Shown one piece after another: positions 1-64,000 of a DNA stretch of 64,000 nt. The position numbers and the translations under genes were made by a program. The notes beneath the pieces were generated by a model, which worked only from the letters and a program-made list of their open reading frames with translations, did no database searches and was not told the origin of the DNA. The stretch is from NCBI GenBank assembly GCA_963779415.1, contig CAVZYA010000002.1, positions 960,001 to 1,024,000 of the forward strand, given 5' to 3'. Source of the DNA: an uncultured Acidobacteriota bacterium (lineage in GTDB: Bacteria; Acidobacteriota; Thermoanaerobaculia; UBA5066). The number at the start of each line of letters is the position of its first letter. The stretch's first letter is position 1.

Positions 1-844
1 AGTCGGCGAGGGGGAACGACGCCGGCTTCTTGGCCTCGTCGATCGCCTTCTGCGCCCCTTCCAGCGTCTTTCCCGACCCGGCGAAGAGGGCCTCGGAGAC
101 GGGACGTTTCACGGAGACGGCGACGAGGCCGGCGTCCGCGAAGGCGGCGTCGGTCCGCATCGCGACGAGATCGTCGGCCACGTCCTTCGTGAGAGGCCCG
201 GTCGCGACGAGGAGCGCCCTGGCCCCCTTCTCGCGCGCGAGGCTCGCCTTGAAACGAAGGGCGGCGAACGGAGTGAAAGGAGACTTCTCATCGTCGCCGT
301 CGGGGGAGTAGCGGAGGACGAGGACGATCTTGTCCTTGACGTCGAGCCCGGCGTAGTCGTCGTACGAGAGTTCCGGCGCCGTGATGCCGTAGCCGGCGAA
401 GACGACCTCCGCCGCCGCGCTGCCGGGGGCCGAGAAGGCGAGCGGCCGGAAGTCGGCGTCGAGGGCCCACTCCTTCCTCGCCGGTCCATCCCCGGTGACG
501 AGCGAGTTCTTCGGCCCGAGGTCGACCCCGTCGATGAAGTCGAACTTCTGGAACCAGCCGCCGTCCGTCCCCGCGGGAGCGAGGCCGAGCGTCTTGAACC
601 GTGCAGCGACCCAGTCGGCCGCGATGTCGGCTTCGGGGGTTCCGGCGCGGCGTCCCTTCAGTGCAGGCGAGGCGAGCCACGTGACGTCTGCCTTGATCCG
701 GCCGGCAGAGGCGGCATCGGCGGCGGAGACGGCGGCCGGCGCGGCGGTCGCCGCCGGAGCCACGGCGGGCTGCGGCTGGGCCAGAGCGATGGCGGGGAAG
801 GCGAGGGAGATCGCGAGAAGAGGGGCGAAGCGGTGCGTCTTCAT
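1..844 (-). CDS. M28-family aminopeptidase with PA domain (N-terminal part; runs off the window edge)
   Basis: Manual translation from ATG at 844: signal peptide MKTHRFAPLLAISLAFPAIALAQ, then RIKADVTWLASPALKGRRAGT..AADWVAARF and PA-domain VVFAGYGITAPELSYDDYAGLDVKDKIVLVLRY; not in the ORF track because there is no stop in the window. Confidence 0.85.
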   Translation of the reverse strand, partial: MKTHRFAPLLAISLAFPAIALAQPQPAVAPAATAAPAAVSAADAASAGRIKADVTWLASPALKGRRAGTPEADIAADWVAARFKTLGLAPAGTDGGWFQKFDFIDGVDLGPKNSLVTGDGPARKEWALDADFRPLAFSAPGSAAAEVVFAGYGITAPELSYDDYAGLDVKDKIVLVLRYSPDGDDEKSPFTPFAALRFKASLAREKGARALLVATGPLTKDVADDLVAMRTDAAFADAGLVAVSVKRPVSEALFAGSGKTLEGAQKAIDEAKKPASFPLAD

Positions 845-898
845 CGTCCCCCTTTTACACGACCGGCCGGAGTTGCGAAATGGGGCGCCCGCTCCTTC

Positions 899-2773
899 TC
901 ACCACGTGACCCGGACGCCGAGAGCGACGGTCCGGCCGGGAAGCGGGACGCCCGGGGCTCCCTCGTAGAGCGTGTCCGTCAGGTTCCGCCCCTCGACGTA
1001 GATCTCGGCGATCTCGCCCTGCAGGAGGTCGCGGCCGAGCCGGACGTCCCAGAGCCAGACACCGGCCGCGTAAGAGGGGCGGGCGAAGTACGAAACGCGG
1101 GTGAGCGCGTCGATCGCGAGCGGGAGCGTGCCGCCGAGAATGAGGTCCCACTTCACGTGGAGCGGGTCGAGGACGTACTTCCCTTCCGTGGCGCCCCCGG
1201 CGGCCTCCGAGAGCGCCGAAAGATCCGTGAAGAGGTACGACGCCGCGAGCGACGCGCGCGAGAGGAGCACCCCTTTCCGGCCGTGCCACGCCGCCGTCGC
1301 CTCGACGCCGCTCGTGTCGGCCGTCCGGACGTTCTCCGCGACCCACGGGACGCCCGGAGAGGAGCGGACGAAATCGATCATGTTCGTCCCGTGGCGGTGG
1401 AAGCCGACGAGGTCGAGCGCCCATCCCCCCTCGGCCCAGCCGATCCCCGCCTCGACGTTCGTCGCGCTCTCCGTCGAGAGGGACGGATTGCCCTGGTTCT
1501 GCGGATCGCGGTAGTAAAGCTCCGTGTAGGTCGGGACCCGGAAGGCCGTCCCGGCGGAAGCGCGGAGGGTGAGACGGGGAAGGAGGGCGAAGTAGACACC
1601 GGCGTGCGGCGTAAAGCGGGACCCGAAGTCGCTGGTGTCGTCGCCGCGAAGCCCGATCCGGAATCCCCCCGCCGCGGGAGCGTCCCCGTCGAACGGGCGT
1701 CCCATCTCGAGAAAGACCGCCCCGTGCCGGCGGGAGTGCGATCCGAGAACCGTCGAATCGACGGAGTCTCCCCCCGCCTCGATGCCGGCGACGACTGTCC
1801 CTCCGAGAAACGCGTGCCGCGCCCAGAGCCGCCCCAGAACGAGGCTCGTGTCGGAGAGGTTCTCGTAGAGGGAGGGGCTCGACCGATCGAGGACGAAGTC
1901 GTCGTGGTGCCCACGCCACGAGACGGAAGGGGTCAGCGTCCATCCGCCGAGCGAGAGCGTCGCCGCCGCGGCGGCGGTACGGACCTCCGTCGTCTCCTGC
2001 TGGTTCGGCGGGGCCGTTCCGTAGAAGGAATACGCCCCGTACCCGCGGCGGGCGTAGCCGAATGAAGCCGAGAGCGGGCCGCTCCCCGTCTCCCAGCGGG
2101 CCGAGCCGCGGAGGACGTCCTCCGCCTGATCCGTGTCGTCGCGGAAGCCGGACGACTCCGACCGGAACCAGTCCGCGGCGAGGGCGACGGCGTCTCCGAT
2201 CTTCGAGGCGAGACGGAGCCCCCCCGCGGCCAGCGAGTCCGAGCCGACGGCGAGACGGCCGTCGAGCTGCGCGCGGGCGCGCCCCAGATTCCCTCCGCGG
2301 GTGACGATGTTCACGACGCCCCCGACGGCGTCGGCTCCCCAGACCGCCGACCCCGCGCTGTAGAGGATCTCGATCCGCTCGACGCCGTCGAGAGGAACGT
2401 CGAGGTCCGCCGCACCGTGGATCGACTGCGGGTCGTTCATCGGCTCGCCGTCCACGAGGATCAGCGTCCCGCTCGCGTCGGTGCCGCGAAGCCCGATGTC
2501 GGCCGGTGTGCCGCCGGCTCCGCGGCGGCGGACGTCGACGCCGGCCACCCACTGGAGAACGTCGGCGACGGAGCGGCCGGGAAAGTGCTCGATCTCGGCG
2601 CGCGAGACGACACGGACGGTGGCGGAGGGATCGGCGATCCCGAGCCGCGTCGCGACGGCCCGGATCCCGGCGTCGGGCTTCTTCGGCGGCTCGTCCTCCG
2701 GCGCGGGCTCCTGCCCCCGCGCCGCCCGAGCGACGGCCGCGAAAAGGAAGAGAAGAAGAGCCCTCCGCGGCAT
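899..2773 (-). CDS. TonB-dependent receptor (BtuB-like, ~624 aa)
   Basis: C-terminal part of ORF 899..3505 from MPRRALLLFLF (signal peptide); plug motifs LILVDGEPMND and VERIEILYSAGSAVWGADAVGGVVNIVT; barrel AFRVPTYTELY, GNPSL; C-terminal aromatic residue (GVRVTW). Confidence 0.9.
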   Translation of the reverse strand: MPRRALLLFLFAAVARAARGQEPAPEDEPPKKPDAGIRAVATRLGIADPSATVRVVSRAEIEHFPGRSVADVLQWVAGVDVRRRGAGGTPADIGLRGTDASGTLILVDGEPMNDPQSIHGAADLDVPLDGVERIEILYSAGSAVWGADAVGGVVNIVTRGGNLGRARAQLDGRLAVGSDSLAAGGLRLASKIGDAVALAADWFRSESSGFRDDTDQAEDVLRGSARWETGSGPLSASFGYARRGYGAYSFYGTAPPNQQETTEVRTAAAAATLSLGGWTLTPSVSWRGHHDDFVLDRSSPSLYENLSDTSLVLGRLWARHAFLGGTVVAGIEAGGDSVDSTVLGSHSRRHGAVFLEMGRPFDGDAPAAGGFRIGLRGDDTSDFGSRFTPHAGVYFALLPRLTLRASAGTAFRVPTYTELYYRDPQNQGNPSLSTESATNVEAGIGWAEGGWALDLVGFHRHGTNMIDFVRSSPGVPWVAENVRTADTSGVEATAAWHGRKGVLLSRASLAASYLFTDLSALSEAAGGATEGKYVLDPLHVKWDLILGGTLPLAIDALTRVSYFARPSYAAGVWLWDVRLGRDLLQGEIAEIYVEGRNLTDTLYEGAPGVPLPGRTVALGVRVTW

Positions 2774-2805
2774 CTGGGGCGAGGATAACGAATCGGCCGG
2801 GGCGC

Positions 2806-3564
2806 TCAGGCGGCGCGCCGGGAGCGGGTCTCGCGCTTGGGGCCGGAAATCGCCAACGTCAGGACGAAGCCCGCATCCTCGCGCCAGAAACCGGCGAGCG
2901 GGCGATCGCCCCCCGGAACTCCCGGGGAGACGAGCGCCTCGAACCCCTTCCAGCCTCCGCCGTCGGGACGGGGGAGGCCGGGGAGGCCGGTGGCTTCGCT
3001 CTCCGACAGAATGATTCCGACCGAGAGGGTGTCGACGGCGAGGCCGACGCGAAGCGCCTTCAGGACGGCTTCCTTCGCGCTCCAGACGGCCGTGGCGAAG
3101 ATGTCGCGATCGCCGCCCGGAGAGAGCGCCCCCCACGCGTCGATCTCGTGGGGCCTGAAGAAGTCGCGGACGAACCCGGCTTCGCGGGGGGCGATCCGCT
3201 CGAGGTCGGCGCCGGCGGAGAGTCCGTCTCCCGTTTCGGCCCACGCGGCCGAGAACGCCATCCCCTCGGAGTGACTGATCGACACGCCGACGGGAAGCTT
3301 TCCGCCATCGGCAAGGCGGACGACCGGCGCTCCCGAAACCTCGGCCACGATGTCGAAGGCGTCGAGGGGAAGCTCCATCCGGACGAGGTCGGAAAGGAGG
3401 CGCGCGACGAGCGTCTTCGCCGCCAGGCGCCCGAGAAGCCAGTCGGCTCGCCGTTTCGGGATCCGAAGGGCCGCGAGCCTCTGCCGCTCGGCGGGCCCGA
3501 GCCATCCGGGCGTCCCCGCGGGAGGGACGGGAAGGCTCGCAAGGAGCGACCAGTGAATCGTCAC
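2806..3564 (-). CDS. Sfp-type 4'-phosphopantetheinyl transferase
   Basis: End of ORF 2806..5829; motifs [36 protein letters not shown]; GTG start overlaps the PKS stop (GTGA at 3561-3564). Confidence 0.9.
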
Positions 3565-6500
3565 AGGGTGACCGTCCCTTCGAGAGGTACGGTCCGGTAG
3601 CCCAGAAGCTCGACGAAGACGTTCCCGGCCTCGTCCACGACGCGCCCGTCGAACGACGCGCCGCCGTCGAGGGCCGTCACGACGGCCCAGAGCCGCTTCG
3701 ACTTCGCGTCTTCCTCGTCGCCGAAAACCCGGACGGACGCGAGGGCGGCGGGAAGAGCGAGGCGCTTCTTCGCTCCGACCTCCCAGATCCCGGCCGTCTG
3801 GAAGCAGAGCTCGATGAGCCGCGGCGCGACGAGCGCGGCGGCGTTCGGCGGCTCGGCGTTCGGCGGAAGGTCCTTCGCGAGGAGGCCCCACGCAGTTTCG
3901 CCGTCGACGAGGACCCCCTCGAGGACGCGATAGGCCGGACCGTGGAAGTAGACGCGGTAGACCGCCTCGCGGCCGATCGGGAGAGGGTTCTGTGTGGATG
4001 GAGGCTTCTTCGAGATCTTCGGCATCTGCCGGATCGCCTTCGTCATCAGGACCCGCGCGCGGAAGTGGAGACGGACGACGGGGGGAAGGTCCGGCTTCGG
4101 CTGCGTGACGGAGGAGAGCGTCGCCGTGACGAAGAGGTCGCTGCCGGCCCCGGCCGGGGCTGCCTTCGCCGCGAGATGGAGAGTCGACGGAAGCATCCGG
4201 AAGAACTTGAAGGGACGGACGAACTCTTCTTCCTCTACGGCCGCCACGCCGAAGCCCGGGCAGAGAACGCTCGCGATCTCGGCGAACGTCTCGGTCCCCA
4301 TGACGCCCGGAAGGAGCGGCGTTCCCTCCATCGAATGATCGAAGAGGAAAGGCTGCACCTTCGGGTCGAGGGGAGTCTCCGCGAGCAGGCCATCGTGAAG
4401 GCGCGCCGCGAGGAGGCGGCCGACGGTGACGAAGGGGCGGTCGCGCCGGGCGAGGCGGGCGTTCGCCTTCGCGGCGTCGAGGCCCCCCTCCGTATCCCAC
4501 TCGGCGCCGAGGACGCCGAGCCGACCGGCCACGACGATCTCGCCCGAGAAGGCCGAAGCGACGAGCTCCCGGCGGACCGTCGGGATTCCCGCCTCGGGCG
4601 GAAGCATGTCGATCCCGGCCGCCTCCATGATCTTCGGGATCGAGCCGCGCGTCGCCATCCCGATGCCGCCCCAGGCGGTCCAGTCGATCGCGATCGCGCG
4701 CGTCTCGGGGCGGTGCTTCCGGAGCCACGACGAGATCGAGCAGAGAAGCGCGTTGGCCGCGCTGTAGTCGGTCTGGCCGTCGTTCCCGAAGCGCCCCGCG
4801 ACCGAGCTGAAGACGACGGTCGCCCCGAGCGGCATCCCCTCGGCGGCGCGAAGGAGGGAGAAGAAGCCGTCGGCCTTGATGTCGAAGACGACGTCGAACT
4901 CCGTCGGCTCCTTGTCGGCGAGCTTGCGGGAGATCTCGACCCCTCCGGCGTGGACGAGGACGTCGATCCTCCCGTGCCGGGCGCGGATCTCGGAGACGAC
5001 GGCCTCGAGGGCGGCGCCGTCGAGGAGGTTCGCGCTTCGCCAGACGGCGGTCCCTCCGGAGTTCTCGACCGCCGAGATCGCACGAAGTGCGGCGTCCGAT
5101 CGCTCGATGCCGAGGATCGTCCGGTCGATGACGGCGGGCGTCGGCTTCTCGCCGCGCCGCTTCGCTTCTTCGATGAGCGCTCTCTTCAGGGCTTCCCGGT
5201 CGGTTCGGAAGAGGGCGATCTTCGGGTCGTCGCGTCGCGGCTCCGGAACGAGATCGAGAAGCCAGAACGTGCCGCCCGAGGCGGCGGCGAGGTCGGCCAC
5301 GATGGCGCTCGTGATCCCTCCGGCCGCGCCCGTAACGACGAAGACGGACTCCTTCCCGAGGGTGAGCCCGGGCGTCCCGTCGCGGGCGGGACGCTCCTCG
5401 AGGCTCACCGTCCAGCGAAGGCCATCCTTCCGTCCGGCCTCGACGACGCCGGGATCGGCGAGCGTCTCTTCGAGAAGCGCCTCGGTCACGTCCGCGGCAT
5501 TCGCTCTTTCTTCGACGTCGACGACTTTCACGAGCGCCCCGGGGCGCTCGCGCTTGTATGCCTTGGTGAAGCCGGCCACGGCGCCGCCGAGCGGGGCCGT
5601 GGCGCCCTCCGCCCCTTCCCCGAAAAGGCCCCCCATTCGCGTCGCGGAGACGAGGAAGGTACCGGGCGAGGCGACCGCGTCGTAGAGGACGCGCATCGCC
5701 GCGTGGAGGCTCTTCGTCCGGCGGCGGTTCGCGTCGCGGAAGGCGGCGAGATCGAGGGTGAGGAGCGAAGGCTCGACATCGAGGGCGGGGAGCCAGTAGA
5801 CGCCGTGGACCGGCCCTTCGGTGAGCCATCTCCGAAGCCGGGCCTCGAGGGCGGCGGCCGGACCGTCCGCGAGGACGAGGACGGCGACGCCCCTCTTCTC
5901 GAGCCGCGTCTTCAGCTCTTCCGCGACCCCCCCTTCGTCGGGGGCGACGACGACGCGGCTTCCCGCTCCGAGCGCCACGCCGGTCGACTTCATCAGGTCG
6001 ATCGGGGGCCGGAGCGACGGGACGGCCACGCGCCTCGGGACGCGGTCGGCGTCTTCGAGCGTGGCCGGTAAGGCTTTCGCAGGTGCGATCAGCACCTTTT
6101 CTTCGAGGGGGAGAGGGGGAGGCGCAGAAGCAGAGCCGGTTGGCGGCAGCGCACCGGCGATGATCTCTGCCTTTTCGCTTTCGACGCTCGCACGCGCCGA
6201 AGGCGCGGGCGCGAGTTCCGGCCGGTGGGTATAGACGAACTGGACGACATGGCGGAGCGTGGGGAAGTCGCGGAGCTTGAGGCTCTCCTGTCTCGGGATG
6301 TTCCAGGTCTCGCGCACGGCGGCGAAGGTCTCGGCCTGCTTGACCGTGTCGACGCCGAGGTCGGCCTCGAGGTCGAGGTCCAGCTCGAGCATCTCGGGGG
6401 GTAGCCGGTCTTCTCGGCCACGATGGCGAGGACCTTCGTCACCACATCGTCTGATGCCGGTAAGGCAGCCGCGGGGGCAAGGAGCACCTTTTCTTCGAGG

Positions 6501-9500
6501 GAAAGAGAGGAGACGGGCCGTGGCTGTTGCAGTGCCGAAGGCGCGGGTGCGAGCTCGGGGCGGTGGTCGTAGACGAACTTCACGACGTGCCGGAGGGTCG
6601 GGAAGTCGCGGAGCTTGAGGCTCTCCTGTCTCGGGATGTTCCAGGCCTCGCGGACGGCGGCGAAAGTCTCGGCCTGCTTGACGGTGTCGACGCCGAGGTC
6701 GGCCTCGAGGTCGAGGTCCAGCTCGAGCATCTCGGGCGGATAGCCGGTCTTCTCGGCCACGATGGCGAGGACCTTCGTCACGACCTCGTCCGACCCGCTG
6801 ACCGCTGCGGGGGAGGCCTGCGCAGAGGCAACCAACACCTTCTCTTCGAGGGGGAGAGAGGCGAGCCGGAGCGGCCGACGGCGCGGGCGCGCGTCGTCTC
6901 TCCCGTCTCCCCGCCCGGGGCGCGGCGAGCGGGAGACGTCCCCCACTTCCAGCGGCTCGGAGCGGGGGAGCGGGCCGGCGCGCCCTTCGACGCGATCCGG
7001 AGATTCCGTTTCACGACCTCGAGCTCGGGGGCGTCCTCGCCCGTGATCTCGGCCAGCCAGCGCCCGTAAAGCGCCTTGTCGTCGACACGGTCGAGCGGGC
7101 CGGGGACCCGGCGCGTGAACGTGAGGGAGATCTGCGAGCCGAAGCCGGCGGCGAGGTGGATCGCGTAGGTCGACGGGGTACCGCCCGCCGCGCGAGAGGT
7201 TCAGGAGGCCGAGGTCGGGGTCGACCTCGCGGAAGTTCGGGACGGGGGGAACGATTCCGTGCTCGAGGATCTTCACGGCGATGACGTCCTCGATCCCGAC
7301 TCCCATCGGGTGGCCGGTGAACCCCTTCGTGTTCGCGACGACGATCTCGCTCGCCCCGGGCCCGAAGACGCTGCCGAAGGGCGGCGACCTCGGCGGAGGC
7401 GCTCCCGCCGCGGGCCGGCGTGAAGGTCTCGTGCGACATGAAGACGGTCTCGCGGAGCGATCGAGCGCCGGTCGATCCCGAAGCGGCGCTCGGCGGAGGA
7501 GACGAGGCTCTCGACGACCTGCGCGATGTGCTCCACGTCGAGGCGCGTCCCGTGGAAGGCGCTGTTCCGCGTCTCGGTGGAGAGAAGCTCCACGATGCCG
7601 CGCATCCCGCGCTCCTCGACCGCGTCCTGGCTCTCGACGACGAGGGCGCACGCCCCCATCCCGATCGAGGGTCCCGTGGCGGCGGCGGTCGAAGGGGAGG
7701 GCCGCCTCCTCGACCTTGTCGTCCGTCGCCGCGGCGCCGGTCGCGAGGAAGCCGGCGCCGATCCACGGGAAGAGATTCGTCGCCCGATGACGTTGTCGGC
7801 GCCGATGACGAGGACGCGGCGGCAGCGGCCCACGCGGATCCAGTCCTCGGCCAGCGCGATCGCCTGGGCCGTCGAGGCGCAGGCGGCGTTGACCTGGGTG
7901 TTGGGGCCGCGCGCGCCGACGTACTCGGCGAACTGGCTGTGCCCCATGGAGAGGATCCGGAAGCAGGAAGCGCCGGTCGAAGCGTACGGGTTCTGCGCGA
8001 GCTCGTCGTCGAGCAGGCCGATCCGCCGGCGGATCTCCGCGATCGTCGCGGCGTCGCGCGTCGTCCGGAGAAGATCCTCGAGCGTCGCCTTCTCCTTCCG
8101 GCCGCGCCTCGTACGGCGTGGAAGCGGGACATCTCGTCGGCGAAGCGGTCGTAGCCGGGGAAGGCGCTCGCGAAGATGACGCCCGTCTCGTCGCGGAGCG
8201 GCTCCGGGAGCAGCCACCGGTCGGGGAGGAACCTCCCCGTCGTCGTCTTCTTCCAGGTCTGGACGAGCGGGATGCCCGCCTCGCGCAGGGCGTCGAGGCC
8301 GGCGGCGATGGCGAGCTGCGTCGTCATGTCGAGCGCCTCCGACGAGCTTCTCGGGGACGCCGTACTCCGCGGCGAGGTCGAAGGCGCCGGGGCGCGCCGC
8401 GAGCTTGATGACGTCGTCGGTGTCTCGATCGTCTCGAAGCGGCCGCTCCCGTCCTCTCCCTTCACGACGCGCGTGACCTTCCGGTCGCGGCATGGCGCTC
8501 GCGGAAACGCTCGGGAAGGAGGGCGACGAACTGCTCGCCGCCGAGGATCCGCGCGGCGTTCTCCGGGTCCATGACCGGCTTGTCGGCCCCGGGAAGGCCG
8601 AGGCCGGTGCCGCTGATGACGATCGAGCCCGCGGGGACCTCGTTGCGGTCGAGAGCGCCGCGGGGGCCGGCGTCGAGCTGCCGGAGGGTCTCGGAGAGCA
8701 GCGCCTTCAGCTCGGCGATCGGCGGCCGAGGAGCCGACGGCGGGGGCCGAGGCGTGCGAGACCGTCGCGAGAGCCGGGACGATCTTCTCCGCCGGACGGC
8801 CATGTCCCGCGGCCCAGAGGCCGCAGAGGGCGTGGGAGAACGTCGGGACGTCGCCGGGCTTCGGCGCGTTCGTGAAGAGCGAGACGAGGCCGTCGCGTCC
8901 TTCGAGGACGTCGTCGACGAACCCTTTCAGCGCGCGCTTCGGCCCGACCTCGACGAACGTCCGGGCCCCTTCGGCCCAGAGCGTCTCGAGTCCCTTGACC
9001 CACTGGACGGGGGAGGCGATCTGCCGCTGGAGGATCTCCTTGATCTCGCCGGGCGTCGTCCGGGTAGAGGTCCCCCGTCACGTTGGCGACGACGGCGAGG
9101 CGCGGCGGCGAGACGCGAGAGGCGGTCGAGCACCTTGCGGAGCGGCCCGCTCGCGGGAGCGACGATCTCCGTGTGGAAGGCGTGGCTGACCGGAAGGCGC
9201 ATGACGTGGTAGCCGCGCTTCTGAAGCGCCTCGACGGCGGCCTCGACGGCGGCCGGGCTCGCCGCCGATGACGCACTGGGCCCGGCTGTTGATGTTCGCG
9301 GCGACGACGTAGCCGTCGATCGTCCGGAGGACCGCTTCGACCACCTCGACGGAGGCCATGACGGCGGCCATCTCGCCGTTGTCGGCGAGGGAGACGTGCG
9401 TCATCTCGCGCCCGCGCGCGGCGGCGGCCTCGAGGGCATCGGCGAAGGGCATCACCCCGGCGGCGACGAGCGCGCCGTACTCGCCGAGCGAGTGGCCCAT

Positions 9501-11594
9501 CACCATCTCGGGCTCGAAGCCGTAGACTCGCGAGCGAGCTCGACAGAGCGCGATGTCGGCCGTCAGCATCGCGGGCTGCGTGATGGCCGTCTGCTTGAGA
9601 GCCTCCTCGGCCTCCCGGAGCGCCTCGGGGTCCTTGGCGTCGACGAAGACGAGCGACGTGAGCGACCGGCCGAGGATCGGCGTCGATGACGCGGTCGGCC
9701 TCGTCGAAGACCGCCCGGGCCTCCGGGAGCCGCGAGGCGAGGTCGCGCCCCATGTTCACGTACTGGCTCCCCTGCCCGGGGAAGAGGAAGGCGAGCTTTC
9801 CGGCGGCGGGGCCGCTGCCGCGGAAGATCCCCTGCGACGCGAGGGCCGTGAGGGCCTTCGGCGCTTCCGGCCTCGAGCGCCTTCTGCGTCTTTCCCAGCT
9901 TCTCGAGAAGCTCCTCGCCGATCCGAAGTCGATCGACGAGCCGCTCGCGCGCGGCAAGGACGTCTGCCCCGGGGCGCGCGGCGGGGGGAACGAACCCTTC
10001 CTTCACCCGCGCCATGAGGGCGTCGAGATCGCGCCCGAGGGCTGCCGGAGAGTCCGCGCCGAGGGCCGCGACGCCGCGGAGGGGGGTCTTCTCGGGTCGT
10101 CTCGCCTCCGGGGCGACGGCGGCGGGAACGGACGAGGGAACGGAAACGGCGACCTGGTCGCGTCCTTTCGACGTCAGCATCCCCGGAACGTGCTCCTCGA
10201 GGACGAGGTGGAAGTTCGTCCCGCCGAAACCGTAGGCCGAGACGCCGCAGCGCCGGGGCGTCCCGTTCTTCGTCTTCCAGTCGCGAGAGCTCGTGGGCGA
10301 GGCGGAAGGGGCTCGTCTCGAAATCGATGTTCGGGTTCGGCGTCCCGGCGTTCAGCGTGGGCGGGAGCTTCTTCTCGTGGACGGCATAGACCGCCTTGAG
10401 GAGGCCGGCCGCGCCGGCCGCCGCCTTCAGGTGGCCGACGTTGCTCTTGGCCGAGCCGAGCGCGATCGATCCGCGCGGGGCGCCCCCGAAGACCGACGCG
10501 AGGCTCTCCACCTCCACGACGTCGCCGACCTTCGTGCTCGTCCCGTGCGCCTCGATGAGGCGTGCAGGTGGCCGGGTCGAGCCCGGCGTCGCGCCAGGCC
10601 CGCTCGACCGCGAGCTGCTGCCCGGCCGGGTTCGGCGCCGTGATCCCTTTCCCTTGCCGTCGCTCGACGCCGCCGATGCCGCGCAGAACGCCGTAGATCC
10701 GGTCGCCGTCCCGCTCGGCGTCGGCGAGGCGCTTCAGCAGGAAAGCCGCGCACCCTTCGCCCATGACGAAGCCGTCGGCGCCGTCGCCGAAGGGGCGCGT
10801 CCCGGTGGCCGAGAGCGCGCCGATCTTGCAGAACTTCACGAAGGTCGAGGGGCCCATGTTCCGGTCGACGCCGCCCGTGAGAACGGCGTCGCAGTGCCCG
10901 CCGGCGAGGAGGTCCATCGCCGCGTCGACGGCCGCGAAGGTGGAGGCGCAGGCCGCGTCGGTGATGAAGTTCGGACCGCGGAGGTTCAGGACGTTCGCGA
11001 CGCGTCCGGAGATGATGTTCGGCAGCTCGCCCGGCATCGAGTCCTCGGTGATGGGGGGGAGCATCGCCGACACCTTCTCGTGCCAGCGCGGCGAGGATCG
11101 CCTTCGCGGACGCTCGCGGGAAGTGTCGAGAACTCCGTCACTCCTTCCAGTGCCTTGCGCCAGCTCGGGGAAGAAGACGCGGTGCGCCGTGAGGTAGTGA
11201 AGCTCGCCCCCCATCGCCGTCCCGAGGACGACTCCCGTCCGCTCGGTGTCGAGCGGACGATTCGGCCAGCCGTAGTCGGCGAGCGCCTCGGCGGCGATCG
11301 TCACCGCCCACTGCTGTCCCTCGTCCATCGCCGAGGCGACCTTCGGCGGGATGTGAAACCGCTTCCAGTCGAAGGTGAAGCCGCGGACCCAGCCGCCGAT
11401 CTTGCTGTACGTCTTGTCGGGGGCCGCCGGGTCGGGGTCCAGAAGTCGGCCGGGTTCCAGCGCTCGGGCGAGACCTCCGAGATGCAATACCGCTTCTCGC
11501 GGATGTTCTTCCAGAAGGCGGGGGCGTTCGGGGCGTCGGGGAGGATGGCTCCGATCCCCACGATCGCGGCGGCGCGGCTCTGGCGTTCGCTCAT
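3561..11594 (-). CDS. Type I PKS/FAS, KS-AT-KS-ACP-ACP-KR-DH (~2,680 aa), split by multiple frameshifts
   Basis: Stitched from ORFs 11301..11777, 10174..11487, 9756..10517, 9563..10180, 8707..9957, 9078..9569, 8927..9202, 8462..8803, 7011..8465, 7273..8493, 6089..7651 and 3561..6392. KS1 [20 protein letters not shown]; AT FPGQGSQ/GHSLGEY/VSHAFH; KS2 NAACAST/MSHETFT/TKGFTGH; two ACPs; [29 protein letters not shown]; [14 protein letters not shown]. Confidence 0.9.
6225..6790 (-). repeat. Tandem near-identical ACP-domain repeats inside the PKS
   Basis: Two ~220-bp copies encoding [46 protein letters not shown](A/T)[21 protein letters not shown](K/Q)FVY(D/T)HRPELAPAP at ~6570-6790 and ~6225-6450. 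Confidence 0.9.
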
Positions 11595-11613
11595 GGCTTC
11601 TTCAATTCTCCGG

Positions 11614-13239
11614 TCATCCGGCGGGGAACGCCCGGGCGAGTTCCCGGGCGAGGAAATCCTCGTCCTCGATCCGTCCCGCCTGCGCCGCGAAGGCGCTGTC
11701 GAGGGCGAGGCTCTGCGCGAGGGCCGCGTCGGTCTGGCCGGCGGCGTTCGCCCACTTGAGGCCGTCGGACGCCACACGGACGAGCGCCTCGCGGGCGTGG
11801 ACCCGTGCCATCGCGGCGAGGACGGGGGCGCCGAGGGAGAGAACGGTCGACGGCTTCGACGCGGCGCGCTCGGAGAAGATCGCCGCGGTCTCGGCCCACG
11901 CCGTCAGCTCCCCGAGACGGAAGAGGACGTGCTGGTTCCGCGTGAGGCGGTCCAGGCGGCACCGCTCGAAGAGGGCGGCGAGGGAGCGGAGCGCCTGCGC
12001 CGCGAATGGCGCGCCCGTCTCGGCGCTGTCCGCCAAGACGCGCCGCCCAGTCGAGATACCAGGTCCCCCTGGTCTTCAGGTGGTGCTGCCACCGGTCGCG
12101 GGCGATCGTCCACTCCATGATCTCCGAGGTTCCTTCGTAGATCGTCGTGATCCTGACGTCGCGCTTGATCTTCTCGACCAGGTACTCGCGCGTGTAGCCG
12201 TACCCGCCGAGCGCCTGGATCGAGTCTTCGGCGGCCGGTTGCCGGCTTCCGTCGCCGCGTACTTCGCGACGGCCCCCTCGGTCGCGAGGTCCGGCTCGCC
12301 GCCGTCGATCCGCTCGGCCGTCCACTCGATGTAGGCGCGCGCCGCCTCCAGCCGGACGGCGTTCGGAACGATGAGCTTGTGGGTGTACCCCTGCTTCTGC
12401 GAGAGGGGGGCTCCCCCCTGGACGCGGGTCTGCGAGTAGCGGATCGCCCGCTCGAGTGCGGCCCAGCCGGCCCCGAGGCCGAACGCCGCGACCATCAGGC
12501 GCGTGTAGCCGAAGACGGCCTGCGCCTGCGCGAGCCCCTTCCCCTCGATTCCCCCCACGAGCCGCTCGGCCGGGACCACGACGTCCTCGAGGAACAGTGC
12601 CGCCGTGTTGCTCGCCCGGATGCCGTGCTTGTCCTCCGGCTTGCCGTGCGAGAAGCCGGGGAGCCCCTTCTCGACGACGAACCACGAGGGGCCGCCGGGG
12701 GCGTTCGCGAGGATCGTGTAGATGTCCGCGACGCCGCCGTTCGAGATCCACTGCTTCCGGCCGGAGATCCGGTAGGCCGTCGTCTTCCCGCCTTCGGCGA
12801 CCGGCACCGCCGTCGTCTGGAGGGCCGCGAGGTCGCTCCCCGCCTGCGGCTCGGTCGCCCCGTAAGCCATCAGGAGCCCCTCGTCCGCGAGGCGCCCCAT
12901 CCAATGCGCCTTCTGATCCGGCGTCGCACCGACGAGAATCGGGTCGGCCCCGAGGCAGGTCGCGAGGACGCCGGTCGCGATGCCGAGGTCGATTCCGGAC
13001 ATCACCTCGCAGACGCGGTAGATGTCCCAGGCGCTTCCGCCGAGACCGCCGCTCTCCTCCGGGACGAAGAGAAGGTGGATGCCGATCTGCTGCGGGTCGT
13101 AGAGGTCCTTCAGGACCTTCTCGGGGAAGACGTCCTCGTGGTCCAGCTTCAGGAGGACCTCGGGAGTCAGCTCGCGCGCCGCGTACTCCTTCAGCGTCGC
13201 GAGGAGCATCTCCAGAGTTTCATTGTCGAGACGTGCCAT
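11614..13239 (-). CDS. Acyl-CoA dehydrogenase family protein with C-terminal extension (~540 aa; frameshifts near 12235 and 12035)
   Basis: ORF 12076..13239 has [31 protein letters not shown]; continues in ORF 11591..12904 ([34 protein letters not shown]) and ORF 11614..12036. Confidence 0.9.
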
Positions 13240-13301
13240 CGGCTCCCCCTCCCGGCGGACGGTACCGGCGAACTCTAGGCGTGAACCGCGGCTCAGCCTT
13301 T

Positions 13302-13328
13302 AGTGCAGATGCACTTGATTCAACTGCA
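13302..13328. promoter_or_regulatory. Palindromic candidate operator in the divergent region upstream of the PKS operon
   Basis: AGTGCA-GA-TGCACT (13302-13315) overlapping imperfect TGCA-CTTGATTCAAC-TGCA (13310-13328) in an AT-rich patch; -10-like TAGAGT on the minus strand at ~13272-13277. Confidence 0.35.
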
Positions 13329-13404
13329 TGGGGGGCCTCGAGATGCCGTCCCCTGCGACCCCGTCTCACGGAACGGGGTACGATCCCCGTCCCACGGGCT
13401 CTCC

Positions 13405-14539
13405 ATGGATACGCTGACCCACGGACTCGCCGGCGCCCTGATCGCGAGAGGTTTTCCCGGCACGGGCGACGCGGACCTCGATGCGCGCCTCGGGCGCCGG
13501 GAGGCGATCGTCGGGTTTCTCTCGGCCATCCTCCCGGACGCGGACGCCCTTCCGAATCCGCTCTCGGCCGAGTTCTACATCGAGCACCACCGGCATCTCT
13601 CTCACTCGTTCGTCCTCCTTCCTCTCTGGGCCGTGGCCCTCGGCCTCCTCTTTTCGCTCCGGCTTCCCCTCCCCGAGGGGGGCGTCGGCGCGGCGGCCCG
13701 GCGAACCGCCCGAATCCGCCTCGTCCTCGTCTCGGCGCTCGGCCTGGCCTCGCACATCCTCCTCGACTGGGTCACGTCGTGGGGGACGCGGTTTCTGGCG
13801 CCGCTCTCCGAGCGGGCCTTCGCGCTCGACTGGCTCTTCATCGTGGATCTCTTCCTCTCCGGGCTCCTCCTCGTGGGCGTCGCCGGAGCGTTGCTCTTCC
13901 TTCGCAGCCGGAGCCGCGCCGTGGCTCGTGTCTCGCTCGCGACGGCGGCGCTCTACGTCGGCTTCTGCGGCGTGATGCACGGCCGGGCGCTGGCCGTCGC
14001 GAAGGGGCTCGCGCCGGAGGCACCGGTCTCGTGCCGCGATCCCGCAGCCGCTTCTTCCGACGCGCTGGCTCCTCCTTTCGGAGACGGGACACGAAGTTCG
14101 GGCGGACTTCGTCGATCTCCTCGCCCGGGCTCCGGCGGGGCCGCCTCCCTCCCGGGAGGCTCTCGCCGCCTTTCACGCCTCGCGGGAGCCGCTTCTGCCG
14201 CTCCTGAAGCGACTGGGGGCTTTCTACCGGCCGGCCGACGACCCCGCCCCGTATTTCCTCGAAGGGGAGGGGAAGTTCGCCGAGCGCGGCCTGGCGGATG
14301 CGGAAGCCTCCGTCTTCGGCCGCTTCGCCCGTTTCCCGGTGGCGCGCGCCGAGAAAGCCGGGGACGGAAGCGTCGTCGTCACGGTCCGCGACGCACGTTT
14401 CGCCCATCTCGCGGACGGGTTCGACCCGTTCGCCTACGTTCTCCGGTACGGGCCGGACGGGCGGCTCGCCGCTTCGGGCTTTACCTCTCCCCGCTGGATG
14501 AAGCCGCCGGGATCGCACGGCCTCGGCCTGGCGCGGTAG
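13405..14539 (+). CDS. Inner-membrane metal-dependent hydrolase (YdjM/DUF457-like), frameshift near 14030
   Basis: MDTLTHGLAGALI, LPDAD, HRHLSHS, SHILLDWVTSWGT motifs; after the shift reads AAIPQPLLPTRW and continues into ORF 14339..14539. Confidence 0.8.
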
Positions 14540-14556
14540 CGGGGGCGGCGGTCCCC

Positions 14557-14898
14557 CTATTCGATCCAGAGATCCAGCGTGACCCGGAGGGCGTCGTCGA
14601 CCCGGCGCATCTCCTCGGCGCCGAGAACGGCCAGTCGCGAACGAAGACGGAGCCGGTCCACCGAACGAATCTGGTCTCCAAGGGCCCTCGCCGGCTTCCC
14701 GGCGATCTCGACGGCGGCCTCGCCGGGATAGAGACTCTCAACGTTTCCGGTCACGGGGACGACGACGACACGGCTCCCGAACCGGTTGCACGAGTCGTTC
14801 GAGACGACGATCGCGGGGCGCGTCTTCCTGATCTCCGTGCCGAGGGCCGGGTCAAGGGCGACCCACCAGACTTCTCCCCGCCTTGGCGCGCGCTTCAC
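14557..14898 (-). CDS. PemK/MazF-family toxin
   Basis: VKRAPRRGEVWWVALDPALGTEIRKTRPAIVVSND...VVVPVT...ALGDQIRSVDRLRL; GTG start at ~14898. Confidence 0.85.
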   Translation of the reverse strand: MKRAPRRGEVWWVALDPALGTEIRKTRPAIVVSNDSCNRFGSRVVVVPVTGNVESLYPGEAAVEIAGKPARALGDQIRSVDRLRLRSRLAVLGAEEMRRVDDALRVTLDLWIE

Positions 14899-15123
14899 GT
14901 TGGCCAGCCTTCCGATCTCCGTGACGGCCCAGTCGCGAGAAAGCTCTTTCCGCCACCGTTCTTTCCGCGCCGCCTTGTAAGCCGCGTCCAGCGTCGCTGC
15001 ATCGGGCGCCAGCCGCGCCCGGACGGCCGCTTCGATGAACGCGCTGATCTTCTTGGGCGGCACCTCTTCCTTGAGTCGCCGGTAGAGCTTCGGGTCCATC
15101 GTGATGTTCAGTCGGGCGGGCAT
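14895..15123 (-). CDS. Ribbon-helix-helix-type antitoxin (in-frame fused to the toxin in this sequence)
   Basis: MPARLNITMDPKLYRRLKEEVPPKKISAFIEAAVRARL, upstream of the toxin; GGAGG RBS; removing one G near 14912 restores ...EIEGWPT* with a GTGA overlap. Confidence 0.75.
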
Positions 15124-15144
15124 GGCGGACCTCCTGCAGGGAAA

Positions 15145-15159
15145 CTGTATTCTATACAG
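15145..15159. promoter_or_regulatory. Inverted-repeat operator overlapping the -10 box of the TA operon
   Basis: CTGTAT-TCT-ATACAG; the minus strand contains TAGAAT within it. Confidence 0.55.
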
Positions 15160-15205
15160 GATTTGACCGGCTCCCCGAAAACCCGCAGAGCTGCCTGGCT
15201 GGAAA

Positions 15206-15225
15206 CGGAGTGAGGACCCACTCCG
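15206..15225 (-). terminator. Possible weak intrinsic terminator after the sulfatase gene
   Basis: CGGAGTG/CACTCCG 7-bp stem with 6-nt loop, followed by TTT on the minus strand. Confidence 0.3.
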
Positions 15226-15260
15226 GTCACACCGCGCCTCGGGCGGCTAAGGGTGGCCGG

Positions 15261-17114
15261 TCACCGGGCGTAGCCGAGAGAGTGGAGCCTCCGCGCTTCC
15301 TCGGGGGCGAGCGACGGCCGTCCGCCCGGCGCGTAGACGGTCTCCTGACGATGGAAATTCTCGAGCCACCCGCGCAGGTCGGCCACCCGACGCGGCTCGT
15401 CCGCGCTCCGGTCGAACGACTCCGCGGGATCGGCCTCGATGTCGAACAGCTCCGACTTGGCGCCGTCGGTCACGATGAGCTTCCAGCGGCCGTCGACGAC
15501 GACTTCGAAGGCATGACGGAACCGGTCCCCGAAGAGGAGGCACATCGCGACGTTCACGCCGTTCTCCGCGACGAGGCGGCGCGGCCGCGAGGCGACGACG
15601 GGCGCCTCCGGAAGGGCCAGGGAGGTCAGCAGATGGGACGGGGTGACACCGGCGGCGCGCAGAAGGGTCGGGTAGACGTCGACGGAGGAGACGGGCGCCG
15701 GGTCGACGTGAGGCGTCACCTTCCAGGAGCGCGGGTACCGGACGAGGAGGGGAACCCGGAGAGCCTGGTCGTAGACGTAATGGCCGTGGTCGAGGAGGTT
15801 CTTCCTCCCGAGAAAGTCGCCGTGGTCCGCGGTGAAGACGACGAGCGTTTCCCACCCGGTCGAGGTGCTCGCGTCCACTCCCGAGAGAAGGAGGCCGAAG
15901 TGGTGGTCGACGTACCGCACCTCGCCGTCGTAGAGCGCGGCGATGTGAGCGAGGACGTCCGGCGGCAGAGGATCGCCCCAGCGCATGATCCTCTCTGCGA
16001 GAGGCTCCCCATCGAGCTGGGTATCCCAGGTCTCGAAGCAGTTGGCCGGAAGGGGTCCGTCGTACCGATAGCCCGGCCTCAGGTCTTCGGGCGGGGGCTG
16101 GTATGGCTGGTGGGGGCCGAAGAGGTGGACGAAGAGGAAGATCGGCCGGAGGCTGGAGCGGCGCGCGTCCCGAAGCCAGCCGAGGGCCTCATTCGCGGCT
16201 AGGTCGTCGTGGTCGTGCTTGGTGAAGCGAGAAGCGGTCGAAACCGCGGGCGAAACCGGTTCTTGGGGAGACGAGGAACCAGTCGCTGAAGCCGCCCGTT
16301 GCATATCCGCCGCGAGAGAGGGCCTCGGCAACGTCTCGACGCCGCGGGTCATGATGGTATGGATGGGGTGCGGCTCGTTGGGGGCCCCATGGAGGAACCA
16401 CCATCGGGAGATGGGGAGCGATTCGGCGGCGTCGTTGCAGAAGCGCGCTCCGTGGGCCGACGGATGGATTCCCGTGAAGATCGAGGACATGGCCGGGATC
16501 GTCCATGGCGCGACGGACCAGACGTGCGTGAACCGGACCGCCTCCCCCGCGAATCGCTGGACGTTGGGGGCCAGGTCGGCGAACTCGCGGGCGTTGATCC
16601 GATCGGCACGCAGAGTGTCCACGGTGACGAGGACGATGTCGGGCCGCACGGTGGGCGACAGGAAGAGGCCGGCTGCCGACGCGGCGGCAGATGCCGCGAG
16701 GCCGAGGCGAAGGGCGAGGCGGACGCGAAGCACCGGAAACGCCGCCGCGAGGACGAGGAGTCCGCCGCCCACGAGCCGGCCCGCGACCTGGTCCACCTCG
16801 GCGCCCTGTACGGAACCGGCCGGAGCGGCGAGAAGAAGGGCCACGGCCGCCGCCGCGGCCGCCGGAGGGGCGAGGCGCCCGAACCGGGTGCGTGCCCCGA
16901 GTCCCAGAGCGACGACGATCCACGCGATCAAGACGAGCGCGGCGGTCGTGCCGAGCACCTCCGCCACGGCGAGCGGGGCCCTCGTCGACCATGCCGGGAG
17001 GGTGAAGAGAGGCCGGACCGCGATGAAGCACGCCACGGTCAACGCGGCGGGCAGAACCAGCGCCGTTCCCCGGAAGGCGATTCGAAGCCCTGAATCGTCC
17101 AACAGAACCGACAT
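15261..17114 (-). CDS. Membrane-anchored sulfatase/alkaline-phosphatase superfamily protein (local compensating frameshifts ~16230-16330)
   Basis: N-terminal hydrophobic segments, then PDIVLVTVDTLRADR, APWTIPAMSSIFTG, FLFVHLFGPHQPY, YDGEVRYVD, TADHGD; the segment AEALSRGGYATGGF..GFARGFDRF lies in another frame. Confidence 0.85.
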   Translation of the reverse strand: MSVLLDDSGLRIAFRGTALVLPAALTVACFIAVRPLFTLPAWSTRAPLAVAEVLGTTAALVLIAWIVVALGLGARTRFGRLAPPAAAAAAVALLLAAPAGSVQGAEVDQVAGRLVGGGLLVLAAAFPVLRVRLALRLGLAASAAASAAGLFLSPTVRPDIVLVTVDTLRADRINAREFADLAPNVQRFAGEAVRFTHVWSVAPWTIPAMSSIFTGIHPSAHGARFCNDAAESLPISRWWFLHGAPNEPHPIHTIMTRGVETLPRPSLAADMQRAASATGSSSPQEPVSPAVSTASRFTKHDHDDLAANEALGWLRDARRSSLRPIFLFVHLFGPHQPYQPPPEDLRPGYRYDGPLPANCFETWDTQLDGEPLAERIMRWGDPLPPDVLAHIAALYDGEVRYVDHHFGLLLSGVDASTSTGWETLVVFTADHGDFLGRKNLLDHGHYVYDQALRVPLLVRYPRSWKVTPHVDPAPVSSVDVYPTLLRAAGVTPSHLLTSLALPEAPVVASRPRRLVAENGVNVAMCLLFGDRFRHAFEVVVDGRWKLIVTDGAKSELFDIEADPAESFDRSADEPRRVADLRGWLENFHRQETVYAPGGRPSLAPEEARRLHSLGYAR

Positions 17115-17179
17115 TTTATCGTACAGGGCGCGCGGAGCGGGGGTCAGGCCGCGCCATGGACGGCCGCGTTTCCGGGGGG

Positions 17180-18190
17180 TTACGCCTCGGCGGTTGCCGG
17201 TGTCGCGGGGGCATTCGGCTTCGTGGCCGGCTCCGCGCCTCGGGCCAGCCACGCCGAGGCCGTTCCGAGATACGCCGTCCGGGAGAAGATCCGGGCGAAG
17301 ACGACGACTTGCTGCAGGAAGAGGAGCGTGGCGTAGTCGGAGAGGTCGCCGCCGTCCCACGCCCGGCCGTAACGCACCCAGAGCGCGAGCGGGAGGATCC
17401 CGAACGCCCCGAAGAAGATCTCGAGGCCGAGCGTTCCGACGGGGTGCGCGAAGGCCATGCCGAGCCCGCGTCCGAGCGCGGCGGCGAGGTTGATGCTCCC
17501 CGAGAGCCCCATCGAGGCCCGGCCGAACTGGACGACGACCCGGACGAAGCCCGCCACGACGAGGAAGACCGTGAGACGGACGAGCTGCAGGACGAGCGCC
17601 TGCCACTCATAACGGAATTGGGATGCGTCGTAGAGGAAGCCCGTCCCGACATAGAGGTAGCGCCAGGCAGCAATCAGAAGGACGGCCGAGAGGACTCCGA
17701 GGAAGAGCGACGGGAAGGCGAACCTCCCGCAGTCCTCGCCGAACGCCGCGAGGCTCGAGCGTCCGCTCGCCGCGCCGAAGCGCCCGGCGAATCCTCCCGC
17801 GAGAATGGCGGCGAGCGCAGTCGAGAGCGCGCCGAACGCGACCGTCGCGCCGGCAAGGCCGTCCCTCGGGAGGAGGTCCGCGAGCGAAGCGCGGGCCGAG
17901 GTGCCCGACGGCGTGTTCCCGGTCACGACGTCCTCCAGCTTGCCGACGTCTCCGAGGACGTCCGGGCGGACCCGGGTGAAGTGGGCGAAGAAGAGCGGGT
18001 CGACGCCCTTCGTCAGCCGCTCGGCCCACGGGTTGCGGTCGAGCGTCTCGTGGAGGGCGCTCGCGGCCGGTCGGACGAGAACGAACGCGAGGGCGGCGTT
18101 CAAAAGGAGAGCGAGGAGGAGCGCCTTCCACATCGTGAGGGTGGAGGCGAAGGCGCGGAAGACGAGGACGGTGACCGAATGGCGTCTCAT
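17180..18190 (-). CDS. Multi-pass membrane protein of unknown function
   Basis: From MRRHSVTVLVFRAF in ORF 17180..18652; about 6 hydrophobic helices; ATGA overlap with the M1 peptidase stop. Confidence 0.75.
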   Translation of the reverse strand: MRRHSVTVLVFRAFASTLTMWKALLLALLLNAALAFVLVRPAASALHETLDRNPWAERLTKGVDPLFFAHFTRVRPDVLGDVGKLEDVVTGNTPSGTSARASLADLLPRDGLAGATVAFGALSTALAAILAGGFAGRFGAASGRSSLAAFGEDCGRFAFPSLFLGVLSAVLLIAAWRYLYVGTGFLYDASQFRYEWQALVLQLVRLTVFLVVAGFVRVVVQFGRASMGLSGSINLAAALGRGLGMAFAHPVGTLGLEIFFGAFGILPLALWVRYGRAWDGGDLSDYATLLFLQQVVVFARIFSRTAYLGTASAWLARGAEPATKPNAPATPATAEA

Positions 18191-20187
18191 CGCACCCCCC
18201 CGACGAATCCGAGGAGGGCGAAGAACTCGAGGGCGTTCTGCGCCCAGAAGCGGAGGCGCATGGCCCACGCGCTCACGGCGCGCGCGTCCTTCTCCACCGT
18301 CATCCCGTTGTTCAGGACGTTGACGTCGAGGAGGAGCTTCCGGTCGGGGTCGACGCGTGCCGAGAGGAGCCTCGGTCCCGTCGCGCGGTAGCGCACCCAC
18401 CGGTCCTTCCCGTCCCAGACCGTCCGGAAGAGCTGCCCGCCGGCGAAGACCAACTCCACGTCGACCGGCCAGACCGCCTCGCCCATCCGCCGGACGACGA
18501 CGACCGACTCGTATGACACGGGATCCTTCGGCGCCGCTTCCTTCTCCTGGAACCGAAGGGCCGACCCCTCGCCGATCCACCCGACGGGAGGGGCGATTTT
18601 CTTCGTGGAGACGGAGCCGATGGCGTAGTCGAACGTGTTCGATGTGTCCCACGCCTCGTGGAAGAGCTCGTCCGCCCCGGGTCCGGCGATCTCCTTCACG
18701 ATCCCCCGGAAATCCGCGGCCGTCGGGTGACGGAAGGAGAAGCGCGTCGCGTACGTCTTCAGGATCTTCCCGAACGTCTCCGCGCCGAGCGTCCGCTCGG
18801 CCGAGGCGAGCGTGAGCGCCGTCTTCGAGTAGGCGTTCACGCGGATCGCCGCGCCGTCCAGCATCCGGTACGAGGGCTCGCTCGTCTCATCGGACCGGGA
18901 GGCGACCTGCCAGTCGAGGTAGCGCTGGCTTCCGAAGTCGGGGCGGGGAAGCCGGATCCCGCGGAAGACGATCGGGATCCCGAAAATGCGCTTCACGAGC
19001 GGCGGATCGCCGAAGGCGCCGCTCATCGTGACTTCGGTCGCGTAGCTGTTGAATCCCTCGTCGAGGTGCGCCTCCTCGAACTCGTTCGAGGCGAGGAGGC
19101 CGTAGAAGATCTGGTGTCCGAACTCGTGGACGGTGACCCCCTCCGGGCTTCCCGTCCCGGCCGGGGAGAGCCAGCTCGCCCCTCCGGTGAAGAGGGTCGG
19201 GTACTCCATCCCCCCCGACGCGGCGCCCCATGGCGGATCGACGACCGTCACCTGCGGGTACGGATAGGGAACGTAACGCGTCCCGTAGTCGAGAAGCGCC
19301 GCGCGCGTTGCGGCGAAGTAGCGTTCCTTCACGCGCCGGTGGTCGGGCTGGAGAAGAAGGACGATCTCCACCTTCGGAAGGCCCGGCGCGTCGAACGTTT
19401 CGCGGGAGACTTCGAAACGGGGCGAAGCGGTCCAGGCGAAGTCGTGGACGTCCTCGGCGACGAAGCGGACCTTCACCCCCGCGGCGACGTCCGTCTCTTC
19501 CTTCGGGACGCCGGAAGCGCCGACCTTCCCCTTGAACTCCTTCGGGAGCGTCAGCGTCACGTCGTAGTCGCCGAAGTCGGCGAAAAACTCCGTCCCGGCG
19601 TGGAACTGATGGACGTTCCACCCCGAGTCGGTGGCCACGCCGAGCTTCGGGAACCACTGCGCCCCCATGACGAAGTCGTCCTTCCAGCCGGTCCTCGCGA
19701 TGGTCCGGGGAAGCTTCGCCCCCCAGTCGAGGGAAAACGCGAGCGCTTGGCCGGGCTCGACGGGACGCGGGAGCGGCACGCAGGCGACGGTCCGGTCGTC
19801 GGGGTTTCCGTCGTCGGGGGAAACGTAGTGGAGGCCCGCCGTCAGGTCGGTGCCGTCCGCGAGGACGATCCGGTGAATCGCGCTCCACCCGAACCACTCC
19901 GCCGCGTTCCCGTGCCCGCGCCCGCGGCCGACCCCCTCCTCGTTCTCCTTCATCCAGGTGGAGCGGTTGGTCTTCCAGGCGTTCAGGTAGAGGTGGAAGC
20001 AGAGGTCGGGGACCGGCCGGGACGTCCGGTTCGTGAAGGTGACCGCCGACTTCCCGGCGAGGGTGTGCTCCGTCGCGTCGTACGTCACGTCCATCCGGTA
20101 CGAGGCGACGGGCGCGACCCGTGCTCCGGCGAGGAGGGGTGGAGTGAGCAGGAATACGGCGGAGAGGAGTGCGCTGTGAGGCTTCAC
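18187..20187 (-). CDS. M1-family zinc aminopeptidase (secreted)
   Basis: GGMEYP, HEFGH..NEFEEAHLDEGF, YSKT; signal peptide from GTG 20187. Confidence 0.9.
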   Translation of the reverse strand: MKPHSALLSAVFLLTPPLLAGARVAPVASYRMDVTYDATEHTLAGKSAVTFTNRTSRPVPDLCFHLYLNAWKTNRSTWMKENEEGVGRGRGHGNAAEWFGWSAIHRIVLADGTDLTAGLHYVSPDDGNPDDRTVACVPLPRPVEPGQALAFSLDWGAKLPRTIARTGWKDDFVMGAQWFPKLGVATDSGWNVHQFHAGTEFFADFGDYDVTLTLPKEFKGKVGASGVPKEETDVAAGVKVRFVAEDVHDFAWTASPRFEVSRETFDAPGLPKVEIVLLLQPDHRRVKERYFAATRAALLDYGTRYVPYPYPQVTVVDPPWGAASGGMEYPTLFTGGASWLSPAGTGSPEGVTVHEFGHQIFYGLLASNEFEEAHLDEGFNSYATEVTMSGAFGDPPLVKRIFGIPIVFRGIRLPRPDFGSQRYLDWQVASRSDETSEPSYRMLDGAAIRVNAYSKTALTLASAERTLGAETFGKILKTYATRFSFRHPTAADFRGIVKEIAGPGADELFHEAWDTSNTFDYAIGSVSTKKIAPPVGWIGEGSALRFQEKEAAPKDPVSYESVVVVRRMGEAVWPVDVELVFAGGQLFRTVWDGKDRWVRYRATGPRLLSARVDPDRKLLLDVNVLNNGMTVEKDARAVSAWAMRLRFWAQNALEFFALLGFVGGVR

Positions 20188-20237
20188 GGCGGGCGATGCT
20201 AGCAAGGTGAGAGGCACGAAGGCGCTATAGTTTCGGC

Positions 20238-20810
20238 ATGTCGCGGCCGGCGGAGCGGCTCGCCACGTGGGCGGACATCGCGGGATATCCGGAAGGGACG
20301 CGTGTCGAGATCTTCGACGGCGAGATCCAGATGGCGCCTCGTCCCGCCATCGCCCACGGTCTCATCCAGGCCTCCGTCTCGCATTTCATCGGGGGGCCGT
20401 TCGGCTTCGGAGACGGTCCGGGAGGCTGGTGGATCGTCATCGAGCCCGATGTGGAGCTGGCGGCGCACGTGGTCGTGGAACCCGATGTCGTCGGATGGCG
20501 CCGCTCACGAGTTCCGGAGTTTCCTGCCGAGCGACCGGTTCGGATCGTTCCCGACTGGATCTGCGAGGTTCTTTCGCCGTTCAACCGCCGGCAGGACCTC
20601 GTGACGAAGGCAGATCTGTACCTCCGCTGCGGCGTCCCGTACTACTGGACCATCGACCCCGAGGAGCGTGTCCTCCAGGCCCTGCGCCTCGACAAGACGA
20701 AAGGCTCATGGGAAGTCCTGGGGACCTGGTCCGACGGGCAGAAGGTCGCGATCCCGCCTTTTGAAGCCGTCACTCTCGACGTGACCCGGCTCTTCCCTCC
20801 GGCAAAGTAG
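20238..20810 (+). CDS. Uma2-family (PD-(D/E)XK) endonuclease-like protein
   Basis: EIFDGEI, VEPDVVGW, PDWICEVLSP, GVPYYWTIDP. Confidence 0.9.
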   Translation: MSRPAERLATWADIAGYPEGTRVEIFDGEIQMAPRPAIAHGLIQASVSHFIGGPFGFGDGPGGWWIVIEPDVELAAHVVVEPDVVGWRRSRVPEFPAERPVRIVPDWICEVLSPFNRRQDLVTKADLYLRCGVPYYWTIDPEERVLQALRLDKTKGSWEVLGTWSDGQKVAIPPFEAVTLDVTRLFPPAK

Positions 20811-20853
20811 GCACCGGACAAGAGGCCCCACCCCGGTCTCGTCTCCCGCCTAG

Positions 20854-24389
<3,536 letters not shown>

Positions 24390-24394
24390 CGGCG

Positions 24395-25195
24395 ATGTCG
24401 TCGAAGCTCCCCCTCCTCCTCGTGGCCGCGCTCCTTTTCGGCGGCCTTTTCCTGTTCCTCCGCTTCTTCGCGCGCGTCCTCGCTTTTCCCGGCTCGCGCG
24501 TCTCCTTTTCGGAGGCGGGGGCGCTCGGGGACCGGGGGTGGATGCTGACGTTCGTGACGGGGGACGGCCTCACTCTCCGGGCGGCGTGGATCTCCTCGGG
24601 AGTCTCCGGCGCGAAGGTCGTCGTCTTCTTCCACGGCAACGCCGAGTCGGCCGCGCAGAATCTTCCGCTCGCCCGGGCGCTCTCTTCGGAAGGGGTCGAC
24701 GTGGTCCTCGCGGAGTACCGCGGGTACGGAGGAGAGCCGGGGCGTCCGGACGAAACGGGGCTCTATGCCGATGGCACGGCGCTTCTCGGGGCCCTGGAAC
24801 GGGAGGGAGTGACGCGGGACCGGCTCGTTCTCGTCGGCCGCTCTCTCGGGACGGGCGTCGCCGTCGAGATGGCGCTCCGATTTCCTCCCTCGCTCCTCAT
24901 CCTCGTCTCGCCGTACACGTCGCTTACGGACCTCGGCCGGTCTCTCATCGGGCCGCTCGCGCCCCTCCTCGTTCCCGACCGGTTCGACAACCTCGGAAAG
25001 ATCGCGCGTCTGACCTGTCCCGTCGTCATCCTCCACGGCACGAAGGATGACGTGATTCCGTTCCGGATGGGCGAGAAGCTCGCCGCCGCGGGGAAGAACG
25101 TCCGGTTCCTTCCCCTCGAGGGGAGGACGCACAACGACATCCCCGACCTCCCGGCGCTCCTCCTCTCGAGGATTCGCGCGGAGGCCGGGGTCTAG
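24395..25195 (+). CDS. Alpha/beta hydrolase (ABHD17/YfhR-like)
   Basis: FHGNAE, EYRGYG, GRSLG nucleophile, HGTKDDVIP, THND. Confidence 0.9.
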   Translation: MSSKLPLLLVAALLFGGLFLFLRFFARVLAFPGSRVSFSEAGALGDRGWMLTFVTGDGLTLRAAWISSGVSGAKVVVFFHGNAESAAQNLPLARALSSEGVDVVLAEYRGYGGEPGRPDETGLYADGTALLGALEREGVTRDRLVLVGRSLGTGVAVEMALRFPPSLLILVSPYTSLTDLGRSLIGPLAPLLVPDRFDNLGKIARLTCPVVILHGTKDDVIPFRMGEKLAAAGKNVRFLPLEGRTHNDIPDLPALLLSRIRAEAGV

Positions 25196-25219
25196 AATCC
25201 CGGGAAGCGGAGGATCCCG

Positions 25220-25435
25220 ATGGACGTGCCGACGAAGGTCTACGTGACGTGTCCGATCTCGGATCTGAAGCAGGTTGCGGGGACGCTGATCTCGATCTCT
25301 CCGCTCGGCTACTACGAGCTGCACGTCACGTTCGGCGCGAACACCCACGTCGTCCTTCTTCCGATCGTGGCGACGACGCTGACGGTCGCCGAGCCGGTCC
25401 TGAACCCGCCCGCCGGCTTCGAGCTCGAGCGCTAG
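25220..25435 (+). CDS. Small hypothetical protein (71 aa)
   Basis: Clean codon usage, GGAG RBS, upstream TAGAAT. Confidence 0.65.
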   Translation: MDVPTKVYVTCPISDLKQVAGTLISISPLGYYELHVTFGANTHVVLLPIVATTLTVAEPVLNPPAGFELER

Positions 25436-25457
25436 CGCGGAGCCTCCGGAGCCGCCG

Positions 25458-26922
25458 ATGACGTCGGAACCCCTCTCCGCCGTCGACACGGCGTGGCTCC
25501 ACATGGAGGAGCCGACGAACCTGATGATGGTGACGGGGGTCCTCGTCTTCGACGAGATCCTCGACTTCGGCCGCCTCGCGGCGCTGATGAAGGAACGCCT
25601 CCTCCGCGTTCCGCGTCTGACGCAGCGCATCGTCGATCCCCGCCTTCCCTTCACGCCGCCCCGCTGGGAGACCGACCCGACCTTCGACCTCCGGGCGCAC
25701 CTCCACCGCGTCGCCCTTCATCCGCCCGGGGACCAGGCGGCGCTCCGCGAACTCGTGAGCGACCTGATGTCGATGCCGCTCGACTTCTCCAAGCCGCTCT
25801 GGCAGTTCCACCTCGTCGAGGGGTTCGGAAAGGGAAGCGCCCTCGTCGGCCGTCTTCCACCATGTACTCGGGGACGGCGTCGCCCTCGTGAGGCTGATCC
25901 TGTCGATCGCGGACGGCGCCGGGCCGGAAGGCGAGGCGGCGTCATTCGGCGAGCCGCACGGATGGGAGCGGCTCGGCGCCTTCCTCGGTCCGGCAGCGAA
26001 GGCCGTTTCTCGAGGATTCGCCGTGACACAGGGGATCGTCCGCGAAGGGGTCGAGTCCCTCGTCCATCCCGAACACCTCCTCGAGATCGCGGCGCGCGGC
26101 GCCAGCGGTGCGGACGCGCTGGCCAAGCTGGTCCTGATGCCGCCCGACCCGATCACACCCTTCAAGGGGCCGCTCGGCGTCGAGAAGATGGCCGCCTGGT
26201 CCGACCCGATCCCGCTCGACGAGGTGAAGGCGGTGGGGAAGGCTCTGGGAGGGACGGTGAACGACGTCCTTCTCGCCTCCGTGACCGGGGCGCTCCGGCG
26301 CTACCTCGAAGGGCGCGGCGCCCTCTCTCCCGGTCTCGAGTTCCGCGCCGTCGTTCCGGTGAATCTCCGCCGGCCCGAGGAGGAGCACGAGCTGGGGAAC
26401 CGGTTCGGCCTCGTCTTCCTTTCCCTCCCCGTCGGCGTCGAGGATCCCGTCGAGAGGCTCTTCGAGCTGAAGGAGCGGATGGACGAGATCAAGGGATCGC
26501 CCGAGGCGATCGTCGCCCTCGCCCTGCTCGGCGCGATCGGCACGGCCCCCATCCCCGTCGAGCGGCTCGTCGTCGAGCTGTTCGGGCGGGGCGGTACGGG
26601 CGTGATGACGAACGTCGCCGGACCCCGCCAGCGGATCCGTCTGGCCGGACGGCCGGCGACCGGAATGATGTTCTGGGTCCCGCAGTCGGGGCGGCTCGGT
26701 CTCGGCGTCAGCATCCTGAGCTACGCGGGGGGCGTCTCGCTCGGCGTCGCGACCGACGCAGGTCTCGTCCCCGACCCGGAGGCGATCCTCGACGGCTTCC
26801 GCGCGGAGTTCGACGCTCTGGCGGAGGCCGCGCGCCGGCAGGAGTCGCCGGCCCCCGTTCCTCCCCGACGCGCACCGGTCAGGCCGGCGGGTCGGCGGCG
26901 TTCCCGTCCGTCTCGGCGGTGA
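25458..26922 (+). CDS. Wax ester synthase/diacylglycerol acyltransferase (WS/DGAT), frameshift at ~25858
   Basis: LSAVDTAWLHME, PLDFSKPLWQFHLVEG; removing one C gives RLHHVLGDG (HHxxxDG); C-half TVNDVLLA, VPVNLR, GNRFG, TNVAGP in ORF 25888..26922. Confidence 0.9.
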
Positions 26923-29140
26923 GGTCGGAGGCGTCCTCGGTGCCTCCGCGCGCGAGGCGTTCGGCCGCGCGCAGCATCCGGCGGCGGGCGTCTTCGAGGA
27001 AATCGGCCTGCGAGTCGACGGCGGGGGCGCCCGGTGCGGGGCGGAGCCGCTCGTAGCGGCCGTCCGCGTGGAGGGCGCGTGCCCGGACGTTGTCGGCGAG
27101 GGAGAGCTCCAGCGCGCGGACGACCTCCGCCGCGGCGGCCGGGTCTTCGACCGGGAAGGAGATCTCGACCCTCCGGAAGAAGTTCCGGGGCATCCAGTCG
27201 GCCGACGACAGGTAGACCTTCCGGTCGCCTCCGTTCTCGAAGACGAACGCGCGGCTGTGCTCGAGGAATCGCCCGACGACGGAACGGACCCGGATGTTCT
27301 CCGACAGCCCCGGAACTCCCGGTTTCAGGCAGCAGATGCCGCGGATGGAGAGATCCACCGGGACGCCGGCCTGGGACGCCTCGTAGAGCGCGGCGATGAC
27401 CTTCGTGTCGACGAGGGCGTTCATCTTGGCGCGGATTCCGGAGGGATGTCCGGCGCGTGCGTGTGCCGTCTCTCTCTCGATCCATTCGAGGACGGTGCGG
27501 TGCATCTCCCTCGGGGCCGTGACGAGCTTCTCGTACCGGATGCGCCCGGCGATCCCGGTCAGCGCGTTGAAGAGCTTCGAGGCGTCCTCGCCGAACTCGG
27601 GGCGGCAGGTCAGAAGGCCGAAGTCGGTATAGACGCGCGCCGTCGTCGGGTTGTAGTTGCCGGTTCCGAGGTGGACGTACCGGCGCAACTCGTCCTTCTC
27701 CCGCCGGACGACGAGGGCGATCTTCCCGTGGGTCTTGAGCCCCATGACGCCGTAGACGACGTGGACCCCCGCCTGCTCGAGAGCCTTGGCCCAGACGATG
27801 TTGTTCTCCTCGTCGAAGCGCGCCTTCAGCTCCACGAGGACGGCGACCTGCTTGCCGTTCTCGGCGGCGCGGACGAGGGCCGGGATGATCGGGGATTCCG
27901 AGCCCGCCCGGTAGAGCGTCATCTTGATGGCGAGCGTCTTTCCGTCCTCCGCCGCGCGCTGGATCAGCTCGACGACCGGTCCGAAGGAGTCGTACGGGTG
28001 GTGGAGGAGGATGTCGCCGGAGCGGATCGCCGCGAAGATCGAGGTCTCCGGCCGCGGCAGGAGGGTGGGGAGCGCCGGCGTGAACGGCGGGTCCTTCAGG
28101 TCGTGGCGGTCGAGCTTCCAGAGGGCCATGAGGTCGCCGCCTCCGAGCGGGCCGTCAACCTCGTAGACCTCCTGCTCGGTGATCTCGAGCTGCTTCAAGA
28201 GGAGCTTCCGGACGCGCTTGGGCGTCTTCGGGGCGACCTCGAGACGGACGACCGCGCCGAATCGGCGGCGCCGGACCTCCTGCTCGATCGTCGCGAGAAG
28301 GTCTGCGGCCTCGTCTTCCTGGATCTCGATGTCGGCGTCCCGGGTCACGCGGAAGAGGTGAGAGGAGACGATCTCGAAACCCGGGAAGAGCTCGCCGAGA
28401 TTCGCCTGGATCAGCGACTCGAGAAGGACGAAGTCGGCCTTCTCCGGCCGGACCTTCTTCTTCCCTTCCTCGATCTCGCGCAGCGAGACGAGCCGAGGTA
28501 GCGCGGCGGGGACCTTGACGCGCGCGAAACGGATGTCTCCCGTCTCGGGGTCCTTCACCTCGACGGCGAGGTTGATGGAGAGGTTCGAGAGGAACGGGAA
28601 CGGGTGCCCGGGGTCGACGACGAGCGGCGTCAGGACGGGGAGGACGTGCTTCCGGAACCAGGCGCTCGCCGCCTCGCGCGTCGCTTCGGCGAGGTCCGGG
28701 GCGGAGAGGACCGAGATCCCCGCCGCCGCGAGCTTCGGGAGGAGGTCGCCCGTCAGGCAGGCCGACTGGCGTGACTCCATCTTCAGAACGGCCTCGCGGA
28801 TCTTCAGGAGCTGCTCGGCCGGGGTGAGACCGTCCTCGGCCCGCTCGACCTTCCCGGACCAGACCTGGTCGAGGACGCCCGCGACCCGGATCATGAAGAA
28901 TTCGTCGAGATTCGTCTCCGAGATGGAGAGGAACTTGAGCCGCTCCAGGAGCGGCCAGCGTTCGTCGAGGGCCTCGTCGAGGACCCGCTCGTTGAACTCC
29001 AGCCACGACAGCTCCCGGTCGAGGAGCGAGATCGCCGCCTCCGGGGAAGGCACCGCGGAGGGAGTTGCCGCCGCCTCGGCGGCGGGCTCGACCAGCTCGA
29101 GGTTTCGTCGCCTGCGGGGTCTGCTTTCGTGGTGGATCAT
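26879..29140 (-). CDS. ppk1: Polyphosphate kinase 1
   Basis: RELSWLEFNERVL, NLDEFFMIRV, HPFP, LLHHPYDSF, KTHGK, GTGNYN, GRFLEHSR, SADWMPRN. Confidence 0.97.
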   Translation of the reverse strand: MIHHESRPRRRRNLELVEPAAEAAATPSAVPSPEAAISLLDRELSWLEFNERVLDEALDERWPLLERLKFLSISETNLDEFFMIRVAGVLDQVWSGKVERAEDGLTPAEQLLKIREAVLKMESRQSACLTGDLLPKLAAAGISVLSAPDLAEATREAASAWFRKHVLPVLTPLVVDPGHPFPFLSNLSINLAVEVKDPETGDIRFARVKVPAALPRLVSLREIEEGKKKVRPEKADFVLLESLIQANLGELFPGFEIVSSHLFRVTRDADIEIQEDEAADLLATIEQEVRRRRFGAVVRLEVAPKTPKRVRKLLLKQLEITEQEVYEVDGPLGGGDLMALWKLDRHDLKDPPFTPALPTLLPRPETSIFAAIRSGDILLHHPYDSFGPVVELIQRAAEDGKTLAIKMTLYRAGSESPIIPALVRAAENGKQVAVLVELKARFDEENNIVWAKALEQAGVHVVYGVMGLKTHGKIALVVRREKDELRRYVHLGTGNYNPTTARVYTDFGLLTCRPEFGEDASKLFNALTGIAGRIRYEKLVTAPREMHRTVLEWIERETAHARAGHPSGIRAKMNALVDTKVIAALYEASQAGVPVDLSIRGICCLKPGVPGLSENIRVRSVVGRFLEHSRAFVFENGGDRKVYLSSADWMPRNFFRRVEISFPVEDPAAAAEVVRALELSLADNVRARALHADGRYERLRPAPGAPAVDSQADFLEDARRRMLRAAERLARGGTEDASDLTAETDGNAADPPA

Positions 29141-29261
29141 CGCGGGGTCTCCCCACCTTGGGGGGTCAGAGGATACCGGAGGCCGGTCCGCTTCGCCCGG
29201 CCGGCCTTGGCATCACCCGATTTCCCGATAAGCCCTGTTTTCGGAGAGGATTGGGATCGGC

Positions 29262-29648
29262 ATGGCAGAGGAACCGCAGGATCCGCTCCGGCTCCGCGAG
29301 ATCGCCGAAGGGCTCGGCCTCCCGGCGGCGAGGCGGCACATCGTTCTCTGCTCCGACGCGACGAAGCCGAATTGCTGCGAGAGGGAACGGAGCCTCGTTG
29401 CCTGGGACTACCTGAAATCGCGTCTCCGCGAGCTGGGCCTCTCGGAGGGGGGCGGGATCGCCCGGACGAAAGCAAACTGCCTCCGGATCTGCGCGGGAGG
29501 ACCGATCGCGGTCGTCTACCCGGAGGGCGTCTGGTACCGGGCGTGTGACCCGCCGGTTCTCGAACGGATCATCCGCGAGCACCTCGTCGGCGGATCTCCG
29601 GTCGCCGAGTTCGTGATCGCCGCGCGGCCGCTCGGCGGAGATGCATGA
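29262..29648 (+). CDS. Thioredoxin-like (2Fe-2S) ferredoxin
   Basis: [35 protein letters not shown]. Confidence 0.9.
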
Positions 29649-29748
29649 GGCCTCCCGCCGGATCCGGGCGGGCCTTCGCTCGCCGTATCTTCGCCTCCGG
29701 GGCCGGAGTGGAATAAGCTCTTTCTGTCGTTTGTCCGGAGGTTTCGCC

Positions 29749-30915
29749 ATGAAGAAGAAGATAGTCCTTCCGCTCGCCCTCGCCGCCCTTCTCTCGCCGG
29801 GCTGCGGTCCCAAAGGAGAGCTTCCCGCGATCCAGATCGGCCTGATCGCGGAGCTGACCGGGCCCCTTTCCGTCATTGGCGCGTCGTGCCGGAGCGCGGC
29901 CGAGATGAAGGTCGCCCAGATCGGTGAAAAGGGCGGCATCGACGTGGGCGGGAAGAAGTACAACCTGAAGCTCGTCATCGCCGACAGCCAGAGCACCCCC
30001 GAGGGGGCGCTCGCCGCCGCACAGGGCCTCGTCAAGGAGGACGCGGTCGTCGGGCTGATCGGGCCGAACGCGAGCCTCGAGGCCGTTCCCGTGGCCGATG
30101 CCGCCGAAGAGGCGAAAGTGCCGATGATCACGCCGTGGTCCACGGCCCCGAAAACGACGATCGACGCGAAGACCGGCCAGCCGAAGCAGTGGGTATTCCG
30201 GGCCTGCTTCACGGACGCCTGGCAGGGCGAGGTTCTCGCGAAGTTCGCCGACGGCTACGTCAAGGCGAAGAAGGCGGCCGTTCTGTTCGACCCGAGCTCG
30301 GAAGCGCCGAAGATCCAGGCCGAGCTGTTCCGGCAGGACTTCGAGAAGGCGGGGGGGAAGGTCGTCGCTTACGAGACCTACACGAGCGGCGACAAGGACT
30401 TCTCGGCGGTCTTCGCGAGGATCAAGAAGGCCGCGCCCGACGTCGTCTTCCTCTCCGGCTACTACAACGACGTTGCCCTCCAGCTCGCGCAGGCTCACGC
30501 GGCGGGGATCACGGTCCCCTTCCTCGGCAGTGACAACTGGGGGACGTCGGACTTCGTGAAGCTCGCGGGGAAGGAAGCCGAGGGCTCCTTCTACAGCGCC
30601 CACTACAACCCGGACCGCCGGAACGAGATCACCGGTGCCTTCGTCATCAGCTACAAGAAGAGTCATGCCGACGCCGTGCCGGACGACGTGGCGGCCCTCA
30701 CCTACGACGCGTTCGGGCTCTTCGTCGAGGCGCTGCAGAAGGCCGGCAATCCGAGCCGGCAGGCCGTCCGCGACGCGCTCGCCGGGATCCGGGAGTACGA
30801 CGGAGTGACCGGCAAGTTCCGGTTCGCCGAAGGCTCCCGTGACCCGGTGAAGACGACCGTGATGTTCAAGGTGGAAGGGGGAAAACCCTCCTTCGTCACG
30901 AACATCGAGCCGTAA
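29749..30915 (+). CDS. LivJ/LivK-like ABC substrate-binding lipoprotein
   Basis: Lipobox LSPGC; ELTGP, FRACFTD, ALTYDA, GVTG; GGAGG RBS. Confidence 0.9.
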   Translation: MKKKIVLPLALAALLSPGCGPKGELPAIQIGLIAELTGPLSVIGASCRSAAEMKVAQIGEKGGIDVGGKKYNLKLVIADSQSTPEGALAAAQGLVKEDAVVGLIGPNASLEAVPVADAAEEAKVPMITPWSTAPKTTIDAKTGQPKQWVFRACFTDAWQGEVLAKFADGYVKAKKAAVLFDPSSEAPKIQAELFRQDFEKAGGKVVAYETYTSGDKDFSAVFARIKKAAPDVVFLSGYYNDVALQLAQAHAAGITVPFLGSDNWGTSDFVKLAGKEAEGSFYSAHYNPDRRNEITGAFVISYKKSHADAVPDDVAALTYDAFGLFVEALQKAGNPSRQAVRDALAGIREYDGVTGKFRFAEGSRDPVKTTVMFKVEGGKPSFVTNIEP

Positions 30916-30928
30916 GGGAGGAGGAACG

Positions 30929-32380
30929 TCAGCCGGCCGCGGCCTCGCGCGCCGCGGCCGCGAGATCCTCGAGCGCGGCGTCGACCCGGTCCCGGTGGGT
31001 CCGGAACGAAAGGACGCAGATCCGGAGGAGACTCTTCCCCTTCGTCGTCGTCGCCGTCAGGTGGACCCGGCCGCGGGCGTTGACGGTGTCGAGGATCCGG
31101 CGGTTCAGGGTCTCGATCGCGGCCTCCCCGACTCCCCTCGGCGCGAACCGGAACGCGAGGAGTGAGAGCTCCGGCGGCGCGACGATCTCGACGTCCGGGT
31201 GCCTTGCCAGCTCGCGCGCCGCGTACGACGCGAGGTCCAGCTTCTCGTCGAGGTTCCGGCGGAACGGGCCGAGGCCGTACATCTTGAGCGGGAGCCAGGC
31301 GGCGAGACCGCGAAAGGGGCGCGACAGCTCCGGCGAGATCCTGCAAAAGTCGACAGAGTCGGCGTCGCTCTGCATCCCGGGCAGGTATTCGCCTCCGGCC
31401 CCGTGTGCCCGCCGGAGGGTCGCGGCGTCACGGACGAGGAGGCAGCCCGAGCCGTACGGGAGGAAGAGCCCCTTGTGAGGGTCGAGGACGATCGAGTCGG
31501 CCCGCTCGATCCCGGCCATGGTCCGCTTTCCGCGCTCCGTCAGGACGAAGAAGCCCCCGTACGCGGCGTCGACGTGAAACCAGAGGCGCTCGCGCTCGCA
31601 GATTCCGGCGAGAGCCGCGAGGTCGTCCACGGCGCCCGTATTCGTCGTCCCCGCATTCCCGACGACGAGGAAGGGAGAGAGCCCCTTGCGCCGGTCCCCG
31701 GTGACCGCCTCTTCGAGAAGGTCGAGGCGGATCCGGAACGCGTCGTCCGACGGAATCTCCCGGACGCTCCGCGCGGGAAATCCGGAGAGGGCGGCCGCCT
31801 TGGCGACGCAGTGGTGCGTCTGGTCGCTGGCGTAGAGGACGCCCCGGAGGAACTCCTCGGGAAGGCGGTCGCGGCGCGCCGCGACGATCGCGGAGAAGTT
31901 CGCGAGCGAGCCGCCGCTCGCGAAAAAGCCCCCGGCTCCTTCGGGGAAGCCGACGAGGCGGGCAAACCACCGAAGGACGTTCGTCTCGAGCTGGACGAGG
32001 AGCGGGGCGGCCGCGAAGACGCCGGTGTACCGGTTCGTCGCGGCGGCGACGAGGTCGGCGACGGCCGACGCGAAGAGCCCTCCCCCCGGGATGTAGGCGA
32101 GGTAGCCGGGGGAGGCGGCGTTGAAGCTCTTCGGGATCGCCCGGTCGAAGAGGAGGTCGAGAAGCTCCTCGGCCGGAGCGCCCGTCTCGGGAGGCTCGCG
32201 CTCGATCAGCGCTCGCGAAAGCGCGGCCGCTCCCTCCGTGTCGGCCGCGCGCTGCGCCGGGAGGGAGTCGACGTGCGCGACGATCCGCGTCATCGCGAGG
32301 CGGAGGAGACTCTCCATCTCCGCTGCCGACGGCTCGAGCGAGGTGTCGGCGGGGAAGGGGGGCGGAATCCGCGACGACAC
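30929..32380 (-). CDS. Group II PLP-dependent (aromatic amino acid-type) decarboxylase
   Basis: SGGSLAN, SDQTHHC, GTTNTGAVDDL, HVDAAYGG, DPHK; start uncertain (32317-32413). Confidence 0.9.
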   Translation of the reverse strand: MSSRIPPPFPADTSLEPSAAEMESLLRLAMTRIVAHVDSLPAQRAADTEGAAALSRALIEREPPETGAPAEELLDLLFDRAIPKSFNAASPGYLAYIPGGGLFASAVADLVAAATNRYTGVFAAAPLLVQLETNVLRWFARLVGFPEGAGGFFASGGSLANFSAIVAARRDRLPEEFLRGVLYASDQTHHCVAKAAALSGFPARSVREIPSDDAFRIRLDLLEEAVTGDRRKGLSPFLVVGNAGTTNTGAVDDLAALAGICERERLWFHVDAAYGGFFVLTERGKRTMAGIERADSIVLDPHKGLFLPYGSGCLLVRDAATLRRAHGAGGEYLPGMQSDADSVDFCRISPELSRPFRGLAAWLPLKMYGLGPFRRNLDEKLDLASYAARELARHPDVEIVAPPELSLLAFRFAPRGVGEAAIETLNRRILDTVNARGRVHLTATTTKGKSLLRICVLSFRTHRDRVDAALEDLAAAAREAAAG

Positions 32381-32384
32381 GCCT

Positions 32385-33707
32385 TCAGGCTCCGAGCGCC
32401 ACGCGGGCGACATCGGCCAGCTCGGAGGCGAGGCTCTCGACGAGCCCGGCGTCCTCCCCCTCGACCATCACCCGCAGGAGAGGCTCGGTCCCCGAGTAGC
32501 GGATCAGGAGGCGCCCCCGGCCGGCGAGGCGCTCTTCGGCGCGGCGGATGGCGCCAGCGAGCGCCGGGACCTCCTCGACCGGGACGCGCTCGCGGACGCG
32601 GACGTTCTTCAGGAGCTGCGGCGCCTTCGGAAAGCGCGGCTGTGCCGCGAGAGAAGTCCGGGACAGGGCGACGAAGGCCGCGAGGTGGAGCCCGGAGAGG
32701 ATTCCGTCTCCGGTCGTCGAGAGGTCCGCCCGGATCAGATGGCCGGACGGTTCTCCCCCGAGGAGGGCGCCGCTCTTCTCCATCTCCTCCACGACGTAAC
32801 GGTCGCCGACGGCGGCGCGGAGAAGGGGGACGCCAAGGTCCGCGAGCGCCCGCTCGAACCCGAAGTTCGACATGACCGTGCCGACGACGGCCGAAGGCCT
32901 TCGCCCCTCGCGGATCATCTCGAGCGACCAGAGGTAGAGGATGTCATCGCCGTCGAGAAGACGTCCCTCCCCGTCTGCGACGACGATCCGGTCCGCGTCG
33001 CCGTCGAGGCCGATTCCGAGGTCGGCGCCCGATTCGCGCGTCACGCGCGCCATCGTCTCGGGATGGAGGGCGCCGGAACCCTCGTTGATGTTCCGGCCGT
33101 CGGGGGCGATCGCGAGAGGCACCACGCGGGCGCCCGCCGCGCGGAAGGCCGCGGGCGCGACGGCGTGTGCGGCGCCGTTCGCGGCGTCCACCACGACGGT
33201 GAGGCCGTCCAGCCGCCCCGGGAGCCCTTCGAGGAGGTGCCCGATGTAGAGCTGCGGAAGAAGCGGGTCGGGAGTGACGGCTCGCGGCGGCGCCGGCGCG
33301 CTCTCCTCGATCCGGCGCTCGATTGCCGCCTCCACGCGGTCGGGGAGCTTTCGCCCCGCCGCCGAGAAGATCTTGATGCCGTTGTCGCGCCACGGATTGT
33401 GGGAGGCGGAGACGACGACGCCCGCCTCGGCCGAGAGCGCACGGACGAGGTGGGCGACCGCGGGGGTCGGGACGACGCCCGCACCGGTCACCGTCCCCCC
33501 GGCGGCTTCGACCCCGCCGGCGAGGGCGGCGATGATGCCGGCCGTCGACTCCCGGGTATCGCCTCCCACGACGAGCCGCGGCCGGGCGGCCCCTTCGGCC
33601 ACGAGACAGGAGACGAGGGCGACGCCGACGCGGGAGACGGTCTCGACGTCGAGGGGGGCCTCGCCCGCGATGCCGCGGATCCCGTCGGTGCCGAAGAGGC
33701 GACGCAT
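32385..33707 (-). CDS. glmM: Phosphoglucosamine mutase
   Basis: FGTDGIRG, SASHNP, DGDADR, GEPSGH, RYSGTEP. Confidence 0.95.
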   Translation of the reverse strand: MRRLFGTDGIRGIAGEAPLDVETVSRVGVALVSCLVAEGAARPRLVVGGDTRESTAGIIAALAGGVEAAGGTVTGAGVVPTPAVAHLVRALSAEAGVVVSASHNPWRDNGIKIFSAAGRKLPDRVEAAIERRIEESAPAPPRAVTPDPLLPQLYIGHLLEGLPGRLDGLTVVVDAANGAAHAVAPAAFRAAGARVVPLAIAPDGRNINEGSGALHPETMARVTRESGADLGIGLDGDADRIVVADGEGRLLDGDDILYLWSLEMIREGRRPSAVVGTVMSNFGFERALADLGVPLLRAAVGDRYVVEEMEKSGALLGGEPSGHLIRADLSTTGDGILSGLHLAAFVALSRTSLAAQPRFPKAPQLLKNVRVRERVPVEEVPALAGAIRRAEERLAGRGRLLIRYSGTEPLLRVMVEGEDAGLVESLASELADVARVALGA

Positions 33708-33747
33708 CCGGAGTCGAGCTTACCGGAGAAGCAGGACGACCTCCCGA

Positions 33748-34620
33748 TCAGCCTCCGGCCCGCGCCACGGTCGCGAGAAAGCGGATCGTCGCCTCGACGT
33801 CGTGGACGCGGAGGAGGAGGGGATGCGTCGTGGTGGCGTGCGCCGCCACCGCCGCGGCGGCGAGCGACTCGGGGAGCCGGTCAGACGGCGGACGTCCGGC
33901 CACGGAACCGAGAAAAGCCTTGCGGGAGGCTCCGGCGACGAGCGGCGTTCCCGGCGGAGCGAGGTCGGTGAGGCGCGCGAGGAGCGCGAAATTCTCGTCG
34001 GGCTTCTTCCCGAAACCGAAGCCCGGGTCAAGAAGAATTCTCTGAAGAGGGATCCCGAGAGAAACCGCACGGGAACCGGCCGCGGCCAGGTCCGCGGCCA
34101 CTTCGCGGGCGACGTCCCGGAAAGAAGATTCTTCGAAGGTGGTCTGAGGCGTGCCGCGGCAATGGCTCAGCACGATCGCGGCGCCCCGGCTCGCGACGAG
34201 CTCGAGAAGGTCGTCCGGCGCGGCGAGGCCCGTGACGACGTTCACGACGTCCGCTCCCGCGTCGAGGGCCGCGCGGGCTACCTCTGTCCGGCGTGTGTCG
34301 ACGGAAAGGGGAAGAGACGGGAGCTTTCTTCGAAGGGAAGAGAGGACGGGAAGCACGCGGGCGATCTCTTCATTCGAAGAAATCTCCCCGGCTCCCTCTC
34401 CGTAAGCGCTCCCCTTCGGCCTCGTGCTCTCCCCGCCCACGTCGACGATCGCCGCTCCGAGGTCCGCGTACCGGGCACCCTCCTCGGCCGCGGAGTCTGC
34501 CGACCAGAAGCGCCCGCCGTCCGAGAAGGAGTCGGGCGTGACGTTCAGGACGGCCATCACGCCCGGGCCGTCTCCGGTCGAGAGAACCCGGCCGGACCCG
34601 AGCGGCAGGCTCCACCTCAC
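33748..34620 (-). CDS. folP: Dihydropteroate synthase
   Basis: VLNVTPDSFSDGG, GGESTRP, DPGFGFGK, GASRKAF, RVHDV at the end of ORF 33748..35703. Confidence 0.95.
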   Translation of the reverse strand: MRWSLPLGSGRVLSTGDGPGVMAVLNVTPDSFSDGGRFWSADSAAEEGARYADLGAAIVDVGGESTRPKGSAYGEGAGEISSNEEIARVLPVLSSLRRKLPSLPLSVDTRRTEVARAALDAGADVVNVVTGLAAPDDLLELVASRGAAIVLSHCRGTPQTTFEESSFRDVAREVAADLAAAGSRAVSLGIPLQRILLDPGFGFGKKPDENFALLARLTDLAPPGTPLVAGASRKAFLGSVAGRPPSDRLPESLAAAAVAAHATTTHPLLLRVHDVEATIRFLATVARAGG

Positions 34621-34659
34621 GGGCCTATTATCGCGGCCGGGGGGAGAAGGGAGATCGCG

Positions 34660-35868
34660 ATGGCAAAGAAGATCTACATCGCGGCGTATCACCAGTCCCC
34701 GTTCGGCAAGCTCTTCGACCTCTCGGTGCCCGAGATTCTCCGGCGCGCCGTGGAGGAGACGTGCGCGGAGATCGGCGTCCACGCGTCGGCCCTCGACGTG
34801 GCCTCGGTGGGCGCCACCTGCCACCTGACGCTGAACCAGCAGGGCCTCCTCTCGGGGCTGGTCGCTTCGGTCCCGGGCCTCGAGGGAAAGCCGATCGAGA
34901 CGGTGGAGAACGCATGCGCGTCGGGGGGACAGGCGATCCTCTCGGTTCTCGGCAAGCTCCTCCTCGGTGACGGCGAGACGGGAATCGCCGTCGGCTACGA
35001 GAAGATGCGCGATCGCGAGGGGAAGATGGACGGCAAGGAGATCGGCCGCGCCCTCGGCTTCTACTCCCACCCCGACGAGCGCCCCGGCAAGGTCTTCGTC
35101 TTTCCCCACCTCTTCGCCGAGATCATGGACGCCTACATGAAGGCGTGGGGGGTCACGGAGAGGGACCTCGCGCAGGTGGCCGTCACCGAGTACGCCAATG
35201 CGAAGCACAACCCGTACGCCCAGATGAAGAACGCCTCCCTCACCCTCGACCAGGCCATGAAGATCGAGGGGATCAACCGGTACATCGTCGAAGGGCTCCC
35301 TTTGAAGACGTACGACTGCTCGCAGATCACCGACGGCTACGCGGCGATGATCCTCGCGACCGGCGAGGGCCTCGCCAAGCTCGGCGTGAAGAAGGCCGAT
35401 TGCGTCGAGATCGCCGGCTGGGGACAGGCGACCGACCCGCTGATGAAGCAGGGGCGCGACGTCCTGCGCCCGAAGGGGGCCTGCCGGGCCGTGGCGCAGG
35501 CCTATGCCCGCGCGGGGGTCACCGCCTCCGACATCGGCGTAGCCGAGGTCCACGACTGCTTCACCGTCATGGGGGCGATGGGGGCCGAGGTGCTGGGCTT
35601 CGCCGAGCTCGGAAAGGGGGCGGCGTACTGGTTGGACGGGAAGGCCGAAGTCGGCGGGAAGGTCCCGATCAACACGTCGGGGGGCCTGATCGCCAAGGGG
35701 CATCCGATCGGGGCCACCGGGGTGGCGATGGTCGGCTGGAGCGCGTGGCAGCTACTCGGCAAGGCGCCGAAGGAGCTTCAGGTGAAGGCGCCGCGGGTCG
35801 CCGCGACGTTCAACATCGGCGGTCCCGTCTGCGCGACGGTGGCGATGGTGCTGAAGCCTGCCGCGTAG
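34660..35868 (+). CDS. Thiolase, SCP2-type (HDCF motif)
   Basis: From MAKKIYIAAY: ENACASGG, DCSQITDG, EVHDCFT, KGHPIGATG, FNIGG. Confidence 0.9.
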   Translation: MAKKIYIAAYHQSPFGKLFDLSVPEILRRAVEETCAEIGVHASALDVASVGATCHLTLNQQGLLSGLVASVPGLEGKPIETVENACASGGQAILSVLGKLLLGDGETGIAVGYEKMRDREGKMDGKEIGRALGFYSHPDERPGKVFVFPHLFAEIMDAYMKAWGVTERDLAQVAVTEYANAKHNPYAQMKNASLTLDQAMKIEGINRYIVEGLPLKTYDCSQITDGYAAMILATGEGLAKLGVKKADCVEIAGWGQATDPLMKQGRDVLRPKGACRAVAQAYARAGVTASDIGVAEVHDCFTVMGAMGAEVLGFAELGKGAAYWLDGKAEVGGKVPINTSGGLIAKGHPIGATGVAMVGWSAWQLLGKAPKELQVKAPRVAATFNIGGPVCATVAMVLKPAA

Positions 35869-35875
35869 AGCCGGG

Positions 35876-37318
35876 TCAGTTCTTCGGAGCGGGGGTCGCC
35901 TCGACGCCTCCCGGGGTCGCCTCGATCTGCCCTTCCCCGAGCGTGATCTCGACGCGGCGGTTCTTCGCCCGTCCCGGGGCCGTGTCGTTCGGAGCGACTG
36001 GGTTGGCCGGCCCGTAGCCACCGTACGTCATCCGTCCGGCCGAGACCCCCTGCTCCTCGAGGAAGTCGCGGACTCCCTTGGCGCGCGCGGCGGAAAGCTT
36101 CTTATTCGTCTCTTCGGAGCCGGTCGCGTCGGTGAATCCTTCGATCCGGATGTTCTGCTCGGGAAGCATCAGGAGGACGCCGGCGAGCTTGCCCAACGCC
36201 ACCTGCGTCGGCGTCTTCAGCGTCGCCTTGCCGACGTCGAACGAGATGTCGCCGAGGCTCATCATCATTCCGCGCGCCGTCTTCGAGAACGACGAGACCC
36301 GGTCGAGCGCTCCGCCGAGCCGTTTGGCGAGCGCGTCACGCTCGGCCTTCAGGTCGGCCCGCTGCGTCTCGAGCGCCGCCTTTTCCACGGCGAGGGCGTT
36401 CCGTTCTGCGGCGATCTGGTCGATCTGCGCCTTGAGGGAGGTGGCGGTCGCTTCTCCCTCCTCTCTCGTCATGGCGACCTTCTGCTCGAGCGCGGCCTTC
36501 TCGGCCGCGGCCTTCGACGCCAGCGCGGCCTTCTCGGCGGAGACCCTCGCCTTGTCCGTATCGCGGATCGCCTCGCTCGCCAGGGCTGTGGCACGCCGGC
36601 TGTAGTCCTCGACGGCGCTCCGGCTCCCGCCCCGTGCCGAGTTCGTCGCCTGAGCGAGGGCGACGGACGCCTCCTCGATCGCCTTCGGGTTGACGTCCGC
36701 TGCCTTCATCCCCCGGGCGACGTCGAGGATCTTCGTCGCCTGGGCGAGGGAGACGGGTTCCTTGGACGTCCACGACATGTTGGAGATCGTCGGATTGTTC
36801 GCTTTCGGAGCCGGCCCGAGGCCGGAGAAGGAGAACGGCATTCCGGGGGCGCTTTTCGAGTCGGGGGTTCCCGACACGAAGATGACGAGCTCGGAAGGCG
36901 CGACCACGCCGGGATAGGTCTCGGCGGTGACGAGAAGCCCGAAGGCTTTCTGGCCCGTCTGGAACGTGGCGCTGCCCGAATCGTCGCGGACGGGAAGCTC
37001 GCCGAGGTTCTCGGCGAGGCCGTCGCGGGTGACGGCCCAGAGGACGTACGTCGTCACGTCCCCGCCGAAAAGGAGGGCGGGCTGCAGCCTCTTCCAGGAC
37101 GCCTCGATCCGGACCTGGCTGCCGCTGGCTTTCACGGTGGCCTCGACGCGTGCTTCCTTCGAGGCGCGTTCGGTCGGAGCGAAGGTCACGTCGACGCTCC
37201 TCTCCGGCCAGAGAGCCGAGGTCATCCTGACGTCGGCGGCCGTGGCGGCCCGTGCGAGGGCGGCGAGGCCGAGAGCGAGGGCGATCGCGACGAGGAGGAG
37301 CGGAATGCGGAGCTTCAC
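35876..37318 (-). CDS. OmpA/MotB C-terminal domain protein (paralog 2)
   Basis: Signal peptide; YVLWAVTRDG..ENLGEL N-domain; coiled coil; IEGFTDATGS..N.KLSAARA, NRRVEI. Confidence 0.9.
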   Translation of the reverse strand: MKLRIPLLLVAIALALGLAALARAATAADVRMTSALWPERSVDVTFAPTERASKEARVEATVKASGSQVRIEASWKRLQPALLFGGDVTTYVLWAVTRDGLAENLGELPVRDDSGSATFQTGQKAFGLLVTAETYPGVVAPSELVIFVSGTPDSKSAPGMPFSFSGLGPAPKANNPTISNMSWTSKEPVSLAQATKILDVARGMKAADVNPKAIEEASVALAQATNSARGGSRSAVEDYSRRATALASEAIRDTDKARVSAEKAALASKAAAEKAALEQKVAMTREEGEATATSLKAQIDQIAAERNALAVEKAALETQRADLKAERDALAKRLGGALDRVSSFSKTARGMMMSLGDISFDVGKATLKTPTQVALGKLAGVLLMLPEQNIRIEGFTDATGSEETNKKLSAARAKGVRDFLEEQGVSAGRMTYGGYGPANPVAPNDTAPGRAKNRRVEITLGEGQIEATPGGVEATPAPKN

Positions 37319-37421
37319 GGTGACTCCCTCCTTCTTTTCCTTCGACTCTATCGCGAGTCCCTGAAATGCGAACGGAGCCGCGGATACGGCCCCGTTCGAG
37401 TCGATCGTCGTTTGGAAGAGG

Positions 37422-38900
37422 CTAGTTCTTCTTGGCGGGCTCGGCCGGCTTGGGGGCCTTCTTGGCGGGGGCCTTGGCCGGAGCCGGTGGCACCTCGGGG
37501 GCCGTGAAGCCACCCGGGGTCGGCTCGATCACTCCCTGGGCCAGCGTCAGCTCGACGCGCCGGTTCCGCGTGCGCCCCTCGGCGGTCGCGTTGTCCGCCA
37601 CGGGGTTCGCCGGGCCGTAGCCGGCGTGCGTCATCCGTTCCGGGGCGATCCCCTGCGCCTTCAGAAAGTCGAAGACGCTCCGGGCCCGCTCGGCGGAGAG
37701 CATCCTGTTCCGCTCGGCGGTGCCGGTCGCGTCGGTGAAGCCCTCGATCCGGACGTTCACTTCGGGAACCATCAGCAGGACTCCGGAGAGCTTCGCGAGC
37801 GGCTGGAGGGCGGCCTGCTTCAACGTCGCCTTGTTGACGTCGAAGAGGACGTTGCCGAGGTCCATGGCGAGGCCGCGGGCGGTCTTGCGGACCTCCATGA
37901 TCCTCTCGACGGCTCCGTCCAGCCGGGCCGCCAGGGCGTCACGCTCGGCCTTGAGCGCGGCCTTGTCCGCCTCGAGCTGTGCCTTCTCGGTCTCGAGCTG
38001 CCTCTTCTCGATCGCGAGCTGGTCTCTCTCGGAAGTGGTCGTCGCGAGCCCCGTCTGGAGAGCGGCCTTCTCGGCGGCCTTCTTCGCCTCCTCGGCGGCG
38101 ATCATCGCCTCGTATTCCTTCTGGACGGTGAGGCGGATCCCCTCCGAAGCACGCGCGGTGGCGCGCGCGGCGTAGTCGGTGATGACCTTTGCGCTGCCGC
38201 CGCCGGTGGCCGAGTTGGTCGCCTGCGCGAGGAAGACCGACGCTTCCGGGACCGCTTTCGGGTCGTACTTCGCGACGAGGGGGTTTCCAGCCATCTCCAC
38301 GAGCTTACGGGCCTTCATCAGCTCGACCGGCTCGGCCCCCTTCGTGTACTTCAGATCGGCGATGGAGGGGTTTCCGGGCTTGATGAGGTTCTGGTAGAAG
38401 GCGGATGTGAATCGGTTGAAGGCGAAGGAGGCGCTCTTTGCTTCCTTCGGCGGGGGCGCCTGGGATGTCGCGATGACGAGGGTCGAGGGCTGCGGCGTGC
38501 CGATGATCGGCTCCGCCGTGATCATCATCGCGAAGTCCTTCTGACCGGTCGCGAACTTCCGGCTTCCTTTCGGGTCGGTCACGGCGAGCTCGCCGAGGTT
38601 CTCGGTGACGCCGTCCCTCGTCACGGCCCAGACGGAATAGGCAGTGATGTTCCCCGAGAAGAGGATCGCCGGCTGCATCTCCCGATAGGAGATCTCGATC
38701 TGAGCCTGTCCCCCGCGGAAGTCCACCTCGGCGGAGATCCTGGCGTCTTTCGGGCCGATCGACGTGACGGCAAACGGGATGTCGATGCTCTTCCTTTCGG
38801 GATAGGTCACCGCGGTCAGGGAGAGGTCCGCGGCGGAGGCCGCGGCCGTGAAGAGAAGCAGCGCCCCGAGGGCGAGCATGTTCAGACGGGTCAGTTTCAT
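37422..38900 (-). CDS. OmpA/MotB C-terminal domain protein (paralog 1)
   Basis: Signal peptide; YSVWAVTRDG..ENLGEL; coiled coil; IEGFTDATG..N.MLSAERA, NRRVEL. Confidence 0.9.
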   Translation of the reverse strand: MKLTRLNMLALGALLLFTAAASAADLSLTAVTYPERKSIDIPFAVTSIGPKDARISAEVDFRGGQAQIEISYREMQPAILFSGNITAYSVWAVTRDGVTENLGELAVTDPKGSRKFATGQKDFAMMITAEPIIGTPQPSTLVIATSQAPPPKEAKSASFAFNRFTSAFYQNLIKPGNPSIADLKYTKGAEPVELMKARKLVEMAGNPLVAKYDPKAVPEASVFLAQATNSATGGGSAKVITDYAARATARASEGIRLTVQKEYEAMIAAEEAKKAAEKAALQTGLATTTSERDQLAIEKRQLETEKAQLEADKAALKAERDALAARLDGAVERIMEVRKTARGLAMDLGNVLFDVNKATLKQAALQPLAKLSGVLLMVPEVNVRIEGFTDATGTAERNRMLSAERARSVFDFLKAQGIAPERMTHAGYGPANPVADNATAEGRTRNRRVELTLAQGVIEPTPGGFTAPEVPPAPAKAPAKKAPKPAEPAKKN

Positions 38901-39026
38901 TTCAGGCACCTTTCTTTTCTGATTGAGGGGAGATTTCTTCGGTCCGGCGCCTCCGGCGGACCGGCGGGGTCGGGTCGACCGATCGAAACCCCATTATAAC
39001 GCGTTGCGTCAGAACGAGACGGCGGT

Positions 39027-40955
<1,929 letters not shown>

Positions 40956-40997
40956 GATGATCCCCGTTTCGTAGTACGCACGGCTCGTGCCGGAGAT

Positions 40998-41558
40998 TCA
41001 GCCCTTCCGGGATCCGGGATCGCTGGCGTCGAAAGGCGCCTCCCCCTCGGTCCGGACCTGGGCGATGAAGGGGAGGTTGCCCCCCTCCCCCTGATACTCC
41101 ATTCCGTATCCGACGAGGATCCCCTCTTCGGATGGGAAGAGAACGTAGTCGACCAGGAGCGGGCACTTCCGTTCCTGTGGGCGGTCCACCAGCGCGGCGA
41201 AGCGGATGGAGCGCGGTGAGAGCTCGAGGAGCTGGTTCACGAGGTAGGTCTCGGTGACGCCGCTCCGCGTCACGTCCTTCAGGACGATCACGTTTGCGTC
41301 CTTCACGTCGAAGGAGGTGATGAAGTTGAGGTTCGTGACCTCCTCGTCGTCCCCCTTCTTGATCACGTCGATGTACTCGCAGCGGACGGCCCGCGTGATG
41401 GCACGCGCGAGGTCGGCGACGAAGAATCCCGCCCCCTTGAGGACCGCGATCAGGACGATCGTCCCGCTCTTGTAGTCGAACGAGACCCGCCGGCCGATGT
41501 CGCCGATCCGCCGCGCGATGTCGGCGGGCCCGTATCGCTCGTCGTAGAGGAGCGCCAC
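40998..41558 (-). CDS. hpt: Hypoxanthine phosphoribosyltransferase homolog (degenerate motifs)
   Basis: tilS-hpt-ftsH synteny; VLKGAGFFVADLAR, LVGYGMEY, NLPFI; PRPP loop reads KDVTRSGVT. Confidence 0.8.
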   Translation of the reverse strand: MALLYDERYGPADIARRIGDIGRRVSFDYKSGTIVLIAVLKGAGFFVADLARAITRAVRCEYIDVIKKGDDEEVTNLNFITSFDVKDANVIVLKDVTRSGVTETYLVNQLLELSPRSIRFAALVDRPQERKCPLLVDYVLFPSEEGILVGYGMEYQGEGGNLPFIAQVRTEGEAPFDASDPGSRKG

Positions 41559-41570
41559 CACGCCAGTCTA

Positions 41571-42563
41571 TCAGGGGCGGGAAGGGCGGGGCGTGAGGCG
41601 AACGACCCGCGAATCCGCGGAAATTCGAAGGCCGGCGAGGCTCTCGGCGACCTTCGTCTCGCCGCCGAAGAGGCGGCCGACGGCGCGCGAGAGCTGGACG
41701 CGTCCCGGGACGCCGCCGCGCGCCCCCGCCGCCCGGACGAGAAGGCGGGCCGTCCCCTCGGGGCCGAGGCCGACGAGGAGGGAGCGGGGCCAGGGGCCCT
41801 CGGATCGGATTCCTGCCCGCGTCAGGGCCACATCGATCGCTCCGTCGAGGATCTCGAGCCGGCGCGTCCAGGCCTCGCCGGCGCGGGCGAGGCGCGCCGC
41901 CGTCCCGGGAGAAGCTTCTTCCAGCGCCGGCAGCTCGCGGCGACGGATCCGGTTCCGCTGGAGCCGTTCGTTCTCGTTCGTCTCGTCCTCGCGCCACGCG
42001 ATTCCTCGCGAGGAGAGGTACTCCCGCAGTTCCGCGCGGGAAGAGCTAAGGAGAGGCCGGACGAGCCCGTCCTCCCGGCGTGCGCGGATCCCGCCGCGTG
42101 TCCGCCCGGTGTGCCGGTGGAGGTTCAGAAGAACCGTCTCGGCCTGGTCGTCGAGGGTGTGTCCCGTGGCGACGAGCGTTTGCGGGCCGAGTTCGCTCGC
42201 GAGGGAGAGAAGCGCCCCATATCGGAGCCGCCGGGCCGCCGCCTCGAGGCTCTCCCCCTTCCGGCGGTTCTTCGGGACGTCGATCGGTTTGAGAAAGAAC
42301 CGGATTCCGAGAGTGGCTACGTGATCGGCCACGAACAGCGCGTCCGCCTCGCCCGCCTTTCCGCGAATCCCGTGCGCCACGTGGCAGGCCACGAGATCGA
42401 ACGGGAGAGGGGAACCGGGGAAAGCGTCCTGCGAAAGGGAATGAAGGAGGAAGAGAAGAGCCGTCGAGTCCCCGCCGCCCGAGCACGCCACGATGACGCA
42501 CGACGCGCCGTCGAGCAGATGACTCTCTTCGAGATGCCGGTTGAAGCGACTGAGAATGTCCAA
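41571..42563 (-). CDS. tilS: tRNA(Ile)-lysidine synthetase (short form)
   Basis: SGGGDS, HVAHGIR, EAAARRLRY, TGHTLDDQAET, RPLL, RNRIR. Confidence 0.93.
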   Translation of the reverse strand: MDILSRFNRHLEESHLLDGASCVIVACSGGGDSTALLFLLHSLSQDAFPGSPLPFDLVACHVAHGIRGKAGEADALFVADHVATLGIRFFLKPIDVPKNRRKGESLEAAARRLRYGALLSLASELGPQTLVATGHTLDDQAETVLLNLHRHTGRTRGGIRARREDGLVRPLLSSSRAELREYLSSRGIAWREDETNENERLQRNRIRRRELPALEEASPGTAARLARAGEAWTRRLEILDGAIDVALTRAGIRSEGPWPRSLLVGLGPEGTARLLVRAAGARGGVPGRVQLSRAVGRLFGGETKVAESLAGLRISADSRVVRLTPRPSRP

Positions 42564-42592
42564 CCCTCAGAGCGTACGCGCGGAGGGGGTAT

Positions 42593-42619
42593 GGGGGAAC
42601 CCGGCGACCGGGTTCCCCC
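42593..42619. terminator. Strong hairpin between the tRNA and tilS (terminator or processing stem)
   Basis: GGGGGAACCCGG-CGA-CCGGGTTCCCCC, 12-bp perfect stem, no U tract. Confidence 0.45.
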
Positions 42620-42704
42620 GTCCATATCGCCGCGAAAGAATTCTCGCCTGTGCGACCGAGCCTGGGAAGAGCGCGTCGGCCGAAGGCCGTTCGAAGCTTG
42701 AGAT

Positions 42705-42780
42705 TGGTGGCGGTGGGCGGATTCGAACCGCCGACACGGGGCTTATGAGACCCCTGCAACTACCACTGTGCTACACCGCC
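42705..42780 (-). tRNA. tRNA with CAT anticodon, most likely elongator tRNA-Met
   Basis: GGCGGTG-TA-GCAC..TTGC-A-GGGGT-CTCATAA-GCCCC-GTGTC-GGCGG-TTCGAAT-CCGCC-CACCGCC-ACCA, 76 nt; G1-C72 paired so not initiator. Confidence 0.93.
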
Positions 42781-42835
42781 GGAGCCCGCGCGCAGGGGCG
42801 GCGCGGGGCGTGAATCCTAGCATTATGATTGAGAC

Positions 42836-43057
42836 GTGAAGTCCCCCGGCGAGCTCGCTGAGATCCTCGGGAAGGGGATCTGCTGCCGCTGCGGCGAAGA
42901 GGTGGAGAGGAAGGTCCTCCAGCGCTGTCCGTGGTGCTTCAAGGACTTCTGCTTCTCGTGCCGTTTTCCGCGCGGGGTGGCCGACTACTGCAGCCGCGCC
43001 TGCGCCGAGGCGATGTTCCACGGCGGCGACGAAGAGGACGGGGGCGAGGAGGAGTGA
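42836..43057 (+). CDS. Small Cys-rich zinc-finger-like protein with acidic tail
   Basis: CCRC..CPWCFKDFCFSC..YCSRAC, C-terminal GDEEDGGEEE. Confidence 0.7.
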   Translation: MKSPGELAEILGKGICCRCGEEVERKVLQRCPWCFKDFCFSCRFPRGVADYCSRACAEAMFHGGDEEDGGEEE

Positions 43058-43078
43058 GGGCGGAATGGGTCTCCGACC

Positions 43079-44515
43079 TCAACGACTCTCGCGGTCGATG
43101 ACCCTCTCGATGGTCCGACGGCAGACCGGGCAGAAGCCGACGTCGTCCCGCGTGAACATGATGCAATCGGCGGCGGGGCGGTACAGCCCCTTCGCTTCGT
43201 AAGACGCCCCTTCGAAGGCGCCGACCTTTCCGGAGTACCTCATCCCCGAAAGGAGCTTCGTCTCGGTGGCCTGGACGCGGCGGAAAAGCGCATCCAACGC
43301 TTCGGGAGGCGCCCCGTCGGCCACCAGCTTCTTTCGTTCGGACTGGAAGGCACGGCTCTCCTTCTCGAAGGCTTCCTTCTCCCAGGGGGTGGGGAGAGGC
43401 GTTCCGGCGGTGACGAGGTCGGCCCACTTCACGCTCTTTTCGTCCTTCAGCGCCGTGACGTTCGGCTCCCACGGCTCGACCTGCTCGGCCCCCCCCGTCT
43501 CGTAGGCGACGTCGGAGGTGTAGTACTCGTCGGCGAGTCCCGCGATGTGATGGCCGAACTCGTGCACGAAGAGGTACTCGGCCCATGCCGACCCCGCGGC
43601 GGCCGTCGCGTGGCTGCCGAAGATCCCGCCGCCGCCGTAACGCGCGTCGTTCACGAGCACCTCGACGACGTCGTACGGCGCGGCCGAAGCGGCCTCACGC
43701 AGCGCCCGGTCGTCCAGCGTCAGGACGTAACGCTCCGAGCCGAAGATTCCGTACTGGGCCGAAAGCGGTGTCCGGCGATAGAGGCCGGAGAACGGGCGGG
43801 TGACGCCGCTCTCGGCCGACGGGAGATGAAGGAACCGGACGTTGAAGTCGCCCTTGCGGGACCGGAACGGCTCGTACTTCCCGAAGAGAAAGTCCGTAAG
43901 CCGGGTTGCGTCTGCGACGAACTTGTCCCGCTCGGCCGCGGTGTACCCCTCGCTGATGACGAGGAGGTCGAGCTTCTTCTCCGGCGGGCCGTTCACGAAA
44001 AGGGGGATCACCGTCCCGGCGGGGGGCCGCGGGGCCGGATTCGTCGTCCAGGCGGCCGGGTCGACGAGGCCGGTCCAGACCTCGCGGAAGAGGTTCTGCG
44101 CGTCCCGGCGGGAAACGCTCACCTGAACGGAGCCCTTTGGCCACGGAAAGCGGAGCGACTCGCCGAACGTCCGCGCCGTCTTCTTCGACTCGGGCGTCGA
44201 CTCCCACTCGGCATAGACCGACGAGTAGCCGCGCGAGAAGAGGACGCGGCCGGTTCCGGGGTCGCGCACCTCGAACCGGTATGTCCCGAGATTCAGCGCG
44301 TCGACGAGGCTCGTCCGGCTGCCGGGCCACGGTCCGTCGTCCACGGCTTTCTCGAAGGCGAGGACCTCGCCGGCGGGCCCGCCCGTGTGCCAGAGATCGA
44401 CCCGCATCGTCCGGCCGGTGAAGGCGGCGTCGTAGGGCGACGGGGCGGGCGTTGCGGAGATCAGGAGGAGGGAAAGAAAGGTGAGAAGCGATGGGATCGC
44501 ACGCTTCGGAGTCAT
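43079..44515 (-). CDS. Peptidase M64 (IgA peptidase family)
   Basis: Signal peptide; TMRVDLWHTGG N-domain; YGGGGI, HEFGHHIAGLADEY, CIM..FCPVC. Confidence 0.92.
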   Translation of the reverse strand: MTPKRAIPSLLTFLSLLLISATPAPSPYDAAFTGRTMRVDLWHTGGPAGEVLAFEKAVDDGPWPGSRTSLVDALNLGTYRFEVRDPGTGRVLFSRGYSSVYAEWESTPESKKTARTFGESLRFPWPKGSVQVSVSRRDAQNLFREVWTGLVDPAAWTTNPAPRPPAGTVIPLFVNGPPEKKLDLLVISEGYTAAERDKFVADATRLTDFLFGKYEPFRSRKGDFNVRFLHLPSAESGVTRPFSGLYRRTPLSAQYGIFGSERYVLTLDDRALREAASAAPYDVVEVLVNDARYGGGGIFGSHATAAAGSAWAEYLFVHEFGHHIAGLADEYYTSDVAYETGGAEQVEPWEPNVTALKDEKSVKWADLVTAGTPLPTPWEKEAFEKESRAFQSERKKLVADGAPPEALDALFRRVQATETKLLSGMRYSGKVGAFEGASYEAKGLYRPAADCIMFTRDDVGFCPVCRRTIERVIDRESR

Positions 44516-44615
44516 GCGAGGATTATCGTCTTTGAGGAAGAGCCGCCGCTCAAGCGGCGGCCTGGGGGATTTCTTAGAAGGTGAATAGAACAGACGGGGA
44601 GGTCGGTTCTTTCTC

Positions 44616-45179
44616 GTGAGAGCTTTTCTCGCGGTCGTAGTCGAAGGGGAAGAAACCGTCGCGCGGATTCGCGCGCTCCTTTCGGAGATTCGCTCCTTTC
44701 GCGGCCTTCGGGCCGTTCCGCCCCACCAGCTTCACTTCACCCTCAGGTTTTTCGAAGATCTTCCCGAGGCGAAGCTGGCCGCCGCGAAGGAAGCCGCCTC
44801 GCGCGCCGCAGCCGCCTCTTCCTCCTTTTCGTTGAATCTTTCGGGCCTCGGGACTTTTCCCCCTCAAAGGCCCCCGCGGGTCCTCTGGGTCGGCTGCGGG
44901 AGCGGACGCGAAATGCTCGTTTCTCTGGCCGCCGGCGCCGAAAGAGAATTCACTTTCGAAGGATTCGCGCCGGAGGCGCGCCCTTTCTCCCCTCATCTGA
45001 CGCTCGCGCGCGTGAAGGACCCGCACGCCGCGCGCGACGCGGCCGCTTTCGCTTCGGCGAACGCGACGTTCGACGGGGGGACGTTCGAGGTGAAGGAGCT
45101 CGTTCTCTTCCTGTCGGTCCTCGGCCCGTCCGGGGCGGCCCACACCCCCCTCGGCCGCTTCCCGCTCCGCCCCCGTTAG
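44616..45179 (+). CDS. thpR: RNA 2',3'-cyclic phosphodiesterase (2H family)
   Basis: MRAFLAV, HFTLRF, PRVLWVG, FSPHLTLAR. Confidence 0.92.
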   Translation: MRAFLAVVVEGEETVARIRALLSEIRSFRGLRAVPPHQLHFTLRFFEDLPEAKLAAAKEAASRAAAASSSFSLNLSGLGTFPPQRPPRVLWVGCGSGREMLVSLAAGAEREFTFEGFAPEARPFSPHLTLARVKDPHAARDAAAFASANATFDGGTFEVKELVLFLSVLGPSGAAHTPLGRFPLRPR

Positions 45180-45199
45180 ACTCGGCGCCCCGGAAAGAA

Positions 45200-46138
45200 A
45201 TGACCGACACCGTCATCTCCGTCGAAGGGCTCGAGAAGAGCTACGGCGCCGTCGAAGCGCTTCGCGGGATCGACCTCTCGGTCCGTCGCGGCGGCCTCGT
45301 CGGGATCCTCGGGCCGAACGGCGCCGGGAAGACGACGCTCGTCGAGACGATCGAAGGACTTCGGACGCCGACGGTGGGGAAGGTGAGGGTCCTCGGCCTC
45401 GACCCGGCGACCCAGCCCCGCGAGGTGAAGGAGCGGATCGGCGTCCAGCTCCAGACGACGATGCTCCAGACGGAGCTGAAGGCGATCGAGGTCCTCCGGA
45501 TCTATGCCGCGCTCTACCGGAAGGCGCGGGAACCGCACGAGGTCCTCGCGGCGGTCGGCCTCTCGGAGAAAGCCTCCGTCCGCGTCGGGACGCTCTCGGG
45601 AGGACAGAAGCAGCGGCTCGCCCTCGCGCTCGCCCTCGTCCACGACCCGGAGATCGTCCTCCTCGACGAGCCGACGACCGGCCTCGACCCCGGCGCGAGG
45701 CGCGCCCTGCACGAGGTCATCCGCTCTCTCTCGGCCGAGGGGAGGACGGTCGTCCTGACGACGCACTACATCGAGGAAGCGGAGGCGCTCTGCGACCGCG
45801 TCGTCGTCGTCCGGGCCGGGCGGATCGTCGCGGACGGCTCGCCCTTCGACCTTCTGAAAATGGCTTCGGGAATCACGACGCTCTGGGTCGCGGCGGAAGG
45901 GGCGTTCGACCCGTCGCCCCTCGTCGCGGCGGGATGCACGCTCGCCGGACGCGAGAAAGACCATCTCCTTCTGACGACGCACGACCCGACGGCGGCGGTC
46001 CTCGCGCTGGGCGACCTCCTCCGGGCACCGGGCGTGAGGCTCATGGACCTCCGGATGCGGCGGCCGACGCTGGAAGACGTCTACCTCGAGCTCGTCGGGC
46101 CGGAAGCTCGCGAGGAGACGGCGGAAGGGGCTCCGTGA
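45200..46138 (+). CDS. ABC transporter ATP-binding protein
   Basis: GPNGAGKTT, LSGGQ, LDEPTTGLDP, TTHY. Confidence 0.95.
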   Translation: MTDTVISVEGLEKSYGAVEALRGIDLSVRRGGLVGILGPNGAGKTTLVETIEGLRTPTVGKVRVLGLDPATQPREVKERIGVQLQTTMLQTELKAIEVLRIYAALYRKAREPHEVLAAVGLSEKASVRVGTLSGGQKQRLALALALVHDPEIVLLDEPTTGLDPGARRALHEVIRSLSAEGRTVVLTTHYIEEAEALCDRVVVVRAGRIVADGSPFDLLKMASGITTLWVAAEGAFDPSPLVAAGCTLAGREKDHLLLTTHDPTAAVLALGDLLRAPGVRLMDLRMRRPTLEDVYLELVGPEAREETAEGAP

Positions 46139-47007
46139 GCCCGCTTCACGGCACGTTCGCGCTCTTCCGGGGATTCTTCACCGAGTCGGCCCGGTCGAAG
46201 GCGTCGCTCTTCTGGACGCTCGCCTTCCCGCTCCTCTTTCTTTTCGTCTTCGCCTCCATTTTCGGCGGCGGGCGTCCGGAAGGGGTGTCATACCTGATGC
46301 CGGGGCTTCTGACGATCAGCGTCATGACGGGAAGCCTCTTCGGCGTCGCCTTCCGGATGATCGTGGCGAGGGAGAACGGGGTCCTTCGCCGTCTTCGGGT
46401 GACTCCCGTGACGGCGCTCGCGATCGTCGTGGCTTACGGGATGGTGGCCCTCGCGCTTCTCGTCGCGACCTTTGCGATCCAGCTCGGAACGGCGAAGGCA
46501 ATCTGGCGCATCCCGATCGCTGGGTCGATCGGCTCCCTCGCTGTCGTCGCCCTCGCGGGCTTTTTCGCCTTCGTCCCGCTCGGCCTCTTCGTCGGGAGCG
46601 CCGCACGCGACATGCGGACGGCCCCTCCCCTCGCGAACCTGATCTTCTTTCCGATGATGTTCCTCTCGGGGGCGGCGGTCCCTTACGCGATCCTCCCGCC
46701 GTGGCTTCAGACGGCCGGGCGCTTCCTTCCGGCGACCTGGCTCGTCGAGGCGCTTCAGGGGGTCATCGTCAGGAACGACCCGCTCACCCGCCTCTCGGCC
46801 CCGCTCGGCATCCTCGTCCTGACCGGCCTCGTCGGCGTCTTCATGAACGCGCTTCTCTTCCGGTGGGAGAGCGACGAAAAGGTCGACGGGAAGAAGCTCG
46901 CCCTCGCCCTCGGGACGCTCGCGCTCTTCCTTCTCCTCGTCGCCCTCCTCGCTCCGCCCGTCGGAATGCGGAATGTCGGCTGGGGCGGCCCGCCCATTCC
47001 GCGATGA
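46135..47007 (+). CDS. ABC-2 type permease
   Basis: FWTLAFPL, RENGVLRRLRVTP, PMMFLSGA; GTGA overlap with the ATPase gene. Confidence 0.92.
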   Translation: MSPLHGTFALFRGFFTESARSKASLFWTLAFPLLFLFVFASIFGGGRPEGVSYLMPGLLTISVMTGSLFGVAFRMIVARENGVLRRLRVTPVTALAIVVAYGMVALALLVATFAIQLGTAKAIWRIPIAGSIGSLAVVALAGFFAFVPLGLFVGSAARDMRTAPPLANLIFFPMMFLSGAAVPYAILPPWLQTAGRFLPATWLVEALQGVIVRNDPLTRLSAPLGILVLTGLVGVFMNALLFRWESDEKVDGKKLALALGTLALFLLLVALLAPPVGMRNVGWGGPPIPR

Positions 47008-47056
47008 CAGAATCTGCCTTCCGGGCCGCGAATCGGCCCGGCGAAGGGAATCGGCC

Positions 47057-50000
47057 ATGACGATCCGTCTCCGCGCGCTCGCGCTCTTCCTCACGGTCGC
47101 TTTCGGGACCTCTCTCGCCGCGGCGGAAGGGCCGCCCGAGGCGCGGTTGCTCCGCTATCCGGACATCTGGGGCGACTTCGTCGTCTTTACGTACGCCGGG
47201 GACCTCTGGCGCGCCCCCGTTTCGGGGGGGCCGGCGTACCGCCTGACGACGCACGTGGGACAGGAGATCTTTCCGAAGATCTCGCCCGACGGGAAGTGGA
47301 TCGCCTTTTCGGCGGAGTACGCCGGGACGCGGCAGGTTTACGTCATGCCGTCGTGGGGGGGCGAGCCGAAGCAACTGACCTTCTACAACGACGTCGGCGC
47401 GATGCCGCCACGCGGCGGATTCGACGACTGGGTGCTGGGGTGGACGAAGGACGGAAAGATCCTCGTCCGGATGAACCGCGTCCCGTGGAACAACCGGATG
47501 GGGCGGTACTACGTCGTCGACCCGAAGGGGGGGCTCGAGACGCCGCTGGAGATCCCGGAGGGGGGGACCGCCAGCTTCTCCCCCGACGGCACGAAGCTCG
47601 CCTATTGCCCCGTCGACCGCGAGTTCCGGACCTGGAAGCGGACGCTCGGCGGCCGGGCGCAGGACGTCTGGGTCTACGACTTCGCGTCGAAGGCGTCCGA
47701 GCGGATCACCGACTGGAAGGGAACCGACAATTTCCCGATGTGGGAAGGGGGCTCGATCTTCTTCACCTCCGACCGCGACCACACGCTCAATCTCTTCGCC
47801 TGGAACACGGCGACGAGGAAGACCCGGAAGGTGACGGACTTCCACGAGTACGACGTCCTCTGGCCGTCGCTCGCCTCGGACGGAAGCGCCATCGTCTTCA
47901 TGAACGGCGGCTTCCTCTGGCGCCTCGACCTGAAGACGGAGAAGGCCTCGAAGATCCCGATCACCCTCGCCTCCGACCGGGCCCCGCAGGGGACGGCGTG
48001 GAAGGACGTGAAGGAGAACATTGCGGGCGCGACGCTCTCGCCGAGCGGAGCCCGGGTCGTCTTCGAAGCGCGGGGCGACCTCTTCAGCGTTCCGGCGAAG
48101 GACGGAGCGACCCGGAACCTGACGGAGACGCAGGGGGTGCGCGAGCGCGCCCCGGTCTGGTCGCCGGACGGGAAGCGGATCGCCTATCTCTCCGATGCGA
48201 CGGGGGAGTACGAGATCTGGGTCCGGAACCAGGACGGCGCGGGCGAGCCGAAGCGATTGACGAAAGACGGCGGGCCCTGGAAGTTCGCGCCGGCGTGGAG
48301 CCCCGACGGGAAAAAGCTCGCATACGGCGACCGGGAACAGCGGCTCCGGATTCTCGACGTCGAGAGCGGCGCCGTGACCGACGTCGACAAGGGGACACGT
48401 GGCGACCTCGACACGTACGTCTGGTCTCCCGACTCGATGTGGCTCGCCTACGAGAAGAGCACTCCGACGCGCCTCCCGGGAATCTGGGCTTTTTCGCTCG
48501 CCACGAAGAAGGCCGTCCCGCTCGGCGACGGAATGACCTCCGACCACGATCCGGTCTTCTCGGCCGACGGGAAGTACCTCTTCTTCCTCTCCGAACGGGA
48601 CTACCCGATCGTCTTTTCGGCCTACGAGTTCAACTACCTCTACGCGCGCGCCACGCGCGTCTTCGTCGCGGCGCTCGCGACCGACACGCCTTCCCTCTTC
48701 CCGCCGAAGAGCGACGAGGAGAAGGGGAAGGCCGAAGAGCCGAAAAAAGAGGAGAAGAAGGACGAGAAGAAGCCTCCCGCGCCGACCGTGATCGCGGCCG
48801 ACGGCCTCGTCACCCGGACGGAGGCGCTCCCCGGCCTGAAACCGGCGGTCTACGCCGCCCCCGCCGCCACCGCCGACGCGGTCTGGTACCTGAAGCTGGC
48901 GGAAGGCGAGAGGACGCGCGAGGGGACGCTCACCCGCTTCGACCTGAAGGAGCGGAAGGAGGAAAAGGCCGCGGACGGCGTCGCGGCCTTCGAGCTGTCG
49001 CTCGACGGCAAGAAGCTCCTCTACCGCGCCGGCCACGACTGGTTCGTGACCGACGCGAAGGCGCCGGTCAAGGCGGCCGACGGAAAGCTCGACCTCTCGG
49101 GCCTCCGGATGAAGCTCGACGCCGACGCCGAGACGCGCCAGATGTGGGAAGACGGCTGGCGGATCGTCCGCGACTGGTTCTACGACGAGAAGATGCACGG
49201 CGTCGACTGGGCCGCGATGAAGAAGCGCTACGGCGCGCTCGTCCCGTTCGTCTCCCACCGGGCCGACCTCGACTTCCTCTTCGGCGAGCTGGTGGGCGAG
49301 CTCGACTCCGGCCACACGTACGTCGCCAGCGGCGACGAGCCGAAGGTGCCTCGCGTCCTTGGCGGAATGCTCGGCGTCGAGTTGGCCGCCGACAGGTCGG
49401 GGCGGTACCGGATCGAGAAGATCTTCCCGGGCGAGAACTGGGACGACGATTGGCGTTCGCCGCTGACCGAGCCGGGGCTGAACGTCCGGGAGGGGAGCTT
49501 CCTCCTCGCCATCGACGGCCACGACCTGACGACGGCCGACAACCCCTACCAGCTCCTCGAGGGGAAGGGGAACCAGAACGTCGCGCTCCTCGTCAACGAC
49601 AAGCCCTCCACGGACGGGGCGCGCACGGTGACCGTGAAGACGATCACGAACGAGGGGAACCTCCGCTACCTCGACTGGGTGAAGAGCCGGATGGCGATGG
49701 TCGAGAGGCTCTCGCGGGGGAAGGTCGGCTACATCCACCTTCCGGACACGGCGCTGGAGGGGAACCGGATGCTCCAGAAGCTCTTCTACGCCCAGGCGTC
49801 GAAGCCGGCGCTTCTGATCGACGACCGGTACAACGGCGGCGGCTTCATCCCGGACCGGATGATCGAGGTCTTCTCGCGGACGACGCTCGCCTGGTGGGCG
49901 CGCCGCGGCGTCGAGAGCCTGCGGACGCCGGGCTTCGCCAGCGACGGACCGAAGGCCATGCTCGTGAACTCCTACTCCTCGTCCGGCGGCGACGCCCTTC

Positions 50001-50329
50001 CATACTTCTTCCGCGAGAAGAAGCTCGGGCCGATCATCGGGACGCGGACCTGGGGCGGCCTCATCGGCCTCTCCGGAAACCCGCGCCTCGTGGACGGCGG
50101 CGGCCTCAACGTCCCGACCTTCCGGATCTACGACCGCGAGGGGAACTGGGTCGTCGAGGACGAGGGGATCACCCCCGACATCGAGGTCTTCGACGACGCC
50201 GGATCGCGCGTCAAGGGGGGAGACCCGAGCCTCGAGAAGGGGGTCGAGGTCCTGCTCAAGGCGCTCGAGACGGCCCCGAAGGAGCCGAAGCGCCCCGTCC
50301 CCCCCGACATGACGAAGAAGAAGCCCTGA
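47057..50329 (+). CDS. Tricorn-like S41 protease
   Basis: Signal peptide, PD40/beta-propeller repeats, GELDSGHTY, PDZ, RYNGGG, SSGGDALP, GTRTWGG. Confidence 0.95.
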   Translation: MTIRLRALALFLTVAFGTSLAAAEGPPEARLLRYPDIWGDFVVFTYAGDLWRAPVSGGPAYRLTTHVGQEIFPKISPDGKWIAFSAEYAGTRQVYVMPSWGGEPKQLTFYNDVGAMPPRGGFDDWVLGWTKDGKILVRMNRVPWNNRMGRYYVVDPKGGLETPLEIPEGGTASFSPDGTKLAYCPVDREFRTWKRTLGGRAQDVWVYDFASKASERITDWKGTDNFPMWEGGSIFFTSDRDHTLNLFAWNTATRKTRKVTDFHEYDVLWPSLASDGSAIVFMNGGFLWRLDLKTEKASKIPITLASDRAPQGTAWKDVKENIAGATLSPSGARVVFEARGDLFSVPAKDGATRNLTETQGVRERAPVWSPDGKRIAYLSDATGEYEIWVRNQDGAGEPKRLTKDGGPWKFAPAWSPDGKKLAYGDREQRLRILDVESGAVTDVDKGTRGDLDTYVWSPDSMWLAYEKSTPTRLPGIWAFSLATKKAVPLGDGMTSDHDPVFSADGKYLFFLSERDYPIVFSAYEFNYLYARATRVFVAALATDTPSLFPPKSDEEKGKAEEPKKEEKKDEKKPPAPTVIAADGLVTRTEALPGLKPAVYAAPAATADAVWYLKLAEGERTREGTLTRFDLKERKEEKAADGVAAFELSLDGKKLLYRAGHDWFVTDAKAPVKAADGKLDLSGLRMKLDADAETRQMWEDGWRIVRDWFYDEKMHGVDWAAMKKRYGALVPFVSHRADLDFLFGELVGELDSGHTYVASGDEPKVPRVLGGMLGVELAADRSGRYRIEKIFPGENWDDDWRSPLTEPGLNVREGSFLLAIDGHDLTTADNPYQLLEGKGNQNVALLVNDKPSTDGARTVTVKTITNEGNLRYLDWVKSRMAMVERLSRGKVGYIHLPDTALEGNRMLQKLFYAQASKPALLIDDRYNGGGFIPDRMIEVFSRTTLAWWARRGVESLRTPGFASDGPKAMLVNSYSSSGGDALPYFFREKKLGPIIGTRTWGGLIGLSGNPRLVDGGGLNVPTFRIYDREGNWVVEDEGITPDIEVFDDAGSRVKGGDPSLEKGVEVLLKALETAPKEPKRPVPPDMTKKKP

Positions 50330-50333
50330 GCAA

Positions 50334-50954
50334 TCACGAAGCGTTCACGCGCTTCCTCAGCACCCACGTCGTCATGCAGCGGAGGTTCTGGACCACGGTG
50401 GTCTTGAGGGGGTCGAGAAGGTCGCCGCCGAGGGAGGCGGTGAGATCGAGAAGGTAAGGCTCGTCGACGAGGAAGCGCTCGGAGCCGTCGAGGAGGCGGA
50501 AGCGCCGGCCACCCAATGGAGTGAAGCGCCCCTCCATTCCGATCGACGAGGCGAGGCGGCAGAAGAAGAGGCCGTCCGGGCGGAGGAGACGCCAGCTTCC
50601 GTCCAGCATCGCGCGGAAATGCGTCTCGTCGCGGGCGAAGTGGAGGACGGCGCTGGAGATGACGACGTCCGCGGCCGCGTCCGGGAAGCTGTTCGACTCG
50701 ATGTTCTCGGCCCTGAAGTTCGAGGCGGGATGGTTCGGAGCGATCTGGCGGGCGAGTTCCTGCACGGCGCGGATGGCGTCGGGATCGGGTTCGACCCCGA
50801 AGACCTCGAACGACTCGCGTAGGAAATAGACGAGATTTCTCCCTCGTCCGCACCCCGCGTCGAGGATCGTCATCCCCGCACGGATGCGCCCCCGCAGAAG
50901 CTGGTCGAAGAGGTAGATGTCGATCGACCCGAAGAGCGACCGGAGGTCGGTCAC
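50334..50954 (-). CDS. Class I SAM-dependent methyltransferase
   Basis: IDIYLFDQLLRGRI, ILDAGCGRGRN, SAVLHFA. Confidence 0.9.
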   Translation of the reverse strand: MTDLRSLFGSIDIYLFDQLLRGRIRAGMTILDAGCGRGRNLVYFLRESFEVFGVEPDPDAIRAVQELARQIAPNHPASNFRAENIESNSFPDAAADVVISSAVLHFARDETHFRAMLDGSWRLLRPDGLFFCRLASSIGMEGRFTPLGGRRFRLLDGSERFLVDEPYLLDLTASLGGDLLDPLKTTVVQNLRCMTTWVLRKRVNAS

Positions 50955-50985
50955 ATCGTCCTCGTAGGGGGAGGCGGCTGCCCGC

Positions 50986-51723
50986 TCATGGCCCCGGAAT
51001 CCCCGCCGCCGGTCCGCGCCACGGGACGAGCATCGGGACTTTCCGGCGGTATTCCCGGTAGGTCTCGCCGAACTCGGCCACGAGGTCCCGCTCCTCGAGG
51101 ACCGCTCCCACGCAGATCCAGGCTGTCCAAAGGACGTTGAAGAGGAGGCGGTCTGCGGTCAGGTCGGGGGAGGACCAGAACAGGACGATGACGCAGGAGT
51201 AAAGGGGGTGACGGACCCACCGGTAGGGACCTCTGACGACGAACGCCGGCGGGCAATAGGGCCGTCCGCCGAGATGCGCCCGGATCGGGCCGAGGCCGAG
51301 GGGGTCGAAGCCTCGGAGCGCGTACGCGCTCCAGAGGAAGACCGCGACCGCCGAGATGGAGAGCACCCGGAGAACGAGGAGGGAAAGGCCCAGAAGGACA
51401 AATAGGTGAATTTCCGACCGCTGCCAGAGGATGACGACGAGGGTGAGAACGACACCGGACGCGATGGAATAGAAGGCACCGTCATATCGCGGCGGGACGA
51501 TGCGGGCGAGACGGACGCGGAAGGGCCTTCGGACCATGCCGCTGTGCTGGAGGAAGAACGCGAAGGAGAGAGCCGCGTCCCAAAGGAGCACCGAAGAGTC
51601 CGGCCATCCCATCCGGAAGACACGGATCGAGTCCATCGCGGCAAGGAGGGCGATGGATCCCACGCCGAGAACCGCCGAGAGCACGAGCATCAGGGCATCG
51701 AGCCGCTCCGCGGGTCGTTTCAT
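50986..51723 (-). CDS. Isoprenylcysteine carboxyl methyltransferase/nurim family membrane protein (MddA-like)
   Basis: LQHSGMVR, GPYRWVRHPLY, LEERDLVAEFG..YREYRRKVPM. Confidence 0.8.
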   Translation of the reverse strand: MKRPAERLDALMLVLSAVLGVGSIALLAAMDSIRVFRMGWPDSSVLLWDAALSFAFFLQHSGMVRRPFRVRLARIVPPRYDGAFYSIASGVVLTLVVILWQRSEIHLFVLLGLSLLVLRVLSISAVAVFLWSAYALRGFDPLGLGPIRAHLGGRPYCPPAFVVRGPYRWVRHPLYSCVIVLFWSSPDLTADRLLFNVLWTAWICVGAVLEERDLVAEFGETYREYRRKVPMLVPWRGPAAGIPGP

Positions 51724-51727
51724 CCTC

Positions 51728-52273
51728 TCAACGACCGCCGCTCACGACCTTCGCGTGCATCGCGACCGTCATTTCCTCGATCCGGTGGCTGAGATCCTTG
51801 ACCAGCACGGTCAGCTCCGTGTTCTGCTCAAGGAGGGTCAGGAGCTGCTCCGTCTGTTTCGAGGCGAGGGCCTGGCGCTGCTCGACCGCGCTCGCGAGGG
51901 CCTCCCGGTGCTGGGCGTCGGCCTCGGCGTGAGCCTTGTCGCGGTCGGCCTGCCGGGTCTGGGCGAGGAGGATGAGAGGGGCCGCGTAGGCGGCCTGAAG
52001 GCTGAATGCCAGGTTGAGAAGAATGAAGGGGTAGAGGTCGAACTTCGCCAGGCCGAGGACGTTCGCGAGGATCCAGATGGCGACGATGACCGTCTGAATG
52101 ACCAGAAAGACGGGTGTGCCGAAGAAGCGTGCGAAGGCCTCGGCCTTCAGGGCGAACCAGCCGTCTCCGAAGGTCGACCCGAGATGGACGTGCGGGAGAT
52201 GGAAGCGGAAATAATGCGCCCTCGAGGGGGAAGCGGCGGTGCCGGGCGACCCCGGTTCGGACGAAGTGCTCAT
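51728..52273 (-). CDS. DUF1003 membrane protein
   Basis: FARFFGTP, FDLYPFILLNLAFSLQAAYAAPLILLAQTRQADRD. Confidence 0.9.
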   Translation of the reverse strand: MSTSSEPGSPGTAASPSRAHYFRFHLPHVHLGSTFGDGWFALKAEAFARFFGTPVFLVIQTVIVAIWILANVLGLAKFDLYPFILLNLAFSLQAAYAAPLILLAQTRQADRDKAHAEADAQHREALASAVEQRQALASKQTEQLLTLLEQNTELTVLVKDLSHRIEEMTVAMHAKVVSGGR

Positions 52274-52368
52274 CTCTTCTCCATGCGACTTGATCTCAGG
52301 TCGCGGGTTTCCCCGACATTACCAACTTTCGGAAGGGTTGTCGGCCCCGGTGGACGATCGCCGGGGGA

Positions 52369-54063
52369 TCAGCTCTCCTCGGCGTACGACGGGTACCACT
52401 GGCTCCGGGCGACGCGGGCGCGGAGCGCCTCGGCCGTCGCGGGTGGAGCGAGGCCCTCGCGCACGGCGGCCTCGGCCACGGCGCAGGCCACCTCGACCGC
52501 GACTCCCCTCAGCTCGCCGAGCGGCGGAAGGAGAGAAGCGGCGGGGTCCTTGAGCGCGGGGGACATCTCCGAGAGGCGCGTCGCCGCAGCGATCAGCATG
52601 CCGTCTGAGACGCGTCGGGCGCCGGAGGCGGCGATGCCGAGCCCCACGGCCGGGAAGATGAAGACGTTGTTGCACTGGGAGATGATCCAGGCGCGGCCGC
52701 CGAGGACCGCCGGCGGATAGGGCGAGCCCGTCGCCACGAGTGCGCGCCCCTCCGTCCAGCGGATCAGGTCCTCGGGCTTCGCTTCCGCGCGCGCCGTCGG
52801 GTTCGAGAGCGGGAAGATGACCGGCCGCGCGGTCTTCCGGGCCATCTCGCGGACGATCGGCTCGGTGAAGGCGCCGACGGCCGTCGACAGCCCGATCAGG
52901 ATGGTCGCCGGGACGTTCGCGATCACGTCGGCGAGGCCGACGAAGCCCGCGTGCGTCCGGGGCCACGACGCGATCTCGTCCGCGGCTCGCGCGTAGACGC
53001 GCTGCTCGGGGGTCAGGCTCGCCCTCGTGTCGACGAGGAGCCCTTCCACGTCGACGACGTAGAACCGGCGCCGCGCTTCCTCTTCGGTGAGGCCTTCGGT
53101 CCGCATCGCGGCCCGGAGGTAGTCGGCGACGCCGATGGCGGCCGAACCGGCCCCGAGGAAGACGATCGTCTGGTCCCGGAGGCTCGGCCGGCCGACCACG
53201 CGCGTCGCCGCCCCGATGGCTCCGAGCGCCACGGCCGCCGTCCCCTGGATGTCGTCGTTGAAGGAGAGAAGGCTGTCGCGGTAGCGGTTCAGGAGAGGGC
53301 GCGCGTTCGGCGTCGCGAAGTCCTCCCACTGGAGGAGCGCACCCGGAAGCTCCTGCTTGACGGCCTGGACGAAGCGGTCCACAAACTCGAAGTAGTCGTC
53401 GCCCGTCACGCGTTTCTGCCGCCAGCCGAGGTACTGCGGGTCGCGCAGCCGCTCCTCGTTGTTCGTCCCGACGTCGAGAAGGATCGGGAGCGTCCGGGCC
53501 GGGGGGATGCCGCCGATGAGCGTGTAGAGCGTCAGCTTTCCGATCGGGATGCCGAGGCCGCCGACTCCCTGGTCACCGATGCCGAGGATCCGCTCGCCGT
53601 CGGTCACGACGATGACGTCGACGTCGGGGTTCGACCGGTTCCGGAGGAGCTCGGGAATCGAGTCGCGGAGCGGGTAAGAGATGACGAGGCCGCGAGGGCG
53701 CCGGTAGATCTGGCTGAACTGCTGGCACGCCTCGGCCACGACCGGCGTGTAGACGATCGGCATCATCTCCTCGATGTGGGCGAGGAGGACGCGGTAGAAG
53801 AGGATCTCGTTCGTGTCCTGAAGGGCGCGGAGCAGGACGTGCCGGCCGAGCGGCGTCCGCTTGGCGAGGTAGGCGGAGTAGGCGCGGACTACCTGCTCGT
53901 CGATCGTCTCGACCTGCGGCGGGAGGAGACCGTGCAACCCGAGCTTCGTCCGCTCCTCCGTCTTGAAGGCGGTTCCCTTGTTCCAGGCCGGGGACTGGAG
54001 GAGTTGCATTCCCCGGAGGTGCGGCGGCCGGTGCGGAGGGGCGGCGACGACTTGCGGTGTCAT
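52369..54063 (-). CDS. maeA: NAD-dependent malic enzyme
   Basis: NKGTAF, PIVYTP, TDGERILGIGDQG, QWEDF, FNDDIQGT, LSNPT, QCNN. Confidence 0.93.
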   Translation of the reverse strand: MTPQVVAAPPHRPPHLRGMQLLQSPAWNKGTAFKTEERTKLGLHGLLPPQVETIDEQVVRAYSAYLAKRTPLGRHVLLRALQDTNEILFYRVLLAHIEEMMPIVYTPVVAEACQQFSQIYRRPRGLVISYPLRDSIPELLRNRSNPDVDVIVVTDGERILGIGDQGVGGLGIPIGKLTLYTLIGGIPPARTLPILLDVGTNNEERLRDPQYLGWRQKRVTGDDYFEFVDRFVQAVKQELPGALLQWEDFATPNARPLLNRYRDSLLSFNDDIQGTAAVALGAIGAATRVVGRPSLRDQTIVFLGAGSAAIGVADYLRAAMRTEGLTEEEARRRFYVVDVEGLLVDTRASLTPEQRVYARAADEIASWPRTHAGFVGLADVIANVPATILIGLSTAVGAFTEPIVREMARKTARPVIFPLSNPTARAEAKPEDLIRWTEGRALVATGSPYPPAVLGGRAWIISQCNNVFIFPAVGLGIAASGARRVSDGMLIAAATRLSEMSPALKDPAASLLPPLGELRGVAVEVACAVAEAAVREGLAPPATAEALRARVARSQWYPSYAEES

Positions 54064-54097
54064 CTCCCCTTACCTTACTCCGGATCTCTTCCGCCGG

Positions 54098-55870
54098 TCA
54101 TCTTCCGAGCGGGATCGGCCGCCCCGTCGCGTCGGGCACCGTGACGCCGAGCCAGGCGCCGACCGTCGGCGCGAGATCGTACGGGGTGACGGCGCTCCGC
54201 GAGACGCCGGCCTTCGCGGGGCCCCCCCAGAAGACGAGCGGCACGTGCGTGTCGGCGTCATGGTGCGTTCCGTGCATGGAGCCGCGCCCCGGGTCCCAGA
54301 TCGCCAGCATCCCCGGCCGCGGGACGAGGAAGGCGTCGCCCGACCGCGCCGTGTCGAAGTCGTTCTTCACGAAGTCGAGAGCGGGGGAGTCCTTCGGCCA
54401 CGACGCCCGCTGCCGGACGAGGAAAACCCCGGAGACCTCCTCGTCGTAGCCGAGCTTCACGAGCTTCGGCAGGACCTTGTCGACGTCGCCGGGGGTGAGG
54501 CTCCTCCCCGCCGCGCCGCAGGGGCCGTCGACGGTCCGGATCGGGAAGACGGTTTTCCGGTAGAAGAGGCTCCATCCCTCCATCGCGAAGACCGGCCGGA
54601 CCGATCGGTCGAAGCAGAGCTCGTCGGCGAGCATCCGGTTCAGCCGGTCGACGATGTTGTCCGTGTAGACGCGGCTTCCGACGACGCGGCCGCCGGAGGC
54701 GGACCGGTCGAGAATCCGCGCGACCTCCGGGATCGGGTTGAAACCGTGGTCGGCCGAGAGGGCGACGAGAGTCGTTCCCGCCGGATACTCCCTCTCGAGC
54801 GCGTCGAGGAGGCGGCCGATCTGTACGTCGAGGCGCCGGAGGATGTCCAGCTCCTCCTCCGACTCGTTTCCGTAGTCGTGCGAGACCGGGTCGTGCGCGG
54901 AGAAGCTTATGGTCAGGAGATCCGGCGTGCCGCGGCGGCCGAGGGCGAAGGAGGGGTCGGAGAGGAACGTCAGCGCGAGGTCCGCGGTCAGCTCGTCGAT
55001 GAGGGGGCTCCGGTAGACCCCGGCGAAATACCCCGAAGGCTCGGACCGCGACCAGGCCGCGTACTTCGCGATGTCCTTCTCCCAGCCGGTGCCGAAGGAC
55101 GGCACCTGGAACCGCTCGATGACGGCCTGCGGCACGGGAGTCGGGAGGGGCCGCGCCGGGGCCGGCTCCGGCGGCGCGAGCCTTCTCCAGATCGTTCCGA
55201 GGCGCGCGCGGAGAGCCGCGCCCCCCTTCTCGCGGTTGAACCGGGCGACGATCGCGGCGGCCGCAGCGCCGCTTCCGCTCTTCGTGTCGTAGGCCGCCGA
55301 CGTCGTGAAGGTCCCGTTCGACCGGTCGTACCAGTAGACCGCGTGCTCCGGGCTCTTCCCCGCGAGGAAGATCGCGGCGCGGTCCTTGCCCGAGACTGAG
55401 ACGACGCGCGCCCCTTTCTTCTGCGCGACGAGGGCGTCGCCGAGCGTCGGGACGCGGAGGTTCGCCGGTCCCGGAATCGTCACGGTGGAGCCGGCGGGAG
55501 AGGAGGGGTCGGCCTGGTCCGTGCAGTAGACCGAGACGAGGCCTCTTCCCGGCCTTTCCTCGAACCAGCTGTTGATGACGATTCCGTGGACGCGCGGCGG
55601 CGCGCCCGTGCCGAGCGACGCATGCCCCGGCCCCGTTTCCGTATTGAGGTGGCGGTAGCGCGCCTCGGCCTCGACGTGTCCCTCGTCGAGAAGACGCTTC
55701 AACCCCGCCACGTACCAGGGCCGGTATGCGAGGAGCCTCGGCATCGAGAGGCCGTCGACCGCGATGACGACGGCCAGCTTCGGGTCCGGCGCCGCCGGCT
55801 TCTGGGCGAGGAGCGCGCCGGCGGCCGCCAGAGCGATCAGGGGGGCGAGGAGGCGGGTCGGGCGGCTCAT
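54098..55870 (-). CDS. Secreted alkaline phosphatase family protein (PafA-like, Thr nucleophile)
   Basis: Signal peptide from MSRPTRLL; VIAVDGL, TETGPGHA, SGKDRAAI, SADHG, MHGT..DTHVPL. Confidence 0.88.
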   Translation of the reverse strand: MSRPTRLLAPLIALAAAGALLAQKPAAPDPKLAVVIAVDGLSMPRLLAYRPWYVAGLKRLLDEGHVEAEARYRHLNTETGPGHASLGTGAPPRVHGIVINSWFEERPGRGLVSVYCTDQADPSSPAGSTVTIPGPANLRVPTLGDALVAQKKGARVVSVSGKDRAAIFLAGKSPEHAVYWYDRSNGTFTTSAAYDTKSGSGAAAAAIVARFNREKGGAALRARLGTIWRRLAPPEPAPARPLPTPVPQAVIERFQVPSFGTGWEKDIAKYAAWSRSEPSGYFAGVYRSPLIDELTADLALTFLSDPSFALGRRGTPDLLTISFSAHDPVSHDYGNESEEELDILRRLDVQIGRLLDALEREYPAGTTLVALSADHGFNPIPEVARILDRSASGGRVVGSRVYTDNIVDRLNRMLADELCFDRSVRPVFAMEGWSLFYRKTVFPIRTVDGPCGAAGRSLTPGDVDKVLPKLVKLGYDEEVSGVFLVRQRASWPKDSPALDFVKNDFDTARSGDAFLVPRPGMLAIWDPGRGSMHGTHHDADTHVPLVFWGGPAKAGVSRSAVTPYDLAPTVGAWLGVTVPDATGRPIPLGR

Positions 55871-55923
55871 CGGGACCTCCGTCTGGGAAGCGCGGATGTT
55901 CTCACAGGGCCTATCCTTCGCGC

Positions 55924-56253
55924 ATGAAGCGCGCGAACCCCCCCCGGCCGGCGGCCCGGAAAGGAGCCGCCCTCCCTTCTCCCGACAGGCTCCTCCACAC
56001 ACCGGTTCGTCTCGGCATCGTCAGCGTCCTCCGGCGCGGGCCCCTCACCTTCGGCGAGCTGAAGGACGCGCTCGGGGCGACGGACGGGAACCTCTCGATC
56101 CACGCCCGGAAGCTCGAGGTGGCGGGCTACGTCGCCTGCACGAAGGGCTTCGCGGGGCGCATCCCGAGGACCCGCTACCGCGTCACGCCGAAGGGACGTG
56201 CCGCGCTCGCGAAGTACCTCTCCGACATGGAGGCGTTCCTCGGCGCCACCTGA
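55924..56253 (+). CDS. Winged-helix transcriptional regulator (ArsR/MarR-like)
   Basis: LLHTPVRLGIVSVL, TFGELK, TDGNLSIHARKLE, PRTRY. Confidence 0.88.
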   Translation: MKRANPPRPAARKGAALPSPDRLLHTPVRLGIVSVLRRGPLTFGELKDALGATDGNLSIHARKLEVAGYVACTKGFAGRIPRTRYRVTPKGRAALAKYLSDMEAFLGAT

Positions 56254-56271
56254 GGGCGCGGAGTCGAAGAG

Positions 56272-56973
56272 TCACCCTTTCGACGGGCGGCGTCGGGGCG
56301 GAGAAGCGGCCGGGCGGGACGGCGCGGCGGGACGCGGGGCGACAGCGGGGCGGCCGGGGCTGGACGTGCGGCGGCCGGCCTTCCGCGCGGCCTCGGCGTC
56401 GATGGCTTCCATCTCTTTCTCGACGCGCTTTCGCTCGATGTTCGTCCGGATCCGGCCGAGGGCCTGGTTGAGCGTGTTGTCGCGCGAGAGGAACCTGATG
56501 ATCGGCTCCTTTCGAAGCCCGACCTCGAGCGCGAGCCGGCGGAGCGGGAGATAGCGGGGCGAGGCCTCGAGCCCCCTTTCGATCGCATCCACGAGCTTCC
56601 GGCGGTTCCGCGCGTACTTCCAGAGCCTCGCCAGGACGAGGTAGTGCTCGCCCACCATCGGCTCGTTGTGCATGGCGATGTGGATGAACTTGGCCCCTTC
56701 CTGGTAATTCCCGAGCGCGTGGGCGATACAGAGTCCGTAGTACGAGAGCGCGTTCGCCGGGACGACGTCCTTCAGGGCGGCGCTGCCGGTGGCCGAGATG
56801 GCGTTTTCGCCCTTCAGCTCGGTCCGCTTGGTCAGCTGCTCGTAGGCGGCGGCGAGGATCGTGGCGCCGTCGCTCCAGCGCTCTTCCTTCGCGGCCTTGA
56901 TGCCATGTTTCACCAGGATCATCGGGTCTTTCTCGGAGCCGATGATCTGTTCGGCTGTCAGCGTCTCTTCCAT
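56272..56973 (-). CDS. TPR-like hypothetical protein
   Basis: ALSYYGLCIA, HYLVLARLW, GLRKEPIIRFLSRDNTLNQALG; RBS GGAG. Confidence 0.75.
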   Translation of the reverse strand: MEETLTAEQIIGSEKDPMILVKHGIKAAKEERWSDGATILAAAYEQLTKRTELKGENAISATGSAALKDVVPANALSYYGLCIAHALGNYQEGAKFIHIAMHNEPMVGEHYLVLARLWKYARNRRKLVDAIERGLEASPRYLPLRRLALEVGLRKEPIIRFLSRDNTLNQALGRIRTNIERKRVEKEMEAIDAEAARKAGRRTSSPGRPAVAPRPAAPSRPAASPPRRRPSKG

Positions 56974-57043
56974 CTCCGGTCCCTCGGCGCCTTCTGGGGC
57001 CGCGTGTCGATGAGCGGCGCGTTCCGGTCGCTAGTATAGGCGG

Positions 57044-58224
57044 ATGCGGACCCTCTTTCTGAGGCCGGGGCGCGACGCCGCCACGCGCCGCCGCCACCCG
57101 TGGCTCTTCTCCGGGGCCGTGGGGCGGGAGGCGGGAGACGGTACGGACGGCCTCGTGGAGGCGCGAGGAGGGGACGGGACGTTTCTCGCCCGCGGGCTGG
57201 CCTCGCCCGGCTCCCCGATCGTCGCGCGGTGGTGGACCTTCGCCGACGAGCCGGTCGACGCGTCTCTCGTGGATCGGCGCGTCGAGGACGCCATCGCCCT
57301 TCGGGAAAAGGTCGTCCCGCCCGGGACCGACGGCTACCGCGTCGTGAACGCCGAGGGGGATTTCCTTCCCGGCCTCGTCGTGGACCGGTACGGCGACGTC
57401 CTCGCCCTGCAGGTGACGACGGAGGGGACGGAGCGGGCCCGCGCGCTCTGGCTCCCGGCTCTCCGCGCCCGCTTTCCCCGGGCGACGTTCTTCCAGAGGA
57501 ACGACCTTCCCTCCCGCGCGGCGGAGGGGCTCGCCACGGCAGACGAACTCCTCGCGGGGGCCCCGCTCCCTCCGCGAGCGGCCTTTCGCGAGAGGGGCCT
57601 CGCCTTCGTCGCCGACCTTGCCGGCGGGCAGAAGACCGGCTTCTTCCTCGACCAGCGAGAGAACCGCGACCTCGTCCGCCGGCATGCGGCGGGGCGGCGC
57701 GTCCTGAACCTCTTCTCTTACTCCGGTGCCTTCGGCGTCGCCGCGCTCGCGGGAGGGGCGGCGGCCGTGACCCACGTCGACGCCTCCGCGCCGGCTCTCG
57801 ACCTCGCCCGGGAGAATCACCGCGCGAACGGTCAGGACGCCGCCTCATTCGTCGTGGCCGACGTCTTCGAAGACCTGCGCGCGCGCGCCGCCGCCGGCGA
57901 ATTTTGGGACCTCGTCGTCACCGACCCCCCTGCCTTCGCGAAGCGGCGCGGCGACGTGGAGAGAGCCTGCCGCGGCTACAAGGACGTGAACCGTCTCGCC
58001 CTGAAGCTCCTCGCGCCGGGGGGCTCCTTCTCGCCTGCTCGTGCTCGGGACCGGTCGACGCCGATCTCTTCCAGAAAGTCCTCTTTGCCGCCTCGCTCGA
58101 CGCGGGCGTCCCGGCGCGGATCCTCGAAAAGCGCGGCGCCGGACCCGACCATCCGGTCTCGGTGGACTGCCCCGAAGGGGAGTACCTGAAGGCGTTTCTC
58201 CTCGCGCGCGGGCCGGACGGATGA
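57044..58224 (+). CDS. rlmI: 23S rRNA m5C1962 methyltransferase (frameshift in G run 58018-58023)
   Basis: HPWLFSG, NAEGDFLPGLVVDRY, GQKTGFFLDQREN, LNLFSYSG, DPPAF; C-terminus CSCS..DHPV..EGEYLK in ORF 57100..58224. Confidence 0.9.
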
Positions 58225-59348
58225 GCCGGGTCGCCCTCGTCGGTCCGGTTCCGCCGTGGCGGAGCGGAATTGCGGATCAGGACATCCGGCTTCTCCGCGC
58301 CCTCCGGAGGCTCGGCGTCGACCCCCTCGTCGTGACCTTCTCGCGGATGTATCCCCCTTTTCTCTATCCGGGCCGGGCCGACCGCGACGAGGGAGAGTTT
58401 CCCGCGGACGCGGGGGAGATCCACCTGCTTCTGGACGGGTGGAACCCGCTCAGCTTCGGCGCGGCCGCGCGCTTCCTCGCCGGGCGCTCTCCGCAGCTCG
58501 TCGTCGCGCCGTGGTGGACGGCGTTCTTCGCGCCGCACACGCTTCTTCTCCTCGACACGCTCGGACGAGAGAGTCCGGAGACGGTGAGGCTTCTCCTCGG
58601 GCACAACGTCGAGGACCACGAGGCGGGGCCTCTCAAGAGCGCGCTCTCCCGAGCCGTCTTCCGCCGGGCCGACCGGGTCGCCGTCCAGAACCGGCACGCG
58701 GCCGCCGAGCTTTCGGCCGAGCTCCCGGGGACGCCGGTCGCCGTCGTGCTGCATCCCGTCGAGCCGCGCGAGATCCTGCCGGACCGCGAAGCAGCCCGTG
58801 CGCGACTCGGCATTCCGGCGGAGGCCCCGCTCTTCCTCTTCGGCGGGATCCTGCGGCCGTACAAGGGGTGGGACGTCCTTCTCGGCGCGTTCCGGCGGCT
58901 GCGGCGCGACCTTCCCTCGGCTCAGCTCGTCTTCGCGGGGGAGCCGTGGGGCGACGCGGGCCTCCTTCGCGAGGAGGAGAACGTCCGGCTTCGTCTGGAG
59001 TACCTTCCCGAGCGGGAGCGCGCCCTCTGGTTCGCCGCTTCGGACGCGGTCGTCTGCCCCTACCGGCACGCGACCGGATCGGGGATCGCCGCCGACGCCC
59101 TCGCGCACGGCCGACCGGTGATCGGGACGCGCGTGGACGGCCTCGCGGAGGTCGTCGAGGACGGTGTCTCGGGCCTTCTCGTCCCGCCCGGCGACGAGGC
59201 GGCTCTCGCCGCCGCGATGCGCCGCTTCGTCGCGGAACGGATGGGGCCGCGGCTCTCGGCCGGGGCCGTCCGGCGGGCTTCGGCGCTCGGGCCGGAGACG
59301 CACGCGCGGCAGCTTCTCGCGCTGGGCGGCGTCACGCTCTCCCCGTGA
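58221..59348 (+). CDS. Glycosyltransferase family 4
   Basis: MSRVALVGPVPPWRSGIA, GILRPYKG, PYRHATGSG, GRPVIGTRVDGLAEVV. Confidence 0.9.
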   Translation: MSRVALVGPVPPWRSGIADQDIRLLRALRRLGVDPLVVTFSRMYPPFLYPGRADRDEGEFPADAGEIHLLLDGWNPLSFGAAARFLAGRSPQLVVAPWWTAFFAPHTLLLLDTLGRESPETVRLLLGHNVEDHEAGPLKSALSRAVFRRADRVAVQNRHAAAELSAELPGTPVAVVLHPVEPREILPDREAARARLGIPAEAPLFLFGGILRPYKGWDVLLGAFRRLRRDLPSAQLVFAGEPWGDAGLLREEENVRLRLEYLPERERALWFAASDAVVCPYRHATGSGIAADALAHGRPVIGTRVDGLAEVVEDGVSGLLVPPGDEAALAAAMRRFVAERMGPRLSAGAVRRASALGPETHARQLLALGGVTLSP

Positions 59349-59370
59349 GGCGTTGGTACACTCGGTCGCG

Positions 59371-60192
59371 ATGGAAGGACGGACGAAGATTTTCCGGGAG
59401 CGCGTCGTCTCCCTCGACCAGACGCAGGAGCTGGGGGAGCGCTATGCCTCTCTTCTCGCGGAAGTCGTCGAGGAGGCTCTTCCCGGATTCACCCTGAAGG
59501 AGCACGGGCTCGAGCACGAGCCCGACCTCTACGTCCTCGTCTTCGAGAACCCCGCGTCCAGCGTGACGATGCGGGTCGCCTTCACCCGGATGGTCCTCGC
59601 GGACCCGCTGCGCGTTCCGGCCATCGTGGAGAGCCGGCTGGCGCCCGTCCGCGCGCAGATGGTGGAGCTGATCCGCTCGCGCGGCGCTCTCGCCCAGATC
59701 CGCGTCTCCCTGCGCGATCTCCTGACCGACGAGGAGCAGGCCGAGGCGGACCTTCTCGAGGCCGATTACCGGAAGAAGCAGGAGGCGCTGCTCGCGGCCC
59801 AGCGAGCCGAGGAGGAGCGGCGCGAAGCCGAGCGGCGACGCCGGAAACAGGAAGAGGCCGCGAAGCGGCATGCCGAGCGCGAGCGACAGGAGCGGGAACG
59901 GCGCGAAAGGGCCGGGGCGGCCGCGCCATCCCCGGGCGGAGGAGGCGGCGGTGGCCGCGGCCGCGGGCGCCGCCGGCGCGGACGGGGCGGCTCCGGCGGG
60001 GCTCCGTCCCCGGGCGGCCCTGCGCCGCAGCCTCAGGCTGCCGTGCCTCGCCCGGCTCCGAGCGGCCCTCCGAGGAGCGCGCCCGGTGCGCCGCCCCAGG
60101 GATCGCCGGGAGGCAGCGGCCGGCGCCGCCGCCGCCGCGGGCGGCGGGGCGGATCGGGCGGTGCTCCGTCCGGACCGGCCGCTACGGGCTGA
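59371..60192 (+). CDS. Hypothetical protein with coiled coil and Arg/Gly-rich disordered tail
   Basis: From MEGRTKIF in ORF 59164..60192; good codon usage. Confidence 0.7.
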   Translation: MEGRTKIFRERVVSLDQTQELGERYASLLAEVVEEALPGFTLKEHGLEHEPDLYVLVFENPASSVTMRVAFTRMVLADPLRVPAIVESRLAPVRAQMVELIRSRGALAQIRVSLRDLLTDEEQAEADLLEADYRKKQEALLAAQRAEEERREAERRRRKQEEAAKRHAERERQERERRERAGAAAPSPGGGGGGGRGRGRRRRGRGGSGGAPSPGGPAPQPQAAVPRPAPSGPPRSAPGAPPQGSPGGSGRRRRRRGRRGGSGGAPSGPAATG

Positions 60193-60205
60193 GTCTCCGG
60201 CTGCG

Positions 60206-61102
60206 TCAGAGCCGCGCGCCGCAGCGCGGGCAGAAGACGTCACCGGGGCGCCCCGGATGCGTGCAGCCGGCCGGAGGCGGCTCGATCGGGGCGAAACGGA
60301 GCCGCGCTTCCTCGCCCGTGGAGCCGAGGAGATCGACGCGGCGGCGCTGGGAAGGCTCTCCGGCGTGGGAGAACTCGACGAGGAAGCCCCCTTCGCGACG
60401 GCACCGGTCCTCGAACCATCGGACGAGCGGAACCTGAAGGGCCTCCGAAAGGCGCTGCGTCAGGGCGGCGCGGTCGGCGTGAAACGTCCGGACGTAGCTG
60501 CCGCGCGAGTCGGCCCCGAGCGTCATCTCCGTGGCGCCGAAGCGAAGGGCCTCGCCGATCAGGATCCGCGCCAGCTTTTCGACCGACTCGGGAGGCGCCG
60601 TCCGTCCGGTGGCTTCTCCGGCCGAGCGGGAAGGCGCGGGGCCGATCGTCGGCGGAGGAGGGGGCGGGCACCCCTTGTCGAACCAGTCGAGATAGTCCTC
60701 CAGCACGGGATCGGGAACGACGAAGAGCGAGACCGTAAAGCCGGTCACCTCGGCGAGGAAGCGGCCCAGCACGACATTGCGCGGGTCGGAGACGGCCACG
60801 TGCAGGAGCTTTCCCTCATGCCGGAACGGGAGGACGCGGAAGCGGCGGCGCTCCTTGGACGAGAGCGCCGCCACGACGTCGGGGTCGGCGGCGGCCAGCT
60901 CCTCGCGCGTGACTCCGGGGAGACCGTAGGCCCGGGAGAGGGCCGTCGTCAGGACCTCCTCCGTCACCGCCCCGGTCGTCAGGAGCGCCCGCTCGATCGT
61001 CCCGCCATGCTCGTGACGCCAGGTCGACGCGCGGCCCAGGCGGCGGACCGTCAGCTCTCCGGCCTCGACGAGGGCGTCTCCGACTCCGATCGGCTTCTTC
61101 AC
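60206..61102 (-). CDS. GspE/PilB N-terminal (MshEN-like) domain protein with C-terminal zinc ribbon, no ATPase
   Basis: VGDALVEAGEL..LLTTGAVTEEVL..ALSRAYGLP, FRVLPF..LHVAVSDP, ends FCPRCGARL. Confidence 0.7.
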   Translation of the reverse strand: MKKPIGVGDALVEAGELTVRRLGRASTWRHEHGGTIERALLTTGAVTEEVLTTALSRAYGLPGVTREELAAADPDVVAALSSKERRRFRVLPFRHEGKLLHVAVSDPRNVVLGRFLAEVTGFTVSLFVVPDPVLEDYLDWFDKGCPPPPPPTIGPAPSRSAGEATGRTAPPESVEKLARILIGEALRFGATEMTLGADSRGSYVRTFHADRAALTQRLSEALQVPLVRWFEDRCRREGGFLVEFSHAGEPSQRRRVDLLGSTGEEARLRFAPIEPPPAGCTHPGRPGDVFCPRCGARL

Positions 61103-61128
61103 CTGCGCGTCCTTCCCCCGGATCGAGT

Positions 61129-62880
61129 CTAGCCTCCCGGGAAGTACTCCCGCCAGCGCCGGTCGACGCGCGCGGCGGTCTCGGGGTCGGTCTCCACCTC
61201 GCGAGGCATCCACGGCTTGACCCGGGCGTCCACGACGAGGGGCGCCGAGAAAGCGAGGTGGTTCCGGACGATCTCTCTTCGGCCGTGAAGGTCCGCGGCC
61301 GGCTCGAAGCGCGTGAAGACGCGCCAGAGGAACGACTTCTCGTCCCGCGCCGTCGCGGCAGCGTCGTCGGCGAGGACGACGAGGGGCCATCCGCGGATGG
61401 CGGGGTCGGTCGCGAGGCGGGAGGGGAAATCACGGTCCTTTCCGAACGTCGGCCCCTCGACGACGAGCGCGCCGGGGGCGAAGACTGCGGCGGCTCGCGC
61501 GCCTTCGGGGAGCGCTCCCATGAACTCGACGGGAAGGTCGCGGATCGCCTCGCCGAGTCCGACGAGCACCCCCTTCGACCCCTCGTTCACCTTCGGTCCC
61601 GTGTAGTCGAGCGTGTCCATGGCGAGGTTCGAGAAGACGAAGAGGTCGGTCTCGAACCGGCAGCGCGCGAGGACGTGGGAAAGGAGACCGCGGAAGTCGC
61701 GGAGGTCCCGGCGCGCGTCGGTCAGGAGAAGGAACTTCGTCAGCGAGAGCTGTCCCTCTCCGAGGATCCGGAAGGCGGAAGCCATCGCCTCGCGCCCGTA
61801 ACGGTCCTTCACGACCGCCGCGGCGAGCGAATGGAAACCGGTGTCGCCGTAGCTCCAGATGTCGAGGACGGTCGGCATGACGAGCGGGAACACCGGGGCG
61901 AGCAGCTCCTGAACGTACTCGCCGAGGAAGAAGTCCTCCTGCCTCGGCTTGCCTACGAGAGTGGCCGGAAAGATGGCGTCGCGGCGGCGGTAGACACGCG
62001 AAACATCGAGGACGGGATATTCGTGCGCGAGCGAGTAGTAGCCGTAGTGGTCGCCGAAGGGGCCTTCGAGCCGGCGTGTCCGCGGCGGGACGCGCCCGGT
62101 GATCGCGAACTCCGCCGTCGCGACGAGGCGGTGCGGGTGGCCGGGCACCTTCTCCATCGGGAGCTTCTCGCCGAGGACGAGCGAGGCCAGGAGGATTTCG
62201 GGGAGCCCCTCGGGGAGCGGCGTGATGGCGCCGAGGATCAGCGCGGGGGGGCCTCCGAGGAAGACGGTGAGCGGCAGCGCCTCGCCGCGCGATTCGGCGA
62301 CGTGGTAGTGGAAGCCTCCCCCTTTGCCGATCTGCCAGTGGACTCCGAGCATCCGCGCGTCGTGGACCTGCATCCGGTACATCCCGAGGTTCGACTCCCG
62401 GTGCTCGGGATGTTCCGTGTAAACGAGAGGGAGCGTCAGGAACGGGCCGCCGTCCTCGGGCCACGTCGTCAGGGCGGGGAGCGTCGTCAGATCGAAGCGG
62501 TCGTCCACGACCTCGGCCACGGGGAGGTCGCTCGCGCGGCGGGTACCGATCTTCGCGGCCCGGGCGAAGAACGATCGGAAGCCCCAGAGCTTTCCGGCCG
62601 TCGGCGGGAGCAGCTCCGTCGCGGCCCGGGCGGCCGTCCTCACGAACTCCGCCGGGCGCGTCCCGAACGCCATGTCGATCCGCTTCCTCGTCCCGAAGAG
62701 ATTCGTCACGACGGGGAAGGGCGATCCCTTCGGCCGGGTGAAGAGCAGTGCCGGTCCCCCCTCGGCGATGACGCGCCGGTGAATCTCGGGGATCTCGAGC
62801 CGCGGGTCGGCCTCGGTCGTCACCTCGGCGAGATCCCCCTCGCGCCGAAGGGCCGCCAGAAACTCACGCAGGTCCCGCAC
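61129..62880 (-). CDS. UbiD-family prFMN-dependent decarboxylase (possibly menaquinone/futalosine pathway)
   Basis: GGPALLF, NLFGT, WPEDGGPF, NLGMYRMQ, EGPFGDHYGYY, GKPRQED, DTLDY. Confidence 0.92.
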   Translation of the reverse strand: MRDLREFLAALRREGDLAEVTTEADPRLEIPEIHRRVIAEGGPALLFTRPKGSPFPVVTNLFGTRKRIDMAFGTRPAEFVRTAARAATELLPPTAGKLWGFRSFFARAAKIGTRRASDLPVAEVVDDRFDLTTLPALTTWPEDGGPFLTLPLVYTEHPEHRESNLGMYRMQVHDARMLGVHWQIGKGGGFHYHVAESRGEALPLTVFLGGPPALILGAITPLPEGLPEILLASLVLGEKLPMEKVPGHPHRLVATAEFAITGRVPPRTRRLEGPFGDHYGYYSLAHEYPVLDVSRVYRRRDAIFPATLVGKPRQEDFFLGEYVQELLAPVFPLVMPTVLDIWSYGDTGFHSLAAAVVKDRYGREAMASAFRILGEGQLSLTKFLLLTDARRDLRDFRGLLSHVLARCRFETDLFVFSNLAMDTLDYTGPKVNEGSKGVLVGLGEAIRDLPVEFMGALPEGARAAAVFAPGALVVEGPTFGKDRDFPSRLATDPAIRGWPLVVLADDAAATARDEKSFLWRVFTRFEPAADLHGRREIVRNHLAFSAPLVVDARVKPWMPREVETDPETAARVDRRWREYFPGG

Positions 62881-62926
62881 GCCCCGAGGTTACTTCACAC
62901 GGCGGCCGTCGGCCGTGGCGAGGACT

Positions 62927-63337
62927 TCAGGCGGATTCGATCGTGCGGACGATCTCGAGGAACTGCCGTAGCGGTCCGAGGCGGCCCAACACTTCGACGG
63001 CGCGCTCGAGGTCGAGAACGACGTATTCGTGAATGAGGACATTCCTGAAACCGGGAAGTCTCTCGAGCTCGTGAACCAGGTCCGGCGGAAAGCGGCTGTC
63101 CCCTGTCAGGCGCCGGATGGCTTCCGTGTAGTCCTCGAACCTCTCGCCGCGCCTTGCCGCGAGCTCGCCGGCCACGTCGATGACGAGCTGACAGACCGTC
63201 AGGAGCGAAAAGAGCACGTCGTTGTGAAGGGAGAGATCGCGGCGGAGATCACCGGCATCCCGGACCCGCAGCCGCAGCTCGTCGAGGTGGTCGAGATGGC
63301 GCCGAAGTTCCGCGAGGCGCTCGATCAGGTAGGTCAT
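62927..63337 (-). CDS. hepT: HEPN RNase toxin (DUF86/HepT)
   Basis: GFRNVLIHEY (RX4HXY). Confidence 0.88.
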   Translation of the reverse strand: MTYLIERLAELRRHLDHLDELRLRVRDAGDLRRDLSLHNDVLFSLLTVCQLVIDVAGELAARRGERFEDYTEAIRRLTGDSRFPPDLVHELERLPGFRNVLIHEYVVLDLERAVEVLGRLGPLRQFLEIVRTIESA

Positions 63338-63777
63338 CGTGCCAGAGCTTCCAGCTTGAGCCGGCGCGTCCGCTTGAGGAACGGCTCCAGATCGGCGGCC
63401 TGGAGCTGTACGTCTCGCCGATAGGCGTGATCGGCCTCCGGATCGGCACAGAAAACGCGTTGACCGTCGAGAACGACCCGGCGGCCGAGGTGCGGGGGGG
63501 CGTCGTTCAGGACCACGACGTCTACGGGACGACCTCCCAGCCGGCCAGGCAGGGCACCTGCCAGCCTCACGCGTTCCTCGAACCTTTGCTCCCGATCGAG
63601 CTTCCAGGAGACGAGAACGCCGACATCGACGTCACTCTCGCGGTGTGCGCGGCCCGCCGCGTGGCTCCCGAACAGGTAGGCGGAGATGACGTGCGGGCCC
63701 GCCAACTCCCCGAGCGCGCCGGCGAGCGCCCCCGCCACATCCCGCACAGAGGCGTCCGGGAGTGTGATCGGCTTCAT
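63334..63777 (-). CDS. mntA: Minimal nucleotidyltransferase antitoxin
   Basis: FGSHAAGRAHRESDVDV (GSX10DXD), VDVVVLNDAP; ATGA overlap with hepT. Confidence 0.88.
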   Translation of the reverse strand: MKPITLPDASVRDVAGALAGALGELAGPHVISAYLFGSHAAGRAHRESDVDVGVLVSWKLDREQRFEERVRLAGALPGRLGGRPVDVVVLNDAPPHLGRRVVLDGQRVFCADPEADHAYRRDVQLQAADLEPFLKRTRRLKLEALAR

Positions 63778-63883
63778 GAAAACCAGCGTAGCACGCGAGG
63801 TCATGCCGCGCCGAGAGGGGAGAGGATTGCGTTAGGGCTCAGGCGGGCGCCGGGTCGAGCGTGATCGGGTGACCCTCGTAGAG

Positions 63884-63905
63884 GTAAGAATAGTAAGATT
63901 CTTAC
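63884..63905. promoter_or_regulatory. Inverted-repeat operator upstream of the AbrB-family gene
   Basis: GTAAGAAT-N6-ATTCTTAC with nested GTAAGA-T-TCTTAC; includes -10-like TAAGAT. Confidence 0.6.
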
Positions 63906-63915
63906 AGAGGAGACG

Positions 63916-64000
63916 ATGCGCATCACGTCCAAAGGCCAGGTCACCATTCCGCTCGAGATCCGGGAGCGTCTCGGTCTTCTTCCGGAAACCGAGGTCGTCT
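63916..64000 (+). CDS. AbrB/MazE/SpoVT-family antitoxin (truncated by the window edge)
   Basis: MRITSKGQVTIPLEIRERLGLLPETEVV after GAGGAG RBS. Confidence 0.85.
   Translation, partial: MRITSKGQVTIPLEIRERLGLLPETEVV

Follow-up and report, generated by a model that had tools for sequence, protein, structure and literature searches.

Threonine at the phosphopantetheine site of both carrier domains in a Type R PfaA-like synthase, and a candidate cognate phosphopantetheinyl transferase

Both ACP domains of a PfaA-like iterative PKS from an uncultured Acidobacteriota bacterium carry threonine where the canonical phosphopantetheine-bearing serine is expected. The gene lies on the minus strand of the window, a stretch of 64,000 nucleotides, and the observation is confirmed, being far beyond chance; as the initial annotation had claimed, the threonine codons differ between the domains (ACC in ACP1, ACG in ACP2). 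The sequence evidence set out below suggests that this threonine is probably the attachment site of the phosphopantetheine arm, served by a cognate Sfp-type 4'-phosphopantetheinyl transferase (PPTase). To our knowledge, the phosphopantetheine-bearing residue is serine in every ACP studied. In fatty acid, polyketide and nonribosomal peptide synthesis alike, carriers are regarded as universally modified on serine, and the PROSITE phosphopantetheine site pattern demands that residue. The features concerned, in window positions, are these:

11600-13239, minus strand: acyl-CoA dehydrogenase-family gene immediately upstream of the PKS, with a frameshift splitting it near 12240
3561-11594, minus strand: PfaA-like iterative PKS gene, KS-AT-KS-ACP-ACP-KR-DH (ungapped tblastn with the intact homolog P0002, 84% identical; Pfam/NCBIfam)
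10200-11594, minus strand, approximate limits: KS1 (DAACAS, HGTST and GHLKAAAG across frame pieces; fabF on P0002 residues 186-467)
8900-9800, minus strand, approximate limits: acyltransferase (GHSLGEY; fabD on P0002 residues 598-891, mapped over)
7070-8490, minus strand, approximate limits: second KS-like domain, named 'CLF' by Shulse and Allen, with the active-site Cys retained (NAACASTAQ)
6551-6799, minus strand: ACP1, an 83-residue domain with Thr39 at the Ser position (Pfam, phmmer, AlphaFold, Foldseek)
6683-6685 (read 6685 to 6683), minus strand: ACP1 Thr codon ACC at the canonical phosphopantetheine-Ser position
6213-6460, minus strand: ACP2, a tandem copy near-identical to ACP1, its N-terminal part out of frame with the remainder in the assembly
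6395-6401, minus strand: one-nucleotide deletion (frameshift) in a run of C inside ACP2, GGCTACCCCCCGAGATG here against GGCTATCCGCCCGAGATG in ACP1
6345-6347 (read 6347 to 6345), minus strand: ACP2 Thr codon ACG
4668-5342, minus strand: ketoreductase domain (Pfam KR, 76.4 bits)
3579-4397, minus strand: PKS-type dehydratase domain (Pfam PS-DH, 46 bits; PKS_DH_N, 22.2 bits, below the cut-off of 27)
2806-3564, minus strand: Sfp-type PPTase, 252 residues (Pfam ACPS; GxDxE and WSxKE motifs)

ACP1 matches the Pfam PP-binding family (PF00550) with 23.1 bits, above the cut-off of 20.8, and phmmer aligns the D-S serine of solved ACPs (PigH ACP1/ACP2, the S. coelicolor FAS ACP 2koo/2cnr and NDUFAB1) with the threonine. 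In an AlphaFold model of the domain (pLDDT 88.7) helix II begins with Thr39, and the model has the four-helix ACP fold, with TM scores of 0.8-0.9 against solved ACPs in Foldseek. PF00550 members carry a serine after Asp where helix II begins; here both domains, and the clade as a whole, have threonine instead.

The locus belongs to the PfaA-like secondary-lipid synthases that Shulse and Allen (2011) called 'Type R'. In its available text, that paper (PMC3098273) describes a pfaA homolog of the form KS-MAT-CLF-ACP(3-6)-KR with a PPTase gene after it, and names as cultured hosts the Acidobacteria Koribacter and Solibacter as well as Elusimicrobium and Roseiflexus castenholzii; the homologs found here come from the same phyla. 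The order KS-MAT-CLF-ACPn-KR is present on one protein, intact in P0002 and P0004 and frameshifted in the window copy, and the PPTase gene lies directly downstream. The locus differs from the published outline of Type R in its two ACPs, its recognisable DH and its second KS with Cys retained. Neither 'threonine' nor 'serine' occurs in the main text of PMC3098273.

Like PfaA, the synthase carries KS, AT, tandem ACPs, KR and DH on one polypeptide, and the nearest relatives of its carrier domains are the tandem DLGIDSIKRVEI domains of the PfaA/PfaE system. PfaA differs, however, in having Ser for Thr, Ile at the +1 and Arg/Lys at the +3 position, and no second KS between AT and ACPs. P0002 scores 869.1 with NCBIfam PfaA (TIGR02813), below the curated cut-off of 1010.1, although this is still its best model match, and no pfaB/C/D-like genes were found in the loci inspected. 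The neighbours there are acyl-CoA dehydrogenase, acetyl-CoA carboxylase, endonuclease V and unannotated ORFs, the first of these recurring at a Leptospiraceae and an Acidobacteriaceae locus. The enediyne-type/RerA-RerB iterative polyene PKS, as presented in the accessible text of its description (Chem Commun 2024, PMC11563203), is similar in its KS-AT-ACP-ACP-KR-DH order, its lack of an ER and its PPTase directly downstream, and the C-terminal PPTase fusion of some of the threonine-type synthases adds to the likeness; RerB has a Y domain and a thioesterase, whereas here there is an extra KS and a thioesterase was not found.

The initial annotation had proposed tabulating Asp-Thr (DT) against Asp-Ser (DS) among homologs, and had named a majority of Ser as the outcome that would count against it. 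That outcome did not occur: the homologs are uniformly Thr. Among the matches listed, at least 120 full-length homologs have 1-8 tandem ACPs each, with every ACP motif DT. When the best 150 of 6066 cluster-representative matches were tabulated, their ACP domains comprised 412 DT and 178 DS, the latter of PfaA type. In 80 loci Thr occupies 239 of 239 ACP motifs, a biased count because these loci were fished partly with the pattern DTVKQAE; its codons are ACG (119), ACC (92), ACA (15) and ACT (13), and one base change would give Ser, yet Ser is absent from these motifs. Thr in all homologs, with four codons over the 80 loci, also bears out the earlier argument that a single base-call error is insufficient. 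A tree of 274 ACP domains (225 Thr, 49 Ser), built with the trait column removed, requires only three changes between the DT and DS states. The neighbouring residues co-vary: DT domains have Val at +1 (97%) and Gln at +3 (100%), DS domains Ile (99%) and Arg/Lys (95%) at the same two positions. A second conserved Ser or Cys that might be the true attachment site was looked for in the DT domains and not found, Ser reaching at most 23% and Cys at most 4% at any other position. Acidobacteriota and Chloroflexota contribute hundreds of species to the DT clade, which also has members labelled Leptospiraceae, Verrucomicrobiia and Rhodothermales; the Thr state, uniform across this large, phylum-spanning clade, is not decay.

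Could the DT domains instead be structural or docking pseudo-carriers that are never phosphopantetheinylated, the acyl chains being carried by CoA or by some other ACP? ACP-like domains that lack a working site do occur in other systems. An engineered E. coli AcpP, S36T, has Thr at the same position, and according to the available text of PMC3340395 it cannot receive the 4'-PP modification and is non-functional; that this protein stays unmodified implies that AcpS, at least, accepts Thr poorly, in contrast to the present case, where Thr is natural, invariant and paired with an Sfp-type enzyme. A dead site would be expected to drift, whereas Thr is constant over the 412 domains, with four codons. 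The ACP copy number, moreover, varies from 1 to 8 as it does in PUFA synthases, for which extra ACPs are described as increasing throughput (PMC3098273, available text). No further ACP gene was found within the window, so a trans ACP in the cluster is rejected, and the genome holds only three other ACP-like genes, all DS; the PPTase is syntenic with, or fused to, DT synthases specifically. This weakens the alternative raised in the initial annotation, scaffolding ACPs plus a carrier in trans, because the window has no other ACP and a dead site would lose its invariance, and we consider pseudo-carriers an unlikely explanation.

The reading of the threonine as the arm's attachment site is also supported by the PPTase. 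Its reading frame opens with a GTG that overlaps the TGA stop of the PKS (GTGA), in line with the translational coupling that had been proposed, and residues 118-186 match Pfam ACPS at 46.8 bits (cut-off 25), with residues 28-106 matching 4PPT_N at 23.1 bits, under the cut-off of 27; its 252 residues accord with the size and two half-domains of group II PPTases (about 230-250 residues). Residues G118, D120, E122, W161, S162, K164 and E165 are invariant in 44 members of the family and make up GxDxE and W-S/T-x-K-E, which we take to be the Mg/CoA-binding and catalytic motifs of Sfp-type PPTases. These motifs look canonical, and no feature found in the enzyme accounts for Thr acceptance, which counts against the attachment reading. 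The enzyme falls outside the named equivalogs HetI, AcpT and AcpS, its NCBIfam matches being far under cut-off (HetI, for example, 24 against 370). It is the only Sfp-type PPTase of the window's genome, which also encodes two AcpS-type enzymes.

Co-occurrence of synthase and PPTase, a further check that had been suggested, holds in most loci. Of 77 evaluable loci, 57 have a homologous PPTase no more than 1.3 kb downstream of the synthase (at most 300 nucleotides in 49, 301-1300 in 8) and 7 have one at 1300-6000 nucleotides; none was found within 6 kb downstream in the other 13. Four of five genomes without an adjacent PPTase encode one elsewhere, and the fifth yielded none with the PPTase query. 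In 12 of the best 150 of the 6066 representatives the PPTase is fused to the synthase C-terminus, and all 12 are of DT type. The DT family thus brings its own PPTase, and the cofactor is therefore probably on Thr. We infer both the modification of Thr and the role of the 2806-3564 PPTase as its agent. The tandem carriers of this Type R PfaA-like iterative type I PKS would take 4'-phosphopantetheine on Thr instead of Ser, the PPTase directly downstream would move the arm from CoA onto the hydroxyl of the Thr that opens helix II, and the D-T-V-K-Q signature and the PPTase would form a matched pair.

Co-folding, also envisaged in the initial annotation, agrees with such a pairing. With PPTase, CoA, Mg and ACP the ipSAE is 0.82, against 0.00 for the best control; the mark applied is attained by 58 of 80 solved complexes and by 2 of 110 mismatched pairs, a calibration whose set-up differs from the present input of own alignments and a riding ligand. 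The runs share at least 89% of contacts, with partner pLDDT of at least 84, and place catalytic E165 on Thr39 and E122 against D38 and V40. This result may stem from resemblance to solved PPTase-carrier complexes.

It is also possible that Thr is merely tolerated, that any Sfp-type PPTase modifies Thr or Ser, and that DT is the clade's frozen accident with no dedicated pairing. The PPTase catalytic motifs are indeed canonical, and occasional Ser domains occur within DT proteins (ACP1 of P0202, which reads DLGVDSIKQAE, and likewise P0152 and P0247). Ser is only one mutation away, however, yet it is nearly absent from hundreds of domains in several phyla, and Thr comes with its own residues at +1 and +3. 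We rate simple tolerance a little below pseudo-carriers; it would still mean a Thr-linked arm, and therefore departs from the favoured explanation in specificity only. The stronger form of that explanation, in which O-(4'-phosphopantetheinyl)-threonine is the obligate carrier linkage throughout the clade and AcpS-type enzymes cannot stand in for the co-evolved Sfp-type PPTase that makes it, strikes us as an even bet. A different modification of Thr, with another CoA-derived prosthetic group or a phosphate, by the neighbouring or some other enzyme, seems improbable. The ACP of citrate lyase is an example of a carrier with another prosthetic group, and the PPTase is remote from solved ones (a PDB sequence search gave no significant match, best E = 0.18), but the neighbouring enzyme belongs to the PPTase fold families with invariant GxDxE and WSxKE, and no other conserved modifying enzyme was seen among the loci inspected.

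The window copy of the synthase is itself broken. The KS, AT, KR and DH described earlier as intact are so only at the motif level; about 20 frame switches interrupt the gene from 11594 down to 6395, which had gone unnoticed, and the part from 6401 to 3564 is in a single frame (tblastn with P0002). These single-base frameshifts are probably assembly errors. A search for the source reads found no run with more than 0.13 of the sampled words; contigs of relatives, not from the window's own sample and uninformative where they leave stretches uncovered, have the extra base at the ACP2 deletion site in three of four runs. That Thr is itself a sequencing error or the lineage-specific decay of a dying gene, as the frameshifts might suggest, is refuted by the homologs, the representatives and codon usage over 80 loci and carries next to no probability, given also that identity to P0002 per frame piece (about 73-100%, most 80-95%) is not below that of the unbroken 3' third (80-86%), that the frame changes are restricted to about 6.4-12.3 kb of the window, that at 7 of the 20 switch points the relatives' contigs differ from the window by a one-nucleotide indel, and that the near-identical P0003 has ACP1 and ACP2 within one frame.

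Why should threonine be kept? We can only speculate that it might insulate the carriers from other PPTases or hydrolases, or that its phosphodiester might be more resistant to beta-elimination. The literature searched, mostly the main texts of non-subscription journals, contained no report of a Thr phosphopantetheine site or of Type R follow-up; a bioRxiv paper on the DSL motif and PMC11744666 mention Thr at other positions only, and the PUFA-like ACPs of a JACS Au 2026 study have a conserved Ser.

If the proposed linkage is correct, it would be the first exception to the Ser rule of phosphopantetheinylation, which underlies domain-annotation rules and the use of Ser-to-Ala and Ser-to-Thr changes as inactivating controls, and it would widen PPTase chemistry to a secondary alcohol. 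Motif-based tallies of 'active' ACPs would then miss or mis-score the DT family, and the carrier and PPTase would constitute a natural orthogonal pair, usable for labelling and pathway engineering. It would also give a handle on the Type R synthases, described in 2011 and common in soil Acidobacteriota and in Chloroflexota.

Both acyl carrier protein domains (ACPs) in the synthase encoded at this locus have threonine (a DT motif) where serine (DS) would accept phosphopantetheine. The features of the locus, in a window of ~70% G+C, are as follows.

~11594 to 3561, minus strand: large PfaA-like type I polyketide synthase (PKS), its domains assembled from frame pieces
within the PKS, minus strand: KS domain (motifs DAACAS and HGTST)
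within the PKS, minus strand: AT domain (motif GHSLGEY)
7070-8490, minus strand: second KS-like domain of the PKS, Cys retained (NAACAST)
Thr codons ACC (6685-6683) and ACG (6347-6345), minus strand: ACP1 and ACP2, an almost identical pair in translation
within the PKS, minus strand: KR domain (Pfam, 76 bits)
within the PKS, minus strand: PKS-type DH domain (PS-DH, 46 bits)
GTG start at 3564, minus strand: Sfp-type phosphopantetheinyl transferase (PPTase), 252 aa (Pfam ACPS, 46.8 bits)
11600-13239, minus strand: acyl-CoA dehydrogenase-family gene, immediately upstream of the PKS, in a split frame
899-2791, minus strand: TonB-dependent receptor, downstream of the PPTase and co-directional with it
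13303-14200, plus strand: YdjM-family membrane protein, divergent, upstream of the dehydrogenase

The PKS stop codon (TGA, 3563-3561) overlaps the start of the PPTase gene. The initial annotation had placed threonine at the phosphopantetheine-serine position of both ACPs, and this is borne out by the codons, which differ within the same motif, by alignment and by modelling. The threonine aligns with the modified serine of solved ACPs, namely both PigH ACPs, the S. coelicolor FAS ACP and NDUFAB1. An ACP model built from 45 family sequences (pLDDT 88.7) superimposes on solved ACPs with TM scores of 0.8-0.9; its helices span residues 3-18, 39-52 and 69-79, so that helix II begins at Thr39.

The reading frame of the window copy is broken. 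Compared with an intact, 84%-identical homolog (P0002), the PKS shows 20 frame changes from 11594 to 6395, one of them a 1-nt deletion within ACP2, and none from 6401 to 3564; the upstream dehydrogenase gene is split too. These ~20 single-base changes (6395-12300) fall in the PKS gene, over its 5' two-thirds, and in the dehydrogenase gene, at its 3' end. A GC3 phase trace likewise limits them to ~6.4-12.3 kb, the remainder of the 64 kb having only ordinary phase changes at gene boundaries. Contigs of relatives 88-99% alike, from four metagenome runs in three studies, have single-base indels against the window at 7 or more of the 20 switch points; indels at these points make up 10 of the 12 rows listed, out of 62. 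One homolog, P0003 (99.6% identity to the window over 736 residues), has ACP1 and ACP2 in one frame and its own breaks elsewhere, and the frame pieces are no less identical to P0002 than is the unbroken 3' third. From these comparisons, the stretch looks like a locally unpolished part of a 3-contig long-read assembly, not a pseudogene.

The threonine characterises the family. When the ACP2-KR-DH part served as query for longer relatives, 2689 of 8000 scored candidates reached E ≤ 0.001; the 120 listed all carry 1-8 tandem ACPs, each with the motif LEADLG[VI]DTVKQAE. Sources among the matches listed include Thermoanaerobaculia, Vicinamibacteria, Roseiflexus, Kouleothrix, Oscillochloris, Chloroploca, Caldilineaceae and Leptospiraceae. 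The initial annotation had also proposed counting DT against DS in homologs and examining co-occurrence with this PPTase. With ACP1 as sole query, an exhaustive HMMER search gave 6066 cluster representatives at E ≤ 0.001, and the 604 aligned domains of the best 150 comprise 412 DT, 178 DS, 10 gapped and 4 other, the DS domains having the PfaA-type motifs DLGIDSIKRVEI and DLGIDSIKKAQL. A FastTree was built from 274 non-identical domains (225 T and 49 S), with no protein contributing more than two and with the trait column removed; on it, three changes suffice to explain the T/S states. No alternative conserved Ser or Cys was found in the DT domains, every other column having at most 23% Ser and 4% Cys. 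Rare non-Thr domains, mostly divergent copies, occur within otherwise DT proteins (P0202, P0152, P0247 and P0156), for example DLGVDSIKQAE in ACP1 of P0202 and DLGIDAVKQ in the last ACP of P0156.

One genome per species was scanned, which brought at least 599 matching stretches, at least 533 of them coding for a relative. The 80 loci retained are mainly from Acidobacteriota and Chloroflexota, with one each from MAGs labelled Leptospiraceae, Verrucomicrobiia, Rhodothermales and Acidithiobacillales. All 239 ACP motifs in them have Thr (codons ACG 119, ACC 92, ACA 15, ACT 13), a count that leans toward DT because the loci were partly fished with the pattern DTVKQAE[TM]. The locus labelled Acidithiobacillales (75% identity to the window PKS, 71% to its PPTase) may lie on a mis-binned contig, since it is as close to the window as is a Thermoanaerobaculia MAG.

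What kind of synthase is this? The main text of Shulse and Allen (2011; PMC3098273) describes a 'Type R' secondary-lipid cluster in which a single pfaA homolog, KS-MAT-CLF-ACP(3-6)-KR, is followed by a PPTase gene; it is reported there, with product unknown, from Koribacter, Solibacter, Elusimicrobium and Roseiflexus, and the words 'threonine' and 'serine' are absent from that main text. The window locus fits this cluster. PfaA is the nearest NCBIfam model for P0002, below the cut-off (869 vs 1010 bits). Some DT-type synthases (P0171, which also has a fused C-terminal PPTase, and P0207) bear an N-terminal NMO/PfaD-like enoyl reductase, and the Thr-ACP clade is thus wider in architecture than Type R. 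The second KS-like domain, the 'CLF' of the 2011 paper, keeps its active-site Cys (NAACASTAQ) in 15 aligned family members and may be a true second ketosynthase. An acyl-CoA dehydrogenase-family gene also adjoins the 5' side of the PKS in one Leptospiraceae locus (L033:12-929) and one Acidobacteriaceae locus (L061:178-909); as the PKS has no ER domain, the product of this gene might serve the pathway as a trans-acting enoyl reductase or as a desaturase.

The PPTase accompanies most of these synthases. With 6 kb of flank per locus and three of the 80 loci not evaluable, the distance from the PKS end to the start of a homolog of the window PPTase is at most 300 nt in 49 of 77 loci, 301-1300 nt in 8 and 1300-6000 nt in 7, upholding the expected co-occurrence; none was found in the 6 kb at the other 13. 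Four of five genomes lacking an adjacent copy carry a homolog (36-39% identity), in one case just past the flank. The PKS and PPTase genes of Terriglobia loci are separated by one for a 1877-aa multidomain acetyl-CoA carboxylase (L061:9973-15606), which suggests a dedicated malonyl-CoA supply; this protein is eukaryote-like, with biotin carboxylase, BCCP, ACC_central and carboxyltransferase domains on a single chain. Among the best 150 representatives the PPTase is fused to the synthase C-terminus in 12, all of DT type, one being ER-KS-AT-ACPx4-KR-DH-PPTase. Besides this PPTase, the genome to which the window belongs (4.36 Mb in 3 contigs) encodes two of AcpS type, three in all, and its other ACP-like proteins are DS.

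PPTase-carrier complexes have already been solved. Co-folding of the PPTase with CoA, Mg and ACP gave an ipSAE of 0.82, against 0.00 for the best control, a mark that 58 of 80 solved complexes attained, as did 2 of 110 mismatched pairs; contact agreement between runs was at least 89% and partner pLDDT at least 84. E165 contacts Thr39, and E122 contacts D38 and V40. Because such complexes are solved, this result indicates likeness to the canonical docking mode and is not proof of Thr modification. The PPTase family invariants are G118, D120, E122, W161, S162, K164 and E165, and no distinctive residue was found in the PPTase.

The reading that we favour, with moderate confidence, is that the cognate Sfp-type PPTase would transfer the phosphopantetheine arm onto the threonine hydroxyl. 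Counting against Thr as the arm site, E. coli ACP S36T is described in PMC3340395 as not modifiable and non-functional, so that the transfer would call for a specialised enzyme or ACP surface. The DT domains might instead be unmodified pseudo-carriers, or their threonine might carry another prosthetic group; both have to be set beside the PPTase partnership. That the threonine is merely tolerated has to be set beside neighbours that co-vary with the T/S state, position +1 being Val in 97% of DT domains vs Ile in 99% of DS domains, and +3 Gln in 100% vs Arg/Lys in 95%.

The full-text literature covered, which takes in few subscription journals, describes neither a Thr phosphopantetheine site nor the DT motif. 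The synthase gene family is already known; the threonine of its carrier domains appears to be an unreported feature. If its putative modification is by the cognate PPTase, the tandem Thr-ACPs would then act like PfaA carriers.
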